Source: an uncultured Bacilli bacterium (GTDB lineage Bacteria > Bacillota_I > Bacilli_A > RF39 > UBA660). Taken from it: 64,000 bases of DNA. Under the pieces are notes generated by a model, which saw only the letters and a list, made by a program, of their open reading frames with translations, searched no databases and was not told the DNA's origin. The DNA is taken from contig CAKOLK010000005.1 in NCBI GenBank assembly GCA_934096275.1, positions 588 through 64,587 on the forward strand, written 5' to 3'. Shown here one piece after another: positions 1 to 64,000 of the stretch (its first letter is position 1; the number at the start of each line of letters is the position of its first letter). The position numbers were made by a program, and so were the translations under genes.

Positions 1-258
1 AATACCTTCTTCTTCAGGATCCCTAAATCTTTTAAATATTCTAAGAGCTTTATTAGGATCATAATCGGTTTGATATATAAATACTCCTTCCTGAGAACTA
101 TCATATGATTCAAATAACGTTGCCATACTTCTTATAGTCTCATCTTTAAGCACTCCAAAATCATAATTCTTTTCTAATTTAAAAGCAATATTTCTAATAT
201 TATCAAACTTTTCACCATATCTATTCATAAAACCAAAATATACTTTAAAATCATTCAT
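1..258 (-). CDS. hypothetical protein; N-terminal part only, 3' end lies beyond the window start
   Basis: ATG at 256-258 preceded by GGGGGAAG Shine-Dalgarno (259-270). Frame is open to position 1 (MNDFKVYFGFMNRYGEKF...). Confidence 0.4.
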   Translation of the reverse strand, partial: MNDFKVYFGFMNRYGEKFDNIRNIAFKLEKNYDFGVLKDETIRSMATLFESYDSSQEGVFIYQTDYDPNKALRIFKRFRDPEEEGI

Positions 259-316
259 ACTACTTCCCCCTTAAATTGATAAAATTATATCATAAAACGA
301 ACAAAATGTCAATCAC

Positions 317-409
317 TTACCTGTTATTAATACTCTTAGCATAGATAATTAAAAATATTCCAAAAAATAATATCAATATAAAAATAACTATATTTAAAAT
401 AAACATCAT
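317..409 (-). CDS. possible 30-aa hydrophobic peptide (MMFILNIVIFILILFFGIFLIIYAKSINNR)
   Basis: GAGGTAGT Shine-Dalgarno directly upstream of ATG; single predicted TM segment. Too short for the ORF track. Confidence 0.25.
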   Translation of the reverse strand: MMFILNIVIFILILFFGIFLIIYAKSINNR

Positions 410-474
410 ACTACCTCAATTCTATCTATTTTAGACTTTATAATAATATCACATTTTAAAAAGTTATACAATAG

Positions 475-1116
475 TTAATTATGTAAATCGCTATTTTTAA
501 TTATGTAAATATTACCATTCTTATAAAAACCATAAAATATATTATTAAGATCTTCTTTTATATTATTCTTTAACCAAATTACATCTTTATCCAATAAATC
601 TAATACTTCATAATTAATTGAACCCTCGACAATAATAGGAAGAGGAAATGTTTTATCTTTCTTTTCTTCATCTTTAGTAAAAGTAGTTAAATTACCATTA
701 ACCTCAAGTATTGCATACTCTACATCTTTAATATCACTAATATTGTTTTGACGAAGTTGAGTAAGCAAATCATCTAGGTTATATCTTTGTTTTACCATCT
801 CTTTTATCATAATTTTACCATTATTTATTATAACTGATGGTTTCCCATCAAACATAGTCCTAATACTTCTTTTTTTAAATGATAAAATTGCCATTATTAT
901 CTGGCAAATAACAAGAAGTGTAATGGGAATAACTGATAGTAATATTGAATCATCAGTATTATCTATACTAATTGCTACTATTTCTGCGATTAAAACAGAC
1001 ACTATTAAATCTATTACTCCAAGTTCTCCGACTTCTCTTTTGCCCATTATACGATATACAAAGACAACAAAAAAATAAAAGAATAAAGTTCTAAAAATAA
1101 CTATAATATATTCCAT
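475..1116 (-). CDS. DUF421 (YetF-like) membrane protein
   Basis: N-terminal TM region followed by RIMGKREVGELGVIDLIV, typical of DUF421. Start moved to MEYIIVIF (GGTGA RBS); the ORF could extend to 1167. Confidence 0.6.
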   Translation of the reverse strand: MEYIIVIFRTLFFYFFVVFVYRIMGKREVGELGVIDLIVSVLIAEIVAISIDNTDDSILLSVIPITLLVICQIIMAILSFKKRSIRTMFDGKPSVIINNGKIMIKEMVKQRYNLDDLLTQLRQNNISDIKDVEYAILEVNGNLTTFTKDEEKKDKTFPLPIIVEGSINYEVLDLLDKDVIWLKNNIKEDLNNIFYGFYKNGNIYIIKNSDLHN

Positions 1117-1179
1117 GAAATCACCATTATTAGTATAAAAAAAGTAATAAAAATTATACAAGTTCATATATATTACTAG

Positions 1180-1560
1180 GTGATACTTATGGATAATATT
1201 AAAAACTATCTAATAGCAATTGGATACTTTCTTTTAGTAGTAGCAGTCTTTGCAATAATTCTTACTATATTTAATTATTATGATATAGTGACTAATAAAC
1301 TATTCAAAGTAATAAAAGTCTTAATACCCTCGCTTGCTCTTTTTATTGGTGGATATAAAGTAGGAAATAATGCTAATAAAAAAGGATATATCGAAGGAAT
1401 AAAACTAAGCTTAATAGTAATAGTACTCTTATTTATGTTTTCATATTTAGGTTTTAATGCAAGTTTTAATATAAGTTTAATCCTTTATTATATAATTTTA
1501 ATCATATCATCAATGCTTGGTGCAATGATTGGTATAAATAAAAAAATTACTAGTGATTAG
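1180..1560 (+). CDS. small multi-pass membrane protein (YrzE/TIGR04086-like)
   Basis: 126 aa with four hydrophobic segments; the family assignment is from recall only. Confidence 0.4.
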   Translation: MILMDNIKNYLIAIGYFLLVVAVFAIILTIFNYYDIVTNKLFKVIKVLIPSLALFIGGYKVGNNANKKGYIEGIKLSLIVIVLLFMFSYLGFNASFNISLILYYIILIISSMLGAMIGINKKITSD

Positions 1561-2215
1561 TAACTTTTTTTAATATTTCTTCATGAATATCTTCGATTGA
1601 TCTAATTTCATTATTTAAAACACAATCTATATTAATAAAATTATATTTATTAGATAACTCAAGATATGAAAGCTCCGCTAAATGAAGATGTTCATCGTCT
1701 TTTTCATGATCATCTAAACTAACTCTATTCTTCTTTAATATCTTAGCATATGAAGTTGGCATATGTAAGAATAAAGTCATATCTGGTCTAATTAGTCCCA
1801 TCATTTCATATTCTAATTTTTCTAGCCAATCATACATTTCGTATCTTTTATCTTTATCTTTAATCTTTCCTCCTTGATGTGCCATATTACTAGATACATA
1901 TCTATCCATTATTACAATATAATCTTTATCTAAATATTCTTTTATTACATTAAGATTATAATATCTATCTGCTGCAAAGTAAAGACTAGCTACTTTAGCA
2001 TCAACGTGGGACGCTCCTTCAGGAAAATATGATTTACATATTTCTTCTTTTCCTAAATATGGACCTCCGACTATTTTACCAGTTGGACTATTATAATTAG
2101 GAAATGTTAAATAAACAGCTTTCTTTCCTAATTTATTTAAACTATCTACTAAAAGTCTACTTTGTGTTTCTTTACCACTGCAGTCTGTTCCTTCGATTAC
2201 TATAAACTTACTCAT
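1550..2215 (-). CDS. tmk: thymidylate kinase
   Basis: P-loop FIVIEGTDCSGKETQ; length fits and it sits in an operon with folA and thyA. Confidence 0.9.
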   Translation of the reverse strand: MSKFIVIEGTDCSGKETQSRLLVDSLNKLGKKAVYLTFPNYNSPTGKIVGGPYLGKEEICKSYFPEGASHVDAKVASLYFAADRYYNLNVIKEYLDKDYIVIMDRYVSSNMAHQGGKIKDKDKRYEMYDWLEKLEYEMMGLIRPDMTLFLHMPTSYAKILKKNRVSLDDHEKDDEHLHLAELSYLELSNKYNFINIDCVLNNEIRSIEDIHEEILKKVTNH

Positions 2216-2685
2216 TTTAACCTCCTGTAAAGTACATGTTTATAATTAATATCATTATCTTTTAAAGTGCTTAACACTTCTTTTTTATATTTTGACTTAT
2301 CAAATATTGGAAAGAAAGTATCAGCTTTAAAAGTTTTATCTATTTCTGTTAAATATATATTATCTGCATCATTTATAAACTCATTATAAATTGATTCTCC
2401 TCCGATAATAAAGACTTCTTCTAAAGTATTTTTATAATCCTTAATAAAATCTTCTTTGTTTTTATAAGTTATAACATTTTCTATATTAGTATGTGTAAGG
2501 ACAATATTTACTCTATTAGGTAATACCTTTCCAATAGAAAGATAAGTATTTTTGCCCATTAATACTGTATGATAAATAGTAACATTCTTAAAAAATATTA
2601 AATCTTCCTTAATAGGACAAACTAATTCATTTTTATAACCAATCTCATAGTTTTTTCCTACTGAAGCAATTAAATTAATATTCAT
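2212..2685 (-). CDS. folA: dihydrofolate reductase
   Basis: 157 aa; LIASVGKNYEIG...VLMGKNTYLSIGKVLPNRVNIVL follows the DHFR pattern. Overlaps tmk by 4 nt. Confidence 0.85.
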   Translation of the reverse strand: MNINLIASVGKNYEIGYKNELVCPIKEDLIFFKNVTIYHTVLMGKNTYLSIGKVLPNRVNIVLTHTNIENVITYKNKEDFIKDYKNTLEEVFIIGGESIYNEFINDADNIYLTEIDKTFKADTFFPIFDKSKYKKEVLSTLKDNDINYKHVLYRRLK

Positions 2686-3839
2686 TATTGAGTAATTGGA
2701 AACTTAATCTTTCCCATATGCTTATAATTTTTAATTTTAATATCTTTTAAGTCTTTAGAATTATCAAACAAGAAGAAATCATCTATATCATGATTTAATA
2801 CTAATTCCGGTTTAGTAGGATTAAATATCATATCAATAATTTTAATATTACTATCTAGTTCATTATATTCATCACTATCTTTATCAAATAGTTTTTGTTG
2901 TTCTAATAAGGATTGTTTTAATGTTTCTAAGTAATTATCATCCAGTTTGCTTAAGCTATTATACTTTTCTAATCTTTCTAATTGTTTTTTTATTCCATTT
3001 AATTGGTTAATATAAACATGAGCATCTTTTATTGAATATGTTATTGTACCAGGTTCTTTATCAGTTACTTGAGCAATCATTTTTAATAGTGTTGCATATT
3101 GAGTAACATTAAATGGAAGACCCAAAGGAACATCACAACTTCTTTGATGCACCATTAAATTAATTTTATTTTTAGTAACATCCCACTCTGTAGACCAAAC
3201 ACAAGATGGTAATACTGCAGTTCTTAAAAACTCATCTTGCCAAAGAGATTTTACCATTCTCCTATCATTTGGGTTATTCTTAATAGTATCAATCAAGTTT
3301 TTAGTATGTTGATATCTATTTACAATATATCCATAAGCAGTCCCAATTGTATTAGCATACTCTAAACCATAGTACTTTGCTTCTTTTATGTTTTTATCTT
3401 TAATCATGCTTTTAGTAGTCATAACATTGCCATTTTCATCTAGTTTAGGACTAAGTTTAGCATTTAAATTATCAAGTGGTGCACTAAGAGGATCTAAGAC
3501 TACTACTTCTTTATCAGGATCATATTTTTCTGTTGATGGTTCATATATTCTATAAATACCATCTTGATCAACCATCCATTCATCCCAAATATGTACATTT
3601 CTATCATGTAAATCTAATACATTATTTGAACCCATTTGCCATATCCAAAGCATTTCTATAATAGCTTGTCTATAAAACATTTGCTTTGTAGTAAGAATAG
3701 GAAACTCTTTATTCAGATTAAACTCAAATGTATGCGAAGGAACTTTAATAGTATTAACACCAGTTCTATTTTCTACCTCAACACCTTCCCTTAATATTTT
3801 TCTTAATAATTCATCATATAAATAATCAAATTCTGTCAT
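2685..3839 (-). CDS. thyA: thymidylate synthase (ThyA type) with two large insertions
   Basis: RRMVKSLWQ, LPSCVWSTEW (catalytic Cys) and HQRSCDVPLGLPFNVTQYATL motifs. 384 aa, longer than typical ThyA (about 264-316 aa). Confidence 0.9.
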   Translation of the reverse strand: MTEFDYLYDELLRKILREGVEVENRTGVNTIKVPSHTFEFNLNKEFPILTTKQMFYRQAIIEMLWIWQMGSNNVLDLHDRNVHIWDEWMVDQDGIYRIYEPSTEKYDPDKEVVVLDPLSAPLDNLNAKLSPKLDENGNVMTTKSMIKDKNIKEAKYYGLEYANTIGTAYGYIVNRYQHTKNLIDTIKNNPNDRRMVKSLWQDEFLRTAVLPSCVWSTEWDVTKNKINLMVHQRSCDVPLGLPFNVTQYATLLKMIAQVTDKEPGTITYSIKDAHVYINQLNGIKKQLERLEKYNSLSKLDDNYLETLKQSLLEQQKLFDKDSDEYNELDSNIKIIDMIFNPTKPELVLNHDIDDFFLFDNSKDLKDIKIKNYKHMGKIKFPITQ

Positions 3840-3960
3840 TTTATTAACCTCCCTACAATAAATTATACAATAAAAAAGTATTTATTTAAATACCCTTTTG
3901 CGTTAATAAATATATATTACTATATATAAAAAGAAAACTCTATCAAGAATAAGAGCTTTC

Positions 3961-4067
3961 CGACATTTACAGCCGAGATCATTTATTGCTCGCACCACTC
4001 GGAAGCGATTAACATTTCACGATTAGGATCATTTATTGCTCGCACCACCTAGAAGCGATTGACATTT
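3961..4067. repeat. about 2.2 copies of a 50-bp tandem repeat with a conserved stem
   Basis: gatcatttattgctcgcaccac..gaagcgatt.acattt occurs at 3977-4017 and 4027-4067. G+C is higher than the flanks. Confidence 0.85.
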
Positions 4068-4135
4068 ATGTATTATACTATTAAGTACAAAAATAATATA
4101 TCATATTTCATATAATAAATCAATATTTCATAGAC

Positions 4136-5197
4136 CTATACAAAGTCCACCAAAATACTATTTTCTATAAACAATTTATCTTCATCAATATAATAATAAC
4201 CATCTTTATATGATAGATTATCTATATTAAATACATCACTAATCTTAGTATTGTATCTCTTATAAAAATCAAGTTCTGATACTCCTTTAATCTTTCTTAA
4301 ACCAAGTATCATAAAATAAGACATATCAAGTTTTTTATTAATAATTTCTTTATTATATAAGTAATCATTATCTAAATATTTATTAATACTTCTTGTATTA
4401 GTATATCTAACATTATCTATATAACCACTTGCACCAAGACCAAAGCCATAATATTTATCATTATTCCAATAAGTTAAATTATGAATAGAACTATATCCTT
4501 CTTTTGAAAAATTACTTATTTCATAATGAATATAACCATTATTCTTTAAAGTCTTAGTAATTAATTCATACATTTTTCTAGTTATATCATCATCAAGCTC
4601 AATGTAATTATTAACCTTTAATATAGTATTATCTTCAAGAATAAGAGAATATATTGAAATATGGGGTATATCAAGTTTTAAATACTTATCTAAGTCATTT
4701 TTTAAATCATTTATAGAGCAACCATTTATACCATACATTAAATCTATATTTATATTAGTAAAATATTTCTTACATAGAATAATTTTATCAAAGCAATCAT
4801 TACAATAGTTTCTTCCTAATATATCTAATATTCTTTTATTAAAAGATTGTACTCCGATTGATAATCTGTTTACTTTATTATTTTTTAAAAATATTAAAAG
4901 TTCTTCATTTATGTCCTCAATATTACACTCAAAAGTAAACTCATAAGAATCATTAAAATTAAACACACTAAGTATATCAAATAAGTCCTCTAAATGCTTT
5001 TTATTTAAAGAAGAAGGAGTTCCTCCCCCGATATAAAGTGATTTTAAAGATTCATTTTTATAATTATTATTTATTTCATTTTCTAAAGATATAAGGTATT
5101 TAAAGATTATTTCATCATTATAATACATCTTAGAAAAATCACAATACTTACATATATTCTTACAAAAAGGAATATGAATATATACACTATCTACCAT
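4136..5197 (-). CDS. hemW: radical SAM heme chaperone HemW (oxygen-independent coproporphyrinogen oxidase-like)
   Basis: YIHIPFCKNICKYCDF CX3CX2C motif; conserved position downstream of lepA. Confidence 0.85.
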   Translation of the reverse strand: MVDSVYIHIPFCKNICKYCDFSKMYYNDEIIFKYLISLENEINNNYKNESLKSLYIGGGTPSSLNKKHLEDLFDILSVFNFNDSYEFTFECNIEDINEELLIFLKNNKVNRLSIGVQSFNKRILDILGRNYCNDCFDKIILCKKYFTNINIDLMYGINGCSINDLKNDLDKYLKLDIPHISIYSLILEDNTILKVNNYIELDDDITRKMYELITKTLKNNGYIHYEISNFSKEGYSSIHNLTYWNNDKYYGFGLGASGYIDNVRYTNTRSINKYLDNDYLYNKEIINKKLDMSYFMILGLRKIKGVSELDFYKRYNTKISDVFNIDNLSYKDGYYYIDEDKLFIENSILVDFV

Positions 5198-5633
5198 TTC
5201 TTAAATTATTCCTTTTTCTTTTATTAAGTACTATAATAACTTCATTAGATAGTTTCATATCTATTTTAGAAAGTCTATCAGATAAATCTCTATAAACAGT
5301 CCAATAAGAAATCTTACTAAGAGAAGATATCTCTTCAATGGTATAACCAGATAAAGCATACTTTAAGTTATTCATTACTCTGTTTCTTATTGACTCATCT
5401 TCAACAGATTCTTCTTTATTATTTGATAGTATTTCAAGTACTAAACTCTTTCTTTCGGGGTATTTATTCATATATCTTTTTAAATAATCATATACAGTAG
5501 CATTACTAATGGGAAAGAAATTATCGCAAAAAAACTTAGTAGTTTTTCTAACACTAGTTTTTTCTTGTATAAAGAAATCTCCGATTAAATCAATCCTTCT
5601 ATCTCTTTCAATATCATCTATTTTTGATGCCAT
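5187..5633 (-). CDS. SpoIIID-like helix-turn-helix protein with two tandem SpoIIID-type repeats
   Basis: Two segments (about aa 12-60 and 85-140) each resemble the SpoIIID HTH: ...TSVRKTTKFF..SNATVYDYLKR and ..SKISYWTVYRDLSDRLSKID..LSNEV. Confidence 0.5.
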   Translation of the reverse strand: MASKIDDIERDRRIDLIGDFFIQEKTSVRKTTKFFCDNFFPISNATVYDYLKRYMNKYPERKSLVLEILSNNKEESVEDESIRNRVMNNLKYALSGYTIEEISSLSKISYWTVYRDLSDRLSKIDMKLSNEVIIVLNKRKRNNLRNGR

Positions 5634-5645
5634 AATATACCTCCA

Positions 5646-7442
5646 TTAATTATCGTCAACTTTTAAAATGCTTAAGAACGCATCACTAGGAAGTTCTACA
5701 CTACCTATCATTTTCATCTTCTTTTTACCTTCTTTTTGTTTTTCTAGTAATTTTCTCTTACGAGATACATCTCCACCATAACATTTAGCAAGAACATCTT
5801 TTCTCATTGCTTTTACTGTTTCTCTAGCAATAACTTTTGATCCAATCGCAGCTTGTATTGGAACCTCAAACATTTGACGTGGTATTATTTTCTTTAGATT
5901 TTCTGTTATTAATTTACCACGACTATAAGCAAAATCTTTATGTACTATAACACTTAATGCATCAACTACTTCACCATTTAATAATATATCCATTTTAACA
6001 AGATCACTAAATCTATTTTCTATTACTTCATAATCAAATGAAGCATATCCTTTAGTAGCACTCTTTAACTTATTGAAAAAATCATATACTATCTCAGAAA
6101 GGGGTAATTCATAATGAATGTTTACTCTTGTCTTATCAATGTATTCAAGTCCAATATATGTACCACGTTTATTTTGACACAGTTCCATTACTGCTCCAAT
6201 ATAGTTGCTAGGAACAAATATACTAGCTTTAATATATGGTTCTTTTATTCCTTTAATACTACCACGATCTGGTAATTTATTCGGAGAATCTACATAAATT
6301 ATTTCACCACTGTTAAGTACTACTTCATATATAACAGATGGAGAAGTAGCAATTAAATCTATTTTAAACTCACGTTCTATTCTTTCTTTTGTTATATCCA
6401 TATGAAGAAGTCCTAAGAAACCACATCTAAAACCAAATCCAAGTGCTTTAGAAACTTCTGGTTGATATTCAAGTGATGCATCATTTAGCTTTAATTTAAG
6501 TAATGCTTCTTTTAAATCTTCATATTTTTTAGAATCTATTGGATAGATACCACAGTAAACAAATGGTTTTATTTCTTTATATCCAGGAAGTGGTTCAAGT
6601 ACTGGGTTAGAAGCACTAGTAATAGTATCACCTACTTTTACATCGCTAATACTCTTAATACTAGCGGTAAGGTATCCTACTTCGCCACTCGATAAAGACT
6701 CCATTTCTTTTTCATGTGGAGTATTTATATGTAAAGACAATACTTCATAAACAGCATTAGTCTTCATCATTTTAATTTTATCTCCAACTTTTATTGTACC
6801 ATTTACAACGCGTAAAGAAATAACCACTCCACGATATGCATCATATATAGAATCAAATATTAAACAACTTAATTTATCATCTGTTTGTTTAGGACAAGGT
6901 ACTTTTTCTACCACTCTATCAAGTAGTTCTTTTATACCTATTCCCTCTTTAGCACTACATAAAATAATTTCATCTTCATTAAATCCTAAAGTATCATGTA
7001 ATTCTTTTACAACGCGATCAACTTCAGCATTAGGTAAATCTATTTTATTTAATATTGGTATTATTTCTAAGTCATTATCAAGAGCAAGGTATAAATTAGC
7101 AAGAGTTTGGGCCTCGATTCCTTGTGTTGCATCCACGACTAAAATAGCACCTTCGCATGCTGCTAAAGAACGGGATACTTCATAAGTAAAATCTACGTGT
7201 CCTGGAGTATCTATTAAATTAAGTAAATAAGTCTCACCTTTATAATCATAATTTAATGTTACAGCATTAAGTTTTATAGTAATTCCACGTTCTCTTTCAA
7301 GTTCCATAGAATCTAATAATTGATCTTTTTTTTCTCTATCACTAATTGCATGGCATTCTTCAAGTATTCTGTCTGCAATCGTACTTTTACCATGATCTAT
7401 ATGTGCAATTATAGAAAAATTTCTTATATGTTTTAAATTCAT
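5646..7442 (-). CDS. lepA: elongation factor 4 (LepA)
   Basis: [24 protein letters not shown] and NKIDLP GTPase motifs plus the LepA C-terminal region; 598 aa. Confidence 0.95.
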
Positions 7443-7498
7443 CTTTCAATCACCACAAATATTTTAGCATATTTTAGTAAATGAAACAATATCCTTAC

Positions 7499-7523
7499 AA
7501 AAAGAAAAAGACCTAAGTCTTTT
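7499..7523 (-). terminator. rho-independent terminator after yneF
   Basis: aaaagac/gtctttt stem with a 4-nt loop, followed on the minus strand by TTTTTCTTTTG. Confidence 0.55.
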
Positions 7524-7732
7524 TACATATATTTTTGCATATTCTTCATCATTTGATTAACTTGTTTTTGAGTCGGAGTTCTTCCCATTCCACTCATCAT
7601 CATTTTAATCATATCTTCATTAATCGGAGGATTCTTTTTCATATAATTTTTCATAACTGTTCTAGCTATAAAGAAACCTGCGATTGCTCCGATTAAAAGA
7701 CCTATAACAACCATTAATATATCATGCCACAT
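7523..7732 (-). CDS. yneF: UPF0154 (YneF) family small membrane protein
   Basis: One TM segment then MKKNPPINEDMIKMMMSGMGRTPTQKQVNQMMKNM. Start set at MWHD with a GGAGGG RBS. Confidence 0.8.
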   Translation of the reverse strand: MWHDILMVVIGLLIGAIAGFFIARTVMKNYMKKNPPINEDMIKMMMSGMGRTPTQKQVNQMMKNMQKYM

Positions 7733-7789
7733 AATCATCCCTCCATATATAATTGTATATGAAATTATATGATTTAACAAGAATAATTA

Positions 7790-8221
7790 TTAATTTTTTA
7801 TATAATTTCTGACATTTTTTATAAAAAAGTACTCTTGTTCTTTAAAATTACATACAAAAAGTATTCCATTGAAATATCTTAAATCTTTTAAAAAAGTACA
7901 TTTATCATAATTTGTATCAATCTTTATATTAGAGTTCTTAACTTTTAAAATACTAATTTCATTTAAAAATAAATTATTAATAATGTGTTCATTCCCATTA
8001 TTTGAATACATTATCTTATCTTTATATCTATTATATATAAAAGAATTAACATAATCTTTATCATAAAAATAACTTACTTGTTCAAATAGATTATACCCAT
8101 ATTCTTTTTCTATTTCTTTCATGTAGTAAATCCTATTAAAAATATAAAACAATTCACTAGGTCTATCCTTATATAAATTATAAAACTCCTTTTTAATATT
8201 AAATATAAAATATTCCTTCAT
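7790..8221 (-). CDS. possible SirA/YneE-like sporulation inhibitor of replication
   Basis: N-terminus YFIFNIKKEFYNLYKDRPSELFYIF resembles B. subtilis SirA (YYTYLIKEEFANHYFGRESVMFELF). Adjacent to yneF, as in Bacillus. Confidence 0.4.
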   Translation of the reverse strand: MKEYFIFNIKKEFYNLYKDRPSELFYIFNRIYYMKEIEKEYGYNLFEQVSYFYDKDYVNSFIYNRYKDKIMYSNNGNEHIINNLFLNEISILKVKNSNIKIDTNYDKCTFLKDLRYFNGILFVCNFKEQEYFFIKNVRNYIKN

Positions 8222-8290
8222 AACTATCACCGATATTATTATATAAAATAAAAATTAAAAAAATTGTAGAAAAAGAAAAAGAATTAAAAA

Positions 8291-8551
8291 TTATTTTAAT
8301 TCCACTACTGTGACACCATCATTAAATAAATCTATTTTATAAGATACTACTAAATCATTAGATTTTAAGTATTTATGTACCTCATTTTTTAATATATAAG
8401 ATCCTTTACCATGTACAATAAGAATAAGCTTATTATTTAATTTATAATTATCCATTATAAACTCTTTTACTTTAATAATAGCAAATACTCTATCCATTCC
8501 GTGTAAATCAATACTAGGTAAATTGCTATATAACATGTAATTATCTATCAT
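8291..8551 (-). CDS. Smr domain protein
   Basis: DLHGM...IVHGKGSYILKNEVHKYL follows the Smr pattern; 86 aa. Confidence 0.7.
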   Translation of the reverse strand: MIDNYMLYSNLPSIDLHGMDRVFAIIKVKEFIMDNYKLNNKLILIVHGKGSYILKNEVHKYLKSNDLVVSYKIDLFNDGVTVVELK

Positions 8552-8552
8552 A

Positions 8553-9341
8553 CTATTCCTCTCTTATTTTACGTGATAATAAAAATCCCCATAAAAATGC
8601 TAGTAAAGATGTAAATATACAGAAGAAACTATATTCAAATGATGTAATACTAAGTACCATAAGTACTACTGAAGAAAGTATTAATGATAAAAGTATGTAG
8701 TTTATAAATGGTTTTTTATATAAATATTTAAATATAAAACATACAAGAATAAGACCTATAAATACACCAATTACATAAACTAAAGTAAAATTATTATTAC
8801 CAAAAAATGATGTAAATGAAGTAATACCAAATAATTTATTTAAAAGATGTTCACTAAAACCAGGAAAAAGTATTGCAATGCCTGTTACTACTCCATAGAT
8901 AATAGTATTACTTAAATTATCAATATTTATATTAAATGTTATATTATGTACAAAACAAAATACTAAAAATATAGAAAATATTAAGAAAAATAATAAACTA
9001 CCAAATAACTTTTTATTCTTTTTAATGTCACTAGCAAATGTAGGAATAGAACCCATAATTAGACCTACGAATAATAAGACAATTTGACAATTATATTTTG
9101 GATATAAATAGGTAATGATTTGAGAACCCGCTAGAAAGCCTACGACTATACCAAGAATAAGTGGTACAAGTATAAAAGTATTCTTCTTTACATCCTTAAA
9201 GAAATTACATATTGCATCAATAACTAATTTAAATAAATCAATTGAAGCAAGAAGAGCTCCTAAACTGATGAAAGGAATAGCAGAACCTATTCCTATAATA
9301 CCACCCTTGACAGTTGTAACAAAACCATATTTTAGTTTCAT
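8553..9341 (-). CDS. DUF368-like polytopic membrane protein
   Basis: KGGIIGIGSAIPFISLGALL and GIAILFPGFSEHLL resemble the duplicated IPGVSGGT motifs of DUF368, in degenerate form. Confidence 0.45.
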   Translation of the reverse strand: MKLKYGFVTTVKGGIIGIGSAIPFISLGALLASIDLFKLVIDAICNFFKDVKKNTFILVPLILGIVVGFLAGSQIITYLYPKYNCQIVLLFVGLIMGSIPTFASDIKKNKKLFGSLLFFLIFSIFLVFCFVHNITFNINIDNLSNTIIYGVVTGIAILFPGFSEHLLNKLFGITSFTSFFGNNNFTLVYVIGVFIGLILVCFIFKYLYKKPFINYILLSLILSSVVLMVLSITSFEYSFFCIFTSLLAFLWGFLLSRKIREE

Positions 9342-9682
9342 TACTCAGCCACCTTAACATCATCCATAAACCAAAGTTTAAGACTATATATTATGTTTTT
9401 ATCTTTATTTTCTTGTTTAACTACTTTATAAATCTTATTATCATAAACAGTTATAATAGTATTAGAATCATAATCATATGTTTTAGTATCCACTACAAAC
9501 ACAGGATCTTTTCCATCTTTAATTTTAGTAAAATTAAGATATCCAATTACAAAATAACCTACTAATAAGATAATAAGTATATCCACAATAATCATTATAA
9601 TATTAATCTTCTTTTTCTTAGGTTTATATTCATTTAATTTCTTATCATTTTCTGTTTTTTCTATATCTTTTATATCTTCCAT
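9341..9682 (-). CDS. hypothetical membrane-anchored protein
   Basis: Lys-rich N-terminus, one TM segment and a small extracytoplasmic domain. Start/stop overlap with the downstream gene. Confidence 0.4.
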   Translation of the reverse strand: MEDIKDIEKTENDKKLNEYKPKKKKINIIMIIVDILIILLVGYFVIGYLNFTKIKDGKDPVFVVDTKTYDYDSNTIITVYDNKIYKVVKQENKDKNIIYSLKLWFMDDVKVAE

Positions 9683-9708
9683 ATGTTTTCCTCCTTAAAA
9701 TATTTAAT

Positions 9709-10974
9709 TTACATACTTAATTGATATGGATCAGAACTTGTTCCAGATCCTCCAGATATTTTAACTGTAGATGAAAGTGATACTGCTGGTCTATGCGCCG
9801 CAGAAGTAGTATCGCCATATACCTCACGGAAAAAATCTCCATTTACTGATATACCTGCAACTGTTTCTGCTCCACCACTAGAATCTGCGTCTAGAGCATC
9901 AAACGTATATTCACGCGAACCATAGTACAACCAATTATTAGTAATACAATTTTCCTTATCATCTGTAAAATTACAACTATTTGAAAAGCATTGCTTACTA
10001 CATGATGTGCTAGATGCATAATTATAGTCGCTAACAAGCATTAAATGCATTTTGGGATTTGCATACCACATACCCGTATCATTAGTAAAATAAATATTTA
10101 TTATCATATTCTTTGATACATCATCTAAGTTATTGTAATAACCAACAACATGATCAGGATCATAAACACTATTCAATGTTGCCTCAGATTTTATAAGTTT
10201 ATACCTTGTTTCAGTAACACCATCTGCATCTTTAATTGGAATCATTCCAATTATTCTCCATACATCATTATTAAAAGTTACATAATTATTTACATTTTTT
10301 CCTCTATATCGATAACTTGTAACCGTATCTGATTCTTTTACTTCTTCAAGTCCATTTTGTCCTACGTTCGCTTGTGCAAATTCACTAGCAGTCATAGCTT
10401 TATTTTTTATTTCTTCATCACTTGCTTCAATATTAAGAGCATATTTATATTCAATAGGTTTAGTTACATCTCCATTTACATATATATCACTATTTGTTGC
10501 ACTCTCATCTATCCATAATCTTATTTCATAAGATTTACTATTCCCCTTAGTTAATGAATCATTAACTAAAAAAGTATCAGGATTACTCCCATTCGTAGTA
10601 TTCCCACTAGCGTTATCAATTAATTGAAACTTTATCTTATTTTTATTAATTGATGAATTATTTAAATCTTTAATAGTTAATTTATAATATGCTGTATCAC
10701 ATGTAGAATTATTAGTTATGACTACATCTTTAGCTTTTAATTTTAAAGCTTCACTATCTTTAATTGGATACTTACTAACTAGCATTAACTCATCACTTTC
10801 TTTAAAGTTTATATCTAGTTCACATTTAGATATTTTTATATTTCTTCTTCCAAGTAAATTAATGCTAGGACTAAATAAAGCAAAAGAAATACCTGCGATT
10901 ATAAGTACTAATGCTAGTATTACTAATGCTAGTGAAGATTTACTTTTTTTAAATTTTTCTAACATTTCTTTCAT
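9709..10974 (-). CDS. secreted protein, paralog family member 1 (TasA/SipW-type N-terminus, lectin-like C-terminal domain ending RPAVSL)
   Basis: Signal anchor ...GISFALFS. C-terminal half aligns with the 555-aa paralog (EFAQANVGQNGLEE, YRYRGKNVNNYVTFNNDVWRIIGMIP, ...VKISGGSGTSSDPYQLS). Confidence 0.6.
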   Translation of the reverse strand: MKEMLEKFKKSKSSLALVILALVLIIAGISFALFSPSINLLGRRNIKISKCELDINFKESDELMLVSKYPIKDSEALKLKAKDVVITNNSTCDTAYYKLTIKDLNNSSINKNKIKFQLIDNASGNTTNGSNPDTFLVNDSLTKGNSKSYEIRLWIDESATNSDIYVNGDVTKPIEYKYALNIEASDEEIKNKAMTASEFAQANVGQNGLEEVKESDTVTSYRYRGKNVNNYVTFNNDVWRIIGMIPIKDADGVTETRYKLIKSEATLNSVYDPDHVVGYYNNLDDVSKNMIINIYFTNDTGMWYANPKMHLMLVSDYNYASSTSCSKQCFSNSCNFTDDKENCITNNWLYYGSREYTFDALDADSSGGAETVAGISVNGDFFREVYGDTTSAAHRPAVSLSSTVKISGGSGTSSDPYQLSM

Positions 10975-11044
10975 ATGAAAAACACTCCTTTAGTATTACT
11001 AAAATAATTATAAAATATTTTTAAATGTTTTTCAAGTACCTAAT

Positions 11045-11074
11045 ATTAAAAAACTAGAGTTAGTTCTCTAGTTT
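11045..11074 (-). terminator. rho-independent terminator after spoIIM
   Basis: 9-bp stem aaactagag/ctctagttt with a 6-nt loop, followed by a T-run on the minus strand. Confidence 0.6.
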
Positions 11075-11103
11075 CTATTTTAGTTTCCTGTTAATAATAC
11101 ATG

Positions 11104-11748
11104 TCAAATTATCATTTGATAAATCTTTATCATAAATGGATCTATAAATACTTCAAATATAGAACTAATTATAGATAAACATAAACAAAATAATAATATT
11201 TTATTATACTTTCTTATTTCTTCTTTTATATTTATTTCATCTTTTAAAAAGCATACTTTAAATAACTTTATAGATATATTAATTGCAAAAAAAGTAATTA
11301 TAAATGTATTTAATAATACTAATGTTTTAGAAAATAATAAATAACAAAGACTTACTACTATTCCTTTAATACCATATATACTTATAATAGCACTAATGCT
11401 AAAACCTAAACTAAAAAATGATGAAAAGAATATAAATAAAACAAGTGCTATTCCTATTATACTAATACCAAGTAACCATGTAATACCAGTATTAAATATA
11501 TTATTAAAGTTACTTTTTAAAAATAATGATACATAATCATAACTATCTTTTAATACAAAATAACTATTTATATTTTTATTTATTACATCTTTATCATTTA
11601 AATTAAGATTTAAATAAAAAATAATACCAGATATAAAACTAATAACAAGAAATGAAATTAAAAATATAAATATATTTTTTTTATTTAATTTTATATTTAA
11701 TTTAAATCTTTTTCTTAACTTAGTACTATTTTTTAATTTCATTTTCAT
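11104..11748 (-). CDS. spoIIM: stage II sporulation protein M
   Basis: 214 aa polytopic protein. GITWLLGISIIGIALVLFIFF matches the SpoIIM core (LMWILGISIIGLPVIL). Confidence 0.7.
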   Translation of the reverse strand: MKMKLKNSTKLRKRFKLNIKLNKKNIFIFLISFLVISFISGIIFYLNLNLNDKDVINKNINSYFVLKDSYDYVSLFLKSNFNNIFNTGITWLLGISIIGIALVLFIFFSSFFSLGFSISAIISIYGIKGIVVSLCYLLFSKTLVLLNTFIITFFAINISIKLFKVCFLKDEINIKEEIRKYNKILLFCLCLSIISSIFEVFIDPFMIKIYQMII

Positions 11749-11858
11749 TATATCACCTATTTAATTGTACTAATAATATATTTAATTATTATAAATATCA
11801 TCCAATTAATTTTGACATAATATCTAATAAATGCTATACTTTATATGGAGGGATTCTT

Positions 11859-11954
11859 ATGAATAAAACATTTCAAAAGATTATGACATATATAATGTTA
11901 ATTGCTATACTTGGTTCTACTATAGCAATAGTGGTATCTTATTTAGGATATTAA
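11859..11954 (+). CDS. possible 31-aa membrane peptide (MNKTFQKIMTYIMLIAILGSTIAIVVSYLGY)
   Basis: Strong GGAGGG Shine-Dalgarno 6 nt upstream of ATG; one TM segment. Confidence 0.35.
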   Translation: MNKTFQKIMTYIMLIAILGSTIAIVVSYLGY

Positions 11955-11989
11955 TTAGTTTAAAAAATAAAATATTAGACAACATAATA

Positions 11990-12520
11990 ATGGTGATTAT
12001 TATGTTTTTATTATGTTTTAAAATATTTTTTGCAAGAGTACTAGATGTATCGTTAGGAACCTTTAGAACCCTAGTAACAGTAAAAGGTAATTATAAAGAT
12101 GCTAGTATAATTGGTTTTTTTGAAGTTTTAATATGGTTTTTGATAGTAAAAGAAGCAATAAATACTGATAGTTCAAGCATACTTATAGGTATTAGTTACG
12201 CTTTAGGTTTTGCAACAGGAACATACGTCGGAGGAATAATATCTGCTCATTTTATAAAGGGTAATTATACTGTTCAAGTAATAACAGAAAAAGCTTATCC
12301 TGATATGTTAACTAGATTATATGAAAAAGGATATGCAATATCTATTATGGATATAAAAGGAATACATAAAAAAGATATGAATCTTTTATTTATTGAAACA
12401 AATAAAAATAATTTAAGTAGTCTTAATAGATTAATAAAAAGATATGATAAAAATGCTTTTATTGTAGTAAATGAAAGTAAATTAGTTATTAATGGTTATT
12501 TAAAAGACAAAGAAAACTAA
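11990..12520 (+). CDS. UPF0316 family membrane protein (DUF5698 plus DUF2179, YebE-like)
   Basis: RVLDVSLGTFRTLVTVKG N-terminal motif, followed by a soluble C-terminal domain. Confidence 0.7.
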   Translation: MVIIMFLLCFKIFFARVLDVSLGTFRTLVTVKGNYKDASIIGFFEVLIWFLIVKEAINTDSSSILIGISYALGFATGTYVGGIISAHFIKGNYTVQVITEKAYPDMLTRLYEKGYAISIMDIKGIHKKDMNLLFIETNKNNLSSLNRLIKRYDKNAFIVVNESKLVINGYLKDKEN

Positions 12521-13412
12521 ACACATTCTTAAATATAATATACATAGGTATACAAAATATTACCCCATATATATCAAATATAGCACTAAATATAACCATA
12601 GATAATATTATACCTAAAACAGGTAATTGTACTTTATTAGAATATATTTTAACCTCAACAAAATAATTATTAAGTACTGGTATAACAATCATAGCAATAG
12701 CACTAGCTATAAATAACTCCTTAGAGATAGACAATGCTGTAATTAATGCAATAAGATTGGTGAATAAGGCACCAATATATGGAATGATGCTTGTAAGACC
12801 ACTAAGGATGGCAAGAATAAGAAATAAGGGATGACCTATTAAGTAGTATATTACTAAGTATTCTATAATTTCTATAAACATTAATAAATAAAAACCTTTA
12901 AAATAATTATTTAAATCATTATATATATTAGATAATAATGAATGATATTTATCCTTAAAAAAACTCTTAATAAAAAGTATTATTCTATCAAAATAGAATA
13001 AAAAGTAAAAAGTAAGAAACAATATAAATATAAAATTAGTAAAAAGATTAATTGATTTAGTAATAAAATTAATATTTATATAATCATATATATAATTAAC
13101 TATCTTTATATTAAAATAATCTATTAATACTATAAACTCATCATATATAAGAGGAAATGAATAATATATTAAAATAAATAATATAAATAAAACACTAACT
13201 AATATAATAAACAATGATATATATTTATTCACTCTTTTACATAGTAACTTATATATAGGATAAAAACTAAAAGCAAAGAAAAAAGATAATAATATTGGAA
13301 TCAATATTTGTTTTAATATATTAAATATACTTATATATAAAGAAGAAGCACTATATATAAAGTATATTATTATACTAAAGATCATTATTAAGATAAGGTT
13401 TTTATATTTCAT
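12489..13412 (-). CDS. AI-2E family transporter-like membrane protein
   Basis: 307 aa polytopic protein; SGLTSIIPYIGALFTNLIALITAL resembles the AI-2E/UPF0118 core. Confidence 0.5.
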   Translation of the reverse strand: MKYKNLILIMIFSIIIYFIYSASSLYISIFNILKQILIPILLSFFFAFSFYPIYKLLCKRVNKYISLFIILVSVLFILFILIYYSFPLIYDEFIVLIDYFNIKIVNYIYDYININFITKSINLFTNFIFILFLTFYFLFYFDRIILFIKSFFKDKYHSLLSNIYNDLNNYFKGFYLLMFIEIIEYLVIYYLIGHPLFLILAILSGLTSIIPYIGALFTNLIALITALSISKELFIASAIAMIVIPVLNNYFVEVKIYSNKVQLPVLGIILSMVIFSAIFDIYGVIFCIPMYIIFKNVFSFLCLLNNH

Positions 13413-13642
13413 ATTAAATTATATGTATTTGTATAATAAATTATTAGTTAATGTATAAAGTTGAGTTTTGTAAATGATATAAATATCATACTTATCTTAA
13501 TTTATTATTTACACAGAAACATCATAATTATACAAAAAGCCATAAAATGTACTAAACATATTTATGGCTTTATTTTAAAATTATTAATCTTATTTTCTAC
13601 TGCTCGCCGCAAGATTTTACCTTGCAGGCTCGCTCAAGTTAC

Positions 13643-15310
13643 TCAACTGATACTAAGCATATACGGTTTTTGAGAAGTCCCTTCTCCACCTGAAATCTTT
13701 ACGTTAGATGATAGATAAAGGACTGGACGCGCGCCATTCCCGTTGCTGCGGACGCTATCGCTAAGGACACAGCCAGCCGAGCTCACACCGAAAATGCCGT
13801 TGAAACTATCTGAAGACTGCGGAATCAACCACTCATATTGTGATTTATCTAACCAATTATTTGTTGTTATGCAACTTGCTGAATCATTATAATTATATAA
13901 GTTACTTGTACATTTTTTTGATGATGCATATCCATAATCACTTGCATACATTAGTGCTATCTTTTTAGATGCATCATTTTGCATTATAGGGTTTGTTCCA
14001 TAATAGTAACCTGTTCTATTTGCTTCATTCTTTCTCTCATATTGCCACATTACATCTGATGTTATTTCTGAGGTATTATATCCCCCAAGATAATATTTTG
14101 TTGTTCCTATCATGTTTTTTGCATCAGTAGTCAGTGTATTATAATAATCATTATTTAAATATGTGTTTAACGTTGCCGTTGTCCAATCATTTGATGAAGT
14201 TTCATTCCATTTCTTATTTCCAATAGATTCATCTTTTATAATTTTTATTCTACTTTCTACATTGCCATTTGTATCTTCAGTTGGTATTATTCCTATTATT
14301 CTCCATGTTTCATTATTAAACGTTACATAATTATTTACGTTTCCTCCACGATATCTATATTCTGTTGCAAATTTATTATCTACTTGTAATGTATTATCTA
14401 TTGTGTGAGTTATTTGTTCAAGTCCATCAGTGCCAACTTTAGCTTGTGCAAACTCTGTTGCAGTCACACTTGGTACAACAACATTAATACTTTGTTTAAC
14501 ACTCTTGCCACCATAGCTAATAGTAACTTCAGTATTTGAAGTTATTAAAGCACCACTTGGACTAATAGTATAATCTTTTATTTCATATGATTTATTATTA
14601 TTTAGATTAGCTTTAACTACCATACCAGTCTTATCAAAAGATTCTCCTTCATTATATTCTGTCTTTGATGGAGGTGTTGTAATACTTAAACTATTAATCT
14701 TTCCATATTCAAAACTGTCCATAGATACATTAACAGTCATATTAAATGTACCACTACTCTTATAAGTACCTGTTTGACTAGTATCATCTTTACTATATTC
14801 AGTTTTAGCATTATTTACATAACTATACCTTAATACATAGTCATATGTTTTAGATTCATTAAATATTTGTATATTATTAGTCTTTAATATATATTCATTA
14901 TCTTTACCAGTTACTTTAGTTAAATCACTTAACTTAGTTTTATCTACTAATTTATTATTACTCTTGTCAAATAGTTCTACATATACTAAATCATTTGATA
15001 TAGTACTATTTTCATTTACTTTTAAAAATATAGAATAATCTATATCAAACATATAATTAGTATCAGTACTTGATGCCATTACATTAAAATTAAAATCTTG
15101 TTTATCATTACTACTAGGATTGTTCATAGTAACAGTATTAGATTCAGTAAAATTAAACTTAAAATCAGGTTGTGATACTAATAACTTATTTAAAGCAGTA
15201 CCAGGTATACTTGCATTATAAACTGCAAGTGAACCTATTGCTAACACTAATATTAATCCTAAAGTACACAAAGTAATCTTTAATATCTTTTTCTTTTTAC
15301 TTTCTTCCAT
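13643..15310 (-). CDS. secreted protein, paralog family member 2 (TasA/SipW-type N-terminus, Ig-like domain, lectin-like C-terminal domain with an adenine-poor patch)
   Basis: Signal anchor, Ig-like segment (SITTPPSKTEYNEGESFDKTGMVVKA...), then the shared domain ending ARPVLYLSSNVKISGGEGTSQKPYMLS. Confidence 0.6.
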   Translation of the reverse strand: MEESKKKKILKITLCTLGLILVLAIGSLAVYNASIPGTALNKLLVSQPDFKFNFTESNTVTMNNPSSNDKQDFNFNVMASSTDTNYMFDIDYSIFLKVNENSTISNDLVYVELFDKSNNKLVDKTKLSDLTKVTGKDNEYILKTNNIQIFNESKTYDYVLRYSYVNNAKTEYSKDDTSQTGTYKSSGTFNMTVNVSMDSFEYGKINSLSITTPPSKTEYNEGESFDKTGMVVKANLNNNKSYEIKDYTISPSGALITSNTEVTISYGGKSVKQSINVVVPSVTATEFAQAKVGTDGLEQITHTIDNTLQVDNKFATEYRYRGGNVNNYVTFNNETWRIIGIIPTEDTNGNVESRIKIIKDESIGNKKWNETSSNDWTTATLNTYLNNDYYNTLTTDAKNMIGTTKYYLGGYNTSEITSDVMWQYERKNEANRTGYYYGTNPIMQNDASKKIALMYASDYGYASSKKCTSNLYNYNDSASCITTNNWLDKSQYEWLIPQSSDSFNGIFGVSSAGCVLSDSVRSNGNGARPVLYLSSNVKISGGEGTSQKPYMLSIS

Positions 15311-15399
15311 AACAAAACACCTCTTTAGTATCTATTAATAATTTAACATATTTTCATTATTTTATCAATAATTATTTTTTTATTTCATATTAATTAATT

Positions 15400-16695
15400 A
15401 TGAAAGATAAGTTTATTAAATCTACAATTATTCTTATTATTGGTGGCTTTATTACTAAAATATTATCTTTAGTAATTAGAATAATAACTACTAGATATAT
15501 TGGTACATATGCAATAGGACTATATATGATGATAATGCCTACTTTTTCATTATTTATTACTATATGTACACTTAGTCTACCACTTGCAATAAGTAAATTA
15601 GTATCAGAAAATAAAAGAAATAATAAAAAAATAATATTTGGTATAATACCAATTGCTATTATATTTGATATTTTTATTATGCTTATATTAATTATAATAA
15701 GTCCTTTTATTAGTAATAATTTACTTTCTAATAAAGATTTATATTATCCTATACTATGTATTAGTTTTACTCTTCCATTTATTACATTATCAAGTATAGC
15801 AAGAGGATATTTCTTTGGTAAAGAAAAAATGATACCTCATACTGTATCTAATTTATTTGAACAAATAGTAAGAATAATTATAACTATTCTTATTACACCA
15901 TATCTTTTAAAATATGGTATTATAACAACAATATGTGGTCTTGTTTTATATAATGTAATAAGTGAAATAGCATCAATATTTATATTATTTTTATTTTTAC
16001 CTAAAAAAGTGACTATTAAAAAAAGTGATATCATAATAGATCCTCATGATATAAAAGATTTAATGAGTATATCAATTCCTACGACTGCAGGCAGATTAAT
16101 AAGTTCAATCAGTATGTTTCTAGAGCCAATTCTTATTACTTTTGTTCTATTAAAACTAGGTTATGACAATAACTATATCATTCATGAATACGGAATAATA
16201 ACAGGATATATTATTCCTATGGTTACTCTTCCATGTTTTCTTAGCAGTGCCATTAGCAATGCATTATTACCTACTCTTACTAAATTAAATGAGTTAAAAG
16301 ATTATAAAGGAATTAAAAGAAAAATAAAGCAAGCTATTATATTTAGTTTATTAATCGGAGGATTATGCTCTATAATATTAATACTATTTCCAAGTGAGAT
16401 AATGAACTTAATATTTAATGAATCACTTGGTATAGATTATTTAATATTTGCAACATTTATATTTTTAATATCATATATTGTGGGACCACTTAGTACTGCT
16501 TTACAAGCAATGAATAAAAGTAAAAATGTTATGTATTCAAATCTATTTAGTAGTATTATTAAAAATGTTATATTGTTTATTTTATTATTCTTAGATATAA
16601 ATATGTATGCACTTCTTATTGCTTATCTATTTCAATTCTTATTTATTACAATATATCAATACCTAGTAATTAAGCAAGATTTAAGCAAGATTTAA
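15400..16695 (+). CDS. MOP-superfamily flippase (SpoVB / polysaccharide biosynthesis protein-like)
   Basis: 431 aa with 12 or more TM segments; the N-terminus KSTIILIIGGFITKILSLVIRIITTRYIG is typical of SpoVB/MurJ-like proteins. Confidence 0.65.
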   Translation: MKDKFIKSTIILIIGGFITKILSLVIRIITTRYIGTYAIGLYMMIMPTFSLFITICTLSLPLAISKLVSENKRNNKKIIFGIIPIAIIFDIFIMLILIIISPFISNNLLSNKDLYYPILCISFTLPFITLSSIARGYFFGKEKMIPHTVSNLFEQIVRIIITILITPYLLKYGIITTICGLVLYNVISEIASIFILFLFLPKKVTIKKSDIIIDPHDIKDLMSISIPTTAGRLISSISMFLEPILITFVLLKLGYDNNYIIHEYGIITGYIIPMVTLPCFLSSAISNALLPTLTKLNELKDYKGIKRKIKQAIIFSLLIGGLCSIILILFPSEIMNLIFNESLGIDYLIFATFIFLISYIVGPLSTALQAMNKSKNVMYSNLFSSIIKNVILFILLFLDINMYALLIAYLFQFLFITIYQYLVIKQDLSKI

Positions 16696-16743
16696 GTAAG
16701 ATACACCTTGATTTTTCGGGAAAAAGATAAAATTAACCAAAAT

Positions 16744-16773
16744 AAAAATCAGTCACAATGAACTGATTTTTTT
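16744..16773. terminator. bidirectional terminator between convergent genes
   Basis: aatcagt/actgatt stem flanked by an A-run and a T-run, between the flippase gene (+) and argS (-). Confidence 0.6.
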
Positions 16774-18472
16774 ACATTTGGCTAGGTATTTCTATAATTA
16801 ATAAACTAAGTAATTTTTCCATAACAGTATATGTATAAGATAATAAATTAACCCAATCTTTTTTATTATCTAGATCTTCTAGATTAGAAATATTATTATT
16901 TTGATAGAAAGTATTAGTTAATACTGCTAAATCATATAAGAACTCTGCTATATAATGAGGCATTCTTTCATCACAAGCACGTGTCACTACATTGTTTACT
17001 TCAAGTAATTTTTTTCTTAGATTTCGATCGTCTTCGTTATATATCTTATTACTTAAAACATTATCAACTAAGTTAGAATTAATAATTTTTCTAATTCTAA
17101 CTGCAGTATATAGTATATATGGTCCAGTCTTACCATTTACATCTGCAAACTTTTCTATATCAAAGATATAATTTTTTTCACGATTATTTTGAAGATCAGC
17201 AAACTTTAATATTGAATTAACGATAATATCTATATCACTAGGTTTCATATTTTTATTAGATTCTTTTTTAGAGATAAATATTTGTTTAGTTTGTTCAATT
17301 AAATCATCTAGTTTTAAAGTTTCACCGCTTCTTGTTTTAAATGGTTTACCATCTGGTCCATTAATTGTACCAAATGCATCGTGTTCTAAAATGACACCAT
17401 TAGTTAAGCCACTTATTTCGCAAGCTCTAAATACTTGTTCAAAATATAAGCTTTGTCTATTGTCTACGACATAAAGGATATAATCTGGTTTAAAGTCTTT
17501 CATTCTTTGATAAATAGTAGCAAGGTCGCTAGTGGCATATAAGAATCCACCACTTTTTCCTTGGATAATAAGTGGAGGTACAAGTTTTTTATCATCTTCT
17601 TTAGCTACTCTTATTATTTTAGCACCATCATCGACTTCTAAAACGCCTTTGGATTCGAAAAACTTCATTAAATCGTTCATGTATTTATAGCTATCTCTTT
17701 CACCATACCAATAATCAAATGAAACTCCTAAATACTTATATATTCTTTTTATATCATTAAGTGATGCATCATACATTGCTTTGAAACATTCATTATATTC
17801 TTCATTATTTCCATCTTGTAATTCTTTAGTAATTTTTCTACATTCACTTGCAACATCCTCATCAGTTTTACATAAAGCACTCATCTTTGGATATATGTCT
17901 TGTAGGATTTCAATGTTTATATCTTTAGCACTAAGTCCCCTCTTTTTTAATCCATATATTACTTGTCCCATTTGAAGTCCAAAGTCTCCAAGGTGCACAT
18001 CTCCGATTACTTTATAACCTTTTTCTTTTAATATTTCATATATAGATTGTCCAATTATCGCAGGTCTAATATGTCCAACATGAAGAGGTTTAGCTATATT
18101 AGGACCTCCATAGTCTATTACACAGGTTTTATCTTCGTTAATTTTTTCTATACCAAAATTACCTGAAGAAATACTCTTATTAAGTTCGTTTAAAATAAGT
18201 TTATCACTTATTTTAATATTAATAAAACCAGGTTTTGCAAAAACTACAGAATCAAAGTAATCATCAAAATCTGAGCAATTATTAATCATATTAGTAATAT
18301 GTTCTCCGACTTCAATAGGATTTTTTCTTTCTTCTTTTGCTATTTGAAAAACACTATTAATTTGATAATCACATAGCTCTGGTCTATTGGAAATACTTAC
18401 CTTAGCATATTTTTCGTCTAAATTGTTTTCTTTAAAAATATTAAGTATTTTACTTTCTAATTTTTCTTTCAT
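16772..18472 (-). CDS. argS: arginine--tRNA ligase
   Basis: GPNIAKPLHVGH (HIGH motif) and a class I fold, behind a T-box with an Arg specifier. Start set at the ATG with a GGGTGA RBS. Confidence 0.95.
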   Translation of the reverse strand: MKEKLESKILNIFKENNLDEKYAKVSISNRPELCDYQINSVFQIAKEERKNPIEVGEHITNMINNCSDFDDYFDSVVFAKPGFINIKISDKLILNELNKSISSGNFGIEKINEDKTCVIDYGGPNIAKPLHVGHIRPAIIGQSIYEILKEKGYKVIGDVHLGDFGLQMGQVIYGLKKRGLSAKDINIEILQDIYPKMSALCKTDEDVASECRKITKELQDGNNEEYNECFKAMYDASLNDIKRIYKYLGVSFDYWYGERDSYKYMNDLMKFFESKGVLEVDDGAKIIRVAKEDDKKLVPPLIIQGKSGGFLYATSDLATIYQRMKDFKPDYILYVVDNRQSLYFEQVFRACEISGLTNGVILEHDAFGTINGPDGKPFKTRSGETLKLDDLIEQTKQIFISKKESNKNMKPSDIDIIVNSILKFADLQNNREKNYIFDIEKFADVNGKTGPYILYTAVRIRKIINSNLVDNVLSNKIYNEDDRNLRKKLLEVNNVVTRACDERMPHYIAEFLYDLAVLTNTFYQNNNISNLEDLDNKKDWVNLLSYTYTVMEKLLSLLIIEIPSQM

Positions 18473-18489
18473 ATAAATCACCCTTTCAA

Positions 18490-18692
18490 TAAAAAAGATC
18501 TATAAAATAAGGACGAAAGACTCCGTGGTACCACCTTACTTCATAGAACTCTATGCACTCTTTTTTTAACGCAAAACTACGTTTAAGCTCAAAGATACGT
18601 TCATAAAACACTTATTATTAGGTTTTCACTATCCCTAACTCACTAAAACAGTAATCTTTATTACTACTTCTTTTCATTGCTTAATAATATAG
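18490..18692 (-). promoter_or_regulatory. T-box leader with Arg (CGU) specifier
   Basis: Minus strand carries AATGAAAAGAAGTAGTA (GA/K-turn and AGUA), AGTGAG, specifier context GAA-CGT-A (codon at 18597-18599), and the T-box sequence GGTGGTACCACGG (18523-18535). Confidence 0.8.
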
Positions 18693-18696
18693 GAAA

Positions 18697-18725
18697 ATAA
18701 TAACAAAAAAACTTTTCCTTGTCAA
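18697..18725 (-). promoter_or_regulatory. likely sigma-A promoter of the argS T-box leader
   Basis: TTGACA-17 nt-TATTAT on the minus strand. Confidence 0.45.
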
Positions 18726-18748
18726 TAGTTTCCAATAAAATAATTTTA

Positions 18749-19310
18749 GGCAAAAAAAATAGACCGCTACCGAAAATAGCTATCTTACAAAAAACAACTC
18801 AATGTTTTTTTCCCTGCATATATAATATAACATAACCAGTAATACTATGTCAACTATATTTGGGTAAAAAAATAGACCCCTATCCGAAAATAGCTGCCTT
18901 ACAAAAAACAACTCAATGTTTTTTTACTTGCTCATATAATATAACATATCTAGTAATACTATGTCAACTATATTTGGGCAAAAAAATAGACCGCTATCCG
19001 AAAATAACTATCTTACAAAAAACAACTCAATGTTTTTTTCCCTGCATATATAATATAACATAACCAGTAATACTATGTCAACTATATTTGGGCAAAAAAA
19101 TAGACCCCTACCGAAAATAGCTGCCTTACAAAAAACAACTCAATGTTTTTTTCCCTGCATATATAATATAACATATCTAGTAATACTATGTCAACTATAT
19201 TTGGGCAAAAAAATAGACCCCTACCGAAAATAGCTGCCTTACAAAAAACAACTTAATGTTTTTTTACTTGCACATATAATATAACATAACCAGTAATACT
19301 ATGTCAATAT
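18749..19310. repeat. five tandem copies of a 113/114-bp repeat
   Basis: Copy starts at 18749, 18863, 18977, 19091 and 19204. Two sequence variants at four polymorphic blocks are shuffled between copies. Confidence 0.9.
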
Positions 19311-19324
19311 TTCTTATAAAGTTT

Positions 19325-20307
19325 TTATATTACATAATACTTTTTTATAATGCAATCAAAATAATGATAAACAGATTGTAATAACTCATTATTCTTATAA
19401 TAATTTTTATTTCTTGGTATCCTATCATAAAACAAATCATTGATCTTTTTAGTTACACCATACTTCACACCATTACTAGTTACTATTTTATCAAACATAT
19501 AAAGAGCATAAGTGATTTGTCTTATTCTTGAATTAGATAATTTTTTATATCTTGATTTTATACTTATATCACACCTATCTAAAAAATCAATAACTTCGAT
19601 ATGCGCTCTTTGGGTTTTATCTCTTACTCCTAAATCACTTAATATATTGGCATTATGGGCAACTGCGTTCCTTAACTTAACTATATCTTTCATTATATAA
19701 ACATCTTCTTTTTCTTTCTTCAATCCATATTCACTAGTAAAAAACTCATAAAAATTGATAAGTTCACCCATTGTTATTATTTCTAAGAACTCCCAAATAG
19801 GTATGTTTTCTAATCTATTATCTTTATCTATATCATATTTAGAAAAAATCTTTTTATAATAAGTGCTTGTAACTTTCTTTAAATACTATTGTGTAGTCTT
19901 TGTTCATTATTATAATCATTTTCTAGATACATATTTACTATTCTATACCCATCTTCTTCATCAATCTTTTCAATAAGATTAAGTATTTTCAATTTTAAAT
20001 AATGTTCTATATCCATTATTACATCATTAAGTACTAATCTAAGTTTCATATCAATTATAGATAGGTCTTTTAAATAAGCAAAATCTAAATCTAGATATTT
20101 ACCTTCCATTTTACCCGCAGGACTAGGATACTTTAAAAAATTATTCTTATAACAAGTAACATTATAATAATTATTATTAAACTTTAAATAAATAAACGCT
20201 TGCCTTTCACTAAATAATTTAAACTTAATGTTTTTCTTTTTTAAATTATTAATCATATCTTTTGTACTCATCATTGGTTCTAGTACATTTTTAGTTATCA
20301 TTTTCAT
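19325..20307 (-). pseudogene. frameshifted Abi_2 (AbiD/AbiF-like) abortive infection gene
   Basis: The N-terminal ORF (19879-20307) and C-terminal ORF (19325-19771, KLRNAVAHN motif) belong to one family. The C-terminal frame stays open up to 19885 (..IPIWEFLEIITMGELINFY), overlapping the end of the first ORF. Confidence 0.7.
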
Positions 20308-20402
20308 AGCGCACCTCCCAAAGAAAACTAAACTAAATATAACAAATATAAAATATTAAATCAAGCAAGTTTAGGGTAACAAAAAAAACTCTATAAAGAG
20401 TT

Positions 20403-21086
20403 CTAATTTTTAATAACAGATTTTAATCTTTTAATAACTTTCTTTTCTATTCTAGATATATAAGATTGACTAATATTAAGCTTTTCTGCAACATCTTTTT
20501 GTGTCATCTCTTCATAACCATTAAGACCATATCTTAAACACATTATTTCTTTATCTCTTTTATCAAGTTTATTTAATTCTTTTCTTAATAGTTGTTTATC
20601 TAATTCATCATCTAATCCTTTAGTAACTATATCCTTATCAGTACCCAATATATCCTCAAGATGAAGTTCATTTCCATCAGCATCAAAACTAAGGGATTCT
20701 TCAAAAGATATATCAGTCTTACTTTTTTTAGTTTTTCTAAGATACATAAGTATTTCATTATCAATACATCTAGAGCAGTAAGTAGCAAGTTTTATATTCT
20801 TATCCTTAGAAAAAGTATTAATTCCTTTGATTAAACCAATAGAGCCTATGCTTACTAAATCTTCAAGATCAACTTTAGTATTTTCATATCTTTTAGCAAG
20901 AAAGACCACTAATCTAAGATTATGTTCAATAAGTTTATTTCTAGCACTTGTATCTCCATTAAATGATAAATCAATTAATTTGTCTTCTTCTTCCTTTTCA
21001 AGTGGCGGAGGCAAAATATCAGTTGCCCCAACATAAAAAATATTATTCTTTCTAAATAACCTCTTTAAAAACATAATTATTTTCAT
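20403..21086 (-). CDS. sigE: sporulation sigma factor SigE (pro-sigma-E)
   Basis: YVGATDILPPPLEKEEE...ARNKLIEHNLRLVVFLAKRY; lies directly downstream of spoIIGA with a 4-nt overlap. Confidence 0.85.
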   Translation of the reverse strand: MKIIMFLKRLFRKNNIFYVGATDILPPPLEKEEEDKLIDLSFNGDTSARNKLIEHNLRLVVFLAKRYENTKVDLEDLVSIGSIGLIKGINTFSKDKNIKLATYCSRCIDNEILMYLRKTKKSKTDISFEESLSFDADGNELHLEDILGTDKDIVTKGLDDELDKQLLRKELNKLDKRDKEIMCLRYGLNGYEEMTQKDVAEKLNISQSYISRIEKKVIKRLKSVIKN

Positions 21087-21859
21087 TCAATCATCTCCTT
21101 ATGCAGTATTATATCAGTATCATATAGATGAAATTTGTCATTTGATAACCCAATTAATACATTATATTTATAACCAATATCTTTTATGTATAACTTATCA
21201 CAAAAAATGCATTTCATTAGTCCTTTTCCACTTATAGTATTATAAGGAACCATTATAAAAGAATCATATAAAATACTAATTCCTTTATTTAAAATAATAA
21301 TAGGTTTATTAAAATAGGGATCATATAAATTATTACCAGTATCTAAATAACCATTTAATTTAAGCACTTGATCTTTATTATATAAAACAACACTATATAT
21401 ATTAGATACATTATTCTTGTACACTTTATTTATATAAGAATATAACTCAATAATTAATAAAGAACCAAGTAACACTATAATATTATTAAGATTAAAACCA
21501 TTAGTAAAAAGTATTACACCAGTAGATTTATTACCAAGTTGATTATTAATAAAGAAAAGTGATCCTCCGAGTATTATAGAAAGTAATATTAAATATATAA
21601 AATTAGTAAATGTATATTTAAAGCTTTTAAAAGAAAAAGTAATAAGTAGCATAATAACTCCGAGTAAGAGTTTAATAAAGAAATATATAAAACCATTTAT
21701 AGATATAAAAAGTATAAAAATAGTAAACCCTCCGAATATAGAACCAAGTAATAATCTTGTTCTAGAAGCATTTCTTTTTAATATAATATTTATTCCATAT
21801 AAAAGAATAAGATCAAATAAGAAATTAATAAAAAAAATATAATCTACATATATAGTCAT
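21083..21859 (-). CDS. spoIIGA: sigma-E processing peptidase SpoIIGA
   Basis: Five N-terminal TM segments plus LDTGNNLYDPYFNKPIII (aspartic protease motif). Confidence 0.85.
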   Translation of the reverse strand: MTIYVDYIFFINFLFDLILLYGINIILKRNASRTRLLLGSIFGGFTIFILFISINGFIYFFIKLLLGVIMLLITFSFKSFKYTFTNFIYLILLSIILGGSLFFINNQLGNKSTGVILFTNGFNLNNIIVLLGSLLIIELYSYINKVYKNNVSNIYSVVLYNKDQVLKLNGYLDTGNNLYDPYFNKPIIILNKGISILYDSFIMVPYNTISGKGLMKCIFCDKLYIKDIGYKYNVLIGLSNDKFHLYDTDIILHKEMIE

Positions 21860-21912
21860 AATACCACCTAAACTATTATATAAATTATATTTTAAATATT
21901 TTGTCGATTATA

Positions 21913-21951
21913 ATATGACTAAGCACTAATAACTAAAGTCCTTAGTCATAT
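21913..21951. repeat. 11-bp perfect inverted repeat upstream of spoIIGA
   Basis: atatgactaag (21913-21923) pairs with cttagtcatat (21941-21951) across a 17-nt loop. No clear T-run, so it could be a terminator or an operator. Confidence 0.5.
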
Positions 21952-22232
21952 ATAAAACCATATTTTTTTAATAATATTTTATAATCATACTCACTAATAA
22001 CTTTATTACACCAATATGATTTTGCATTAACATCAAGAATAGGAAACTTCATATCATAATAAGTTCATGAATTATTTCAAGCAAGTCTTTTGGTAATTTA
22101 GAATAATTATAAGAAATACTATAATCATAAAGCGGTTTATCCGTCTTAAAAGAATCTTTATTTTGTTTTATAATACTTACCTCCATCACTTCATATTAAT
22201 TGTATCATATTTTTTAAATACAAAAAAAGACA

Positions 22233-23042
22233 TTATCTAATGATAATATCTCCTTTTACAGAATTAACTTTTAATTGATAAGTACCTTTATATGATTTAG
22301 CTACTATTTTATCACCAAGAGTATCAGAAACATCAACTGAAGCATTCTTAATTCCCTTAATAGATATATCTCCATCACGAGACTCTACAACACTATTATT
22401 AGTGAGATTAAACTTATTTATTGTTATATCTCCCTCAACCGACATAACTGAAGCTTCATCTTTAATATCAGAAATAACAACATCTGAATCAATAACATCA
22501 AGATCAAGAACTCTTACTTTATTAATAGAAACATCTCCATCATCAGATTTAACAGTTAATTTATTAATCTTAGATAAACATATATCTCCATCAGTAGTTT
22601 CAATATTAGCATTAATATTAAAATTATTCTTAATAGAAACATCTCCGTCAGTAGAATTAACATTTAGTGTTCCAATATAACTCTTTGGAAGAATAACCAT
22701 AACCTTTTGTTTTAAAAAACCATTCTTATGAGAAAACTTATGATTAATCATTTCTATATTTAAATCTTTATTAGTAGAAGTACTTATATCAATATTTTCT
22801 TTATCATTACCATAGTATTTAACTATTATTTTATCATTCGAGCCAGTTTTTACTTCAAGATCATAATATAACATATTAAAATTAATATTATTCACACCAG
22901 ATATATTATACTCATTAGTATATGCTAGATTAAGTCTTAAGTCAAATATTCCACATAAATTAAGTAAAAACATTAGAGTACATAGTATAACAGTTATTAG
23001 TATTATTAGATTATTTCTATATATTTTTTTATTTTCTTTCAT
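22233..23042 (-). CDS. DUF4097-like beta-helical membrane-anchored protein
   Basis: N-terminal TM segment, then seven or more repeats of the form [ST]xDGD[VI]xI[KN]. Confidence 0.7.
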   Translation of the reverse strand: MKENKKIYRNNLIILITVILCTLMFLLNLCGIFDLRLNLAYTNEYNISGVNNINFNMLYYDLEVKTGSNDKIIVKYYGNDKENIDISTSTNKDLNIEMINHKFSHKNGFLKQKVMVILPKSYIGTLNVNSTDGDVSIKNNFNINANIETTDGDICLSKINKLTVKSDDGDVSINKVRVLDLDVIDSDVVISDIKDEASVMSVEGDITINKFNLTNNSVVESRDGDISIKGIKNASVDVSDTLGDKIVAKSYKGTYQLKVNSVKGDIIIR

Positions 23043-23122
23043 AATTTAAACTCCTTTTTAATTATTATTTAATTAACCATATCAGACACAGTTAAGTGAA
23101 AATGGTCTGGTCAAAGGGTCCG

Positions 23123-25324
23123 TCAGTCCAGAGCGCCAGGAAGCACGGCACGAGCAGAGTAGTAAGTGTAAGCAGAACCGTAGTAGTGGCTGAAGCGGAA
23201 CGCGCCGGCGCTAGCACCATCGCTATAGGACCCACCACGGAGGAACCAAGGGGTGGAACTGCTAGGAAAGTTGGCGTAATCTGAATACCAGTTACCACTT
23301 GTTCCTGTTGGTGCCATTTCTTTTGTTGCATCTCCTAGTTTTCCTCTTGTATATTCTGTAGCTCTTGTTCCATAACTATATTTATCATAATATCTTTTAC
23401 TTGGAAATGCATATATTCCTGTAAATGTCCTACCACCATCATATAAGATTCCTGTAAATGCTGAGTTATAGTTATTACTTGTTTTATATCCACTCATTTG
23501 TTGTCCATTACTATATACCATATTACCCATCATATATTCATATGATCCACCACTCATGTCATATACTCCATATACATTTCCTGTTGTTGATGCACTTTGT
23601 CCTAATGTTGTTGTATATGAATTACATGTTGCACCCTCACTAGTTGAACCTTCACTTTGTGGCCCACATCCTGTTGTATATGTATTTGCACTATTTATTG
23701 CTACTTCTTTATTTATTCCATATTTACTATGTGATAAATATGTTACTGCTCCCCATTCCATATTTTTCATCATATGAGTTTCATCAGTTGTTGCAAATCC
23801 ATATTTATTTCCAGACTCTCTCATCTTTTGGATTCCATTAAAGAATGTTCCTACTTGTGCACCTCTCCATGATGCTACATTTGGTTTTATCTGAGGTCTT
23901 ATTGTTTGTAAGTTACATCCTGACCCTACTGCTACATAATCTGAAGCTGTACATGTAGTATCACTTGATACTTCAAACTTACCTACCCATATTCCTGTTA
24001 GTTCTTCTCCTGTTTCTCTTACGTTGTTATCATTTTTATCCCACCAAAATGCTGGATGAGTATATGTACTTGTTCCTGCTTTTAATCCTCCATTTGTTGT
24101 ATCTGTACATGTTTCACTTGTACTTGATGTTCCAGTAACATTATTAGTACATTTAATTGTACCAGTACTTGCTGTACCACTTTCAAACTTAACATTTATT
24201 TCTTGTGGTGTATTTGTATTTAAATATGTATATGTATATCTTGGTACCCATACCCACATTGTATTTATATCACTCATTGGTATTGTTGTTCCTGCATCTG
24301 CTTTTAAATAAGTTGCTCTATTTGTTTCACTTACTGTTACTGCATTTGCCCACATCTTATCATCATAATCATACCATGTATTATCACTTTTTACATACCC
24401 TGTTTTTTCTATAGTAGCTTTTTTGCCATAATACTCGCTACTTGTTAAAATATTTTTATCTTCTTCAGTAATATAACCATCACTATTCATATCACCAGGA
24501 ATACATTCTTTTGTATTAGCTTTTTTATTGTAACACTTAGTTATGTTCAATAATATACCTAAATCTGCAGAATTAATCCAACCATTATTATCTAAATCTC
24601 CAAGTTTATAAGTATATTCTACTAAACTATTAGTATCATCGGCCTTTTTCCATGCCTTATTTGTTTCATCATAATATACTGGTATCATGTTTGAAGTAAG
24701 CTTTGGTGCATTTGCTCCGCTTTTATCTATTAATCTTTTTGGTGCAGCCTCATTATTCACATTAACTCTAAACTTATAACTATAAGTCTTTTCATTTATC
24801 TTACTAGCATCAAAATTATAATCTAACCAAGTTCTTAGTCTATATGTAGTACTACGTTCTGTATCATTTTTATTAAATGTTTCTTCTTGAGACTTTAATA
24901 CATATTGATTTAACATTTTTATACTAATTGGACCAGTAACCAATACCTCAGTATTATTATCTACTTTAGTAAGATAAACTTTAATATCACTATCACTAAA
25001 CTTAGTATAAGAGCTATCTACATTAAGTGGTTCTAATACTATATTATAATTCATAGTCATTTCTTTATTAGTCTTAATATAAGTATTAACCTTAAACTCA
25101 AAATAATTAGTACTTGATATACCTTTATTATCACTCGTAGGAACAACATTATTTAATGTAATTTCATTAGATTCACTATAACTCATCTTTACTTGACCAG
25201 TAGATATAGAATTATTATCAGTAAGTAAATCTATATTATATAAAGCATAAGTTCCAAATGATAAAACTCCTACTGCAAATAAAGATAAAACTATCATAGT
25301 AAATATTTTCTTTTTCTTATCCAT
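23123..25324 (-). CDS. secreted protein, paralog family member 3 (TasA/SipW-type N-terminus, dockerin-like EF-hand pair, FGE-sulfatase/C-type-lectin-like C-terminal domain with an adenine-poor patch)
   Basis: Signal ...SFGTYALYNID and TGQVKMSYSESNEITLNNVVP module; DLDNNGWINSADL and DMNSDGYITEEDK loops; C-terminal WVGKFEVS ... WFLRGGSYSDG... Confidence 0.65.
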   Translation of the reverse strand: MDKKKKIFTMIVLSLFAVGVLSFGTYALYNIDLLTDNNSISTGQVKMSYSESNEITLNNVVPTSDNKGISSTNYFEFKVNTYIKTNKEMTMNYNIVLEPLNVDSSYTKFSDSDIKVYLTKVDNNTEVLVTGPISIKMLNQYVLKSQEETFNKNDTERSTTYRLRTWLDYNFDASKINEKTYSYKFRVNVNNEAAPKRLIDKSGANAPKLTSNMIPVYYDETNKAWKKADDTNSLVEYTYKLGDLDNNGWINSADLGILLNITKCYNKKANTKECIPGDMNSDGYITEEDKNILTSSEYYGKKATIEKTGYVKSDNTWYDYDDKMWANAVTVSETNRATYLKADAGTTIPMSDINTMWVWVPRYTYTYLNTNTPQEINVKFESGTASTGTIKCTNNVTGTSSTSETCTDTTNGGLKAGTSTYTHPAFWWDKNDNNVRETGEELTGIWVGKFEVSSDTTCTASDYVAVGSGCNLQTIRPQIKPNVASWRGAQVGTFFNGIQKMRESGNKYGFATTDETHMMKNMEWGAVTYLSHSKYGINKEVAINSANTYTTGCGPQSEGSTSEGATCNSYTTTLGQSASTTGNVYGVYDMSGGSYEYMMGNMVYSNGQQMSGYKTSNNYNSAFTGILYDGGRTFTGIYAFPSKRYYDKYSYGTRATEYTRGKLGDATKEMAPTGTSGNWYSDYANFPSSSTPWFLRGGSYSDGASAGAFRFSHYYGSAYTYYSARAVLPGALD

Positions 25325-25433
25325 AGTTATCTCTCCTTATTATCTATTACAATTATATAAAATATTTAATTCTTTGTAAAGATACTATTTTACATAATAT
25401 AAATAATTTGATACAATATAGACGGTGATTCGT

Positions 25434-26552
25434 ATGGAAGTAATTGGAATAATAGCAGAATATAACCCTTTTCATCTAGGGCATTTATATCATATTAAAA
25501 AAATTAAAGAAATGTATAAAGATTCTTTAGTTATATGTGTTATGTCATCATCATTTTGTGAACGAGGAGAAATAAGTGTACTTAATAAATGGGATAAAAC
25601 CAGTATTTGTCTTAATAACGGAATAGATATAGTAATTGAACTACCTTTTGTATTTTCATCTCAAAGTGCTGACATCTTTGCTAAAGGAGCAGTCTCTATA
25701 CTAAATAAATTAAATGTATCTAAAATAATATTTGGTAGTGAATCAAACGATATAAATCTTTTATACAATATAGCTAACTTACAAGTAAATAATAATGAGT
25801 TTGATTCTCTAGTAAAAAAATATCTTGATAATGGTAATAACTACCCTACTAGTTTATCTCTGGCATTAAAACATTTTAATATTAAAAAGATTGATACTCC
25901 CAATGACTTACTAGGTATATCATATATAAAGGAAATAATTAAAAATAACTATAATATTGAACCTATCTGTATAAAAAGAACTAATGACTATCATGGTAAA
26001 GAAATTAATGATAATATTATAAGTGCTAGTCTAATTAGAAAACTAATAAGAGAAAACAAAGACATATCTAAATATATTAATTATGATGATAATATTATTT
26101 ATAAAAATACTGACTATTTAGATTTATTAAAATATAAGGTAAATACTACTGATGATTTATCTATCTATCAAACAGTAGATGAAGGAATAGAATCTAGAAT
26201 ACTAAAATATATAAATGATTCAAATACTATTGATGAGTTAATATCAAATATTAAAACTAAAAGATATACTTATAATAAAATAAATAGAATGTTAATACAT
26301 ATTTTAACTGATTTTAAAAAGAAAGATTTTATAAACGAAATTACTTATATAAGAATACTTGGTTTTAATTTTAAAGGTAAGAAGTATTTAAATGGTATTA
26401 AAAAAGATATAGATATTCCTCTTATTAGTAATTATAAACCTAATATAGATAAAAATCTTGATATAGAGTTTAAAGCAACTAAAATATATTCTCTTATCGT
26501 AAAAGATAATACTTTAATAAAAAAAGAACTAAATAAACCAATAATTATTTAG
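25434..26552 (+). CDS. tmcAL: tRNA(Met) cytidine acetate ligase (TmcAL/YlbM, UPF0348)
   Basis: GIIAEYNPFHLGHLYHIKK nucleotidyltransferase motif; length fits. Confidence 0.8.
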   Translation: MEVIGIIAEYNPFHLGHLYHIKKIKEMYKDSLVICVMSSSFCERGEISVLNKWDKTSICLNNGIDIVIELPFVFSSQSADIFAKGAVSILNKLNVSKIIFGSESNDINLLYNIANLQVNNNEFDSLVKKYLDNGNNYPTSLSLALKHFNIKKIDTPNDLLGISYIKEIIKNNYNIEPICIKRTNDYHGKEINDNIISASLIRKLIRENKDISKYINYDDNIIYKNTDYLDLLKYKVNTTDDLSIYQTVDEGIESRILKYINDSNTIDELISNIKTKRYTYNKINRMLIHILTDFKKKDFINEITYIRILGFNFKGKKYLNGIKKDIDIPLISNYKPNIDKNLDIEFKATKIYSLIVKDNTLIKKELNKPIII

Positions 26553-27630
26553 TCTTTTTTATTATATCTAATTCTTCTTTAAGAAAAGAATAATCACTTA
26601 TAAAATCATTGTATAATTCACTACAAGATACATAACATTGTCCATTTAAGAACTCTTTTAATAACCTAAGCCCACTTGCTTTATCTTTTTGATATAAATT
26701 AGCAAAATATGTACCTACTAGTATTCCATATCCATACTTAATATTATTCAAATAAGAATCACACTCTTTAATATATCTTTTATCATTCTTATATAACTCT
26801 TTATAATAAGGTATTCTATACATATGACCATCATATAAAATATTAATATTACCAATCAAAAAATTAAGAGTCTTAAAACAAGCAAGTATTTCATTAAGTT
26901 TATACTCTTTCATATAATTCGCTTCTTTAAGATTAAGATAATCATTTGCAAAGTTTAAAAAAGTCATATCAAAAAACGATGAACAAACCTCTGAATAATA
27001 ATTATCATACTTAGAAACAGACTCTATGGGCCTATTAAGTACAAACTTATCCTCATAAACATGACCCATTTCATGCGCTAATACATAAGTGTCTATAAAA
27101 GAAGAAACCCTATTTCTTTGATTAATATATATACAATACTTATCATAACTAGGAAAAGAAAAAGCCCTCCCATATGTATCATTTCTATTATCATGATACA
27201 CTATATTACTTTTCATACTATTAAAAAACTCTACTAAAGAAGGATCAATACTCTCAAAAAATGAATTCAACAAATGCATCTTTTGCTTAGTATTAAAAAC
27301 AACCTGATCATCAAGATAAAACAATCTATCAGGATTTAAACTAATACCATTAAAACTCTTCATTACATTACTCGATACATCACATATAAAATCAGTATTC
27401 TCAAACAGCATTCTATAAGGAATACTATGTTTAAAATTATAATGTTTAAGATTAATAAATGGTAATATTTCATATAAATTATTATCATCAATCATATCAA
27501 GCAATTCAATAATATGACAATATTGATAAGATAAAGCAATCCTATCCTCAGTATTAATATCTGATAATAAATTTATCTCTATTCTTCTTTTTAATCTATT
27601 AAGTTCTTTTATCTTTTTATTAATATCCAT
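26545..27630 (-). CDS. putative zinc metallopeptidase (short M3/PepF-like form)
   Basis: LAHEMGHVYE HExxH motif, with a downstream YSEVCSSFFD as a possible third zinc ligand. Confidence 0.45.
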   Translation of the reverse strand: MDINKKIKELNRLKRRIEINLLSDINTEDRIALSYQYCHIIELLDMIDDNNLYEILPFINLKHYNFKHSIPYRMLFENTDFICDVSSNVMKSFNGISLNPDRLFYLDDQVVFNTKQKMHLLNSFFESIDPSLVEFFNSMKSNIVYHDNRNDTYGRAFSFPSYDKYCIYINQRNRVSSFIDTYVLAHEMGHVYEDKFVLNRPIESVSKYDNYYSEVCSSFFDMTFLNFANDYLNLKEANYMKEYKLNEILACFKTLNFLIGNINILYDGHMYRIPYYKELYKNDKRYIKECDSYLNNIKYGYGILVGTYFANLYQKDKASGLRLLKEFLNGQCYVSCSELYNDFISDYSFLKEELDIIKKTK

Positions 27631-27694
27631 ATATAACACCCTTTTTGTAAAAGATATTATACATTATTTTTAATCAAAGTCAAGAAAAAATGCC

Positions 27695-28117
27695 CTAAAG
27701 CATTTCTATTTCCTCGATTAAATCCAATTGTTCCATTAAAGCATTTCTAATTTTCTTCTTACATATAATAATGTTCTTATTAAGAAGTTCTTTATCATTC
27801 TGTATCTTTTGTGCTTTAATAAGGGCATCATTTACTATTCTACTAGCATTATCTTTTGCTTCTTTTATTATAAGATCTGCTTGTTGCTCTGCTAAACGTT
27901 TAATTTCGGTAGTAGTATATTCAGTCTGAGTATTAAGATATTGATAAGAAGATTCCATTCTTTTATACTTTTCAAGTTCTAAATTAAGCCTTCTGATCTC
28001 TTCATTTTGACTCTTAATAGTATCAATATTTTCCTCAGTCTTTTTAATTACATAGTCTACAAATTCATTAACTTCTCTTTTATCATAACCCATTTGTGAT
28101 TGATTGAAATTATCCAT
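27695..28117 (-). CDS. DivIVA domain protein
   Basis: GYDKREVNEFVDYV followed by a coiled coil; adjacent to sepF. Confidence 0.7.
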   Translation of the reverse strand: MDNFNQSQMGYDKREVNEFVDYVIKKTEENIDTIKSQNEEIRRLNLELEKYKRMESSYQYLNTQTEYTTTEIKRLAEQQADLIIKEAKDNASRIVNDALIKAQKIQNDKELLNKNIIICKKKIRNALMEQLDLIEEIEML

Positions 28118-28136
28118 ATACCACACCTCATTTATA

Positions 28137-28532
28137 TTACCAGTCTAATTCTTGTTCTTCTTTTTTACTCTTTTGAGCTTGTTTTTCTCCTTCGCTTATT
28201 TTGCCTTCGATATTAAAATTATTCGGAGCACATAAGAAAATACCATTTCCTAATTTTTGCATGTTTCCCCCGATTGCATATATAGTACCACCAAGAAAGT
28301 CTATAATTCTTTTAGCAACTTCAGGTGTTACTCTTTTTAAATTAACTACTACAGAGCATCTTTTTTTAAGATAGTCTGCTATTTGTTGAGATTCAGAATA
28401 AGCACGTGGTTCTAAAAGAATCATTTTAGCACCATTTACATCTTCTTTAGTTGAATCTTCATAATATTCATTTTCTTTTGTATTATCTATTTTTTGGTCA
28501 TCACCAATAAACTTTTTCAAATCAAATTTCAT
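28137..28532 (-). CDS. sepF: cell division protein SepF
   Basis: VVNLKRVTPEVAKRIIDFLGGTIYAIGGNMQKLGNGIFLCAPNN. Confidence 0.8.
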   Translation of the reverse strand: MKFDLKKFIGDDQKIDNTKENEYYEDSTKEDVNGAKMILLEPRAYSESQQIADYLKKRCSVVVNLKRVTPEVAKRIIDFLGGTIYAIGGNMQKLGNGIFLCAPNNFNIEGKISEGEKQAQKSKKEEQELDW

Positions 28533-28607
28533 ATTTCATTCCTCCACTAGTATTCATATATATGATAACACAAACTATTAAGCACTTGCAATGTTTTTTT
28601 TTATTTT

Positions 28608-29933
28608 TTAGTACCACATACTTGTATAGTTGCCATCTTTCTTATAAAAACTATCCATTAAATTAACTGTTTCAAAGTATTTATGTAACTCTTCTTTTTT
28701 ATATTTATTTATATTAACACCATATGGTGATATCCAAAGCGACTCACCAATATAATAATAGTCCTTATCAATTCCCACGACTATTGCAGAATGCCCTTCA
28801 GAAACAGATACTTCTCCAAGTAAATCTCCTGCTTTTATTTTATTAGAAAGAGCAAGATCTTTCGTCAGTTTATGCTCTTCACCAACATCATTTAAATTTT
28901 TATATTTTTTGGAACCTCCGTAAGCTCCTAGATCTTCAATATCAAAACCACCATTATAAACTACCCAAGTTATAAAGCCACTACAATCAAGTCCATTTTG
29001 TCTATTTCCTTTACTTGGATTAGAATAGATACTACATCCCCATGGAGCAGGACCATTAAGTGAATATTTTATATCTTTAGTTTTTTCATATGATAAGTAC
29101 AAACCTTTATGATAATACCTACCTTCACCATCCACTTTTTTTCCACCACTATAATTTGCCATACGACCATTTTCTGAAAAATATTTTATTTTATATGGAA
29201 ACTCTAATGTTAAAAATCTAACCGCTGCAACTACACCAGCACGTGTACTATTACCAGCTTCTTCTACTCTATCGTATAATATTTTATCTAACAACTCTGC
29301 ATCATCATCACTATAATTATTACATGGCAAATTCTTTTTATCATAATTAAATTCCTTAGGCATCTTATTAATTAAATTAGTTACTACTACCGACACTTCT
29401 TTTTTTACATCACCATTAGAAATAATTACTTTAGCATTTCCTTTAACATTACTATTCATAATATTATTACTAATTGATATAACGTTATAATCAGATGATT
29501 TTAATAAAATATCATTTTTACCAAGTTCAATTACATCATATTTTATTTCAGAAACATCTTTTTCCGCTAAAAAATAAGTATCTTTTTTAACAATAATATC
29601 AAGAACCTTATTAATCTTATACTCACTTACTACATCATTCTCTTTTAAATAAACATAATAACTACCAGAATCTTTAACCTCATACAAGCATTTTTTATCA
29701 ATCACTTTTTCAAACTTCATTTCTTTTTTCTTTCCTTCTTTTGAAACGACACAATATAAATTATCACTATCTCTAGAAACATCTAATGTAAGCATATAAT
29801 CTTTATAATTATTATAAGTAACATTAATATCTTTAAGTTCATCAGTTTCTCTAGCAAAAGAAAAATATAATCCAATCAAAGACAATCCAAGTATAAAAAG
29901 CACAAAAGATATTGCATACAATCTCCTACTCAT
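28608..29933 (-). CDS. membrane-anchored NlpC/P60 family cell-wall hydrolase
   Basis: Signal anchor, Ig-like middle region, then GLDCSGFITWVVYNGG (catalytic Cys) and SEGHSAIVVG (His). Confidence 0.7.
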   Translation of the reverse strand: MSRRLYAISFVLFILGLSLIGLYFSFARETDELKDINVTYNNYKDYMLTLDVSRDSDNLYCVVSKEGKKKEMKFEKVIDKKCLYEVKDSGSYYVYLKENDVVSEYKINKVLDIIVKKDTYFLAEKDVSEIKYDVIELGKNDILLKSSDYNVISISNNIMNSNVKGNAKVIISNGDVKKEVSVVVTNLINKMPKEFNYDKKNLPCNNYSDDDAELLDKILYDRVEEAGNSTRAGVVAAVRFLTLEFPYKIKYFSENGRMANYSGGKKVDGEGRYYHKGLYLSYEKTKDIKYSLNGPAPWGCSIYSNPSKGNRQNGLDCSGFITWVVYNGGFDIEDLGAYGGSKKYKNLNDVGEEHKLTKDLALSNKIKAGDLLGEVSVSEGHSAIVVGIDKDYYYIGESLWISPYGVNINKYKKEELHKYFETVNLMDSFYKKDGNYTSMWY

Positions 29934-30002
29934 ACTACCACCTATTATAATTAGATTATAACTTTAAACATTAAAAAAAGCAATAAAAAAAGTACCTAAG
30001 TA

Positions 30003-32027
30003 CTATTTTTCATATTCACAAGAAGAACAAACTATTTTATCTTTCTTTTCCAAAAGAATACTATTACACTTAGGACATCTTTCATTTATAGGCTTATCCC
30101 AAAAAGCAGTATTACATTTAGGAAAATTATTACATCCATAAAATATTTTTCCTCTTTTAGTTTTTCTTTCTACTATTTTCCCATCACAATTAGGACAATC
30201 ACATATTTCAATAATCTTTTTTTCCTCTTTTTTAATATATTTACATTCAGGATAATTACTACAAGCAGTAAAATCTCCATACTTACCTTTTCTAATTACA
30301 AGAGGGCTATTGCATAATGGGCAAGATTCTCCAGTCTTTTCTGGTTCTTTCTTTTCCATTTCACTAAATGCAGTTTTTACAAGAGGTTCAAACTCTTTAT
30401 AAAAACTATCAAGCATTTCATTCCATACTTCTTTCCCTTCCGCTATCTTATCAAGATCATCTTCCATTTTAGCAGTATACTCAACATTAATTATATTAGA
30501 GAAAAACTCTTGAAGCTTATGAGTAGTTAAGATACCTATTTCAGTAGGTTTAAACTTTTTATCTTCAAGCAATACATATCCTCTTTCTTTTAATGTATCA
30601 ATAATCTTAACATAAGTAGAAGGTCTACCAATACCTAACTCTTCAAGTTCTTTAATTAGTTTAGCTTCAGTATATCTAGGTTTTGGCTTAGTAAAATGTT
30701 GTTCATCCACTATTTCATTAGCAATAACTATATTAGTATTATAGTTTTCTAAATCAGGTAATATTTTTTCTTCAGTAGATTCATAATCTTTATATACTTT
30801 TAAGTAACCATCAAAAGTTATAATAGATCCAGTTGTCTTAAATTGATAATTATTATTATTTAAAATAATTGTAGTAGTAAGAGCTTTAGCATCAATCATT
30901 AAAGAAGCAAGAGCTCTAAAATATATTAATTTATATAATTTATACTCATCTTCAGATAAATACTTTTTAACCTTATCAGGACTCTTATTAATATCAGTTG
31001 GTCTAATAGCTTCATGCGCATCTTGAACATTTTCTTTATTTTTAGTTTGTTTGACATAACCAACATACTCTTTTCCATAGTTATCATTAATATACTTATA
31101 AGTATTTTTAATAAACTCATCACTAAGTCTTATAGAGTCTGTTCTCATATAAGTAATTAACCCAGTAGTTTCATTTTCTAACTCAACACCTTCATATAAC
31201 TTTTGAGCAATAGACATCGTCTTTTTACCAGGAAAATTATATTTGTTTGATGCATCTTGTTGAAGAGTTGATGTTGTATAAGGTGGTTTTGCTTTTTTGT
31301 TTTTATCTTTTTTATCTATACTTTCTATTTCAAAAGTCTTAGACAATTTATCTAAAATATCATTCTTTTCTTTCTCAGTCTTAATTTCAATATCCTTATG
31401 ATCATATTGAAATAATTTAGATTCAAAATCATTAAAAATTGCAGTAATAGTATAATATTCTTCAGGAATAAAAGCATTAATTTCTTCTTCACGATCCACG
31501 ATTAGTTTAAGTGCCACTGATTGTACTCTTCCTGCAGACTTACCACCTGTTTTAGATTGCATTAACTTAGATAATCTAAAACCAATTATACGATCTAGAA
31601 TTCTTCTTGACTCTTGAGACTTAACTAAATCATCATCAATCTTTCTAGGATGATTAAAAGCATCACGTACTTTATCTTTAGTTATTTCGTTGAATACTAC
31701 TCTATCATATTTATCATCTTTTAATTTTAAAGCATCTTTTAAGTGCCATGCAATTGCTTCTCCTTCACGGTCAGGATCGGATGCTAAATATACTAAATTA
31801 CTTTCTTTAGCAAGTTTCTTTAACTCAGTAACAACACTTTTTTTACCCTTAATTATTTCATAATCAGGTTTAAAACCATCATCTACATCAACACCAAAAC
31901 CAAACTTACCAGTAGTTGCTAAGTCTCTAATATGTCCTTTTGAAGATACTACTTTATAATCATTACCTAGATATTTTTCAATTGTTTTACTTTTACTAGG
32001 TGATTCCACGATTACTAAATTTTTCAT
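30003..32027 (-). CDS. topA: DNA topoisomerase I
   Basis: TOPRIM domain LVIVESPSKSKTIEKYLG and DPDREGEAIAWH, plus C-terminal Cys4 zinc ribbons. Confidence 0.95.
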   Translation of the reverse strand: MKNLVIVESPSKSKTIEKYLGNDYKVVSSKGHIRDLATTGKFGFGVDVDDGFKPDYEIIKGKKSVVTELKKLAKESNLVYLASDPDREGEAIAWHLKDALKLKDDKYDRVVFNEITKDKVRDAFNHPRKIDDDLVKSQESRRILDRIIGFRLSKLMQSKTGGKSAGRVQSVALKLIVDREEEINAFIPEEYYTITAIFNDFESKLFQYDHKDIEIKTEKEKNDILDKLSKTFEIESIDKKDKNKKAKPPYTTSTLQQDASNKYNFPGKKTMSIAQKLYEGVELENETTGLITYMRTDSIRLSDEFIKNTYKYINDNYGKEYVGYVKQTKNKENVQDAHEAIRPTDINKSPDKVKKYLSEDEYKLYKLIYFRALASLMIDAKALTTTIILNNNNYQFKTTGSIITFDGYLKVYKDYESTEEKILPDLENYNTNIVIANEIVDEQHFTKPKPRYTEAKLIKELEELGIGRPSTYVKIIDTLKERGYVLLEDKKFKPTEIGILTTHKLQEFFSNIINVEYTAKMEDDLDKIAEGKEVWNEMLDSFYKEFEPLVKTAFSEMEKKEPEKTGESCPLCNSPLVIRKGKYGDFTACSNYPECKYIKKEEKKIIEICDCPNCDGKIVERKTKRGKIFYGCNNFPKCNTAFWDKPINERCPKCNSILLEKKDKIVCSSCEYEK

Positions 32028-32165
32028 GATATCACATCCCTCGTAATAATTTATACATTAATTTTTTAAATATGTCAATCATTTTTTCATGTATTAAAAA
32101 ATATGATATGTAAATTTTTAAATATATCATATTAATAGAAAAATAATAAAAAATAGATAAATTAA

Positions 32166-32190
32166 CTAAAAAAGTGCTTAAAAAGCACTT
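32166..32190 (-). terminator. rho-independent terminator
   Basis: 8-bp stem aagtgctt/aagcactt with a 3-nt loop, followed by a T-run on the minus strand. Confidence 0.6.
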
Positions 32191-32421
32191 AATCTTTTAT
32201 AGTACAATCATAATAATATGATCAATACCTATAAAAGTATCATAATATATAGTTAAATTGCACTCAGTATTTTTTAAAATATTATATATTGGAGTATGTA
32301 ATAAGAAAAAAACTTTGTTACTAGTAATAGCACACCAACTATAATTACGACATATAACAAAGGAAAGCGGACTAAGAGCAAACACTTTCCTTCGTTCACA
32401 TATTATACCATACGCATAAAA

Positions 32422-33429
32422 CTATCGCAATACTTTTTTGCCATTTTCTATATAGTCCTTAACAGGCCCATATGATTTTCGATGTTGCTTTAATATACCA
32501 TGTTTTTCTATAGCATCAAGATGATCCTTAGTAGGATATCCTTTATTGTTTTTGAAGTTATATTCTGGATAATCATTATCAAGTTCATACATCATTTTAT
32601 CTCTTGTTACTTTTGCAATAACTGATGCTGCAGCGATTGTTTGTGATTTAAAATCTCCTTTTATAATTGATGTTGTTGGAATATCGATATCTAGTTTCAT
32701 TGCATCAATTAATATATGTTCAGGTTTAATATCTAAATTATTTATGGCTTCTTTCATAGCAAGTTTTGTTGCCTCATAGATATTTACCTCATCAATTATA
32801 TCATTATCAATAATACCTATTCCAATAGCTAATGCATCTTTTTTTATAATATCATAGTAATAATCTCTTTTCTTTTCAGACAACTTCTTTGAATCAGTAA
32901 GACCTTTTAAAATGTAATCTTTCGGAAGAATAACTGCAGATGCTACAACTGGACCAATTAAAGGGCCTCTTCCTACTTCATCTACTCCGGCGATTAAAGT
33001 TATATCTTTATCATATAATTCTTTTTCATATCTCATATTATCTATGCTACATAAGTATAAATCTATTGCTTTAATGTCCTTAACATCTTTTTTTCTATTC
33101 AATTCTTTTTTTCTATTCATAACGCTTTCTAAGTCTTGACAATAATAACCTTCGATAAGTTCTTTTTTAATATTTGAATCTAAATTACTTATTTCAAACA
33201 CATCATATTTAATTATTTCTATATTATTTTCATATATTGAGTTATATTTTTCTTTTAATTTATTAAATGAATCAGACTTAACAGATATATTTATATCATT
33301 AGTTTCTTTTTTAATACCATGAAGTACTAAAGATGCACCCATCAAAACAATAAACTCATCATTACTTAATTCCAATTCATTTAACTTATAAAGTATCTCT
33401 TCTTTATTTAACATCTTCAAATCTATCAA
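32422..33429 (-). CDS. rnhB: ribonuclease HII with an N-terminal extension of about 140 aa
   Basis: [22 protein letters not shown] starts near aa 148; the RNase HII core runs to the C-terminus. Confidence 0.85.
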
Positions 33430-34324
33430 AAGTAATTCCCTTTACTTTGCCTTTCTTTATGTCGTTTATTATTATATCTATTACTTTATCATAGTCTATG
33501 AGACCGCCCTTCATAAGGCAACCTTTCTTTCTACCTATTATTTCAAATACTTCATAGGTATCAGAAGTATCAAGAGTACCATAGTTATCAATTAAAATAT
33601 CTTTATAGTATTTAGATAAAAAATCTAATATATAGACTGCTACATCCTCAAGGGGTAATATTTCTTCTTTAATTGCAGTAGTACTAGCAAGATTAAAAGC
33701 AACACGATCTTGTTCTAATTTAGGCCATAGTATTCCAGGTGAATCAAGTAATTCGATGTTTTTACCCACTCTTATCCAACTAAGATTTTTAGTAACACCA
33801 GGTTTGTTTCCTGTTACTGTTATTTTTCTTCCTACTATTTTATTTATCAATGTAGATTTACCAGCATTTGGTATACCTATTACTAATGCACGTATTGATT
33901 GTTTCTTTATTCCTTTTTCTTCTTGCTTTTTTATTTTATCTTTTAATATTTCATTACTTAAATCAAATAAATTATTAAGATTATCATTTGATGTAAGATC
34001 ACATTTAATTATTTTATATCCAAGAGATTCATAATACTTAGCAAACTTATCAGTTTCAATCTTATCACATAAATCATACTTAGTCATTATTAATATTCTA
34101 GGTTTATTAGATATTAAATCATCTATATCTATTATTTTAGAACTATATGGAATACGTGAATCTATCACTTCATAAATGATGTCTATTACATTTAGGTTTT
34201 CTTTTATTAGTCTTTTAGTTTTGGCCATGTGACCAGGATACCAATTGATATTCACTCTATTCGAAGTATCACTTTCCATAATCTTTTTTTCTTTTCTTTC
34301 TTTTCTTTTTTGATACATATCCAT
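33404..34324 (-). CDS. rbgA: ribosome biogenesis GTPase A (YlqF/RbgA)
   Basis: [13 protein letters not shown], circularly permuted GTPase motifs (TKYDL ... GIPNAGKST). Confidence 0.9.
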
Positions 34325-34374
34325 TATTTACCACTTCCTTATTCGTTAAAATCTATTTATCAAATTGCATACGT

Positions 34375-34782
34375 TTATTTTTTATAATAATTTACATCTT
34401 CTAATTTTTTTATGTTTTCTTTAACCCATGGATTACATGCGACTACCTTGTTTATTTTTAATGATACATTCATTTCATTAGTCGTAATATTCATAGTATT
34501 TTCAAGCAAAATTCCTTTTCTTATTTCAAATTTTATAATATTTTTCCATTCTATTAAACAGCAATCTAAAATATTCCAATCACCATGAACAGGAAAAATA
34601 TAAATTCCTTTTTCATCAAAGCCAAATAGGTATGATGTTGCTTGTTCTGATGCAATTACCATTACTGGTCCAACTGGTAAAACCCATTTTACTTTATTAA
34701 TACTATGCCCCGGTAGAATATTATTTTTATAACTAAAATTCCATTTATTTAATTTTTCTTTTACTTTTTCTAAATTAAGCAT
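34375..34782 (-). CDS. hypothetical protein (possibly a bacterial PH-like fold)
   Basis: 135-aa ORF with an RBS; no recognisable motif. Confidence 0.4.
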   Translation of the reverse strand: MLNLEKVKEKLNKWNFSYKNNILPGHSINKVKWVLPVGPVMVIASEQATSYLFGFDEKGIYIFPVHGDWNILDCCLIEWKNIIKFEIRKGILLENTMNITTNEMNVSLKINKVVACNPWVKENIKKLEDVNYYKK

Positions 34783-34802
34783 ATTTCTATCTTCCTTTCA
34801 TA

Positions 34803-35822
34803 TCATAACTTGTCTGTTTCTTCTATTAATAAATCAAAATCTGATTTATATAATTTATCTTGTTTTATTCTATATCTTTCAAATTCTGTTAATGCTTTAT
34901 CGCAAGCTATTTCATGTGATATTCTTCCCGCATCTTTTAATATATCCCTATCATCAGCAAGCAAAAACTTATCTATTCTAGATGACCAGTCTTCCATCGT
35001 CATTGGAATATGTCTTCTCGCCCTATTTTCAGCAATTTCTAAAAATGCACTAACAATTCCTTCTAAATCTTTTAATTCTTCTTTATTTAAATAATTTTTA
35101 GCAATTATTACATCTGATTCTATAATTTTACCATTAGGACTATTTTTCCATGAAGTCAAGCCCATATGTTCTTTTTCTGAATTGACTCTACTATATATAA
35201 TTTCTGCTGCTGTTTGTTTTGACACAGCAAAGTGCATTTTATTTTGAACCCTTTTAAAGAAATCGATTGATATAGGAGATTTAGGATCGTAATCTATACT
35301 TGTAGCATAAATGTCAGTTACTTTTTGATAAAATCTTCTTTCAGATAACCTAATTTCTCGAACTTCTTCTAATAACTTTTCAAAATAATCTTTATCAATA
35401 AATGAACCATTTTTCATTCTTTCTTTATCTAATACATATCCTTGAATTGCAAATGTTTTAAGTATATTTGTCGCCCATCTTCTAAATTGTGTCGCTCTTA
35501 ATGAATTTACTCTATATCCAACTGATATTATGGCATCTAAATTATAAAATTCAACATTTCTCTTAACACTTCTATTTCCCTCTTTTTGAACTAATTCCAT
35601 TTTGGAATAAGTTGAATCTTTGTCTAACTCCTTTTCATTATATATATTTATAAGATGCTTTGCTATTGCAGGTTGTTCAACACCGAATAATTCTGCCATA
35701 GCTTTTTGTGTCATCCATAAAGTCTCATTTTCATATCTAACTTGAATGCCTTTATCTTTTTCTTGGAGTTTGAATGTTATAAATTCTTCAGTACTACTTC
35801 TAATTATTAAATCTTTTGCCAT
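34803..35822 (-). CDS. RhuM family protein (copy 1)
   Basis: LWMTQKAMAELFGV....NLDAIISVGYRVNSLRATQFRRWATNILK, typical of Virulence_RhuM. Start set at MAKDL (AAAGGAG RBS). Confidence 0.75.
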   Translation of the reverse strand: MAKDLIIRSSTEEFITFKLQEKDKGIQVRYENETLWMTQKAMAELFGVEQPAIAKHLINIYNEKELDKDSTYSKMELVQKEGNRSVKRNVEFYNLDAIISVGYRVNSLRATQFRRWATNILKTFAIQGYVLDKERMKNGSFIDKDYFEKLLEEVREIRLSERRFYQKVTDIYATSIDYDPKSPISIDFFKRVQNKMHFAVSKQTAAEIIYSRVNSEKEHMGLTSWKNSPNGKIIESDVIIAKNYLNKEELKDLEGIVSAFLEIAENRARRHIPMTMEDWSSRIDKFLLADDRDILKDAGRISHEIACDKALTEFERYRIKQDKLYKSDFDLLIEETDKL

Positions 35823-35980
35823 TGTTATCATCTCCTTTGTCTGAAATATTAGTTTTCCATAAATCGTAATTACCATCCTTTTTTGAATTCTTTTATAAAT
35901 TTTATCTAAAAAATGTAAAAAGAAATAAATAGAAAATGCTTTATTTATAAATATTTGTGAGTGGTTTTACATTAGTCGGT

Positions 35981-36087
35981 ATATACCAATTAATATTCAC
36001 TTTATTAGAAGTATCACTTTTCATAATCCTTTTTTCTCTTCTTTCCTTTCTTTTTTGATACATATCCATTTTAATCACTTCCTTATT
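35981..36087 (-). pseudogene. duplicated 5' fragment of rbgA (RBS plus about 29 codons)
   Basis: About 90% identical over roughly 107 nt to 34236-34343. Reads [29 protein letters not shown], then diverges. Confidence 0.75.
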
Positions 36088-37087
36088 TATTACCATTATT
36101 TTCATTTAAATATTTATTATAAAATTCATCCATTGAAGAAATATATTTTTGATCTTGTATAACTCTAAATTTTTCATATTCTTTTTCTGCTTTTTCTACT
36201 GCTTCTTCATGAGATATACTGCCACTGTTATTTAATACTTCTTTTCTTCTGAATTTTAATAAATCATCAGTTGCATTTATCCAGTCCTTCATTGTCATAA
36301 CATGTCTTTGTTTTGCCTCATCTTCAGCAAATGCTAAAAACATATTTGTTAAATCTTTTAAATTGTTCATTTCTTCTTCGCTTAAATAATTTTTTGCAAT
36401 AACTACATCATACTTATATATTAAACCATCAGGAGAATTTTTCCAATTAGTTAATCCCATATGCTCTTTTTCCGAATTTACTCTATTATATATTAGTTCA
36501 GCAGCAGTATGTCCACTTATAGCATAATGCAACTTATTTTGAACCATTTCAAAAAAAGTGTAAGCTTCTTCTGACTTTGGATTATAATCAGTTGAAGTAG
36601 CAATAAATAAATCAGTAATTTTTTGACATGCCATTCTTTCGCTAACTCTAATTGTTTTGATACGTTCTAATAATTCATCAAAATATTTTATATCATATTT
36701 ATTTCCATTTATAAAACGTTCATCATTTAAAGCAAAACCCTTAGTCATATATTCTTTTAGTATTTTTGTAGCCCATATTCTAAACTCTGTTGCTTTTTTA
36801 GAATTAATTCTATAACCAACAGCAATTATAGCATCAAGACTATAAATCGTCGTATTATATTTTTTTCCATCATCGGCAGTTAACGAGCATTTCTCGGTAA
36901 CTGATTTTCTATCTAACTCATTATCTTCAAATATATGTTTTAAGTGTAAACTTATATTATCAGTAGAACATCCAAAAACTTTTGACATTGCTTTTTGTGA
37001 CAGCCATAAAGTTTCATCTTTATAAATAGCATCTACTATAATATTGCCTTCACTATTTTTATATATGATTAATTTATTGTCTTCCAT
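36083..37087 (-). CDS. RhuM family protein (copy 2)
   Basis: LWLSQKAMSKVFGC...SLDAIIAVGYRINSKKATEFRIWATKILK. Roughly half the residues are identical to copy 1. Confidence 0.75.
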   Translation of the reverse strand: MEDNKLIIYKNSEGNIIVDAIYKDETLWLSQKAMSKVFGCSTDNISLHLKHIFEDNELDRKSVTEKCSLTADDGKKYNTTIYSLDAIIAVGYRINSKKATEFRIWATKILKEYMTKGFALNDERFINGNKYDIKYFDELLERIKTIRVSERMACQKITDLFIATSTDYNPKSEEAYTFFEMVQNKLHYAISGHTAAELIYNRVNSEKEHMGLTNWKNSPDGLIYKYDVVIAKNYLSEEEMNNLKDLTNMFLAFAEDEAKQRHVMTMKDWINATDDLLKFRRKEVLNNSGSISHEEAVEKAEKEYEKFRVIQDQKYISSMDEFYNKYLNENNGNK

Positions 37088-37322
37088 CAACAATCTCCTT
37101 TCTATTATTTTTTTCTTATAGCAAAATAGTTTGCCCTAATGCAGCAACTTCTTTGTTTGGATCTGCGTTTTGTACTATTAAATAATATATATCTTGAAAG
37201 TTTATAATCTTTAATGATTTCTTCTTTTTCTCAGCCAACTTTTATTGACTTGTTGAACTCAACAGCCCAATAAAAATTGATTGAATTGCTAGTATATCTA
37301 TCTCTAACTTTTTTCTTGATTA

Positions 37323-37652
37323 TTACTTTCCATCATCACTAACAGCATACTGCGATAAATTAGAAGGTATCGAACATTCATTAACCGGTATTCCTCTTGT
37401 ATCTAAGATTTTCATAAGGGCAATACTTAATGCCGCATTTTGCATAACTCTTTTTCTCATTTCTATTATTGCATGGGGATTATTTACATCGATATCATCA
37501 ATTTTTTGAATACGCTTTCTAAACATTCTTCTCCATTCTTCAATATTCCATTTTTCGTTATACTCTCCCCATAAGTATTCTTCAAGTTTTCTTGATGCAA
37601 TTATAACTTCTCTAATTTGTTCTTCTTCATCAGTAAATATTTTCTCATTCAT
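37323..37652 (-). CDS. hypothetical protein
   Basis: ORF with a GGTGA RBS. Its 5' end overlaps a scar of a third RhuM 3' end. Confidence 0.35.
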   Translation of the reverse strand: MNEKIFTDEEEQIREVIIASRKLEEYLWGEYNEKWNIEEWRRMFRKRIQKIDDIDVNNPHAIIEMRKRVMQNAALSIALMKILDTRGIPVNECSIPSNLSQYAVSDDGK

Positions 37653-37769
37653 TTTTGTCACCATCACTTTCATTTAAATATTTATTATAAAACTTACAAT
37701 TTTTTTATTCTATCTTCAAAGGTTAACGATTTAATTATTTTCTACAACTTCTTCACCCACTTAAGTATA

Positions 37770-37818
37770 CCACAAAAAAAGATAGATTTAAAACCTTTTC
37801 ACTGACAATCTATCTTTT
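37770..37818 (-). terminator. rho-independent terminator
   Basis: 12-bp stem aaaagatagatt/aatctatctttt with an 18-nt loop, followed by a 7-T run on the minus strand. Confidence 0.55.
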
Positions 37819-38040
37819 AAAAATCAACCTAATGTTTTACTATTTCATCTATTTCTTTGTATTTATCTATATTATTATAACTAGTTATAATAGATGAAGC
37901 GGCGCCTTATAACTTTTCTAACTCTGGATCAAGAATCATAATAAACTTACCAAAATCAATAGGCTTTTTCGTTTATTATTTTCTATATTATACTATGTAT
38001 CAATTATGAAATAACAAAGTTATAAAAAAATCTAAGCAAC

Positions 38041-38490
38041 CTATTTACACTTAATTCTCTTATTATAATTATTTAAAAACTCATCTAACTCATTCTCATC
38101 ATTAAATATTTCTTCAAAGATATTGTATAAAGTATCAGTTTGTTCATATTCTCCAATAGCATAACACTTTTTACCAAGTCCATAAGCAATGCCTGATTCT
38201 ATATGGGCTGCCTTTCCAGCAGGTAATACAAGTAGTAAATTGTTTGAGTTTTTTTCTCCTTCTAAATCAGTATAAAAAAGATTTAGAACAACATCACTTT
38301 TTAAGCCAAGTGACTCAAATTCTTTTTGATTTTCTTCAGGAGTATTATCTTTACTACCATATCCCCAGTCATCTTCGTTTTTTAAGAAACAATAATAAGA
38401 AATATTGTACTTATCAAATAAGTCACATATTCTAAGTATATTTTCTTTGTTTCTTGCTCTTCCTGAAATAAAAAAATCATATTTATTCAT
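38041..38490 (-). CDS. nucleoside 2-deoxyribosyltransferase-like protein
   Basis: FFISGRARN ... LLLVLPAGKAAHIESGIAYGLGKKCYAIG resembles the NDT/Rcl fold signature (recall only). Confidence 0.4.
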   Translation of the reverse strand: MNKYDFFISGRARNKENILRICDLFDKYNISYYCFLKNEDDWGYGSKDNTPEENQKEFESLGLKSDVVLNLFYTDLEGEKNSNNLLLVLPAGKAAHIESGIAYGLGKKCYAIGEYEQTDTLYNIFEEIFNDENELDEFLNNYNKRIKCK

Positions 38491-38504
38491 AATACATCTC
38501 TCCC

Positions 38505-39155
38505 TTATATTTCATTATCTATTATCCACTTTATATCCTCAATTGATTTATCTATATTAAATATTCCATTTCCAACGGGATAATAAACTGAATATACTTT
38601 GTATTCATCATTATTAATATTTAACTTATGGCATATTTTTCTGTTTTGTGATACGGATATTTTCTTACCTAATATAATAGAACTAACTTGATTACCAAAA
38701 GTAATTATTACTTTTGGTTTTATAATATCTATTTCTTTAAATAATAAATTTAAATATTTTTTTAGTACTTCATCACTAAGTGGTCTAGCATCTATTTGAG
38801 TACATTTTCCAAGATTAGTAATAAATACTTTATTTCTACTTATTTCATCATATAAATAGTCGCAAAATTCATAATCCCAATCTTTTGGTTTTTTATTTAT
38901 GATTTCATTATACGTATCTTCACTAATTAAATCAACATTATAAAATAGTTTCCAGATGTTTTTAGTACCAAGCCATGGTGATTTTCTGCCTTTCCAAGAT
39001 TTATCACTAGCAATATTTCTACCGGTTGGATTCATAAATACAAAGCATATATCAGGACTTTCTTCACATCCTCCATTATAAATAGAATCTAATTCTTTGG
39101 CACCATATTTCATTTGTAACTTATCATAATCTTTCTTTAGGTCTCTGAGTAACAT
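38505..39155 (-). CDS. uracil-DNA glycosylase superfamily protein
   Basis: CFVFMNPTGRN (motif A-like), FITNLGKC, and VYYPVGNG (motif B position). Confidence 0.5.
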   Translation of the reverse strand: MLLRDLKKDYDKLQMKYGAKELDSIYNGGCEESPDICFVFMNPTGRNIASDKSWKGRKSPWLGTKNIWKLFYNVDLISEDTYNEIINKKPKDWDYEFCDYLYDEISRNKVFITNLGKCTQIDARPLSDEVLKKYLNLLFKEIDIIKPKVIITFGNQVSSIILGKKISVSQNRKICHKLNINNDEYKVYSVYYPVGNGIFNIDKSIEDIKWIIDNEI

Positions 39156-39209
39156 AATACACCTCCCTTAAATTATAACATAAAAAAATAGAAAAAGTTA
39201 GTATTTACA

Positions 39210-39781
39210 CTAACTTAATCTTAATTCTGCACCTTCTTTGAAAACATCTCCGACTTTTTCAGTAACCTTATAATAACTACGTGTATAAGGATCAAATGCT
39301 ATAGCACTAAGTTTTTCTATATCAACTTTATCATCATTTAGTATTCTTTCATCTACTGAAACATTAACTACTTTTCCTATTACACCACATCCATATTCAT
39401 TTTCTTGATATTCAATAAAATCACACTCAATACATATTGGTAATTCATTTATAATTGGTGCATCAACATTTTCTGATTTAATAGAAGTAAGACCGCTTTT
39501 TTCAAACTTATTTGGTGTATTATTACCAGATACCATTCCAAAATAATCAGCTTCCTTTACATGATCAGAATCTGCAATTGAAACAGTAAAAGCCTTTCTT
39601 TGTAGTATATTCTTTACTGTCTTATGATTCTTTGCTTGGTGTACTATGCAACATGATTTCTATCTTGCATAGTACACCAAGCAGCATTCATTACATTAGT
39701 ACTTCCATCTTCATTATAAGTTGTAACAAGTAGTACAGGCATTGGAAAAATTGCCTCAGTTTGTTTTATATTCTTTCTCAT
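39210..39781 (-). pseudogene. frameshifted flavin reductase-like (FMN-binding split barrel) gene
   Basis: The N-terminal piece (FPMPVLLVTTYNEDGSTNVMNAAWCTM) stops at 39644. The rest continues in another frame (KNHKTVKNILQRKAFTVSI...). Confidence 0.6.
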
Positions 39782-39839
39782 TTTATCACTTTCTATAAAG
39801 ATTATACCATAAAAAAAGATAGAATTATCTATCAATTTT

Positions 39840-40401
39840 TAGTACAATTTATAGTTTGTGTCTTTTTACAAACATTACCATCCTTTGCATAACCAGATGA
39901 ACAAACTTTACTACTTGTAACACTAGTAGTTTTAACACACCACATAAACGCTCATCCAACACCATCCTCTAGAGAATACATATAATCCGAGCTACTATTA
40001 CATTCCCAAGTGCCATTACTATTAGTAGCATGATATTTACTACTACTACTTAAACACTTTCCATTTTTTGGAGAATAACCATTTGGACAAGTACTTTTAC
40101 TAGTCATATTAGTAGTAACAACCTTACTACATTTACTTTCATTTTTTATTGGTATACAATCCTTTGAACAAATATAAGGTTTTACAAACACTGCTTTTAA
40201 AGTCATATCTTTACTAACTCCAATATCTTTTGTAATACTATTACCATCTAAATCAACAAACCCTTTAAATGCATAACCATCCTTTGTAGGATCAACTGGT
40301 AAAATAATAGTTTCACCTTCTTCAATATAGCAAGTAAACAACTAAAAGAATAAGTAAAATAATTATTAGTATTAAAGTAATAATACCTATTTTTTCCTCA
40401 T
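39840..40401 (-). pseudogene. degraded gene for a secreted Cys-rich protein with a Listeria-Bacteroides (Flg_new) repeat
   Basis: RBS and ATG at 40399-40401 hit a stop after 4 codons at an A6 tract. The signal peptide reads only in the +1 frame, and there is a further stop at 39952 with coding continuing in another frame. Confidence 0.45.
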
Positions 40402-40526
40402 GTATCCTCCTTATTTTTATAAAACAAGTATATAACATAAACGTATTTTTATCTACTGCCTCTATATATTTTTACAATTATTTTATTAATTATTGTAATA
40501 AAATAATATATGCTTATCTTTTTTGT

Positions 40527-41372
40527 CTAAGTTATAATTACTTTTCCATTTAAATTACATATATAACACTGTGGAAATTTTTCTTTTATCATTTCTAATT
40601 GTTTTTTATCATTTTCTAATTTTCTACCTACTAGAACTCCTTCGATAAAACATGATGGAATTCCGAATATTATTGCACTTTCTCTATTGGTTGTAAAATC
40701 ATCTCTTTTAATGTATATAAAGTTTTCAATAAACCATTTACTAATAAAACTCTTTAATATTCTTTTATCGAATCCTAAACTAAATATATCGTTTTTTATT
40801 ATCTTTTTAGCATAATCATTATTAGTGTTTAAGATAAATGCAATTTGGTTATCATCTCTTATTAAAGATGGTAAAAATCTAATTTCTTTTGTCTGTTCAG
40901 CAGTCCACATCCAAATATTCATAGTTCTACTGTTTTCAATTTCTTCATCAATTTTATTATATGGCACTAATTTTGTTATAGGATTATCATTAAAATCCGT
41001 ATATTTGATAGTCATACCACTATAAAGATTAATATAGTCTTTTAATAAAATATCTTCTTTAATATTCCACATACTTACACAGTATGGCGTTTTTTGAGCT
41101 TTAACATTAAAGTTTTGAATATTCGAACTTAAAAAACCGTTTTCTACAATAGAATCAAGATTTTCATATCCACGTCTTACTCCATGTATAAAAGTCCCTT
41201 TTTTTAGTAAAACATCATCTTTTACATGATATTGGTGTTTTGGTAATTCAAAATTATCTTCTGCTAATTTAAAATTATTTAATTGTTCTACAAATAAATT
41301 ATAACTTGATTTATTATATTTAAATTTTCTTTTTATATTATTTAAATATTCACGTTCTTTTTCTTTTTTCAT
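40527..41372 (-). CDS. hypothetical protein (281 aa)
   Basis: Long ORF, tightly coupled (6-nt gap) to the upstream small membrane protein gene. Confidence 0.45.
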   Translation of the reverse strand: MKKEKEREYLNNIKRKFKYNKSSYNLFVEQLNNFKLAEDNFELPKHQYHVKDDVLLKKGTFIHGVRRGYENLDSIVENGFLSSNIQNFNVKAQKTPYCVSMWNIKEDILLKDYINLYSGMTIKYTDFNDNPITKLVPYNKIDEEIENSRTMNIWMWTAEQTKEIRFLPSLIRDDNQIAFILNTNNDYAKKIIKNDIFSLGFDKRILKSFISKWFIENFIYIKRDDFTTNRESAIIFGIPSCFIEGVLVGRKLENDKKQLEMIKEKFPQCYICNLNGKVIIT

Positions 41373-41378
41373 TTCACA

Positions 41379-41654
41379 TCACTTATCTCTTTCTTTTTTA
41401 ATATTCTTAATAATAATTACTGAAAAAATAATTGCCAATAAAACTATAAGCTCCCCGATTATCATTTGAGATCTTTTCCCACTTAAAATCATAACTACTC
41501 CAACAGATACAAGACATCCAATAACTCCGATAATAAATAGTATTATAAGTCCAATAAGATGATATCTTATCCATTTACTTATTTTTCTATTTTTAGCAAC
41601 TTCTAAACTAGTATCAAATATTAATTCAACCAAAAACTCAATCAGCATATCCAT
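41379..41654 (-). CDS. small two-TM membrane protein
   Basis: 91 aa with two hydrophobic segments; 4 nt downstream of the DUF1848 gene. Confidence 0.45.
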   Translation of the reverse strand: MDMLIEFLVELIFDTSLEVAKNRKISKWIRYHLIGLIILFIIGVIGCLVSVGVVMILSGKRSQMIIGELIVLLAIIFSVIIIKNIKKERDK

Positions 41655-41658
41655 AAAA

Positions 41659-42546
41659 TCACTTTTTTCTTTCTTTTATTATATCATCATTTTTAATATT
41701 CCCAATTAAAATTGAAGAGTTTTTATCATGCATCATAATATTTTTATTTACCATATCCTCATCATAATTAGCATAACAATACTTACATAAATGTTTACAA
41801 GTGTTATAACATCCTATATCTACCATTTCTACACAATTACATTTTTTACCTTTTCTAGCAGTCCAATTCTTATATTTTTTACCAGTTATTTGGTATGCTA
41901 ATTCATGCGATAAACATTCTCCCTTTATGAAACCATATTCTATTAAATTGTGATCTTCAAAACAAGTAAATACTTCCATATTATGAAGTCTAGCACTTTT
42001 ACTAAAAGATTCTCCAATTATTTTATAATCATCAATAGTTAATTCTTTATATTTTAAAATATTTCTATTTTTTCTAACATTTTTATATTCATCTAAAAAT
42101 GATATTAATATTTTATCGGTATACCCATCAAACAATGAACAAAGTCTTTCAAAAGCTTTTATATGATAATCTAAATTATACTTATCACTTATAAATACAG
42201 GATCATACCTAATAGTTAAGTTTTCTTTTCCAATAATACTAGATAATTTCTTAATAGATAAAATAATATCTTTTTTATCTGGAACATTTACTTCGATATC
42301 ATCCTTATAAGGAGTAACAGTAACATGAAAAAGCATAGGTATTTTTATTTCATTTAATCTATCTATTATGGGTATAGGATTCTTAGTACAAAAGAAAATT
42401 AAATCAACATCAGAAAAAAATATTCTAGAAACAAGACTAGAATTAAAAGGGTTTCTTACATCAACAAAACCTTCATTATATCTATTCATAAACCAATCTG
42501 TATAAAAAGCCACTATATCAGTCCTACTGCTTACGTTCAATATCAT
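41659..42546 (-). CDS. DUF1848 domain protein (C-terminal CX3CX2C cluster)
   Basis: SSRTDIVAFYTDWFMNRYNEGFVDVRNPFN is a DUF1848-type N-terminus; CKHLCKYCYA lies near the C-terminus. Confidence 0.7.
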   Translation of the reverse strand: MILNVSSRTDIVAFYTDWFMNRYNEGFVDVRNPFNSSLVSRIFFSDVDLIFFCTKNPIPIIDRLNEIKIPMLFHVTVTPYKDDIEVNVPDKKDIILSIKKLSSIIGKENLTIRYDPVFISDKYNLDYHIKAFERLCSLFDGYTDKILISFLDEYKNVRKNRNILKYKELTIDDYKIIGESFSKSARLHNMEVFTCFEDHNLIEYGFIKGECLSHELAYQITGKKYKNWTARKGKKCNCVEMVDIGCYNTCKHLCKYCYANYDEDMVNKNIMMHDKNSSILIGNIKNDDIIKERKK

Positions 42547-42639
42547 AATACACATCCTCTAGTTAAAATATATCAAAATTAAATATATAAGTCAAGTACA
42601 TTTGTTTGTTTTGAGTAAAATAAAAAAATACTTATAAAA

Positions 42640-43236
42640 TTATAAGTTGTCCTTTATTTCAGGAAATAAATCATATAAATTGTATCCAAGTAAATCATCG
42701 AAGTATTCTTTTAATTTATGTACCTCAGTTATATGATACTGAGCATTTGAAAATACTCCTCTTCTTAAAATTACATCTATTAATCTTTTCTCAATTGTTA
42801 CAACATTTGACGTACACATAAGATCACATAGATTGATTATCTTATCATATATTGTGTATTCATGATTAGAAATAAACTCTTTAACATCAGAATATCCTTT
42901 CATATAATGAATAAGTTCAGGATCAACCCCACATGTACACATAATATCATTGTTTAAATAAGAATGAGTAAGACAAATATTTGCATATTCTACGTCATAT
43001 CCTAAATCTTTTAAATAATAATATCCATTTATAATATGAGAATTAAAGTCACCAATACCCTTTCCAATATCATGAATATATCCCATAGCAAGAGCCTTAT
43101 CACTATCTAAATTTAATGCTTTAGCAATTACTGCGGCAGTATCTCCGACACATATGCTATGATCTATCCAACTAGAATCCTCAGTATCTCTATATTTATT
43201 TAATAATTCAAGTGCATCATTAGATGAAAGTTTCAT
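42640..43236 (-). CDS. HD/HDIG domain protein
   Basis: HSICVGD...GYIHDIGK. Confidence 0.65.
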   Translation of the reverse strand: MKLSSNDALELLNKYRDTEDSSWIDHSICVGDTAAVIAKALNLDSDKALAMGYIHDIGKGIGDFNSHIINGYYYLKDLGYDVEYANICLTHSYLNNDIMCTCGVDPELIHYMKGYSDVKEFISNHEYTIYDKIINLCDLMCTSNVVTIEKRLIDVILRRGVFSNAQYHITEVHKLKEYFDDLLGYNLYDLFPEIKDNL

Positions 43237-43298
43237 TTTTATCACTCCTTATCTTGCTGTCTAATAATACCACTTATTGAAATATTTATCAAGTTTTG

Positions 43299-43835
43299 TC
43301 AGAACATTTCTTTAGTTTTATGCAAATATTTTATTCTTTTATCTAATTTTTCAGGATTATGAGCAAGAGCATCACATCTTTGTATTTCATATCTTTTATA
43401 CTCTAATTCATAATCTTTTCCTACATCCTCATCAGTTATCGCAGTATCGTGTTTTTCGATTAGATAACATATTTTATTTGTAAAATAATCATCAAAACCA
43501 ATTCTTTTTAATATATCATAACTAATCATTTTAGATACAAATGCATGGTGCCTAAAATGTCTTATTTCTTCATCTTGGTAAGAAAAAGGTTTGCCTATAT
43601 CATGTAACAATAAAGAAAGTCTAATATCAAAATCATTCTCTGAAAGACTTAATGCAAGCAATGTATGCTCCCATACATCTAAATGATGATGAGGATGTTT
43701 TTGATCAAAACCAACCATGTAACTAAGTTCTGGAATCATAGAAAAAAGCAAATCAATATTATTATTTATTGACTCTACTACATCTTCTTGTAATAAAATA
43801 TTTTTTAATTCATTAATACTATTCACAAATATCAC
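43299..43835 (-). CDS. HD domain protein
   Basis: HHHLDVWEHTL ... LLLHDIGKP. Confidence 0.65.
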   Translation of the reverse strand: MIFVNSINELKNILLQEDVVESINNNIDLLFSMIPELSYMVGFDQKHPHHHLDVWEHTLLALSLSENDFDIRLSLLLHDIGKPFSYQDEEIRHFRHHAFVSKMISYDILKRIGFDDYFTNKICYLIEKHDTAITDEDVGKDYELEYKRYEIQRCDALAHNPEKLDKRIKYLHKTKEMF

Positions 43836-44532
43836 TCTTTAAATTACTACTTATTTTTTCAGGATATACTCCATTATATCTAACCTTGTTAATACCACGT
43901 CCTTCAGTATCTACAAAACATAAATAATATGTTGGAATATCCCCATATGTAACATATATATAAGAAGAATCTTTAAAATATACATCTAAGGTGTCACTTT
44001 TCATATCAAAACCCATAATACTTTCTATTTCACTTAAAGAATACTTTTTGTCTTCTTTATAATTATTGTTTTTATAATCGTTTGCTACTGCTTTAGTCAT
44101 ATCATCTATCTTACCTGCAATAGCACCAAGTTCATAATTATAATCATAATATATATCCATATATTTATAAGAAACAGTAATAAATACACTATAAAATGCA
44201 ATTCCTATAAAAGCACCTTTAATCATTTTACTTGAAGCAAACCTATTAAACTTCCTAAAATATAAGTACATGATTATAGCAACAGGAAAAAACACAAAAC
44301 CAAATACATACCACATATTACTAGCGTTAGTAATTTCATCTTTATAATTAGATTCTATCTCTTTTTTCTTTTTATTAATAACTTCATCAACCTTAGATGT
44401 ATCATTAGAAAAGCCTTTATCTTCAACACTTTCTATTTCATTTAAATAACCACATCTAGTACAAAAACCATTAATACTTTTCTCAGTTAATTCTCCACCA
44501 CAATTCTTACAATAATACTTATTATTTTCCAT
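43819..44532 (-). CDS. zinc-ribbon membrane protein
   Basis: CKNCGG...CTRCGY zinc ribbon plus two TM segments. Start set at MENNKYY (GGAGGA RBS). Confidence 0.5.
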   Translation of the reverse strand: MENNKYYCKNCGGELTEKSINGFCTRCGYLNEIESVEDKGFSNDTSKVDEVINKKKKEIESNYKDEITNASNMWYVFGFVFFPVAIIMYLYFRKFNRFASSKMIKGAFIGIAFYSVFITVSYKYMDIYYDYNYELGAIAGKIDDMTKAVANDYKNNNYKEDKKYSLSEIESIMGFDMKSDTLDVYFKDSSYIYVTYGDIPTYYLCFVDTEGRGINKVRYNGVYPEKISSNLKSDICE

Positions 44533-45400
44533 AGTATTCCTCCAGTAAAGAAGGTAAATCATCATTAAACTTCTTACTTCTAATCATCTCTATTTCAAAC
44601 TTATATGGAGGATATAATCCAACATATGGTGTTTCAAGTATCTTTGGAATAGAACTTAATCTATCATTATATATAATATTAATTAAATTATCAAAACCAA
44701 GATAACCATACCCAATATTTTCATGTCTATCTTTTCTAGCACCCATACTATTCTTGCTATCATTTACATGAATACATTTTACATATTTAAATAAATCTAG
44801 ATCTTCCAATTCATCAAGTACTTTATCAAAATTAGAAAGATCATATCCAGCATCAGATAAATGACAAGTATCAAGACAAATACCAATTTTATCCTTAAAC
44901 TCTACACCCTCAATTATTCTTTTTATTTCATCAAAATTACTACCTATTTCACTACCCTTACCAGCCATAGTTTCAAGAAGTATTGTTACACTAGTATTAG
45001 ATAGTATTTTGTTAAGACCAAATATAATATTTTCTATACCAACATCAACACCAAGACCGACATGCGAACCTGGATGAAGAACTAATTTATTCATTGATAA
45101 CTTTTCACAGCGTTTACACTCTTCGATTAAAAAAGGTATTGAATAATCAAGCTTTTCTGTATTAGCAAGATTAACTATATAAGGAGCATGCACAATAACA
45201 TTATTTTTATCTATATTATTTTCCTTCATCATAATAAGAGCTTCTTTAGTTAATTCATCATTAAGAGGAAGTCTATTAGTATTTTGAGGAGCCCCAGTAT
45301 AAAACATAAATGTATTCTCACCATAAGATAAAGCTTCTTTTAATGAACCAAGTAATTGAGTATCTTTCTTGAAAGAAACATGTGAACCTATTATTAACAC
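44522..45400 (-). CDS. nfo: deoxyribonuclease IV (endonuclease IV)
   Basis: IGSHVSF...; HAPYIVNLA, LHPGSH and CLDTCH metal-binding motifs. Confidence 0.9.
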   Translation of the reverse strand: MLIIGSHVSFKKDTQLLGSLKEALSYGENTFMFYTGAPQNTNRLPLNDELTKEALIMMKENNIDKNNVIVHAPYIVNLANTEKLDYSIPFLIEECKRCEKLSMNKLVLHPGSHVGLGVDVGIENIIFGLNKILSNTSVTILLETMAGKGSEIGSNFDEIKRIIEGVEFKDKIGICLDTCHLSDAGYDLSNFDKVLDELEDLDLFKYVKCIHVNDSKNSMGARKDRHENIGYGYLGFDNLINIIYNDRLSSIPKILETPYVGLYPPYKFEIEMIRSKKFNDDLPSLLEEYYGK

Positions 45401-45466
45401 ACTATCACCTCAATAACATTATAACACAAAAAAAGACATCATTTAAGATATCTTTTAATTTATTAA

Positions 45467-45979
45467 TTATTTAGTATAAGTAGCTTGCGCCATAGATGAA
45501 CAAGTAGTAACAGTATCAGTATCATTTATTAAGTTAGTATCAACATTTAAAGCACTTTCATCAATACCATCAAAACAATAAATACCATCTGATAAATGTA
45601 ACTTAAATTCTGAAGCACCAGTAGAATTATTACGAGTAACTTCTACATAAGCAGCCTTATATTCATTTCCATATGGACTGTTCTTAAGGTTTTTTTGTAC
45701 TACGTTATCAATTGGTGTTTGTGTACCAGTAGTAGGAACCCAATAAGCTTTCTTAGAACCAATATCAAATACGAAATTTCCTGATTTAGTAATGTTATTT
45801 GCTACAATATAAGTTCTTGCTGCTGTAACCAATTCAGCTGCTTCATTTTGCATTGAACCTCTACGTGCATCATTTAAATATTTAGTAACACTTGGTATAG
45901 CTACTGCTACTAAGATAGCTAATATTACGATTACTGCTAGTAATTCGATTAAGGTAAAACCTTTATTATTCTTTTTCAT
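45467..45979 (-). CDS. type IV pilin/pseudopilin (prepilin N-terminal methylation motif)
   Basis: KGFTLIELLAVIVILAILVAVAIPS. Confidence 0.75.
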   Translation of the reverse strand: MKKNNKGFTLIELLAVIVILAILVAVAIPSVTKYLNDARRGSMQNEAAELVTAARTYIVANNITKSGNFVFDIGSKKAYWVPTTGTQTPIDNVVQKNLKNSPYGNEYKAAYVEVTRNNSTGASEFKLHLSDGIYCFDGIDESALNVDTNLINDTDTVTTCSSMAQATYTK

Positions 45980-46013
45980 TTTATTTCCTCCTAATTATTT
46001 TTCTTATGATACT

Positions 46014-46042
46014 AATATATCATTTTGAAAATAGTTTGTAAA
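46014..46042 (-). promoter_or_regulatory. candidate sigma-A promoter of the pilin gene
   Basis: TTTACA-17 nt-TATATT on the minus strand. Confidence 0.35.
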
Positions 46043-46067
46043 GTCTTTTTAAGTATTTTTACATCAT

Positions 46068-46238
46068 TTAACATCCAGTTTTCAAACACTCATCAAGTTC
46101 TTCTTGAACATCATTAACTAATTTCTTATTATCATTGTAATTGTTATCCATGATATTAAGAACTAGAAACATAGACATACTAAGAAGTATTACCAAAGCA
46201 TAAACCATTGTTGTAATAGCAAACCCTTTATTATTCAT
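46068..46238 (-). CDS. possible minor pseudopilin-like protein
   Basis: MNNKGFAITTMVYALVILL is a degenerate prepilin leader lacking Glu5; AGGTGA RBS. Confidence 0.3.
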   Translation of the reverse strand: MNNKGFAITTMVYALVILLSMSMFLVLNIMDNNYNDNKKLVNDVQEELDECLKTGC

Positions 46239-46282
46239 ACAATCACCTACTATAGATAGTTTATCACAAAAAAAAAGATATA

Positions 46283-46504
46283 TCAAGAAAGTATATCAAG
46301 TAATTGTGAAACAGTATCTAGACTATCTACTAATTTATCTACTTTATCCTTTGTAGTTAATTTATATCTTTGTTTCATTTCTTCTTCAAATGGTTTTATA
46401 TAAGAACTATTTCTATTTAAATACTTATACCAATTAGAGTTTTCTCTTAAATATCTTAAATTATTAGAATTATTTCTTATTCTATACTGAGTATATAAGT
46501 TCAT
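46283..46504 (-). CDS. YlbE-like protein
   Basis: YLRENSNWYKYLNRNSSYIKPFEEEMKQRYKLT follows the YlbE family pattern. Confidence 0.55.
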   Translation of the reverse strand: MNLYTQYRIRNNSNNLRYLRENSNWYKYLNRNSSYIKPFEEEMKQRYKLTTKDKVDKLVDSLDTVSQLLDILS

Positions 46505-46860
46505 TAATCGTCAAAATGCCTATACATAGGACGTGGTTCATAAGTTGACTTCCTAACTGGTATATCCTTTGCTTTTGATTTAACCATATCTTGAAGATAA
46601 CTTATTCCCTTTTGTAAAGAATTAATTCCATCTTGCAGATCATTCATATTTACATTCTTAAACATCCCTAACATATCTTTAATTGAAGTAGATGAAGTAC
46701 TAGCACTAGTAGTAGTTAAATAATTATCCCAAATACTATTATTAGCACCATATAATTCATACATTTCATAAAACTTTTGCCAAGTCATTTCATTTTTATT
46801 TACATAATTTGCAAGACTTGGTCTTTCTCTAACAAAAGATTTAAAATCACTTAAAGGCAT
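46504..46860 (-). CDS. YlbD-like (putative spore coat) protein
   Basis: FKSFVRERPSLANYVNKNEMTWQKFYEMYELYG follows the YlbD pattern; adjacent to the ylbE-like gene, as in Bacillus. Confidence 0.55.
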   Translation of the reverse strand: MPLSDFKSFVRERPSLANYVNKNEMTWQKFYEMYELYGANNSIWDNYLTTTSASTSSTSIKDMLGMFKNVNMNDLQDGINSLQKGISYLQDMVKSKAKDIPVRKSTYEPRPMYRHFDD

Positions 46861-46891
46861 TATATCACCCTAATAAATTATATTCATTTAA

Positions 46892-47389
46892 TTATTTATC
46901 ATTACACATTTCAAATAAATATATGTTTTCTTCATACTTATTATTGTCTAAACTAAAATAACAAGTATCAATGAGTTTGCCACCACACCTTTTATAAAAC
47001 AAATTAGCAGAGTTTTCTTTTAAAGTACTAATCAAAACATAATCATAGTTATCTTTTAATATATCAAAAGAATATTCTAGTAACTTACGTCCAATACCCA
47101 TTCTTTGATATTTAGAGTCTATATATAAAGCATATACTTCTCCATAATTATCATTATATTCTTTTCTATTAGGACCATATCTTAAGAAACCCACAACTAA
47201 ATTATCGTTCTCACAAACTATATACTCTGAAATCTTATTTTTACATTTTTCAATACTTTCCATTCTTTTATCCTCTAAAGTATTAAGAAACTCATTATTA
47301 AATATATTATTATAAGTATTTTTCCATTCATTTATATTAATATTTACTATGCTTATAACATCTTCTTTTGTCGCTTTTCTAATTATCAT
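46892..47389 (-). CDS. GNAT family N-acetyltransferase
   Basis: YQRMGIGRKLLE acetyl-CoA binding motif. Confidence 0.8.
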   Translation of the reverse strand: MIIRKATKEDVISIVNININEWKNTYNNIFNNEFLNTLEDKRMESIEKCKNKISEYIVCENDNLVVGFLRYGPNRKEYNDNYGEVYALYIDSKYQRMGIGRKLLEYSFDILKDNYDYVLISTLKENSANLFYKRCGGKLIDTCYFSLDNNKYEENIYLFEMCNDK

Positions 47390-47459
47390 AACATTCTCCT
47401 TATCAGTTATAATATACTTTTATTATAATAACTTTGTCAATACTAAAAAGAAAAAGAGA

Positions 47460-47720
47460 CTATTTAGCCTCCACGATTAATTTAATAGCAGTTCTTTCCT
47501 CTCCATCAATTGTAATATCACTAAAAGCAGGAATACATACTAGATTAGCGCCACTTGGTGCTACAAAACCTCTTGCTATCGCTATTGCTTTTATTGCTTG
47601 ATTAAGTGCTCCCGCTCCAATTGCTTGTATTTCTACTATTCCTTTATCACGAAATACATTAGTTAATGCTCCCGCTACTGAATTGGGATTTGATTTTGAT
47701 GATACTTTAAGTATATCCAT
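47460..47720 (-). CDS. spoVS: stage V sporulation protein S
   Basis: ILKVSSKSNPNSVAGAL...IQAIGAGALNQAIKAIAIARGF. Confidence 0.9.
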   Translation of the reverse strand: MDILKVSSKSNPNSVAGALTNVFRDKGIVEIQAIGAGALNQAIKAIAIARGFVAPSGANLVCIPAFSDITIDGEERTAIKLIVEAK

Positions 47721-47852
47721 AATTTTATCATTCCTTTCTTTTTATATTAAATTATATTAAGGAAAAGAAAAATTATGAAAAAAAGATAGCAATCATTTCA
47801 ATTGCATCACCTTATCACAAAATGATGCAATTAAATATATAAAAGAAGATAT

Positions 47853-48542
47853 CTATAATACTTCGATATCTTCTTCGTCTTCAACAACTACTTGTTTAAC
47901 TTCAATAGGTTTTTCTTCTTTAATAGTTTGTAATTCTTCAGTTAGTTGTTCCATTACTGGTTCTTGTACCATTTCAACCGGTTTTTCTTCAACAATTTTA
48001 GCAATATTTTCTTCAGGTTTCTTTTCTTCATAAGTACCTTTTTCACTATTAAAACTAAAATTAAACTTTTTAGTAGGTTCAACACCACCATATATTAATG
48101 TAGTCTTAGGCTGTTCAATTACTTCTTCAACAGTTTCTTCTGCTACAATAGGTTTTATTTCTTCTACTTTTTCTGCAACAGGTTCAACCTTTTCCATCAC
48201 AGGTACAATTGTAACTTCTTCCTTATTTATAGTATCTACTTGATTAATAATTGGAATTGGTTCAGTTTTTATATCTTCTATTTCTTCTTCCTTAGGGAAT
48301 GTAAATGATTCTTTTTCATCTTCTTTTGGTTCTTCAATCTTTATCTTTTGTGTATTTTCAATTGGTGGTTTTTCATCATCAATCTCATCAATAGATAACA
48401 CACTATTACTTAATGAATCTGCTCCAATTAAGCTTTTATCTTTTTTGTAAGCAATAATTCCAATAATAATTGATAACAAAAGAAGAACAGCTCCAATAGT
48501 AATTAAAATTCCCGGAAACTTAATAAACATTTCTATATTCAT
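47853..48542 (-). CDS. membrane-anchored acidic low-complexity protein
   Basis: One TM segment followed by an E/K/P/V/I-rich repetitive region. Confidence 0.45.
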   Translation of the reverse strand: MNIEMFIKFPGILITIGAVLLLLSIIIGIIAYKKDKSLIGADSLSNSVLSIDEIDDEKPPIENTQKIKIEEPKEDEKESFTFPKEEEIEDIKTEPIPIINQVDTINKEEVTIVPVMEKVEPVAEKVEEIKPIVAEETVEEVIEQPKTTLIYGGVEPTKKFNFSFNSEKGTYEEKKPEENIAKIVEEKPVEMVQEPVMEQLTEELQTIKEEKPIEVKQVVVEDEEDIEVL

Positions 48543-48590
48543 ATAGCCAACACTCCTTATCCTAAATATATAATATCAAAAAAAAACAAG

Positions 48591-49874
48591 TTATGCAACT
48601 GTTTTTTCTTTATTACTTATCAAGTTTACAATACATTTGTTACTAAAATCCATCTTCTTATAAACACCAAGTAATGTATTATAATCTAAACTTCTAATAT
48701 CACTTATCTTATCATTTTTAAATTCCCCATAATCAATCAAATCATATACAATGTTTTTAGCAGTCGCTACAACTTGATCAATCATTCTAACTTCACTTGC
48801 TACCCAAAGTTTAATAATTCTCTTAAAAGCATCTATATTAAGATCTAAATCTTTAATATATTTATAAAACTCTTCTAAAAACTCATCTGTCTTATCAGTA
48901 CTAACATAGAAATTAAACATGTAATGATCTTCTATATCAACAAGTTCATAAGTAACAGAATATACAATGTTTTTTAAATACATTTGTTCAACAAATGTTG
49001 AAGAGCCTCCGAAAGCCATACTTAGAATCATTTGCATATAATAGTCTAACATGTATCTATCAATATTTAAATTTTTAAATAGACTTCTGTTCATTTTATA
49101 ACCAATAGCAAGCTTATTTACTTCAACAGGAAACTCTATTTCCTCATATTCTTGTTTCACCATATCCGGTTCATCTATTTTTAATACTTCAACGACATCA
49201 CTAGGCCTTTTATAATCCTTTAATTCTTCTTTTACTATATTAATAAAATTATCTTGATTAATATCTCCGACTGCTACTAAATACATATTATCTGGCCTAT
49301 AAAAACTCTTATAACAAAGTTCCAACTCTTCCTTAGTAATACTATTAATATCGGAATCAGTACCAATTACTTTATCTTTATATGGATGATTTACATATAA
49401 ATTACTTGATAACGCTTCATATAAAATCCTATCAGGAACATCCTTATACATAGATGCTTCCTCTAAAATAATCCCCTTTTCCTTTTCAACTTGTTCCTCT
49501 GTTATAGAAAAATTAGTTACCCAATTAAGTAAATATCTAAGATTCTCATCAAAATTGCTATTACCATAAAAGTAATAAGTAGTATTATCATTATTAGTCG
49601 AAGCGTTTACATCAGTACCACTTTTCATATAAAAGTTAAATGGATTATCTTCCCTTTCAAATAATTTATGTTCTAAAAAATGAGCTATTCCAGTAGGAAC
49701 AGTATACTCTTTATCATTAACCTTAAACAAACGATTTGCGCCTCCAAACTTTACTGATGCACTGACATAAAAACTCTTCGTATTATTAAGAGGTACAACA
49801 AATACTTCCAAACCATTATCTAACTTTTCATAATATAGTTTTTCATCAAAATTATTAATATTTATTTCTTTCAT
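48591..49874 (-). CDS. M16 family zinc peptidase (catalytic HxxEH)
   Basis: GIAHFLEHKLFE. Confidence 0.8.
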   Translation of the reverse strand: MKEININNFDEKLYYEKLDNGLEVFVVPLNNTKSFYVSASVKFGGANRLFKVNDKEYTVPTGIAHFLEHKLFEREDNPFNFYMKSGTDVNASTNNDNTTYYFYGNSNFDENLRYLLNWVTNFSITEEQVEKEKGIILEEASMYKDVPDRILYEALSSNLYVNHPYKDKVIGTDSDINSITKEELELCYKSFYRPDNMYLVAVGDINQDNFINIVKEELKDYKRPSDVVEVLKIDEPDMVKQEYEEIEFPVEVNKLAIGYKMNRSLFKNLNIDRYMLDYYMQMILSMAFGGSSTFVEQMYLKNIVYSVTYELVDIEDHYMFNFYVSTDKTDEFLEEFYKYIKDLDLNIDAFKRIIKLWVASEVRMIDQVVATAKNIVYDLIDYGEFKNDKISDIRSLDYNTLLGVYKKMDFSNKCIVNLISNKEKTVA

Positions 49875-51127
49875 TTTGCACCTTCTTTTAGTAAATATAT
49901 TGTATCTATCTTTAATAAATTAGCTACTCTTACTATATCTTCTTTAGTAATAGTCTCTACCATCTCTAATTGTTTTTCATAACTATCATTACCAAAATAT
50001 AATTCAGTAAAATACACTTCCATAATTGATGAAGGAGATTCCATTATATCATTTAAAATTGATACATATAAAGCCTTTGCCCTATCTAATTCTTCATCAG
50101 TAATACCATCATTTTGAATGTCTGATAAGCACTTTTTAATTGTATTCAATGCTTCATTATAATTATCATATGATATACCTGCACTTACATAATAGAAATT
50201 ATCTAGTCTTCTGTAAGCTGAAGATATAGAATAAGCAAGAGATTTTTCTTCACGTACTTCTTTAAATAATCTTGACTCTGGAGAATTACCAAATATTATA
50301 TTAAATAGTATCAAAGCATATTTCTTATCATCAGGTTCAAAATCCATCAATTTAAATCCAATAAATAATTTACTTTGATTAAAAGAACTATCATCAATTA
50401 CTTCTTTATTATTTCTATCACTCGATAAAATTATTTCATAAGAATCTGCTCTTTTAGTATTCTTAAATTTAAAATTATCTTTTATAAGATTTCTCATTTC
50501 GTCAAAATCAAAGTCCCCAATTACACATATATCACAAGCATCATTTTCTAAAACATGATTATAATACTCATATAAAGAAGATGAAGTAATAGAATCTAAA
50601 TCCTCTATATAACCACTTTGATGATATGAAAATGGTGCATTAATATCAATATTTTCTTTAAATCTAGTAAACCCATATATATTAGGCCTTTCGTTAGTCA
50701 TTAATATCTCTTTTCTTAAGTTTTCTTTAGACATCTCAAATAATTCCTCATCAAAAGAATTATCCTTAACATTAGGCTTATAAAGCAAACTACTATAAAA
50801 TTCAACTGAATCTTTAAGCATAGCCTCCTCAGTAAACCTAGGATTAAGCATAGACATAGTATACTCAATAAAAGCATGATCTCCTATCCTACGATTAACC
50901 ATAGAAATTGATGCACCATATAAATCTTGTTTCTTTATACTAACATCTCTCATAGTAGGATAATCTTTAGAAGAAGACATTAAATTATCTAATAAAAGAT
51001 TACGTATTGTAATGTCTTCTTTCTTTTGCTTTTCAGATAAAATGACCTTAAAAAAAAGTGTCTTAAATTTATTTGTTTTAATTAAATGTAAATTATAAGA
51101 TACTTCTTCTATTTTTTTATATTCCAT
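49871..51127 (-). CDS. M16 family peptidase-like protein without an evident HxxEH motif (probable non-catalytic partner)
   Basis: M16-like length, paired with and overlapping the downstream M16 gene. Start set at MEYKK (AGAGGTGGG RBS). Confidence 0.7.
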   Translation of the reverse strand: MEYKKIEEVSYNLHLIKTNKFKTLFFKVILSEKQKKEDITIRNLLLDNLMSSSKDYPTMRDVSIKKQDLYGASISMVNRRIGDHAFIEYTMSMLNPRFTEEAMLKDSVEFYSSLLYKPNVKDNSFDEELFEMSKENLRKEILMTNERPNIYGFTRFKENIDINAPFSYHQSGYIEDLDSITSSSLYEYYNHVLENDACDICVIGDFDFDEMRNLIKDNFKFKNTKRADSYEIILSSDRNNKEVIDDSSFNQSKLFIGFKLMDFEPDDKKYALILFNIIFGNSPESRLFKEVREEKSLAYSISSAYRRLDNFYYVSAGISYDNYNEALNTIKKCLSDIQNDGITDEELDRAKALYVSILNDIMESPSSIMEVYFTELYFGNDSYEKQLEMVETITKEDIVRVANLLKIDTIYLLKEGAK

Positions 51128-51155
51128 ATTCCCACCTCTTTCATGTACTGCAAAT

Positions 51156-51842
51156 TTATAATGATTCAAGTACTAAAGTAATTGCATCATTAAACGTTAA
51201 TTCTCTTTCTTTGCTAGACATTTCTTCTAAGGTTTTAATATTATCTGAAACTGTTAAGACTGCAGATGCTTTTTTATTTAGTCTTTTTGCTATGTAAAAT
51301 AGTGCAAAACATTCCATCTCTACTGCTTTATATGAAAACTTATCATTTTCATTCTTCAAGTGATAAAACAAATCACTAGTCTTAACATCAGCTTTAATTA
51401 AATTGATACTATGTTCTAAAGAACACTTTATTATTCTATCATTAATTTCATCAGAACTCAAACAATAATTAACATTTTCACTGTCAAATTGACACGAAAA
51501 GTTTGAATTAGTATAAGCTCCAGTAGGTAGTATAGCACTACCTAACCCTATATTTTCATCTACTGCCCCACATGATCCAATTCTAATAATTTCATTAACA
51601 TCATAGAAATTAAATAATTCATATGAGTATATTCCCATACTAGGCATACCCATTCCAGATGCTGCAATCGTTACTAGTTTATCCTTATAATAACCAGTAT
51701 ATGCATAATTAGAACGAACACTATTAACTAGTTTATAATCATCAAGATAGTTTTCCGCAATATATTTTGCCCGGTTAGGATCACCAGGCATTATTACAAT
51801 TTTTGCAATTTCTTCTTTTTTTGCTTCAATATGTGGTGTCAT
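51156..51842 (-). CDS. deoD: purine nucleoside phosphorylase, DeoD type
   Basis: TPHIEAKKEEIAKIVIMPGDPNRAKYIAENYL...SGMGMPSMGIYSYEL. Confidence 0.85.
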   Translation of the reverse strand: MTPHIEAKKEEIAKIVIMPGDPNRAKYIAENYLDDYKLVNSVRSNYAYTGYYKDKLVTIAASGMGMPSMGIYSYELFNFYDVNEIIRIGSCGAVDENIGLGSAILPTGAYTNSNFSCQFDSENVNYCLSSDEINDRIIKCSLEHSINLIKADVKTSDLFYHLKNENDKFSYKAVEMECFALFYIAKRLNKKASAVLTVSDNIKTLEEMSSKERELTFNDAITLVLESL

Positions 51843-54115
51843 TATTCATCATCCTTTTCTAATTTTATTAATACTTCACGTGGTTTTGAGCCATTTTGTG
51901 GTCCAATTATACCTCGTTCTTCAAGTAAATCTATTATTCTAGCAGCACGATTATATCCAAGTTTAAACTTTCTTTGTAATAAAGATGCACTTGCTTTACC
52001 AGTTGTCACTACAAATTCTACTATTTCATTGTATAATGGATCATCATATTCTTCCTTATCATCAGATATTGGATTATTTTTCTTTTCATGATCAACACTA
52101 TCTAAGTCCATAAAATTACTATCAAATTGTGCTTTTTGTTGTGATATTGTATAATCTACTACTTTTTTAATTTCTTCCTCAGACACAAATGAACCTTGTA
52201 TTCTATCTGGAGCACTCTCACCCATCGGTAAAAATAACATATCACCTTTACCAAGTAGTTTTTCTGCTCCAGTCATATCAAGAATGGTTCTAGAGTCAAT
52301 ACTTGATGATACTGCGAATGAAATACGTGATGGAATATTTGCTTTAATTAAACCTGTAATTACATCTGTAGATGGTCTTTGTGTTGCAATAATTAGATGA
52401 ATACCAGCAGCACGGGCCATTTGTGTAATTCTCATTATAGAGTCTTCTACTTCTTTACCCGCGACAAGCATAAGATCTGCTAATTCGTCTACTATTACAA
52501 CGATATATGGCATCTTGTTATATTTTTCATCTTCAGGTAATTTCTTATTTTTTTCTTCAATTAGTTTATTATAACTAGTAATGTTTTTAGTACCAAGTTC
52601 TTCGAATAGGTCATATCTTCTTTCCATTTCACTAACTGCTCTTTTAAGGGCAATGGATGCTTTACGAGGATCAGTTACTACTGGAGTTAAAAGATGTGGA
52701 ACACCATTATAAATACCAAGTTCTACTTTCTTAGGATCAACCATTACTAATTTTACTTCATCAGGACGAGCTTTCATAAGTATTGATATAATAATTCCAT
52801 TAATACATACTGATTTACCAGATCCAGTTGCTCCAGCGACTAAAAGATGTGGTGTTTTATCTATTTCACAATATTTTACTTTACCCATTATATCTTTACC
52901 AAGAGCTACTGCAAGAAGTGAAGTATTAGTATTTTTTGGCATACCTTCGATAGTTTCTCTTAATGAAACACTTTGAGCATGGTCATTAGGCATTTCAATA
53001 CCAACAGTAGACTTACCAGGTATTGGCGCTTGAATACGAACATCTTTCTTAGCAAGAGCAAGTGATATTTCTTTATTTATACTAAGTAGTTTACTAACTT
53101 TAGTACCAGAGTTAAGTTCCATTTCATATTGTGTAACCGTAGGTCCAATATTAACTTCAACTACTCTACCAATAATACCAAAGTCTTTTAATACTTTTTC
53201 TAATATTTCAATATTTTTTTCAATTATTTGATGATCAGTATTATTCTTTTTATTCTTTGGTGCATCAAGTAGTTCTATCGGAGGTAGTTTATATTGTTTA
53301 TTAGTTTCAACTTTTTCTACTTTAGGAGTTTCTTCATTAACAGCCTCAGGCATAACTTTAGTAATTTGACTAATATCATGAACTACTAATTTATCTTTGT
53401 CTACATCATTATGATCAACAATCTTAAGCTTACTATCGACATCATTAATTGAAACAGGTTCAATCTTAGACTTATCCTTAACTTTTTCTTTCTTAGGTTT
53501 TTCTTCTTTTTCGGGAATCATATCTTTAGTTTTTTCTGCAATGTTTCTTACAATATTAAATATGGACATACCAGTAAAAATCATAAACCCAGAAATAAGA
53601 AGTACCCATACTACTATATCTGTTCCATCTTTTTCAAATAGTTTATAAAACAAAGTAGAAAATATTGCACCAAGAATACCTCCACCAGTGTTAGAAAGAC
53701 TAGCATCAAATACTCCGACACTTATTTTGCTTTCCATTATTCTTGTTACTGCACTCATTATATTATCAACTGTAGCACTAAAAATCTTTGATACTTGAAC
53801 AGATTCTAAAACATAATTTTGATGTAAAAATACTAATATTCCTATTAAGAATAGATAAAAGCCTAACATCTTAGAAGAAAAGAAATTAATATTTTTTCTA
53901 TATATAATCAAGTATCCACCCATTACTAAAATAAATAAAAGTAAAAAGAAATATAGATTTCCTACTAGAAAGACTGCAAAAGAAGCAATAAATCTTCCTA
54001 CTGGACCATACTTACCAATACCTATTATTGCAATAAGCATAAGAAGTATTCCGTATAAATCCATAAAATAACTTTCTTTTTTCTTAGAGTTTTTACGAGT
54101 TTTTTTCTTTGCCAT
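51842..54115 (-). CDS. ftsK: DNA translocase FtsK/SpoIIIE
   Basis: N-terminal TM segments, Walker A GATGSGKS, VVIVDELADLM, and C-terminal gamma domain LLQRKFKLGYNRAARIID. Confidence 0.95.
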   Translation of the reverse strand: MAKKKTRKNSKKKESYFMDLYGILLMLIAIIGIGKYGPVGRFIASFAVFLVGNLYFFLLLFILVMGGYLIIYRKNINFFSSKMLGFYLFLIGILVFLHQNYVLESVQVSKIFSATVDNIMSAVTRIMESKISVGVFDASLSNTGGGILGAIFSTLFYKLFEKDGTDIVVWVLLISGFMIFTGMSIFNIVRNIAEKTKDMIPEKEEKPKKEKVKDKSKIEPVSINDVDSKLKIVDHNDVDKDKLVVHDISQITKVMPEAVNEETPKVEKVETNKQYKLPPIELLDAPKNKKNNTDHQIIEKNIEILEKVLKDFGIIGRVVEVNIGPTVTQYEMELNSGTKVSKLLSINKEISLALAKKDVRIQAPIPGKSTVGIEMPNDHAQSVSLRETIEGMPKNTNTSLLAVALGKDIMGKVKYCEIDKTPHLLVAGATGSGKSVCINGIIISILMKARPDEVKLVMVDPKKVELGIYNGVPHLLTPVVTDPRKASIALKRAVSEMERRYDLFEELGTKNITSYNKLIEEKNKKLPEDEKYNKMPYIVVIVDELADLMLVAGKEVEDSIMRITQMARAAGIHLIIATQRPSTDVITGLIKANIPSRISFAVSSSIDSRTILDMTGAEKLLGKGDMLFLPMGESAPDRIQGSFVSEEEIKKVVDYTISQQKAQFDSNFMDLDSVDHEKKNNPISDDKEEYDDPLYNEIVEFVVTTGKASASLLQRKFKLGYNRAARIIDLLEERGIIGPQNGSKPREVLIKLEKDDE

Positions 54116-54214
54116 TGTTATCACCTACTATTAACATTATAATACAAAATATAAAAAATAAAAAGAAGAAATTAAAAAATGACATGTATAAAAACATACC
54201 ACTTATAAAATCTT

Positions 54215-54823
54215 TTATGCATTAGCATTTATATTTACTCTAAACTTATAACTATAAGAATTCTTAGTAACTTTATCAGTATCAACACTAGAATCAATCC
54301 ATGCTCTAAGTCTATAATTTGTTAAGACTCTACCTTTATTATTTGAAAATACTTCTTCTTGTGATTTAAGTATATAATTATTTAACTTATCAATAGTAAC
54401 AGAATTAACAACAACTCTCTCAACACCATTTTCCACTTTAGTTAAATACACTTTTATTTCGTTATCATGCAATGGATTATCTACACTTATTGGTTCAATA
54501 ATCACATTATAATTAAGTTTTCTTTTCTTATTATCACTTTCTTTAGTTTTAATATAAGACAATACTTGAAAATCAAAATAATCATTCAAACTCTTACCAG
54601 CATCATCAGGTAAAGGAATAGCATTTTCCATTTTGATTTCATTAGATTCGGTATAACTCATCTTAATTTGTCCAGTAGATATACTATTATTGCCAGTAAT
54701 TGAATCTCCAGCAACATCCCAAAAGGCATATGTACCAAAAGATACTAACGCTAAATTAAATAACATTAATGCAAGTAATATTAATATTCTTTTCTTTTTA
54801 TTATTATCGTTTTTGTTTTCCAT
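54215..54823 (-). CDS. secreted protein, paralog family member 4 (TasA/SipW-type signal and N-module only)
   Basis: ...LVSFGTYAFWDV..ISTGQIKMSYTESNEIKMENAIP...YSYKFRVNINANA is colinear with aa 1-190 of the 733-aa paralog. Confidence 0.55.
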   Translation of the reverse strand: MENKNDNNKKKRILILLALMLFNLALVSFGTYAFWDVAGDSITGNNSISTGQIKMSYTESNEIKMENAIPLPDDAGKSLNDYFDFQVLSYIKTKESDNKKRKLNYNVIIEPISVDNPLHDNEIKVYLTKVENGVERVVVNSVTIDKLNNYILKSQEEVFSNNKGRVLTNYRLRAWIDSSVDTDKVTKNSYSYKFRVNINANA

Positions 54824-54882
54824 ATCTATTCACTCCCTCGTACTATAATAATAGTACAACAAAAAAAGCACTTTTTCAAGTA

Positions 54883-56286
54883 CTATTTTTGGATAACAAG
54901 CTTCTTCTTTTCCTCTTCAGATCTTATTACTTTAATATCATCTATTCTATTAAACACTATCTTATTAACATTACCAGATAATACTTCAAACTCTAATGTT
55001 TCAATAGTTTCATCAAAAGCGGTTTTAAGTCCTCTTGCACCAATATCCTTACTCTTAGCAACACTTGCAATATCATTTATAAATGAATCAGTATAGATTA
55101 CTTCAACACCTAAAGAATTATAAAACTCTTTAGTTAGTCTTAAAGGACTAATTTCTGACTCTTTAAGTATTTGTACAAACTCTTTTTCTCCTAGTTTATT
55201 AAATTGTATAACTTTAGACATTCTACCCATAAGTTCTGGAACAATTCCTGAGTTTTTGAACTCTTTTGTAGTTTTCTTTTCATCAACATTCTTACTAGCA
55301 GTAAATCCCACTACTTTTTCTTTACTTTTCTTTTCATCCATATGAGAAAATGCACCACTTAATATAACTGTAAGATAAGAACTATCAAACTCAAAAGGTT
55401 CTAACATATTTTCATGATCCCCTGAAATATTATAATTTGTTCCTTCAAGTAGTTTTAATAATGATTGTTGTACTCCAGTTGATGCAATACTAGATACATC
55501 ATCATTAGAACTTTTCTTATCAATTTCATCTATTACTAAAATACTTCTTTCTGCAAGTTCAATATCATAATCAGCACTTTCATATAAATGCTTAATCATA
55601 TCTTCAATACTACTTCCTTTGTATCCTTCAATAGTATAACGAGTAGCATCTTCAATAACACAAGGAATATCTAGTTGTTTAGCAATTTGTTTAATTATTT
55701 CAGTCTTACCTACTCCAGTTGAACCCACTAATAAAATGTTTTGCTTTAAATTTCTAAGCTTATCATCAGGAAGATCTGAATCATATAATCTTTGATTAAA
55801 ATAAATAGTAGAAAGTATTTGTTTAATAGCATCATCTTGTCCAATAATACTCTTTTTTACTTCTTCATTAATAGACTCAATATCTATTATTTGTTCATCT
55901 TTATTTTTTACATTCATTAATTCATCTAAAGAAAGATCACTCATTTTTGTAAAAACATCATCCAATATTGTAAAATTAACAGAATTATTTTCTTGATCTA
56001 TATCGAATCTTATAACAGAACACTTATCTGCATACACAAACTTTTCTTTCAATTCTTGATAGTCTTTACATATCTTGTTTTTTATAAATCCACTTCCATC
56101 AAAAGCAAATATTGATAAATCTTCTTGGTTATCAAATATTGGTAAAATAACAGATTTATACTTACCATCTTTTATTTCAAATCCCTTATCAGTAGGTTTA
56201 ACTTCTTCTAAACCTATACATGAATATGTATTATCAAAACCATCTAACTTTTTTAAAATCATTCCCATTATTGTCATATTTTCCAT
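54883..56286 (-). CDS. ClpX-like AAA+ ATPase lacking the zinc-finger N-domain
   Basis: IIGQDDAIKQILSTIY, Walker A VGSTGVGKTE, ATRYTIEGYKGSSIEDMI, Walker B LVIDEIDK, GVQQSLLKLLEGT, and a VGF loop at the IGF position. Confidence 0.65.
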   Translation of the reverse strand: MENMTIMGMILKKLDGFDNTYSCIGLEEVKPTDKGFEIKDGKYKSVILPIFDNQEDLSIFAFDGSGFIKNKICKDYQELKEKFVYADKCSVIRFDIDQENNSVNFTILDDVFTKMSDLSLDELMNVKNKDEQIIDIESINEEVKKSIIGQDDAIKQILSTIYFNQRLYDSDLPDDKLRNLKQNILLVGSTGVGKTEIIKQIAKQLDIPCVIEDATRYTIEGYKGSSIEDMIKHLYESADYDIELAERSILVIDEIDKKSSNDDVSSIASTGVQQSLLKLLEGTNYNISGDHENMLEPFEFDSSYLTVILSGAFSHMDEKKSKEKVVGFTASKNVDEKKTTKEFKNSGIVPELMGRMSKVIQFNKLGEKEFVQILKESEISPLRLTKEFYNSLGVEVIYTDSFINDIASVAKSKDIGARGLKTAFDETIETLEFEVLSGNVNKIVFNRIDDIKVIRSEEEKKKLVIQK

Positions 56287-56302
56287 ATTACTTCTCCCAA
56301 AA

Positions 56303-57223
56303 CTAATTAATTTTCTTCCCCTTTAATTCTTTTAAGTTACCATTTAAATAATCTTTAGAACTTATTCTTTTCTTTCCAGGTATTTGAAGTTCTTTAATTA
56401 TTATATCATTATCAATAGTAGACACCTTAATATCTTTATCTATTGTTATAGTACCAACTTCTTTAGTAGATTTGTCTCCAATAGAGCAACTAAATATCTT
56501 AATATTTAAATCATCGATTGAAGCGTAAGCACCAATATTAGATAATGCTCTAATCTTATTATATATATTAATTGCTTTATCATTAAAACGAATCTTTTCA
56601 TCTTCACGTTTTATAATTGGTGAAAAACTACACTGTTCATTTGATTGTTTAATTCTTTTACAAGTATTATTAAATATACTAAGTAAAGTATCTATTAAAA
56701 GCTCTGCACCAATATTAGATAACTTTTTGCTTAATGTTTCTATGTTATCATTAATATCTATTGGAATAGATTTACTTGTTATGATATCACCACTATCCAT
56801 ACCTTTATCAGTAAACATAATTGTAATACCGGTCTTATCATCACCATTCATTATTGCTCTTTGTATTGGAGCACCTCCTCTATATTTAGGTAAGAGTGAT
56901 GCATGGACATTTATTGTATGATACTTTGGATGATAGAGTATTTCTTCTGGTATTATTTGTCCATAAGCGCATGTTACTATGATATCAGCATCAATATTAT
57001 TTATTTTTTTTATTTCATCTTTAATTTTTATAGGTGTATAGACTTTGATGTTGTTTTTTATAGCAATTTCTTTTATCGGACTTGGTGTTAGGATTTTTTT
57101 TCTACCAACTTCTTTATCAGGTTGTGTAATTACTGCGACTACATTGGTGTTTTTGATTAATGTCTCTAGTACAGAGCAAGCAAAAAGTGGTGTGCCCATA
57201 AATATTACTTTTTTATCTTTCAT
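56303..57223 (-). CDS. fmt: methionyl-tRNA formyltransferase
   Basis: VIFMGTPLFA..., NVHASLLPKYRGGAPIQRAIMNGD. Start set at MKDKK, directly after the upstream stop codon. Confidence 0.9.
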   Translation of the reverse strand: MKDKKVIFMGTPLFACSVLETLIKNTNVVAVITQPDKEVGRKKILTPSPIKEIAIKNNIKVYTPIKIKDEIKKINNIDADIIVTCAYGQIIPEEILYHPKYHTINVHASLLPKYRGGAPIQRAIMNGDDKTGITIMFTDKGMDSGDIITSKSIPIDINDNIETLSKKLSNIGAELLIDTLLSIFNNTCKRIKQSNEQCSFSPIIKREDEKIRFNDKAINIYNKIRALSNIGAYASIDDLNIKIFSCSIGDKSTKEVGTITIDKDIKVSTIDNDIIIKELQIPGKKRISSKDYLNGNLKELKGKKIN

Positions 57224-57224
57224 G

Positions 57225-57677
57225 TTATCTTCCTCGTCTTCCTCTTTCTTCTTGTATTTCTTTTCTTTTTTCATTTATTCTAATTCTTGCTTCGCTTTCT
57301 AATATTTCTATTTTCTTAAGATAAAGTTTGTATTCTTCTTTTTTTAAATAATCTTTATATTTTTTACGAAGCATAGTCTTAAACTTTTCCATTTCATCTA
57401 ATACCATTTCAATTGCACCATCATCAGAAGTCTCATCTTCATATACAACAGATAACATCAATATAATCTTTTCTAATCTTCTTTTACACTTTTTTGAAAC
57501 AAGTTTTTCGATTAATCCAGGATTAATAACAATCATTTCATTAACATTAATCATATCCTCTATCTCAAGGGAATCTTTTGGTTTAACATTAAATCCTTTT
57601 AATTTTTCATACTCCATATATGTAATAGTCTCTTCCTGTGCTTCTTTTTTTACTACAAAACGTCTTGAAATTGCCAT
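57225..57677 (-). CDS. hypothetical K/E-rich protein
   Basis: 150-aa ORF between trmD and fmt; no recognisable motif. Confidence 0.4.
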   Translation of the reverse strand: MAISRRFVVKKEAQEETITYMEYEKLKGFNVKPKDSLEIEDMINVNEMIVINPGLIEKLVSKKCKRRLEKIILMLSVVYEDETSDDGAIEMVLDEMEKFKTMLRKKYKDYLKKEEYKLYLKKIEILESEARIRINEKRKEIQEERGRRGR

Positions 57678-57688
57678 AAAACCACCTC

Positions 57689-58342
57689 TTATTTATTTAA
57701 CTTTATGTTAGTTAACCTAATTCTTTCTTTATTTCTATATTCTTCAATTTCCTTATGATTACCACTTAATAATACATCTGGAACTTTCATACCACGAAAA
57801 TCTCTTGGCTTAGTATATACTGGATAATCTAATAAATCATCATCAAATGATTCAGACTCAAGAGATTCATTGGTTATTACTCCATCAAGTAATCTTGTAA
57901 TTGAATCAGTAATTGCCATTGCTGGTATTTCGCCCCCGGTAAGAATATAATCTCCAATAGATATTTCTTCATCACAAAGTGTTTTGATTCTTTCATCAAA
58001 TCCTTCATAATGACCACATATTAATATTATATGTTTTTTAGTTTTTAAAGATTTAGCAACACTTTGATTATATGTTTTACCACTCGGAGTAAGTAATATA
58101 ACATATGAATCATCATCTTTTAAAGCCTCAACTGCATCAAATATTGGCTGTGGCATTAAAACCATTCCTGCTCCCCCACCATATGGAGTATCATCTACTT
58201 TATTATGAGGATCATTAGTATAATCTCTAAAATTTATTATATTTATATTAACAAGTTCTCTATCTATTGCTCTTTTTATAATGGATTCATTTAAAAAACC
58301 AGTAAACATATCAGGAAAAAGAGTTAGAATATCTATTTTCAT
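57689..58342 (-). CDS. trmD: tRNA (guanine37-N1)-methyltransferase
   Basis: ILTLFPDMF..., [33 protein letters not shown]. Confidence 0.95.
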
Positions 58343-58830
58343 ATTAGTCCCTCCACATTTTTTAAATAAATCTTTTTATTTTCTACATCTATTCTTTCTA
58401 TAAAATTATCGTTTTTAGGAATAAACTTATTACCAGTAAGACATAATACAAAATTACCATTACCAGAATTAATTATTTCACTTACCATTCCTACCATTTC
58501 ATTATTAAAGTAACAATCACATGCTAAATAGTCTTCATCTACATACTCATCTTTTGATAAGAATAAATCATCTTTTAAAGCAAATACTAAGCTACCTTTA
58601 TATTTTAATACGTCATCAATATTATCTATTCCATAAAGAGTAACCATATCATATTCTTGATGAGGTCTATAAGTTCTAATTACTTCTTCTGTTTTATCTT
58701 TACCTATATATAAAGTAAAGCCTTCTTTAAATACTCTATCTTTATAGTCAAAATTAGATCTAATCTTTACTTCTCCTTTTAAACCATGAGTATTTGTAAT
58801 TCTTCCAATGTAAACATAGTCTTTATTCAT
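58339..58830 (-). CDS. rimM: 16S rRNA processing protein RimM
   Basis: [16 protein letters not shown]; overlaps trmD by 4 nt. Confidence 0.9.
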
Positions 58831-58957
58831 ATATTGTCACATCCTTAAAATATTTTTTATTGTACCACAAATAATATAAAAATAAAAGAATAAATCTTCA
58901 TAATAATATCTTATCATACTTAAGATAAAATTAAAATAAAAAATTAAAAAGAAGAAA

Positions 58958-60511
58958 CTATTTAGCTTCTTCTTGTACTCTAGTTTCACGAATAACTGTT
59001 ACTTTAATAGTACCAGGATATTGCATACTAGATTCAATCTTTTCTTTAATTTCTCTTGCTATCTTATGTGATTTTAAATCATCAACTTCTTCAGGTTTTA
59101 CTAATACTCTAAGTTCTCTACCCGCTTGAAGAGCATAACTCTTATCAATACCTTTAATACTATTAGCTATTTCTTCAAGTTGTTCTAAACGTTTTAAGTA
59201 ATTTTCTAACGAATCATTTCTGGCACCTGGTCTTGATGCTGATAAAGCATCCGCTATTTGTACTAAAACTGATACAACACTAGTAGCCTCAGTATCACCA
59301 TGATGTGATGCTATTGCATTAATTACAATAGGATGTTCTTTATATTTCTTAGCAATATTTACCCCAATCTCAACATGACTTCCTTCGATTTCATGATCAA
59401 TTGCTTTACCAATATCATGTAAAAGTCCAGCACGTTTAGCAAGAACTACATTCTCACCAAGCTCAGCAGCCATAATACCTGAAAGATGTGCTACTTCAAG
59501 TGAGTGTTTTAAAGCGTTTTGACCATAACTAGTCCTAAAATGAAGTTTACCAATTGTTTCAATTAAATCATTATCTATTCTTGTAAGTCCTAATTCAAAT
59601 ACAGCTGAATTACCCATTTCAATAATTTTTTGTTTCATTTCACGAACTGTCTTATCATATATTTCTTCAATTCTAGTTGGATGTATTCTTCCATCCTTTA
59701 CTAACTCTTCAATTGTTATTTTAGCTATTTCTCTTCTTAAAGGATCAAATGATGAAATTACAATAGCCTCAGGCGTATCATCAATAATTAAATCAACACC
59801 AGTTATTGATTCAATTGTTCTAATATTTCTTCCCTCTCTACCAATAATTCTTCCCTTCATCTCATTATTAGGAAGTTCAATCGTAGAAACAGTTTGTTCA
59901 TTAGAAACATCTGATGCATACTTTTGCATAGATAACACCAACATTTCTTTAGCTTTCTTATCACTAACTAACTTAGCTTCATCCTCACGTTCTTTGATAT
60001 AAGATACAATTTCATTTGATATATCTTCTTCAACTTTTTTCATAATCAAATCTTTTGCCTTTTCTTTATCAAGACCACTTATTTTTGAAAGCAAATCAAT
60101 TTGTTCTTGTTTTAACTTATCCATTTCTTCCTGATCAGATTGAATCTTCTTTTGCTTTTCACCAAGTTTTTCTTCACGTTCATCAAGTAATTGTTCTCTT
60201 TTTTGAAAAGTTTCATCTCTCTTATCCATATTTCTTTCTCTTTGAATAAGACGATCTTCTTGATCTTTAATTTCAGATTTTTTTTCTTTAATTTCTTTAT
60301 CTAATTCATTCTTTAATCTTTGTTTTTCTTCCTTTGCTTCAAAAAGCATATCTCTTTTTACCTTTTCTGCTTCTTTTCTAGCTTTTTCTGATAAAATCTC
60401 AATCTTTTTGACAGCATTAGATACTCTTATAAAATTAATTAGAACAGAAAGTCCTACTCCTAAAACTAATCCAATCATGATCATTAAAATGGAAAGTATT
60501 GTTTTACTCAT
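58958..60511 (-). CDS. rny: ribonuclease Y
   Basis: N-terminal TM segment, coiled coil, KH domain ([12 protein letters not shown]) and HD domain (LLHDIGKA). Confidence 0.95.
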
Positions 60512-60631
60512 ACTATACCTCCATTAAAATTATTTATGTTAACATACTATATAAATATTACTTAACACTATCTTTATTTTATATTTGTATTATCTTTTTG
60601 TCAAGTAGGAATATCAAAGAAAAAAGAACCA

Positions 60632-61063
60632 TTATTTTTGGTTCAATGCATTTAATAAATTAACTTTAAACATATCTTTATCAGCATTAGTATTAGAAAT
60701 CATAACACCTTTATATGTTCCAAGTTCACTACGATGACCTTCATCTAAAATATCTTCTGGTGTAATAGTAACAAGTAATACTATATTCTTATCTAAATAA
60801 ACAGTATAATGTAATACTATATCACCATGTACTTTAGAAAATAATGCATCAGTAGGTAGTTTCAATTCATATTCTTGAGTATTATCTTTCTTAGATTCTT
60901 TAACCATCTTACCTAAGAACTTACCTTCTCTAATTGATGGATAAAACTCAAATTGTAATTTCTTATAAGCAAGCATATTATACTTTCTAACTGATCTTTC
61001 TCTTTTTCTAAACTCATTTTCATTTACATATTCAAAATGATAACTTATTCTTTTATTTTCCAT
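60632..61063 (-). CDS. hypothetical protein
   Basis: ORF downstream of the sigma factor gene. Start set at MENKRISY (GGGGG RBS). Confidence 0.4.
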   Translation of the reverse strand: MENKRISYHFEYVNENEFRKRERSVRKYNMLAYKKLQFEFYPSIREGKFLGKMVKESKKDNTQEYELKLPTDALFSKVHGDIVLHYTVYLDKNIVLLVTITPEDILDEGHRSELGTYKGVMISNTNADKDMFKVNLLNALNQK

Positions 61064-61152
61064 AATATAACCCCCAAACTTCTTTCTACTATGGTATCTC
61101 AATTAAGTGTCTAAATTATAGCACATTTTTTCGTTTTTGTCAACTTTTTTCA

Positions 61153-62010
61153 TCATTTTCTTAAATATTCTTTAAGATCATTTTCTTCACAATACTCTTT
61201 TAATTTCTTAAGAGCCCTTTTTTCTCTTTTTATAACCCTATATTTTTCTACACCAAAACCAAGCTTTTTAGTAATACGATCAATAGACATTCTATCACCA
61301 TTAATAAAACCAAACCTCATCATAATTATTTCCTTTTCTGTCATAGTTAAACACTTGAAAGCCTCATTTAAATAACTAGGTAAAAAAGTATCTAATACTT
61401 CATTTTCTATATCAGTATCATCTAAAACATTAAGCAAAACTTCTGATTTTTTTTCATCACTATTAACAACCCTCATAAAAGAAAACATATACGGATAACT
61501 AGATAATAAATAATTTACTTCCTCATAACTCATATCAAGTTCATCAACCAATAAATCCATAGAAACATCATAACCATTATCAAGCAAAAAGTTAATAGCC
61601 TTTGTAATCTTTTGTAACTTAACTTTAATATTATATGGAATCCTTATTATATCATCCTTATTTAAAATAGCAGTATTAATACTTTGTCTTATCCATAACA
61701 TTGCATAAGTAGAAAATTTAGCACCCTTACTAAAATCATACCTGTCTATTGCTTTAATAAGTCCTAAAGACCCCTCATTAATAAGATCACCAAAAGAAAG
61801 CAAATTAAGACCTCCATACTTATTACAACAATATATAACAAGCGCTAAGTTAGATTCTATAATCTTATTTCTAGCTTCTATATCACCAGCTTGAGCTTTT
61901 TTAATTAATTCTAACTCAACATTACTATCTAGTTTCACAACATTATCTAAATCTTTGAAAAATATATACAAATTATCATTAAATCTATTATTACAATACA
62001 TACCTTTCAT
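61153..62010 (-). CDS. sigma-70 family factor, SigA/RpoD-like regions 2-4
   Basis: NLALVIYCCNKY, GSLGLIKAIDRYDFSKGAKFSTYAMLWIRQSI, and region 4 LTMTEKEIIMMRFGF...REKRALKKLK. Confidence 0.75.
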   Translation of the reverse strand: MKGMYCNNRFNDNLYIFFKDLDNVVKLDSNVELELIKKAQAGDIEARNKIIESNLALVIYCCNKYGGLNLLSFGDLINEGSLGLIKAIDRYDFSKGAKFSTYAMLWIRQSINTAILNKDDIIRIPYNIKVKLQKITKAINFLLDNGYDVSMDLLVDELDMSYEEVNYLLSSYPYMFSFMRVVNSDEKKSEVLLNVLDDTDIENEVLDTFLPSYLNEAFKCLTMTEKEIIMMRFGFINGDRMSIDRITKKLGFGVEKYRVIKREKRALKKLKEYCEENDLKEYLRK

Positions 62011-62013
62011 AAC

Positions 62014-62673
62014 CTAACCCCTCATATTAAAACTATTTGTCTTTTCAAATTCCAATCTTTCAAACATTTTCTTTACTTTATTATAACACTCTATTTTATC
62101 ACTAGCACTAATCCTATCAAATATAACACAACTACTCTCAAAATCAATTAACTTAACATTAAGATCATCATTAACTAAAAAATTATGTTCATGTATATCT
62201 AAATATAATATTCCATTATTAAGTAACTCATCAATTATACACAAAACTTTATTATAAAGTAACCCTATATTATTATCATCAACTATATCATATAAACAAA
62301 CATAATCCTTATATAACTTAATCACTTGCCCAACACATCTTCTTTTACATGAAACAATCCCAATAGGAAAATCAGTATTATTAACACTACCTTGTCTTAA
62401 GACTAAACCAGATATCATTTCTTCAATATTATATGATTGTCTTTCTTTATTAAGTAAACTCTTATCAATTTTAAAACCAAATCCTTCTCCTATATCATAT
62501 ATAAGAGTATTACTGTCTTCAAAAAATATCTTAGACTTATCGAATACAAAATCACTATCAATAACATAATTATCTATATCATAACTCTTATGTATCTTAT
62601 TAGTAAAACTACTCTCTTTATTCACAATACCACCATCTTTAAAAGTGTCTAAATTATACCATAAGACAAACAA
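62014..62673 (-). CDS. hypothetical protein with a protein-kinase-like/APH-like catalytic loop
   Basis: YLDIHEHNFLVNDDLNVKLIDFE resembles DLHxxNxLV...IDF[EG]. The start codon is uncertain. Confidence 0.35.
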   Translation of the reverse strand: MFVLWYNLDTFKDGGIVNKESSFTNKIHKSYDIDNYVIDSDFVFDKSKIFFEDSNTLIYDIGEGFGFKIDKSLLNKERQSYNIEEMISGLVLRQGSVNNTDFPIGIVSCKRRCVGQVIKLYKDYVCLYDIVDDNNIGLLYNKVLCIIDELLNNGILYLDIHEHNFLVNDDLNVKLIDFESSCVIFDRISASDKIECYNKVKKMFERLEFEKTNSFNMRG

Positions 62674-62707
62674 AAAGTCAAGAAAAAAAGGACCTTAGTC
62701 CTTTCTA

Positions 62708-64000
62708 TTAATTAAACCTTTTCTTAAGCGCAATACCTGAGAAAGATAATCCCACTAATGAGATAGTAGCAACTGCAAAATATACTAAAGCGTTATCAGC
62801 AGTATCTGGATTAGTTACTTTTTTAATTTCAGTATCATTATAAACTACACTATAAGTTGAAAATTTATCAGACTTAAATGAAATAGTTCCATCACCATTA
62901 TCAACAGCATCAAGAACAGTAGTCACACCATCATGAATTCTAATTACATAATAAGTTCTTTTATAACCATTCTTAACCTTAGCAAGTGTACTAGGTAATT
63001 GAAGTTTAATAGAAACACCACCATCTACTTCAGATAATTGTTCAACTTTTAAACCATTACTAGTAGCTTTAAATAAGTCAATTTCATAATAACCTGCTAC
63101 ATTATATTTTTTATCAGTAACAACTTTATCAATTAAATCCTTATCTTCTTTAGCAATAGCATCTTCTGTCATAGCATCAACTTGTGGAGTATTAACTAAT
63201 TCATCTTCTTTAACCATAATATATTCATCAGAACCAAGAACTTTATATTCTTTTTTATTTTCAGCTAAAGTACCATTAGTAATACCTGCTACTTGATTAC
63301 CGTGTAAGTTAAACTTACCACCATTTACTATAGTAACAGATTTATCATTTTCTCCACGATTATAATCCCAAATAGCATAACCAGGTTTTCTATCAGGATC
63401 AGTACCATAATAGTTAAATGTACCACCATTTACTATTACAGTTTCTTCTGGTCTACCAGAACCTACATTAGCAATAACAGCACTACTTGGTTTATACATA
63501 TTAAATGTACCACCATTTACTATCATTTTACCATAATCATCATTTTTAATGTATTTTTTATTAGCAGTCATTTCAAAAGTACCATTATTAATAGTTAAAG
63601 TAGCATATTCTTTTGAAGTATTTTCATCTGCATTAGCCCATCCATTATCAATTAAAGATGAAATACCATTTTCAAGAGCATACTTACCACCATTAATAGT
63701 CATTTTACCATGATTTAATAATACATAAAAAGTATTGTTTTCAGCATCAACACGTTTATATGTACCACTTTCAATAGTAACAGTACCATCATTAAAAACT
63801 GGAGCTTTTTGATTAGTATTATTTGTAACAATACCTTCTCCTGTTATAACAGCAGTCGCACCTTTTTCAATCTTAATAGTGTGATCACCTTTTTCATTAC
63901 TAACATTAAAACCTGCTAAATTGATTTTAACATTACTTCCTGCTTTAACAACGATTCCATCTTTAACGTCTTCAGTTAAAGTAAAATCTTTTGCAATATC
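62708..64000 (-). CDS. beta-helical cell-surface protein, C-terminal part (5' end lies beyond the window)
   Basis: The frame is open from 63703 to the window end. Repeats such as INGGKY, VNGGTFN and NNGTFE, and a C-terminal NPDTA motif followed by a TM segment and a KKRFN tail. Confidence 0.6.
   Translation of the reverse strand, partial: DIAKDFTLTEDVKDGIVVKAGSNVKINLAGFNVSNEKGDHTIKIEKGATAVITGEGIVTNNTNQKAPVFNDGTVTIESGTYKRVDAENNTFYVLLNHGKMTINGGKYALENGISSLIDNGWANADENTSKEYATLTINNGTFEMTANKKYIKNDDYGKMIVNGGTFNMYKPSSAVIANVGSGRPEETVIVNGGTFNYYGTDPDRKPGYAIWDYNRGENDKSVTIVNGGKFNLHGNQVAGITNGTLAENKKEYKVLGSDEYIMVKEDELVNTPQVDAMTEDAIAKEDKDLIDKVVTDKKYNVAGYYEIDLFKATSNGLKVEQLSEVDGGVSIKLQLPSTLAKVKNGYKRTYYVIRIHDGVTTVLDAVDNGDGTISFKSDKFSTYSVVYNDTEIKKVTNPDTADNALVYFAVATISLVGLSFSGIALKKRFN

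What the first reader, a model, noticed from the sequence alone, without database searches (positions are those of the whole stretch)
23098..23278. Adenine-poor, GC-rich patch at the 3' end of the 733-aa secreted protein gene, resembling a DGR variable region
- **GC content:** By hand count, 23101-23280 is 103/180 (57%) G+C, in a gene and genome that are otherwise under 30%.
- **Codon usage in the patch:** On the coding strand the last 41 codons (TGG TTC CTC CGT GGT GGG TCC TAT AGC GAT ... CCT GGC GCT CTG GAC) contain no A-ending codon. They hold only 13 adenines, all at codon positions 1-2 (TAC, TAT, AGC, GAT, CAC, ACT, GAC). Arg is CGT/CGC, Leu is CTC/CTT/CTG, Gly is GGT/GGG/GGC and Ala is GCT/GCC/GCG.
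- **Contrast with the flank:** The same gene immediately upstream uses GCA, CCA, ACA and GGA.
- **Extent:** The GC-rich stretch continues about 25 nt past the stop codon, so it is a nucleotide-level feature and not only a protein constraint.
- **Encoded peptide:** RGGSYSDGASAGAFRFSHYYGSAYTYYSARAVL is rich in residues reachable from AAY codons. It sits at the extreme C-terminus of a domain with an FGE-sulfatase/C-type-lectin-like signature (WVGKFEVS ... RGGS[WY]).
- **Interpretation:** An adenine-free scaffold with variable Tyr/Ser/Asp/His/Thr positions at the end of a lectin-fold domain is the hallmark of a target of a diversity-generating retroelement (DGR).
- **Missing parts:** No reverse transcriptase, Avd or template repeat is in this window. 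This would be either a remote target or a relic.
Basis: partly seen in the sequence, partly recalled or inferred. Interest (0 to 1): 0.8.

Follow-up and report, generated by a model that had tools for sequence, protein, structure and literature searches.

The report
DGR variable region, template elsewhere
The GC-rich tip of this secreted-protein gene is a variable region written by a diversity-generating retroelement (DGR, a reverse-transcriptase system that rewrites one short stretch of a gene) whose template lies outside the window; this is a known kind of system, seen here in an uncultured gut bacterium that carries many such target genes.

Summary

- **What it is.** Window 23126-23277 (minus strand) is the variable region (VR) at the 3' end of the 733-aa gene. 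It has 59% G+C in a 26% G+C genome and no A-ending codon.
- **Family evidence.** The protein belongs to a family of more than 3,200 members in uncultured gut Bacilli. The last ~50 residues are hypervariable at discrete positions between invariant scaffold residues.
- **Complete DGRs in relatives.** Relatives carry MutS-like, bAvd and reverse-transcriptase genes next to such targets. In nine template repeat (TR)/VR pairs, 145 of 149 mismatches fall on template adenines.
- **Template of the window's clade.** A search with the Asn-rich peptide predicted for the window's template recovered TRs of the window's own clade, followed by a MutS_I gene. Against the TR in L250, the window's VR has 27 mismatches in 150 nt, 18 of them on the 34 template adenines (p = 4e-8).
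- **What is missing.** The exact cognate template and reverse transcriptase (RT) were not found, and the window contains none.
- **Activity.** The post-stop hairpin that relatives have is truncated here, and the VR is identical in three strains. It is probably a weakly active or disabled remote target.

This is a new member of a known kind, of moderate interest.

The parts
23123..25324 (-). Target gene g733, 733 aa. It has an N-terminal signal/membrane anchor, a variable N-terminal module, a weak dockerin-like segment, and a conserved ~420-aa C-terminal domain ending in the VR.
   Evidence: ORF list. Pfam gives only a weak dockerin hit at residues 241-293. More than 3,200 homologs share the C-terminal ~57% at 80-88% identity.
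23126..24082 (-). C-terminal ligand-binding domain (residues 415-733), probably the FGE-type C-type-lectin fold.
   Evidence: The family profile's best PDB match is 5VF4 (TaqVP, a DGR variable protein), E = 0.003. 13 of 30 family members give weak PF03781 hits. The AlphaFold model was unusable, pLDDT 31.
23126..23277 (-). Variable region (VR): the stretch homologous to the template repeats of the clade. It is 59% G+C, holds 18 A in its last 150 nt (23126-23275), and has no A-ending codon.
   Evidence: The TR homology boundaries come from the L250 TR and from the TRs of ten cassettes in relatives. Scaffold bases are identical to L006 in 138 of 138 positions, against 12% divergence upstream.
23121..23128 (-). 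Remnant of the target-site hairpin: the 5' arm GACTGAC (last codon + stop + C) plus the next base G. The loop and 3' arm (AAGTCAGTCTTGC in L024) are missing.
   Evidence: Comparison of post-stop sequences. Folding shows relatives form 7-13-bp hairpins, while the window gives -3.2 kcal/mol, z = +0.33.
23069..23120 (-). Conserved element downstream of the VR (GACCC...TTCACTTAACTGTGTCTGA...GGTTAATTAA). It accounts for the G+C-rich run past the stop codon. Its function is unknown.
   Evidence: It occurs once in the window and once per family gene in clade relatives. It also follows a TR in P0271.
23606..23665 (-). 58-nt tract (within codons 554-573) holding all 11 nucleotide differences in the gene (plus 85 nt downstream) between this strain and strain L255. 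It looks like a paralog gene-conversion patch and is not part of the VR.
   Evidence: The alternative sequence matches paralogs P0016 and P0059.
13718..13831 (-). Candidate second VR of a different type, at the C-terminal end of a weak DUF6273 domain in gene g555 (13643..15310).
   Evidence: G+C peak and low A. The segment is hypervariable and varies in length among homologs. It is G+C-rich with shared scaffold ends in some lineages and of ordinary G+C in others. DUF6273 is a published DGR target domain. No template was found.
9777..9905 (-). Weaker G+C-enriched patch at the equivalent place in the paralog g421 (9709..10974). It may be an old or decayed VR of the g555 type.

Best explanation
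Window 23126-23277 is the variable region of a diversity-generating retroelement (DGR) target gene.

Mechanism, taken from established DGR biology and seen in relatives. A template repeat (TR) is transcribed. A DGR reverse transcriptase, working with bAvd and here a MutS-domain-I accessory protein, copies it into cDNA and misincorporates opposite template adenines. [quoted passage not shown] This randomises about 15 codons (AAY in the template) on the ligand-binding face of a lectin-like domain in a secreted or surface protein.

Why the patch looks the way it does. The template must avoid adenine everywhere except the codons meant to vary. The VR is therefore an adenine-poor, G+C-rich island in a 26% G+C genome.

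What is specific to this copy. Its TR and RT lie outside the 64-kb window, so it is a remote target. It is one of many paralogs that TR alleles of the same clade serve.

Inferred, not shown. This copy has lost the loop and 3' arm of the hairpin that directly follows the VR in relatives, and its VR is unchanged in three strains. It is therefore probably a poorly active or switched-off target whose sequence was written recently.
For: **Shown for this locus**
- Composition and codon anomaly.
- Position-specific hypervariability in homologs: entropy above 3 bits at about 20 positions, with N/Y/S/G/D dominant, between invariant W679, Y680, W693, R696, G716 (S723 and R725 nearly invariant).
- Against L006, a non-syntenic gene in another species, the VR scaffold has 0 differences in 138 nt. 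Upstream, 131 of 1071 nt differ (P = 1.5e-8). All 20 VR differences lie in 12 codons, 19 of them at codon positions 1-2.
- A search with the Asn-rich peptide predicted for the template recovered TR-derived ORFs of the same clade.
- L250 carries a paralog VR, a hairpin and then a TR. L252 and L253 carry a TR followed by a MutS_I gene.
- The window VR against the L250 TR has 27 mismatches in 150 nt, 18 on the 34 template adenines (Fisher p = 4e-8).

**Shown in relatives**
- L050 has a complete cassette, confirmed by Pfam scan: MutS_I, bAvd and RVT_1. L081-L089 show the same three families in precomputed gene annotation.
- TR/VR pairs have 145 of 149 mismatches at template adenines.
- Strains with an identical RT and 99.7-100% identical flanks carry different VRs.
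- Across 38 paralog VRs, G+C falls as non-adenine mismatches to the clade TRs rise (Spearman rho = -0.82, p = 2e-10). The G+C island is therefore the footprint of template-derived sequence.

**For the disabled or slow sub-claim**
- The hairpin is present in relatives and absent here.
- In BPP-1 a hairpin directly after the VR is required for efficient retrohoming (PMC3240598).
- The VR is identical in strains L001 and L255. In active systems 5 of 6 equally close strain pairs differ.
Against: - **Cognate template not found.** The closest TR alleles differ from the window VR at 8-9 non-adenine positions. Pattern scans for an exact template found nothing in the genome representatives, the metagenome collection or the viral contigs. 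The first pattern, the only one run on the genome representatives, was too strict at codon 710.
- **No RT or TR shown in this organism.** It is not among the species representatives searched.
- **Fold unconfirmed.** The lectin fold of the window protein is not confirmed by Pfam or by a structure model.
- **Weak basis for the disabled sub-claim.** It rests on analogy to the Bordetella phage hairpin requirement and on only two strain comparisons at 0.06-0.17% divergence.
Confidence: 0.87

Rival explanations
1. It is a fully active remote target. The DGR elsewhere in this genome still rewrites this VR at a normal rate, and the three sampled strains are simply too closely related to show it. The truncated hairpin would then be dispensable in this DGR lineage.
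For: - The VR scaffold shows no decay: 0 of 138 differences from L006.
- The strains differ by only 0.06-0.17%.
- One pair of strains in an active system (L083/L084) also shares a VR.
- Other paralogs with trimmed hairpins, such as L020 and L009, still have G+C-rich VRs.
Against: - In active systems, strains with identical flanks usually differ in the VR (5 of 6 pairs).
- A hairpin abuts the VR in four independent lineages and has different sequences in each, which suggests it is functional.
- Experimental precedent in BPP-1.
Confidence: 0.3
2. The VR sequence reached this gene by recombination (gene conversion) with a paralog that is the real DGR target. On this view the locus was never retrohomed itself.
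For: - Paralog gene conversion does occur in this gene. All 11 differences from strain L255 lie in a 58-nt tract that matches other paralogs.
- The family is highly modular.
Against: - The boundary of the G+C-rich, scaffold-identical stretch coincides with the 5' end of TR homology (codon 683/684) and not with an arbitrary recombination breakpoint.
- The VR content is unique among the sequences recovered.
Confidence: 0.08
3. The patch is a recent horizontal transfer from a G+C-rich donor, or merely the result of a Gly/Ala/Ser/Tyr-rich peptide. On this view it has nothing to do with a retroelement.
For: The encoded peptide is rich in G, A, S and Y.
Against: - The bias is at synonymous sites: 0 of 50 A-ending codons against 302 of 682 elsewhere.
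- Paralogs encoding the same domain without TR-like scaffolds have ordinary G+C of 0.29-0.45.
- The patch matches a TR found next to MutS_I genes.
- No foreign flanks are involved.
Confidence: 0.02

Closest known systems
DGRs with remote (non-adjacent) targets, e.g. the Treponema denticola TvpA system and the 'Lineage 4' cellular DGRs of Wu et al. 2018 (PMC5758913)
   Same: - The target gene is chromosomal and has no RT or TR nearby.
- The VR sits at the extreme 3' end of a surface or secreted protein.
- Several paralogous targets are scattered over the genome.
- The element is cellular, not phage-borne.
   Different: - The paralog family is much larger. One MAG (CAKOIB) has at least 19 VR-type gene ends, of which about 7 are close to a clade TR. 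Wu et al. report a maximum of seven non-adjacent targets.
- Several TR alleles or types exist, some in tandem.
- The cognate TR for this locus was not recovered.
MSL-containing DGR cassettes (MutS-like + Avd + RT), as in Legionella and some Bacteroides DGRs (PMC5758913; bioRxiv 10.1101/2024.11.15.621889)
   Same: Relatives of the window's system have the same gene set and order: TR, then MutS_I, bAvd and RVT_1.
   Different: The host is a sporulating, very low-G+C uncultured gut Bacilli lineage. The targets carry pilin-like, SipW-like (judged by eye) or other N-terminal modules.
TaqVP, TvpA and Mtd: FGE-type C-type-lectin-fold DGR variable proteins
   Same: - The VR is at the C-terminus.
- Shared motifs are HPAF..W(I/V)G.F, H.M.N.EW.AVA.L and G..D..G...E. 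TaqVP is the best PDB sequence match.
   Different: Similarity is marginal (E = 0.003). The window protein itself has no Pfam FGE-sulfatase hit, and large insertions are present. The fold was not confirmed structurally.
BPP-1 target-site hairpin/cruciform (Guo et al. 2011, PMC3240598)
   Same: Relatives have a short perfect hairpin with a 3-4-nt loop immediately after the end of TR/VR homology. It is present at the VR and absent at the TR.
   Different: In the window's clade the hairpin is built from the last codon and the stop codon. In the window itself its loop and 3' arm are deleted.

Membership tests
DGR variable region (target of mutagenic retrohoming) | A template repeat exists whose differences from the VR fall (almost) only at template adenines | tested here: inconclusive
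   No exact cognate TR was found. The nearest TR alleles of the same clade (L250, L258-261) give 26-27 mismatches in 150 nt. 18 of these fall on the 34 template adenines and 8-9 elsewhere (Fisher p = 4e-8). The non-adenine differences are shared with L006, which implies a different TR allele.
DGR variable region (target of mutagenic retrohoming) | A DGR-type reverse transcriptase in the same genome | not testable with these tools
   None is in the window. The organism's genome is not in the searchable species representatives. Relatives with targets of the same family do have RVT_1 genes carrying the IGNYTSQ and (Y/F)MDDF motifs.
DGR variable region (target of mutagenic retrohoming) | Hypervariability among close homologs restricted to positions corresponding to template adenines, with an invariant scaffold | tested here: met
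   Entropy profile. Against L006, 0 of 138 scaffold differences, with 20 differences in 12 codons. The variable codons coincide with AAY codons of the clade TRs.
DGR variable region (target of mutagenic retrohoming) | [quoted passage not shown] | tested here: met
   The VR ends at the last sense codon, 23126.
DGR variable region (target of mutagenic retrohoming) | Target-recognition element (IMH and/or hairpin) immediately downstream of the VR | tested here: not met
   Relatives have a 7-13-bp hairpin abutting the stop codon. The window retains only the 5' arm and does not fold.
FGE-sulfatase / C-type-lectin fold variable protein | Pfam PF03781 match at gathering score, or a structural match to Mtd, TvpA or TaqVP | tested here: inconclusive
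   The window protein has no hit. 13 of 30 relatives give weak hits (best E = 2e-4). The profile against PDB has TaqVP as best match, E = 0.003. The structure model failed at pLDDT 31, so no fold search was run.
MSL-class DGR cassette (MutS-like + bAvd + RT) | TR followed by MutS_I, bAvd and RVT_1 genes | tested here: met
   Met in relatives only. L050 was confirmed by Pfam scan. L081-L089 carry the three families in precomputed gene annotation. In the window's clade the TR is followed by MutS_I in L252 and L253. None of this is present in the window.
DUF6273-type DGR target (for the second patch, g555) | DUF6273 domain with the VR at its C-terminal end and a cognate TR | tested here: inconclusive
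   A weak DUF6273 hit, below the Pfam cut-off. A hypervariable, G+C-rich segment sits at the right place. No TR was found.

The most novel reading that the evidence does not exclude
In this clade of uncultured, sporulating gut Bacilli, a single MutS-like/Avd/RT cassette carries a small array of template alleles. There are at least three types, matching the three VR sub-types. This cassette would diversify a dispersed repertoire of ten or more surface-protein paralogs per genome, a larger remote-target network than any described. Individual targets would be switched off by loss of the post-stop hairpin and then decay toward genomic G+C, which leaves a readable gradient from live to dead VRs. 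If so, G+C or adenine islands alone could reveal orphan DGR targets in low-G+C genomes. MAG-based DGR surveys would systematically miss these cassettes, because the repeats break assemblies.
Probability: 0.3. Interest if true: 0.6.

Novelty: new member of a known kind. Interest (0 to 1): 0.4.

Why it matters
- **Reading a target without its template.** A DGR target can be recognised from composition alone in a very low-G+C genome, even when the RT and template are missing from the assembly.
- **A blind spot in surveys.** Large surveys require a TR next to the RT, so they cannot see remote targets (Roux 2021). In this clade the TR-bearing contigs are all under 1.4 kb, so the cassettes drop out of MAGs.
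- **A large, undescribed target family.** The locus belongs to a big modular family of secreted lectin-like proteins in uncultured human-gut Bacilli. These proteins are probably adhesins or receptors under rapid diversification.
- **A possible natural off-switch.** The family shows a gradient from freshly written to decayed VRs, and hairpin loss is a candidate mechanism for switching a target off.

None of this changes the known DGR mechanism.

Tried and rejected
- **Template in the window.** The repeat finder and word-7 blastn found nothing.
- **First scaffold pattern.** No hits in viral contigs or genome representatives. I later realised it was too strict at codon 710, where the third position also varies. 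That cost one of the two genome scans.
- **Corrected pattern.** No hits in the metagenome collection or viral contigs.
- **RT-guided search.** I screened 9 ENA cassettes and 160 RT loci from the metagenome and viral collections for an adenine-compatible template. There was no cognate for any of the three window patches.
- **Structure prediction of the C-terminal 319 aa.** pLDDT was 31 because the alignment was shallow and closely related, so no fold search was run.
- **NCBIfam on the three window proteins.** No hits.
- **g555-type template.** None in the loci held or in viral contigs.
- **Rejected: transfer from a G+C-rich donor, and pure amino-acid composition.** See the rival explanations.
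- **Rejected: orthology with L006 as the cause of the identical scaffold.** The loci are not syntenic and the rest of the domain is 12% divergent.
Full report
**Observation**

- The window is 25.9% G+C. The segment 23101-23280 is 103/180 G+C, and it is the strongest G+C peak in the 64 kb.
- It lies at the 3' end of the minus-strand ORF 23123..25324, which encodes 733 aa.
- On the coding strand the last 41 codons hold 13 adenines, all at codon positions 1-2. Given the gene's own A frequency this has P = 1.3e-14.
- The 50 codons of the repeat-homologous stretch have third positions C25/T20/G5/A0. The rest of the gene has A302/T295/G67/C18.
- No template-like copy is in the window, and no RT, Avd or MutS-like gene.

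**The protein family**

The protein has more than 3,200 homologs, almost all from gut metagenome assemblies. The C-terminal ~420 aa are 80-88% identical among the closest ones, while the N-terminal modules are swapped freely.

Within the conserved domain, the last ~50 residues alternate between two kinds of position:
- invariant or nearly invariant residues: W679, Y680, W693, R696, G716 (invariant), S723, R725 (116 of 118);
- positions with more than 3 bits of entropy, dominated by N, Y, S, G and D.

That residue spectrum is what AAY codons produce after adenine mutagenesis.

A scan of species-representative genomes found 363 matches, all in uncultured low-G+C Bacilli ("Tenericutes") gut MAGs. 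Individual MAGs carry many copies. CAKOIB alone contributes 20 loci.

**Complete DGRs in relatives**

A tblastn search of the fetched loci with an Asn-rich "template-like" peptide picked out two non-coding copies next to family genes.
- **L050 is a full cassette**: a target gene with a pilin-type N-terminus, the VR, the TR, a MutS_I protein, bAvd, and an RVT_1 reverse transcriptase with IGNYTSQ and FMDDF motifs.
- **L045 is a decayed cassette**. Its TR has a deletion and non-adenine mismatches, its accessory ORFs are truncated, and it has no RT.

RT homologs led to nine further cassettes with the same gene annotation. In nine of the ten TR/VR pairs aligned (L045 not included; L083 and L084 are identical), 145 of 149 mismatches lie at template adenines. 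Strains with an identical RT and 99.7-100% identical flanks carry different VRs in 5 of 6 comparisons. This DGR lineage is therefore active in nature.

The TRs start at the codons equivalent to window codon 683/684, which is exactly where the window's G+C-rich patch begins. The MutS-like accessory gene (MSL) and remote targets are both described features of cellular DGRs (Wu et al. 2018).

**Evidence bearing on the window's own VR**

1. **Comparison with L006.** L006 is in a different species and is not syntenic with the window.
   - The window differs from it at 131 of 1071 nt upstream of codon 677.
   - In the VR scaffold it differs at 0 of 138 nt (P = 1.5e-8).
   - All 20 VR differences lie in 12 codons, 19 of them at positions 1-2.
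   - Two VRs written from nearly the same template would look like this.
2. **Recovery of clade templates.** From the two VRs I inferred the template peptide and searched the protein collection with it.
   - The hits are 50-98-aa ORFs on contigs of about 0.5-2.6 kb (window-clade TR contigs are under 1.4 kb) that read, for example, ANFPNGSNPWFIRGGNYGNGANAGAFNFNNNNGNANTNNSARAVFLGALD.
   - Three TR types were recovered: FP...GALD, FV...LLG.GALD and ...ILNLN. They match the three VR sub-types among the paralogs.
   - L250 shows a paralog's VR and hairpin, about 300 nt of spacer, and then the TR. L252 and L253 show the TR followed by a MutS_I gene.
3. **Mismatch spectrum.** Against the L250 TR, the window VR has 27 mismatches in 150 nt, 18 on the 34 template adenines (Fisher p = 4e-8).
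   - The 8-9 non-adenine differences recur with other alleles and are shared with L006.
   - The writer was therefore a slightly different TR allele, which I did not find.
4. **G+C as a footprint.** Across 38 paralog VRs, G+C content falls as non-adenine mismatches to the clade TRs rise (rho = -0.82, p = 2e-10).
   - VRs close to a TR are 0.54-0.60 G+C. Paralogs with 30 or more non-adenine mismatches are mostly 0.29-0.45 G+C.
   - The G+C island is therefore the footprint of template-derived sequence, and the family holds a gradient from fresh to decayed VRs.

**Is this copy still being diversified?**

In every lineage with a demonstrable DGR, a perfect hairpin abuts the stop codon:
- L086-89: 13-bp stem, z = -6.5;
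- L050: 10-bp stem, z = -4.2.

In the window's clade the hairpin is GACTGAC-GAA-GTCAGTC, built from the last codon and the stop. It is present at VRs and absent at the TR.

The window reads GACTGACG followed directly by the conserved downstream element. Relative to L024 it lacks the 13 nt AAGTCAGTCTTGC, and it does not fold (z = +0.33). In phage BPP-1, such a hairpin immediately after the VR is required for efficient retrohoming (Guo et al. 2011).

The VR and its downstream region are identical in two further strains, which are 99.83% and 99.94% identical over 16-22 kb. I therefore infer a recently written but now slow or disabled remote target. This inference rests on analogy and on a small sample.

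**Protein fold**

- Pfam gives no FGE-sulfatase hit for the window protein.
- 13 of 30 diverse family members give weak hits.
- The family profile's best PDB match is 5VF4, E = 0.003. 5VF4 is TaqVP, a DGR variable protein with the FGE-type C-type-lectin fold.
- The AlphaFold model was unusable, pLDDT 31.

The fold assignment is likely but unconfirmed.

**Verdict**

This is a DGR variable region of a known type (lectin-like target, MSL/Avd/RT lineage). The gene is a remote member of a large paralog family. It is a new member of a known kind. The interest lies in four points:
- the size and modularity of the target family;
- the existence of several TR alleles or types;
- the live-to-dead gradient of VRs;
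- the fact that the cassettes are lost from MAGs because the repeats break assemblies.

**Also seen**

A second G+C-rich, adenine-poor, hypervariable segment lies at the C-terminal end of a weak DUF6273 domain in g555 (13718-13831), and a fainter one in g421. DUF6273 is a published DGR target domain, but I found no template for it.

Noticed in passing
window 13718-13831 (gene 13643..15310, minus strand): A second G+C-rich, adenine-poor patch sits at the C-terminal end of a weak DUF6273 domain. It is hypervariable and varies in length among homologs. In some lineages it is G+C-rich with shared scaffold ends (TGGTTGCTTCCGCAG...GTGCGCCCAGTCCTT), and in others it has ordinary G+C. It is probably a VR of the published DUF6273 target type, but no template was found.
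   Followed up: partly
window 9777-9905 (gene 9709..10974, minus strand): A weaker G+C enrichment (~41-46%) lies at the equivalent position of a paralog of the gene above. It may be a decayed VR.
   Followed up: partly
window 23606-23665: All 11 nucleotide differences in the 733-aa gene (plus 85 nt downstream) between this strain and strain L255 (99.94% identical over 22 kb) fall in one 58-nt tract within codons 554-573. The alternative version equals the sequence of other paralogs, so this looks like gene conversion between paralogs.
   Followed up: partly
window 18745-19307 and 18506-18686: Five tandem copies of a 114-nt unit lie directly upstream of the T-box leader of the arginyl-tRNA synthetase gene. 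Copy number differs between strains. By eye, each unit carries a TTGACA / TATATT-like promoter on the minus strand.
   Followed up: partly
window 23069-23120; also L009, L020, L023, L024, L025: A conserved ~50-nt element (GACCC...TTCACTTAACTGTGTCTGA...GGTTAATTAA) follows the VR of family genes in the window's clade. It also follows a TR in one contig (P0271). Its function is unknown.
   Followed up: partly
L250-L254, L256-L261: Every contig of the window's clade that carries a template repeat is shorter than 1.4 kb. The TR/VR repeats evidently break short-read assemblies, so these DGR cassettes are missing from MAGs and from surveys that need the RT and TR on one contig.
   Followed up: no
L086, L087, L089 (two TRs ~400 nt apart); L082 vs L083: Some cassettes carry two tandem template repeats with slightly different sequences. 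Strains with identical RT proteins can also carry different TR alleles.
   Followed up: partly
L045 15229-16205: A decayed cassette in MAG CAKOMW. The TR has a 24-nt deletion and non-adenine mismatches, the MutS-like and Avd ORFs are truncated, there is no RT, and a phage MuF-like ORF follows.
   Followed up: partly
window 54215..54823, 25120-25232; proteins P0058, P0083: The N-terminal modules are shuffled. A 202-aa ORF repeats only the N-terminal module of the 733-aa gene. P0058 joins the g421-type N-terminus to the lectin-like domain. P0083 joins a DUF6273 domain to it. Relatives use pilin-type (N_methyl) or Laminin_G N-termini.
   Followed up: no
window 19325..20307: Two small ORFs lie between the sigma-factor gene and the tandem array. 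The equivalent of one of them is annotated Abi_2 (abortive-infection family) in the sister strain.
   Followed up: no
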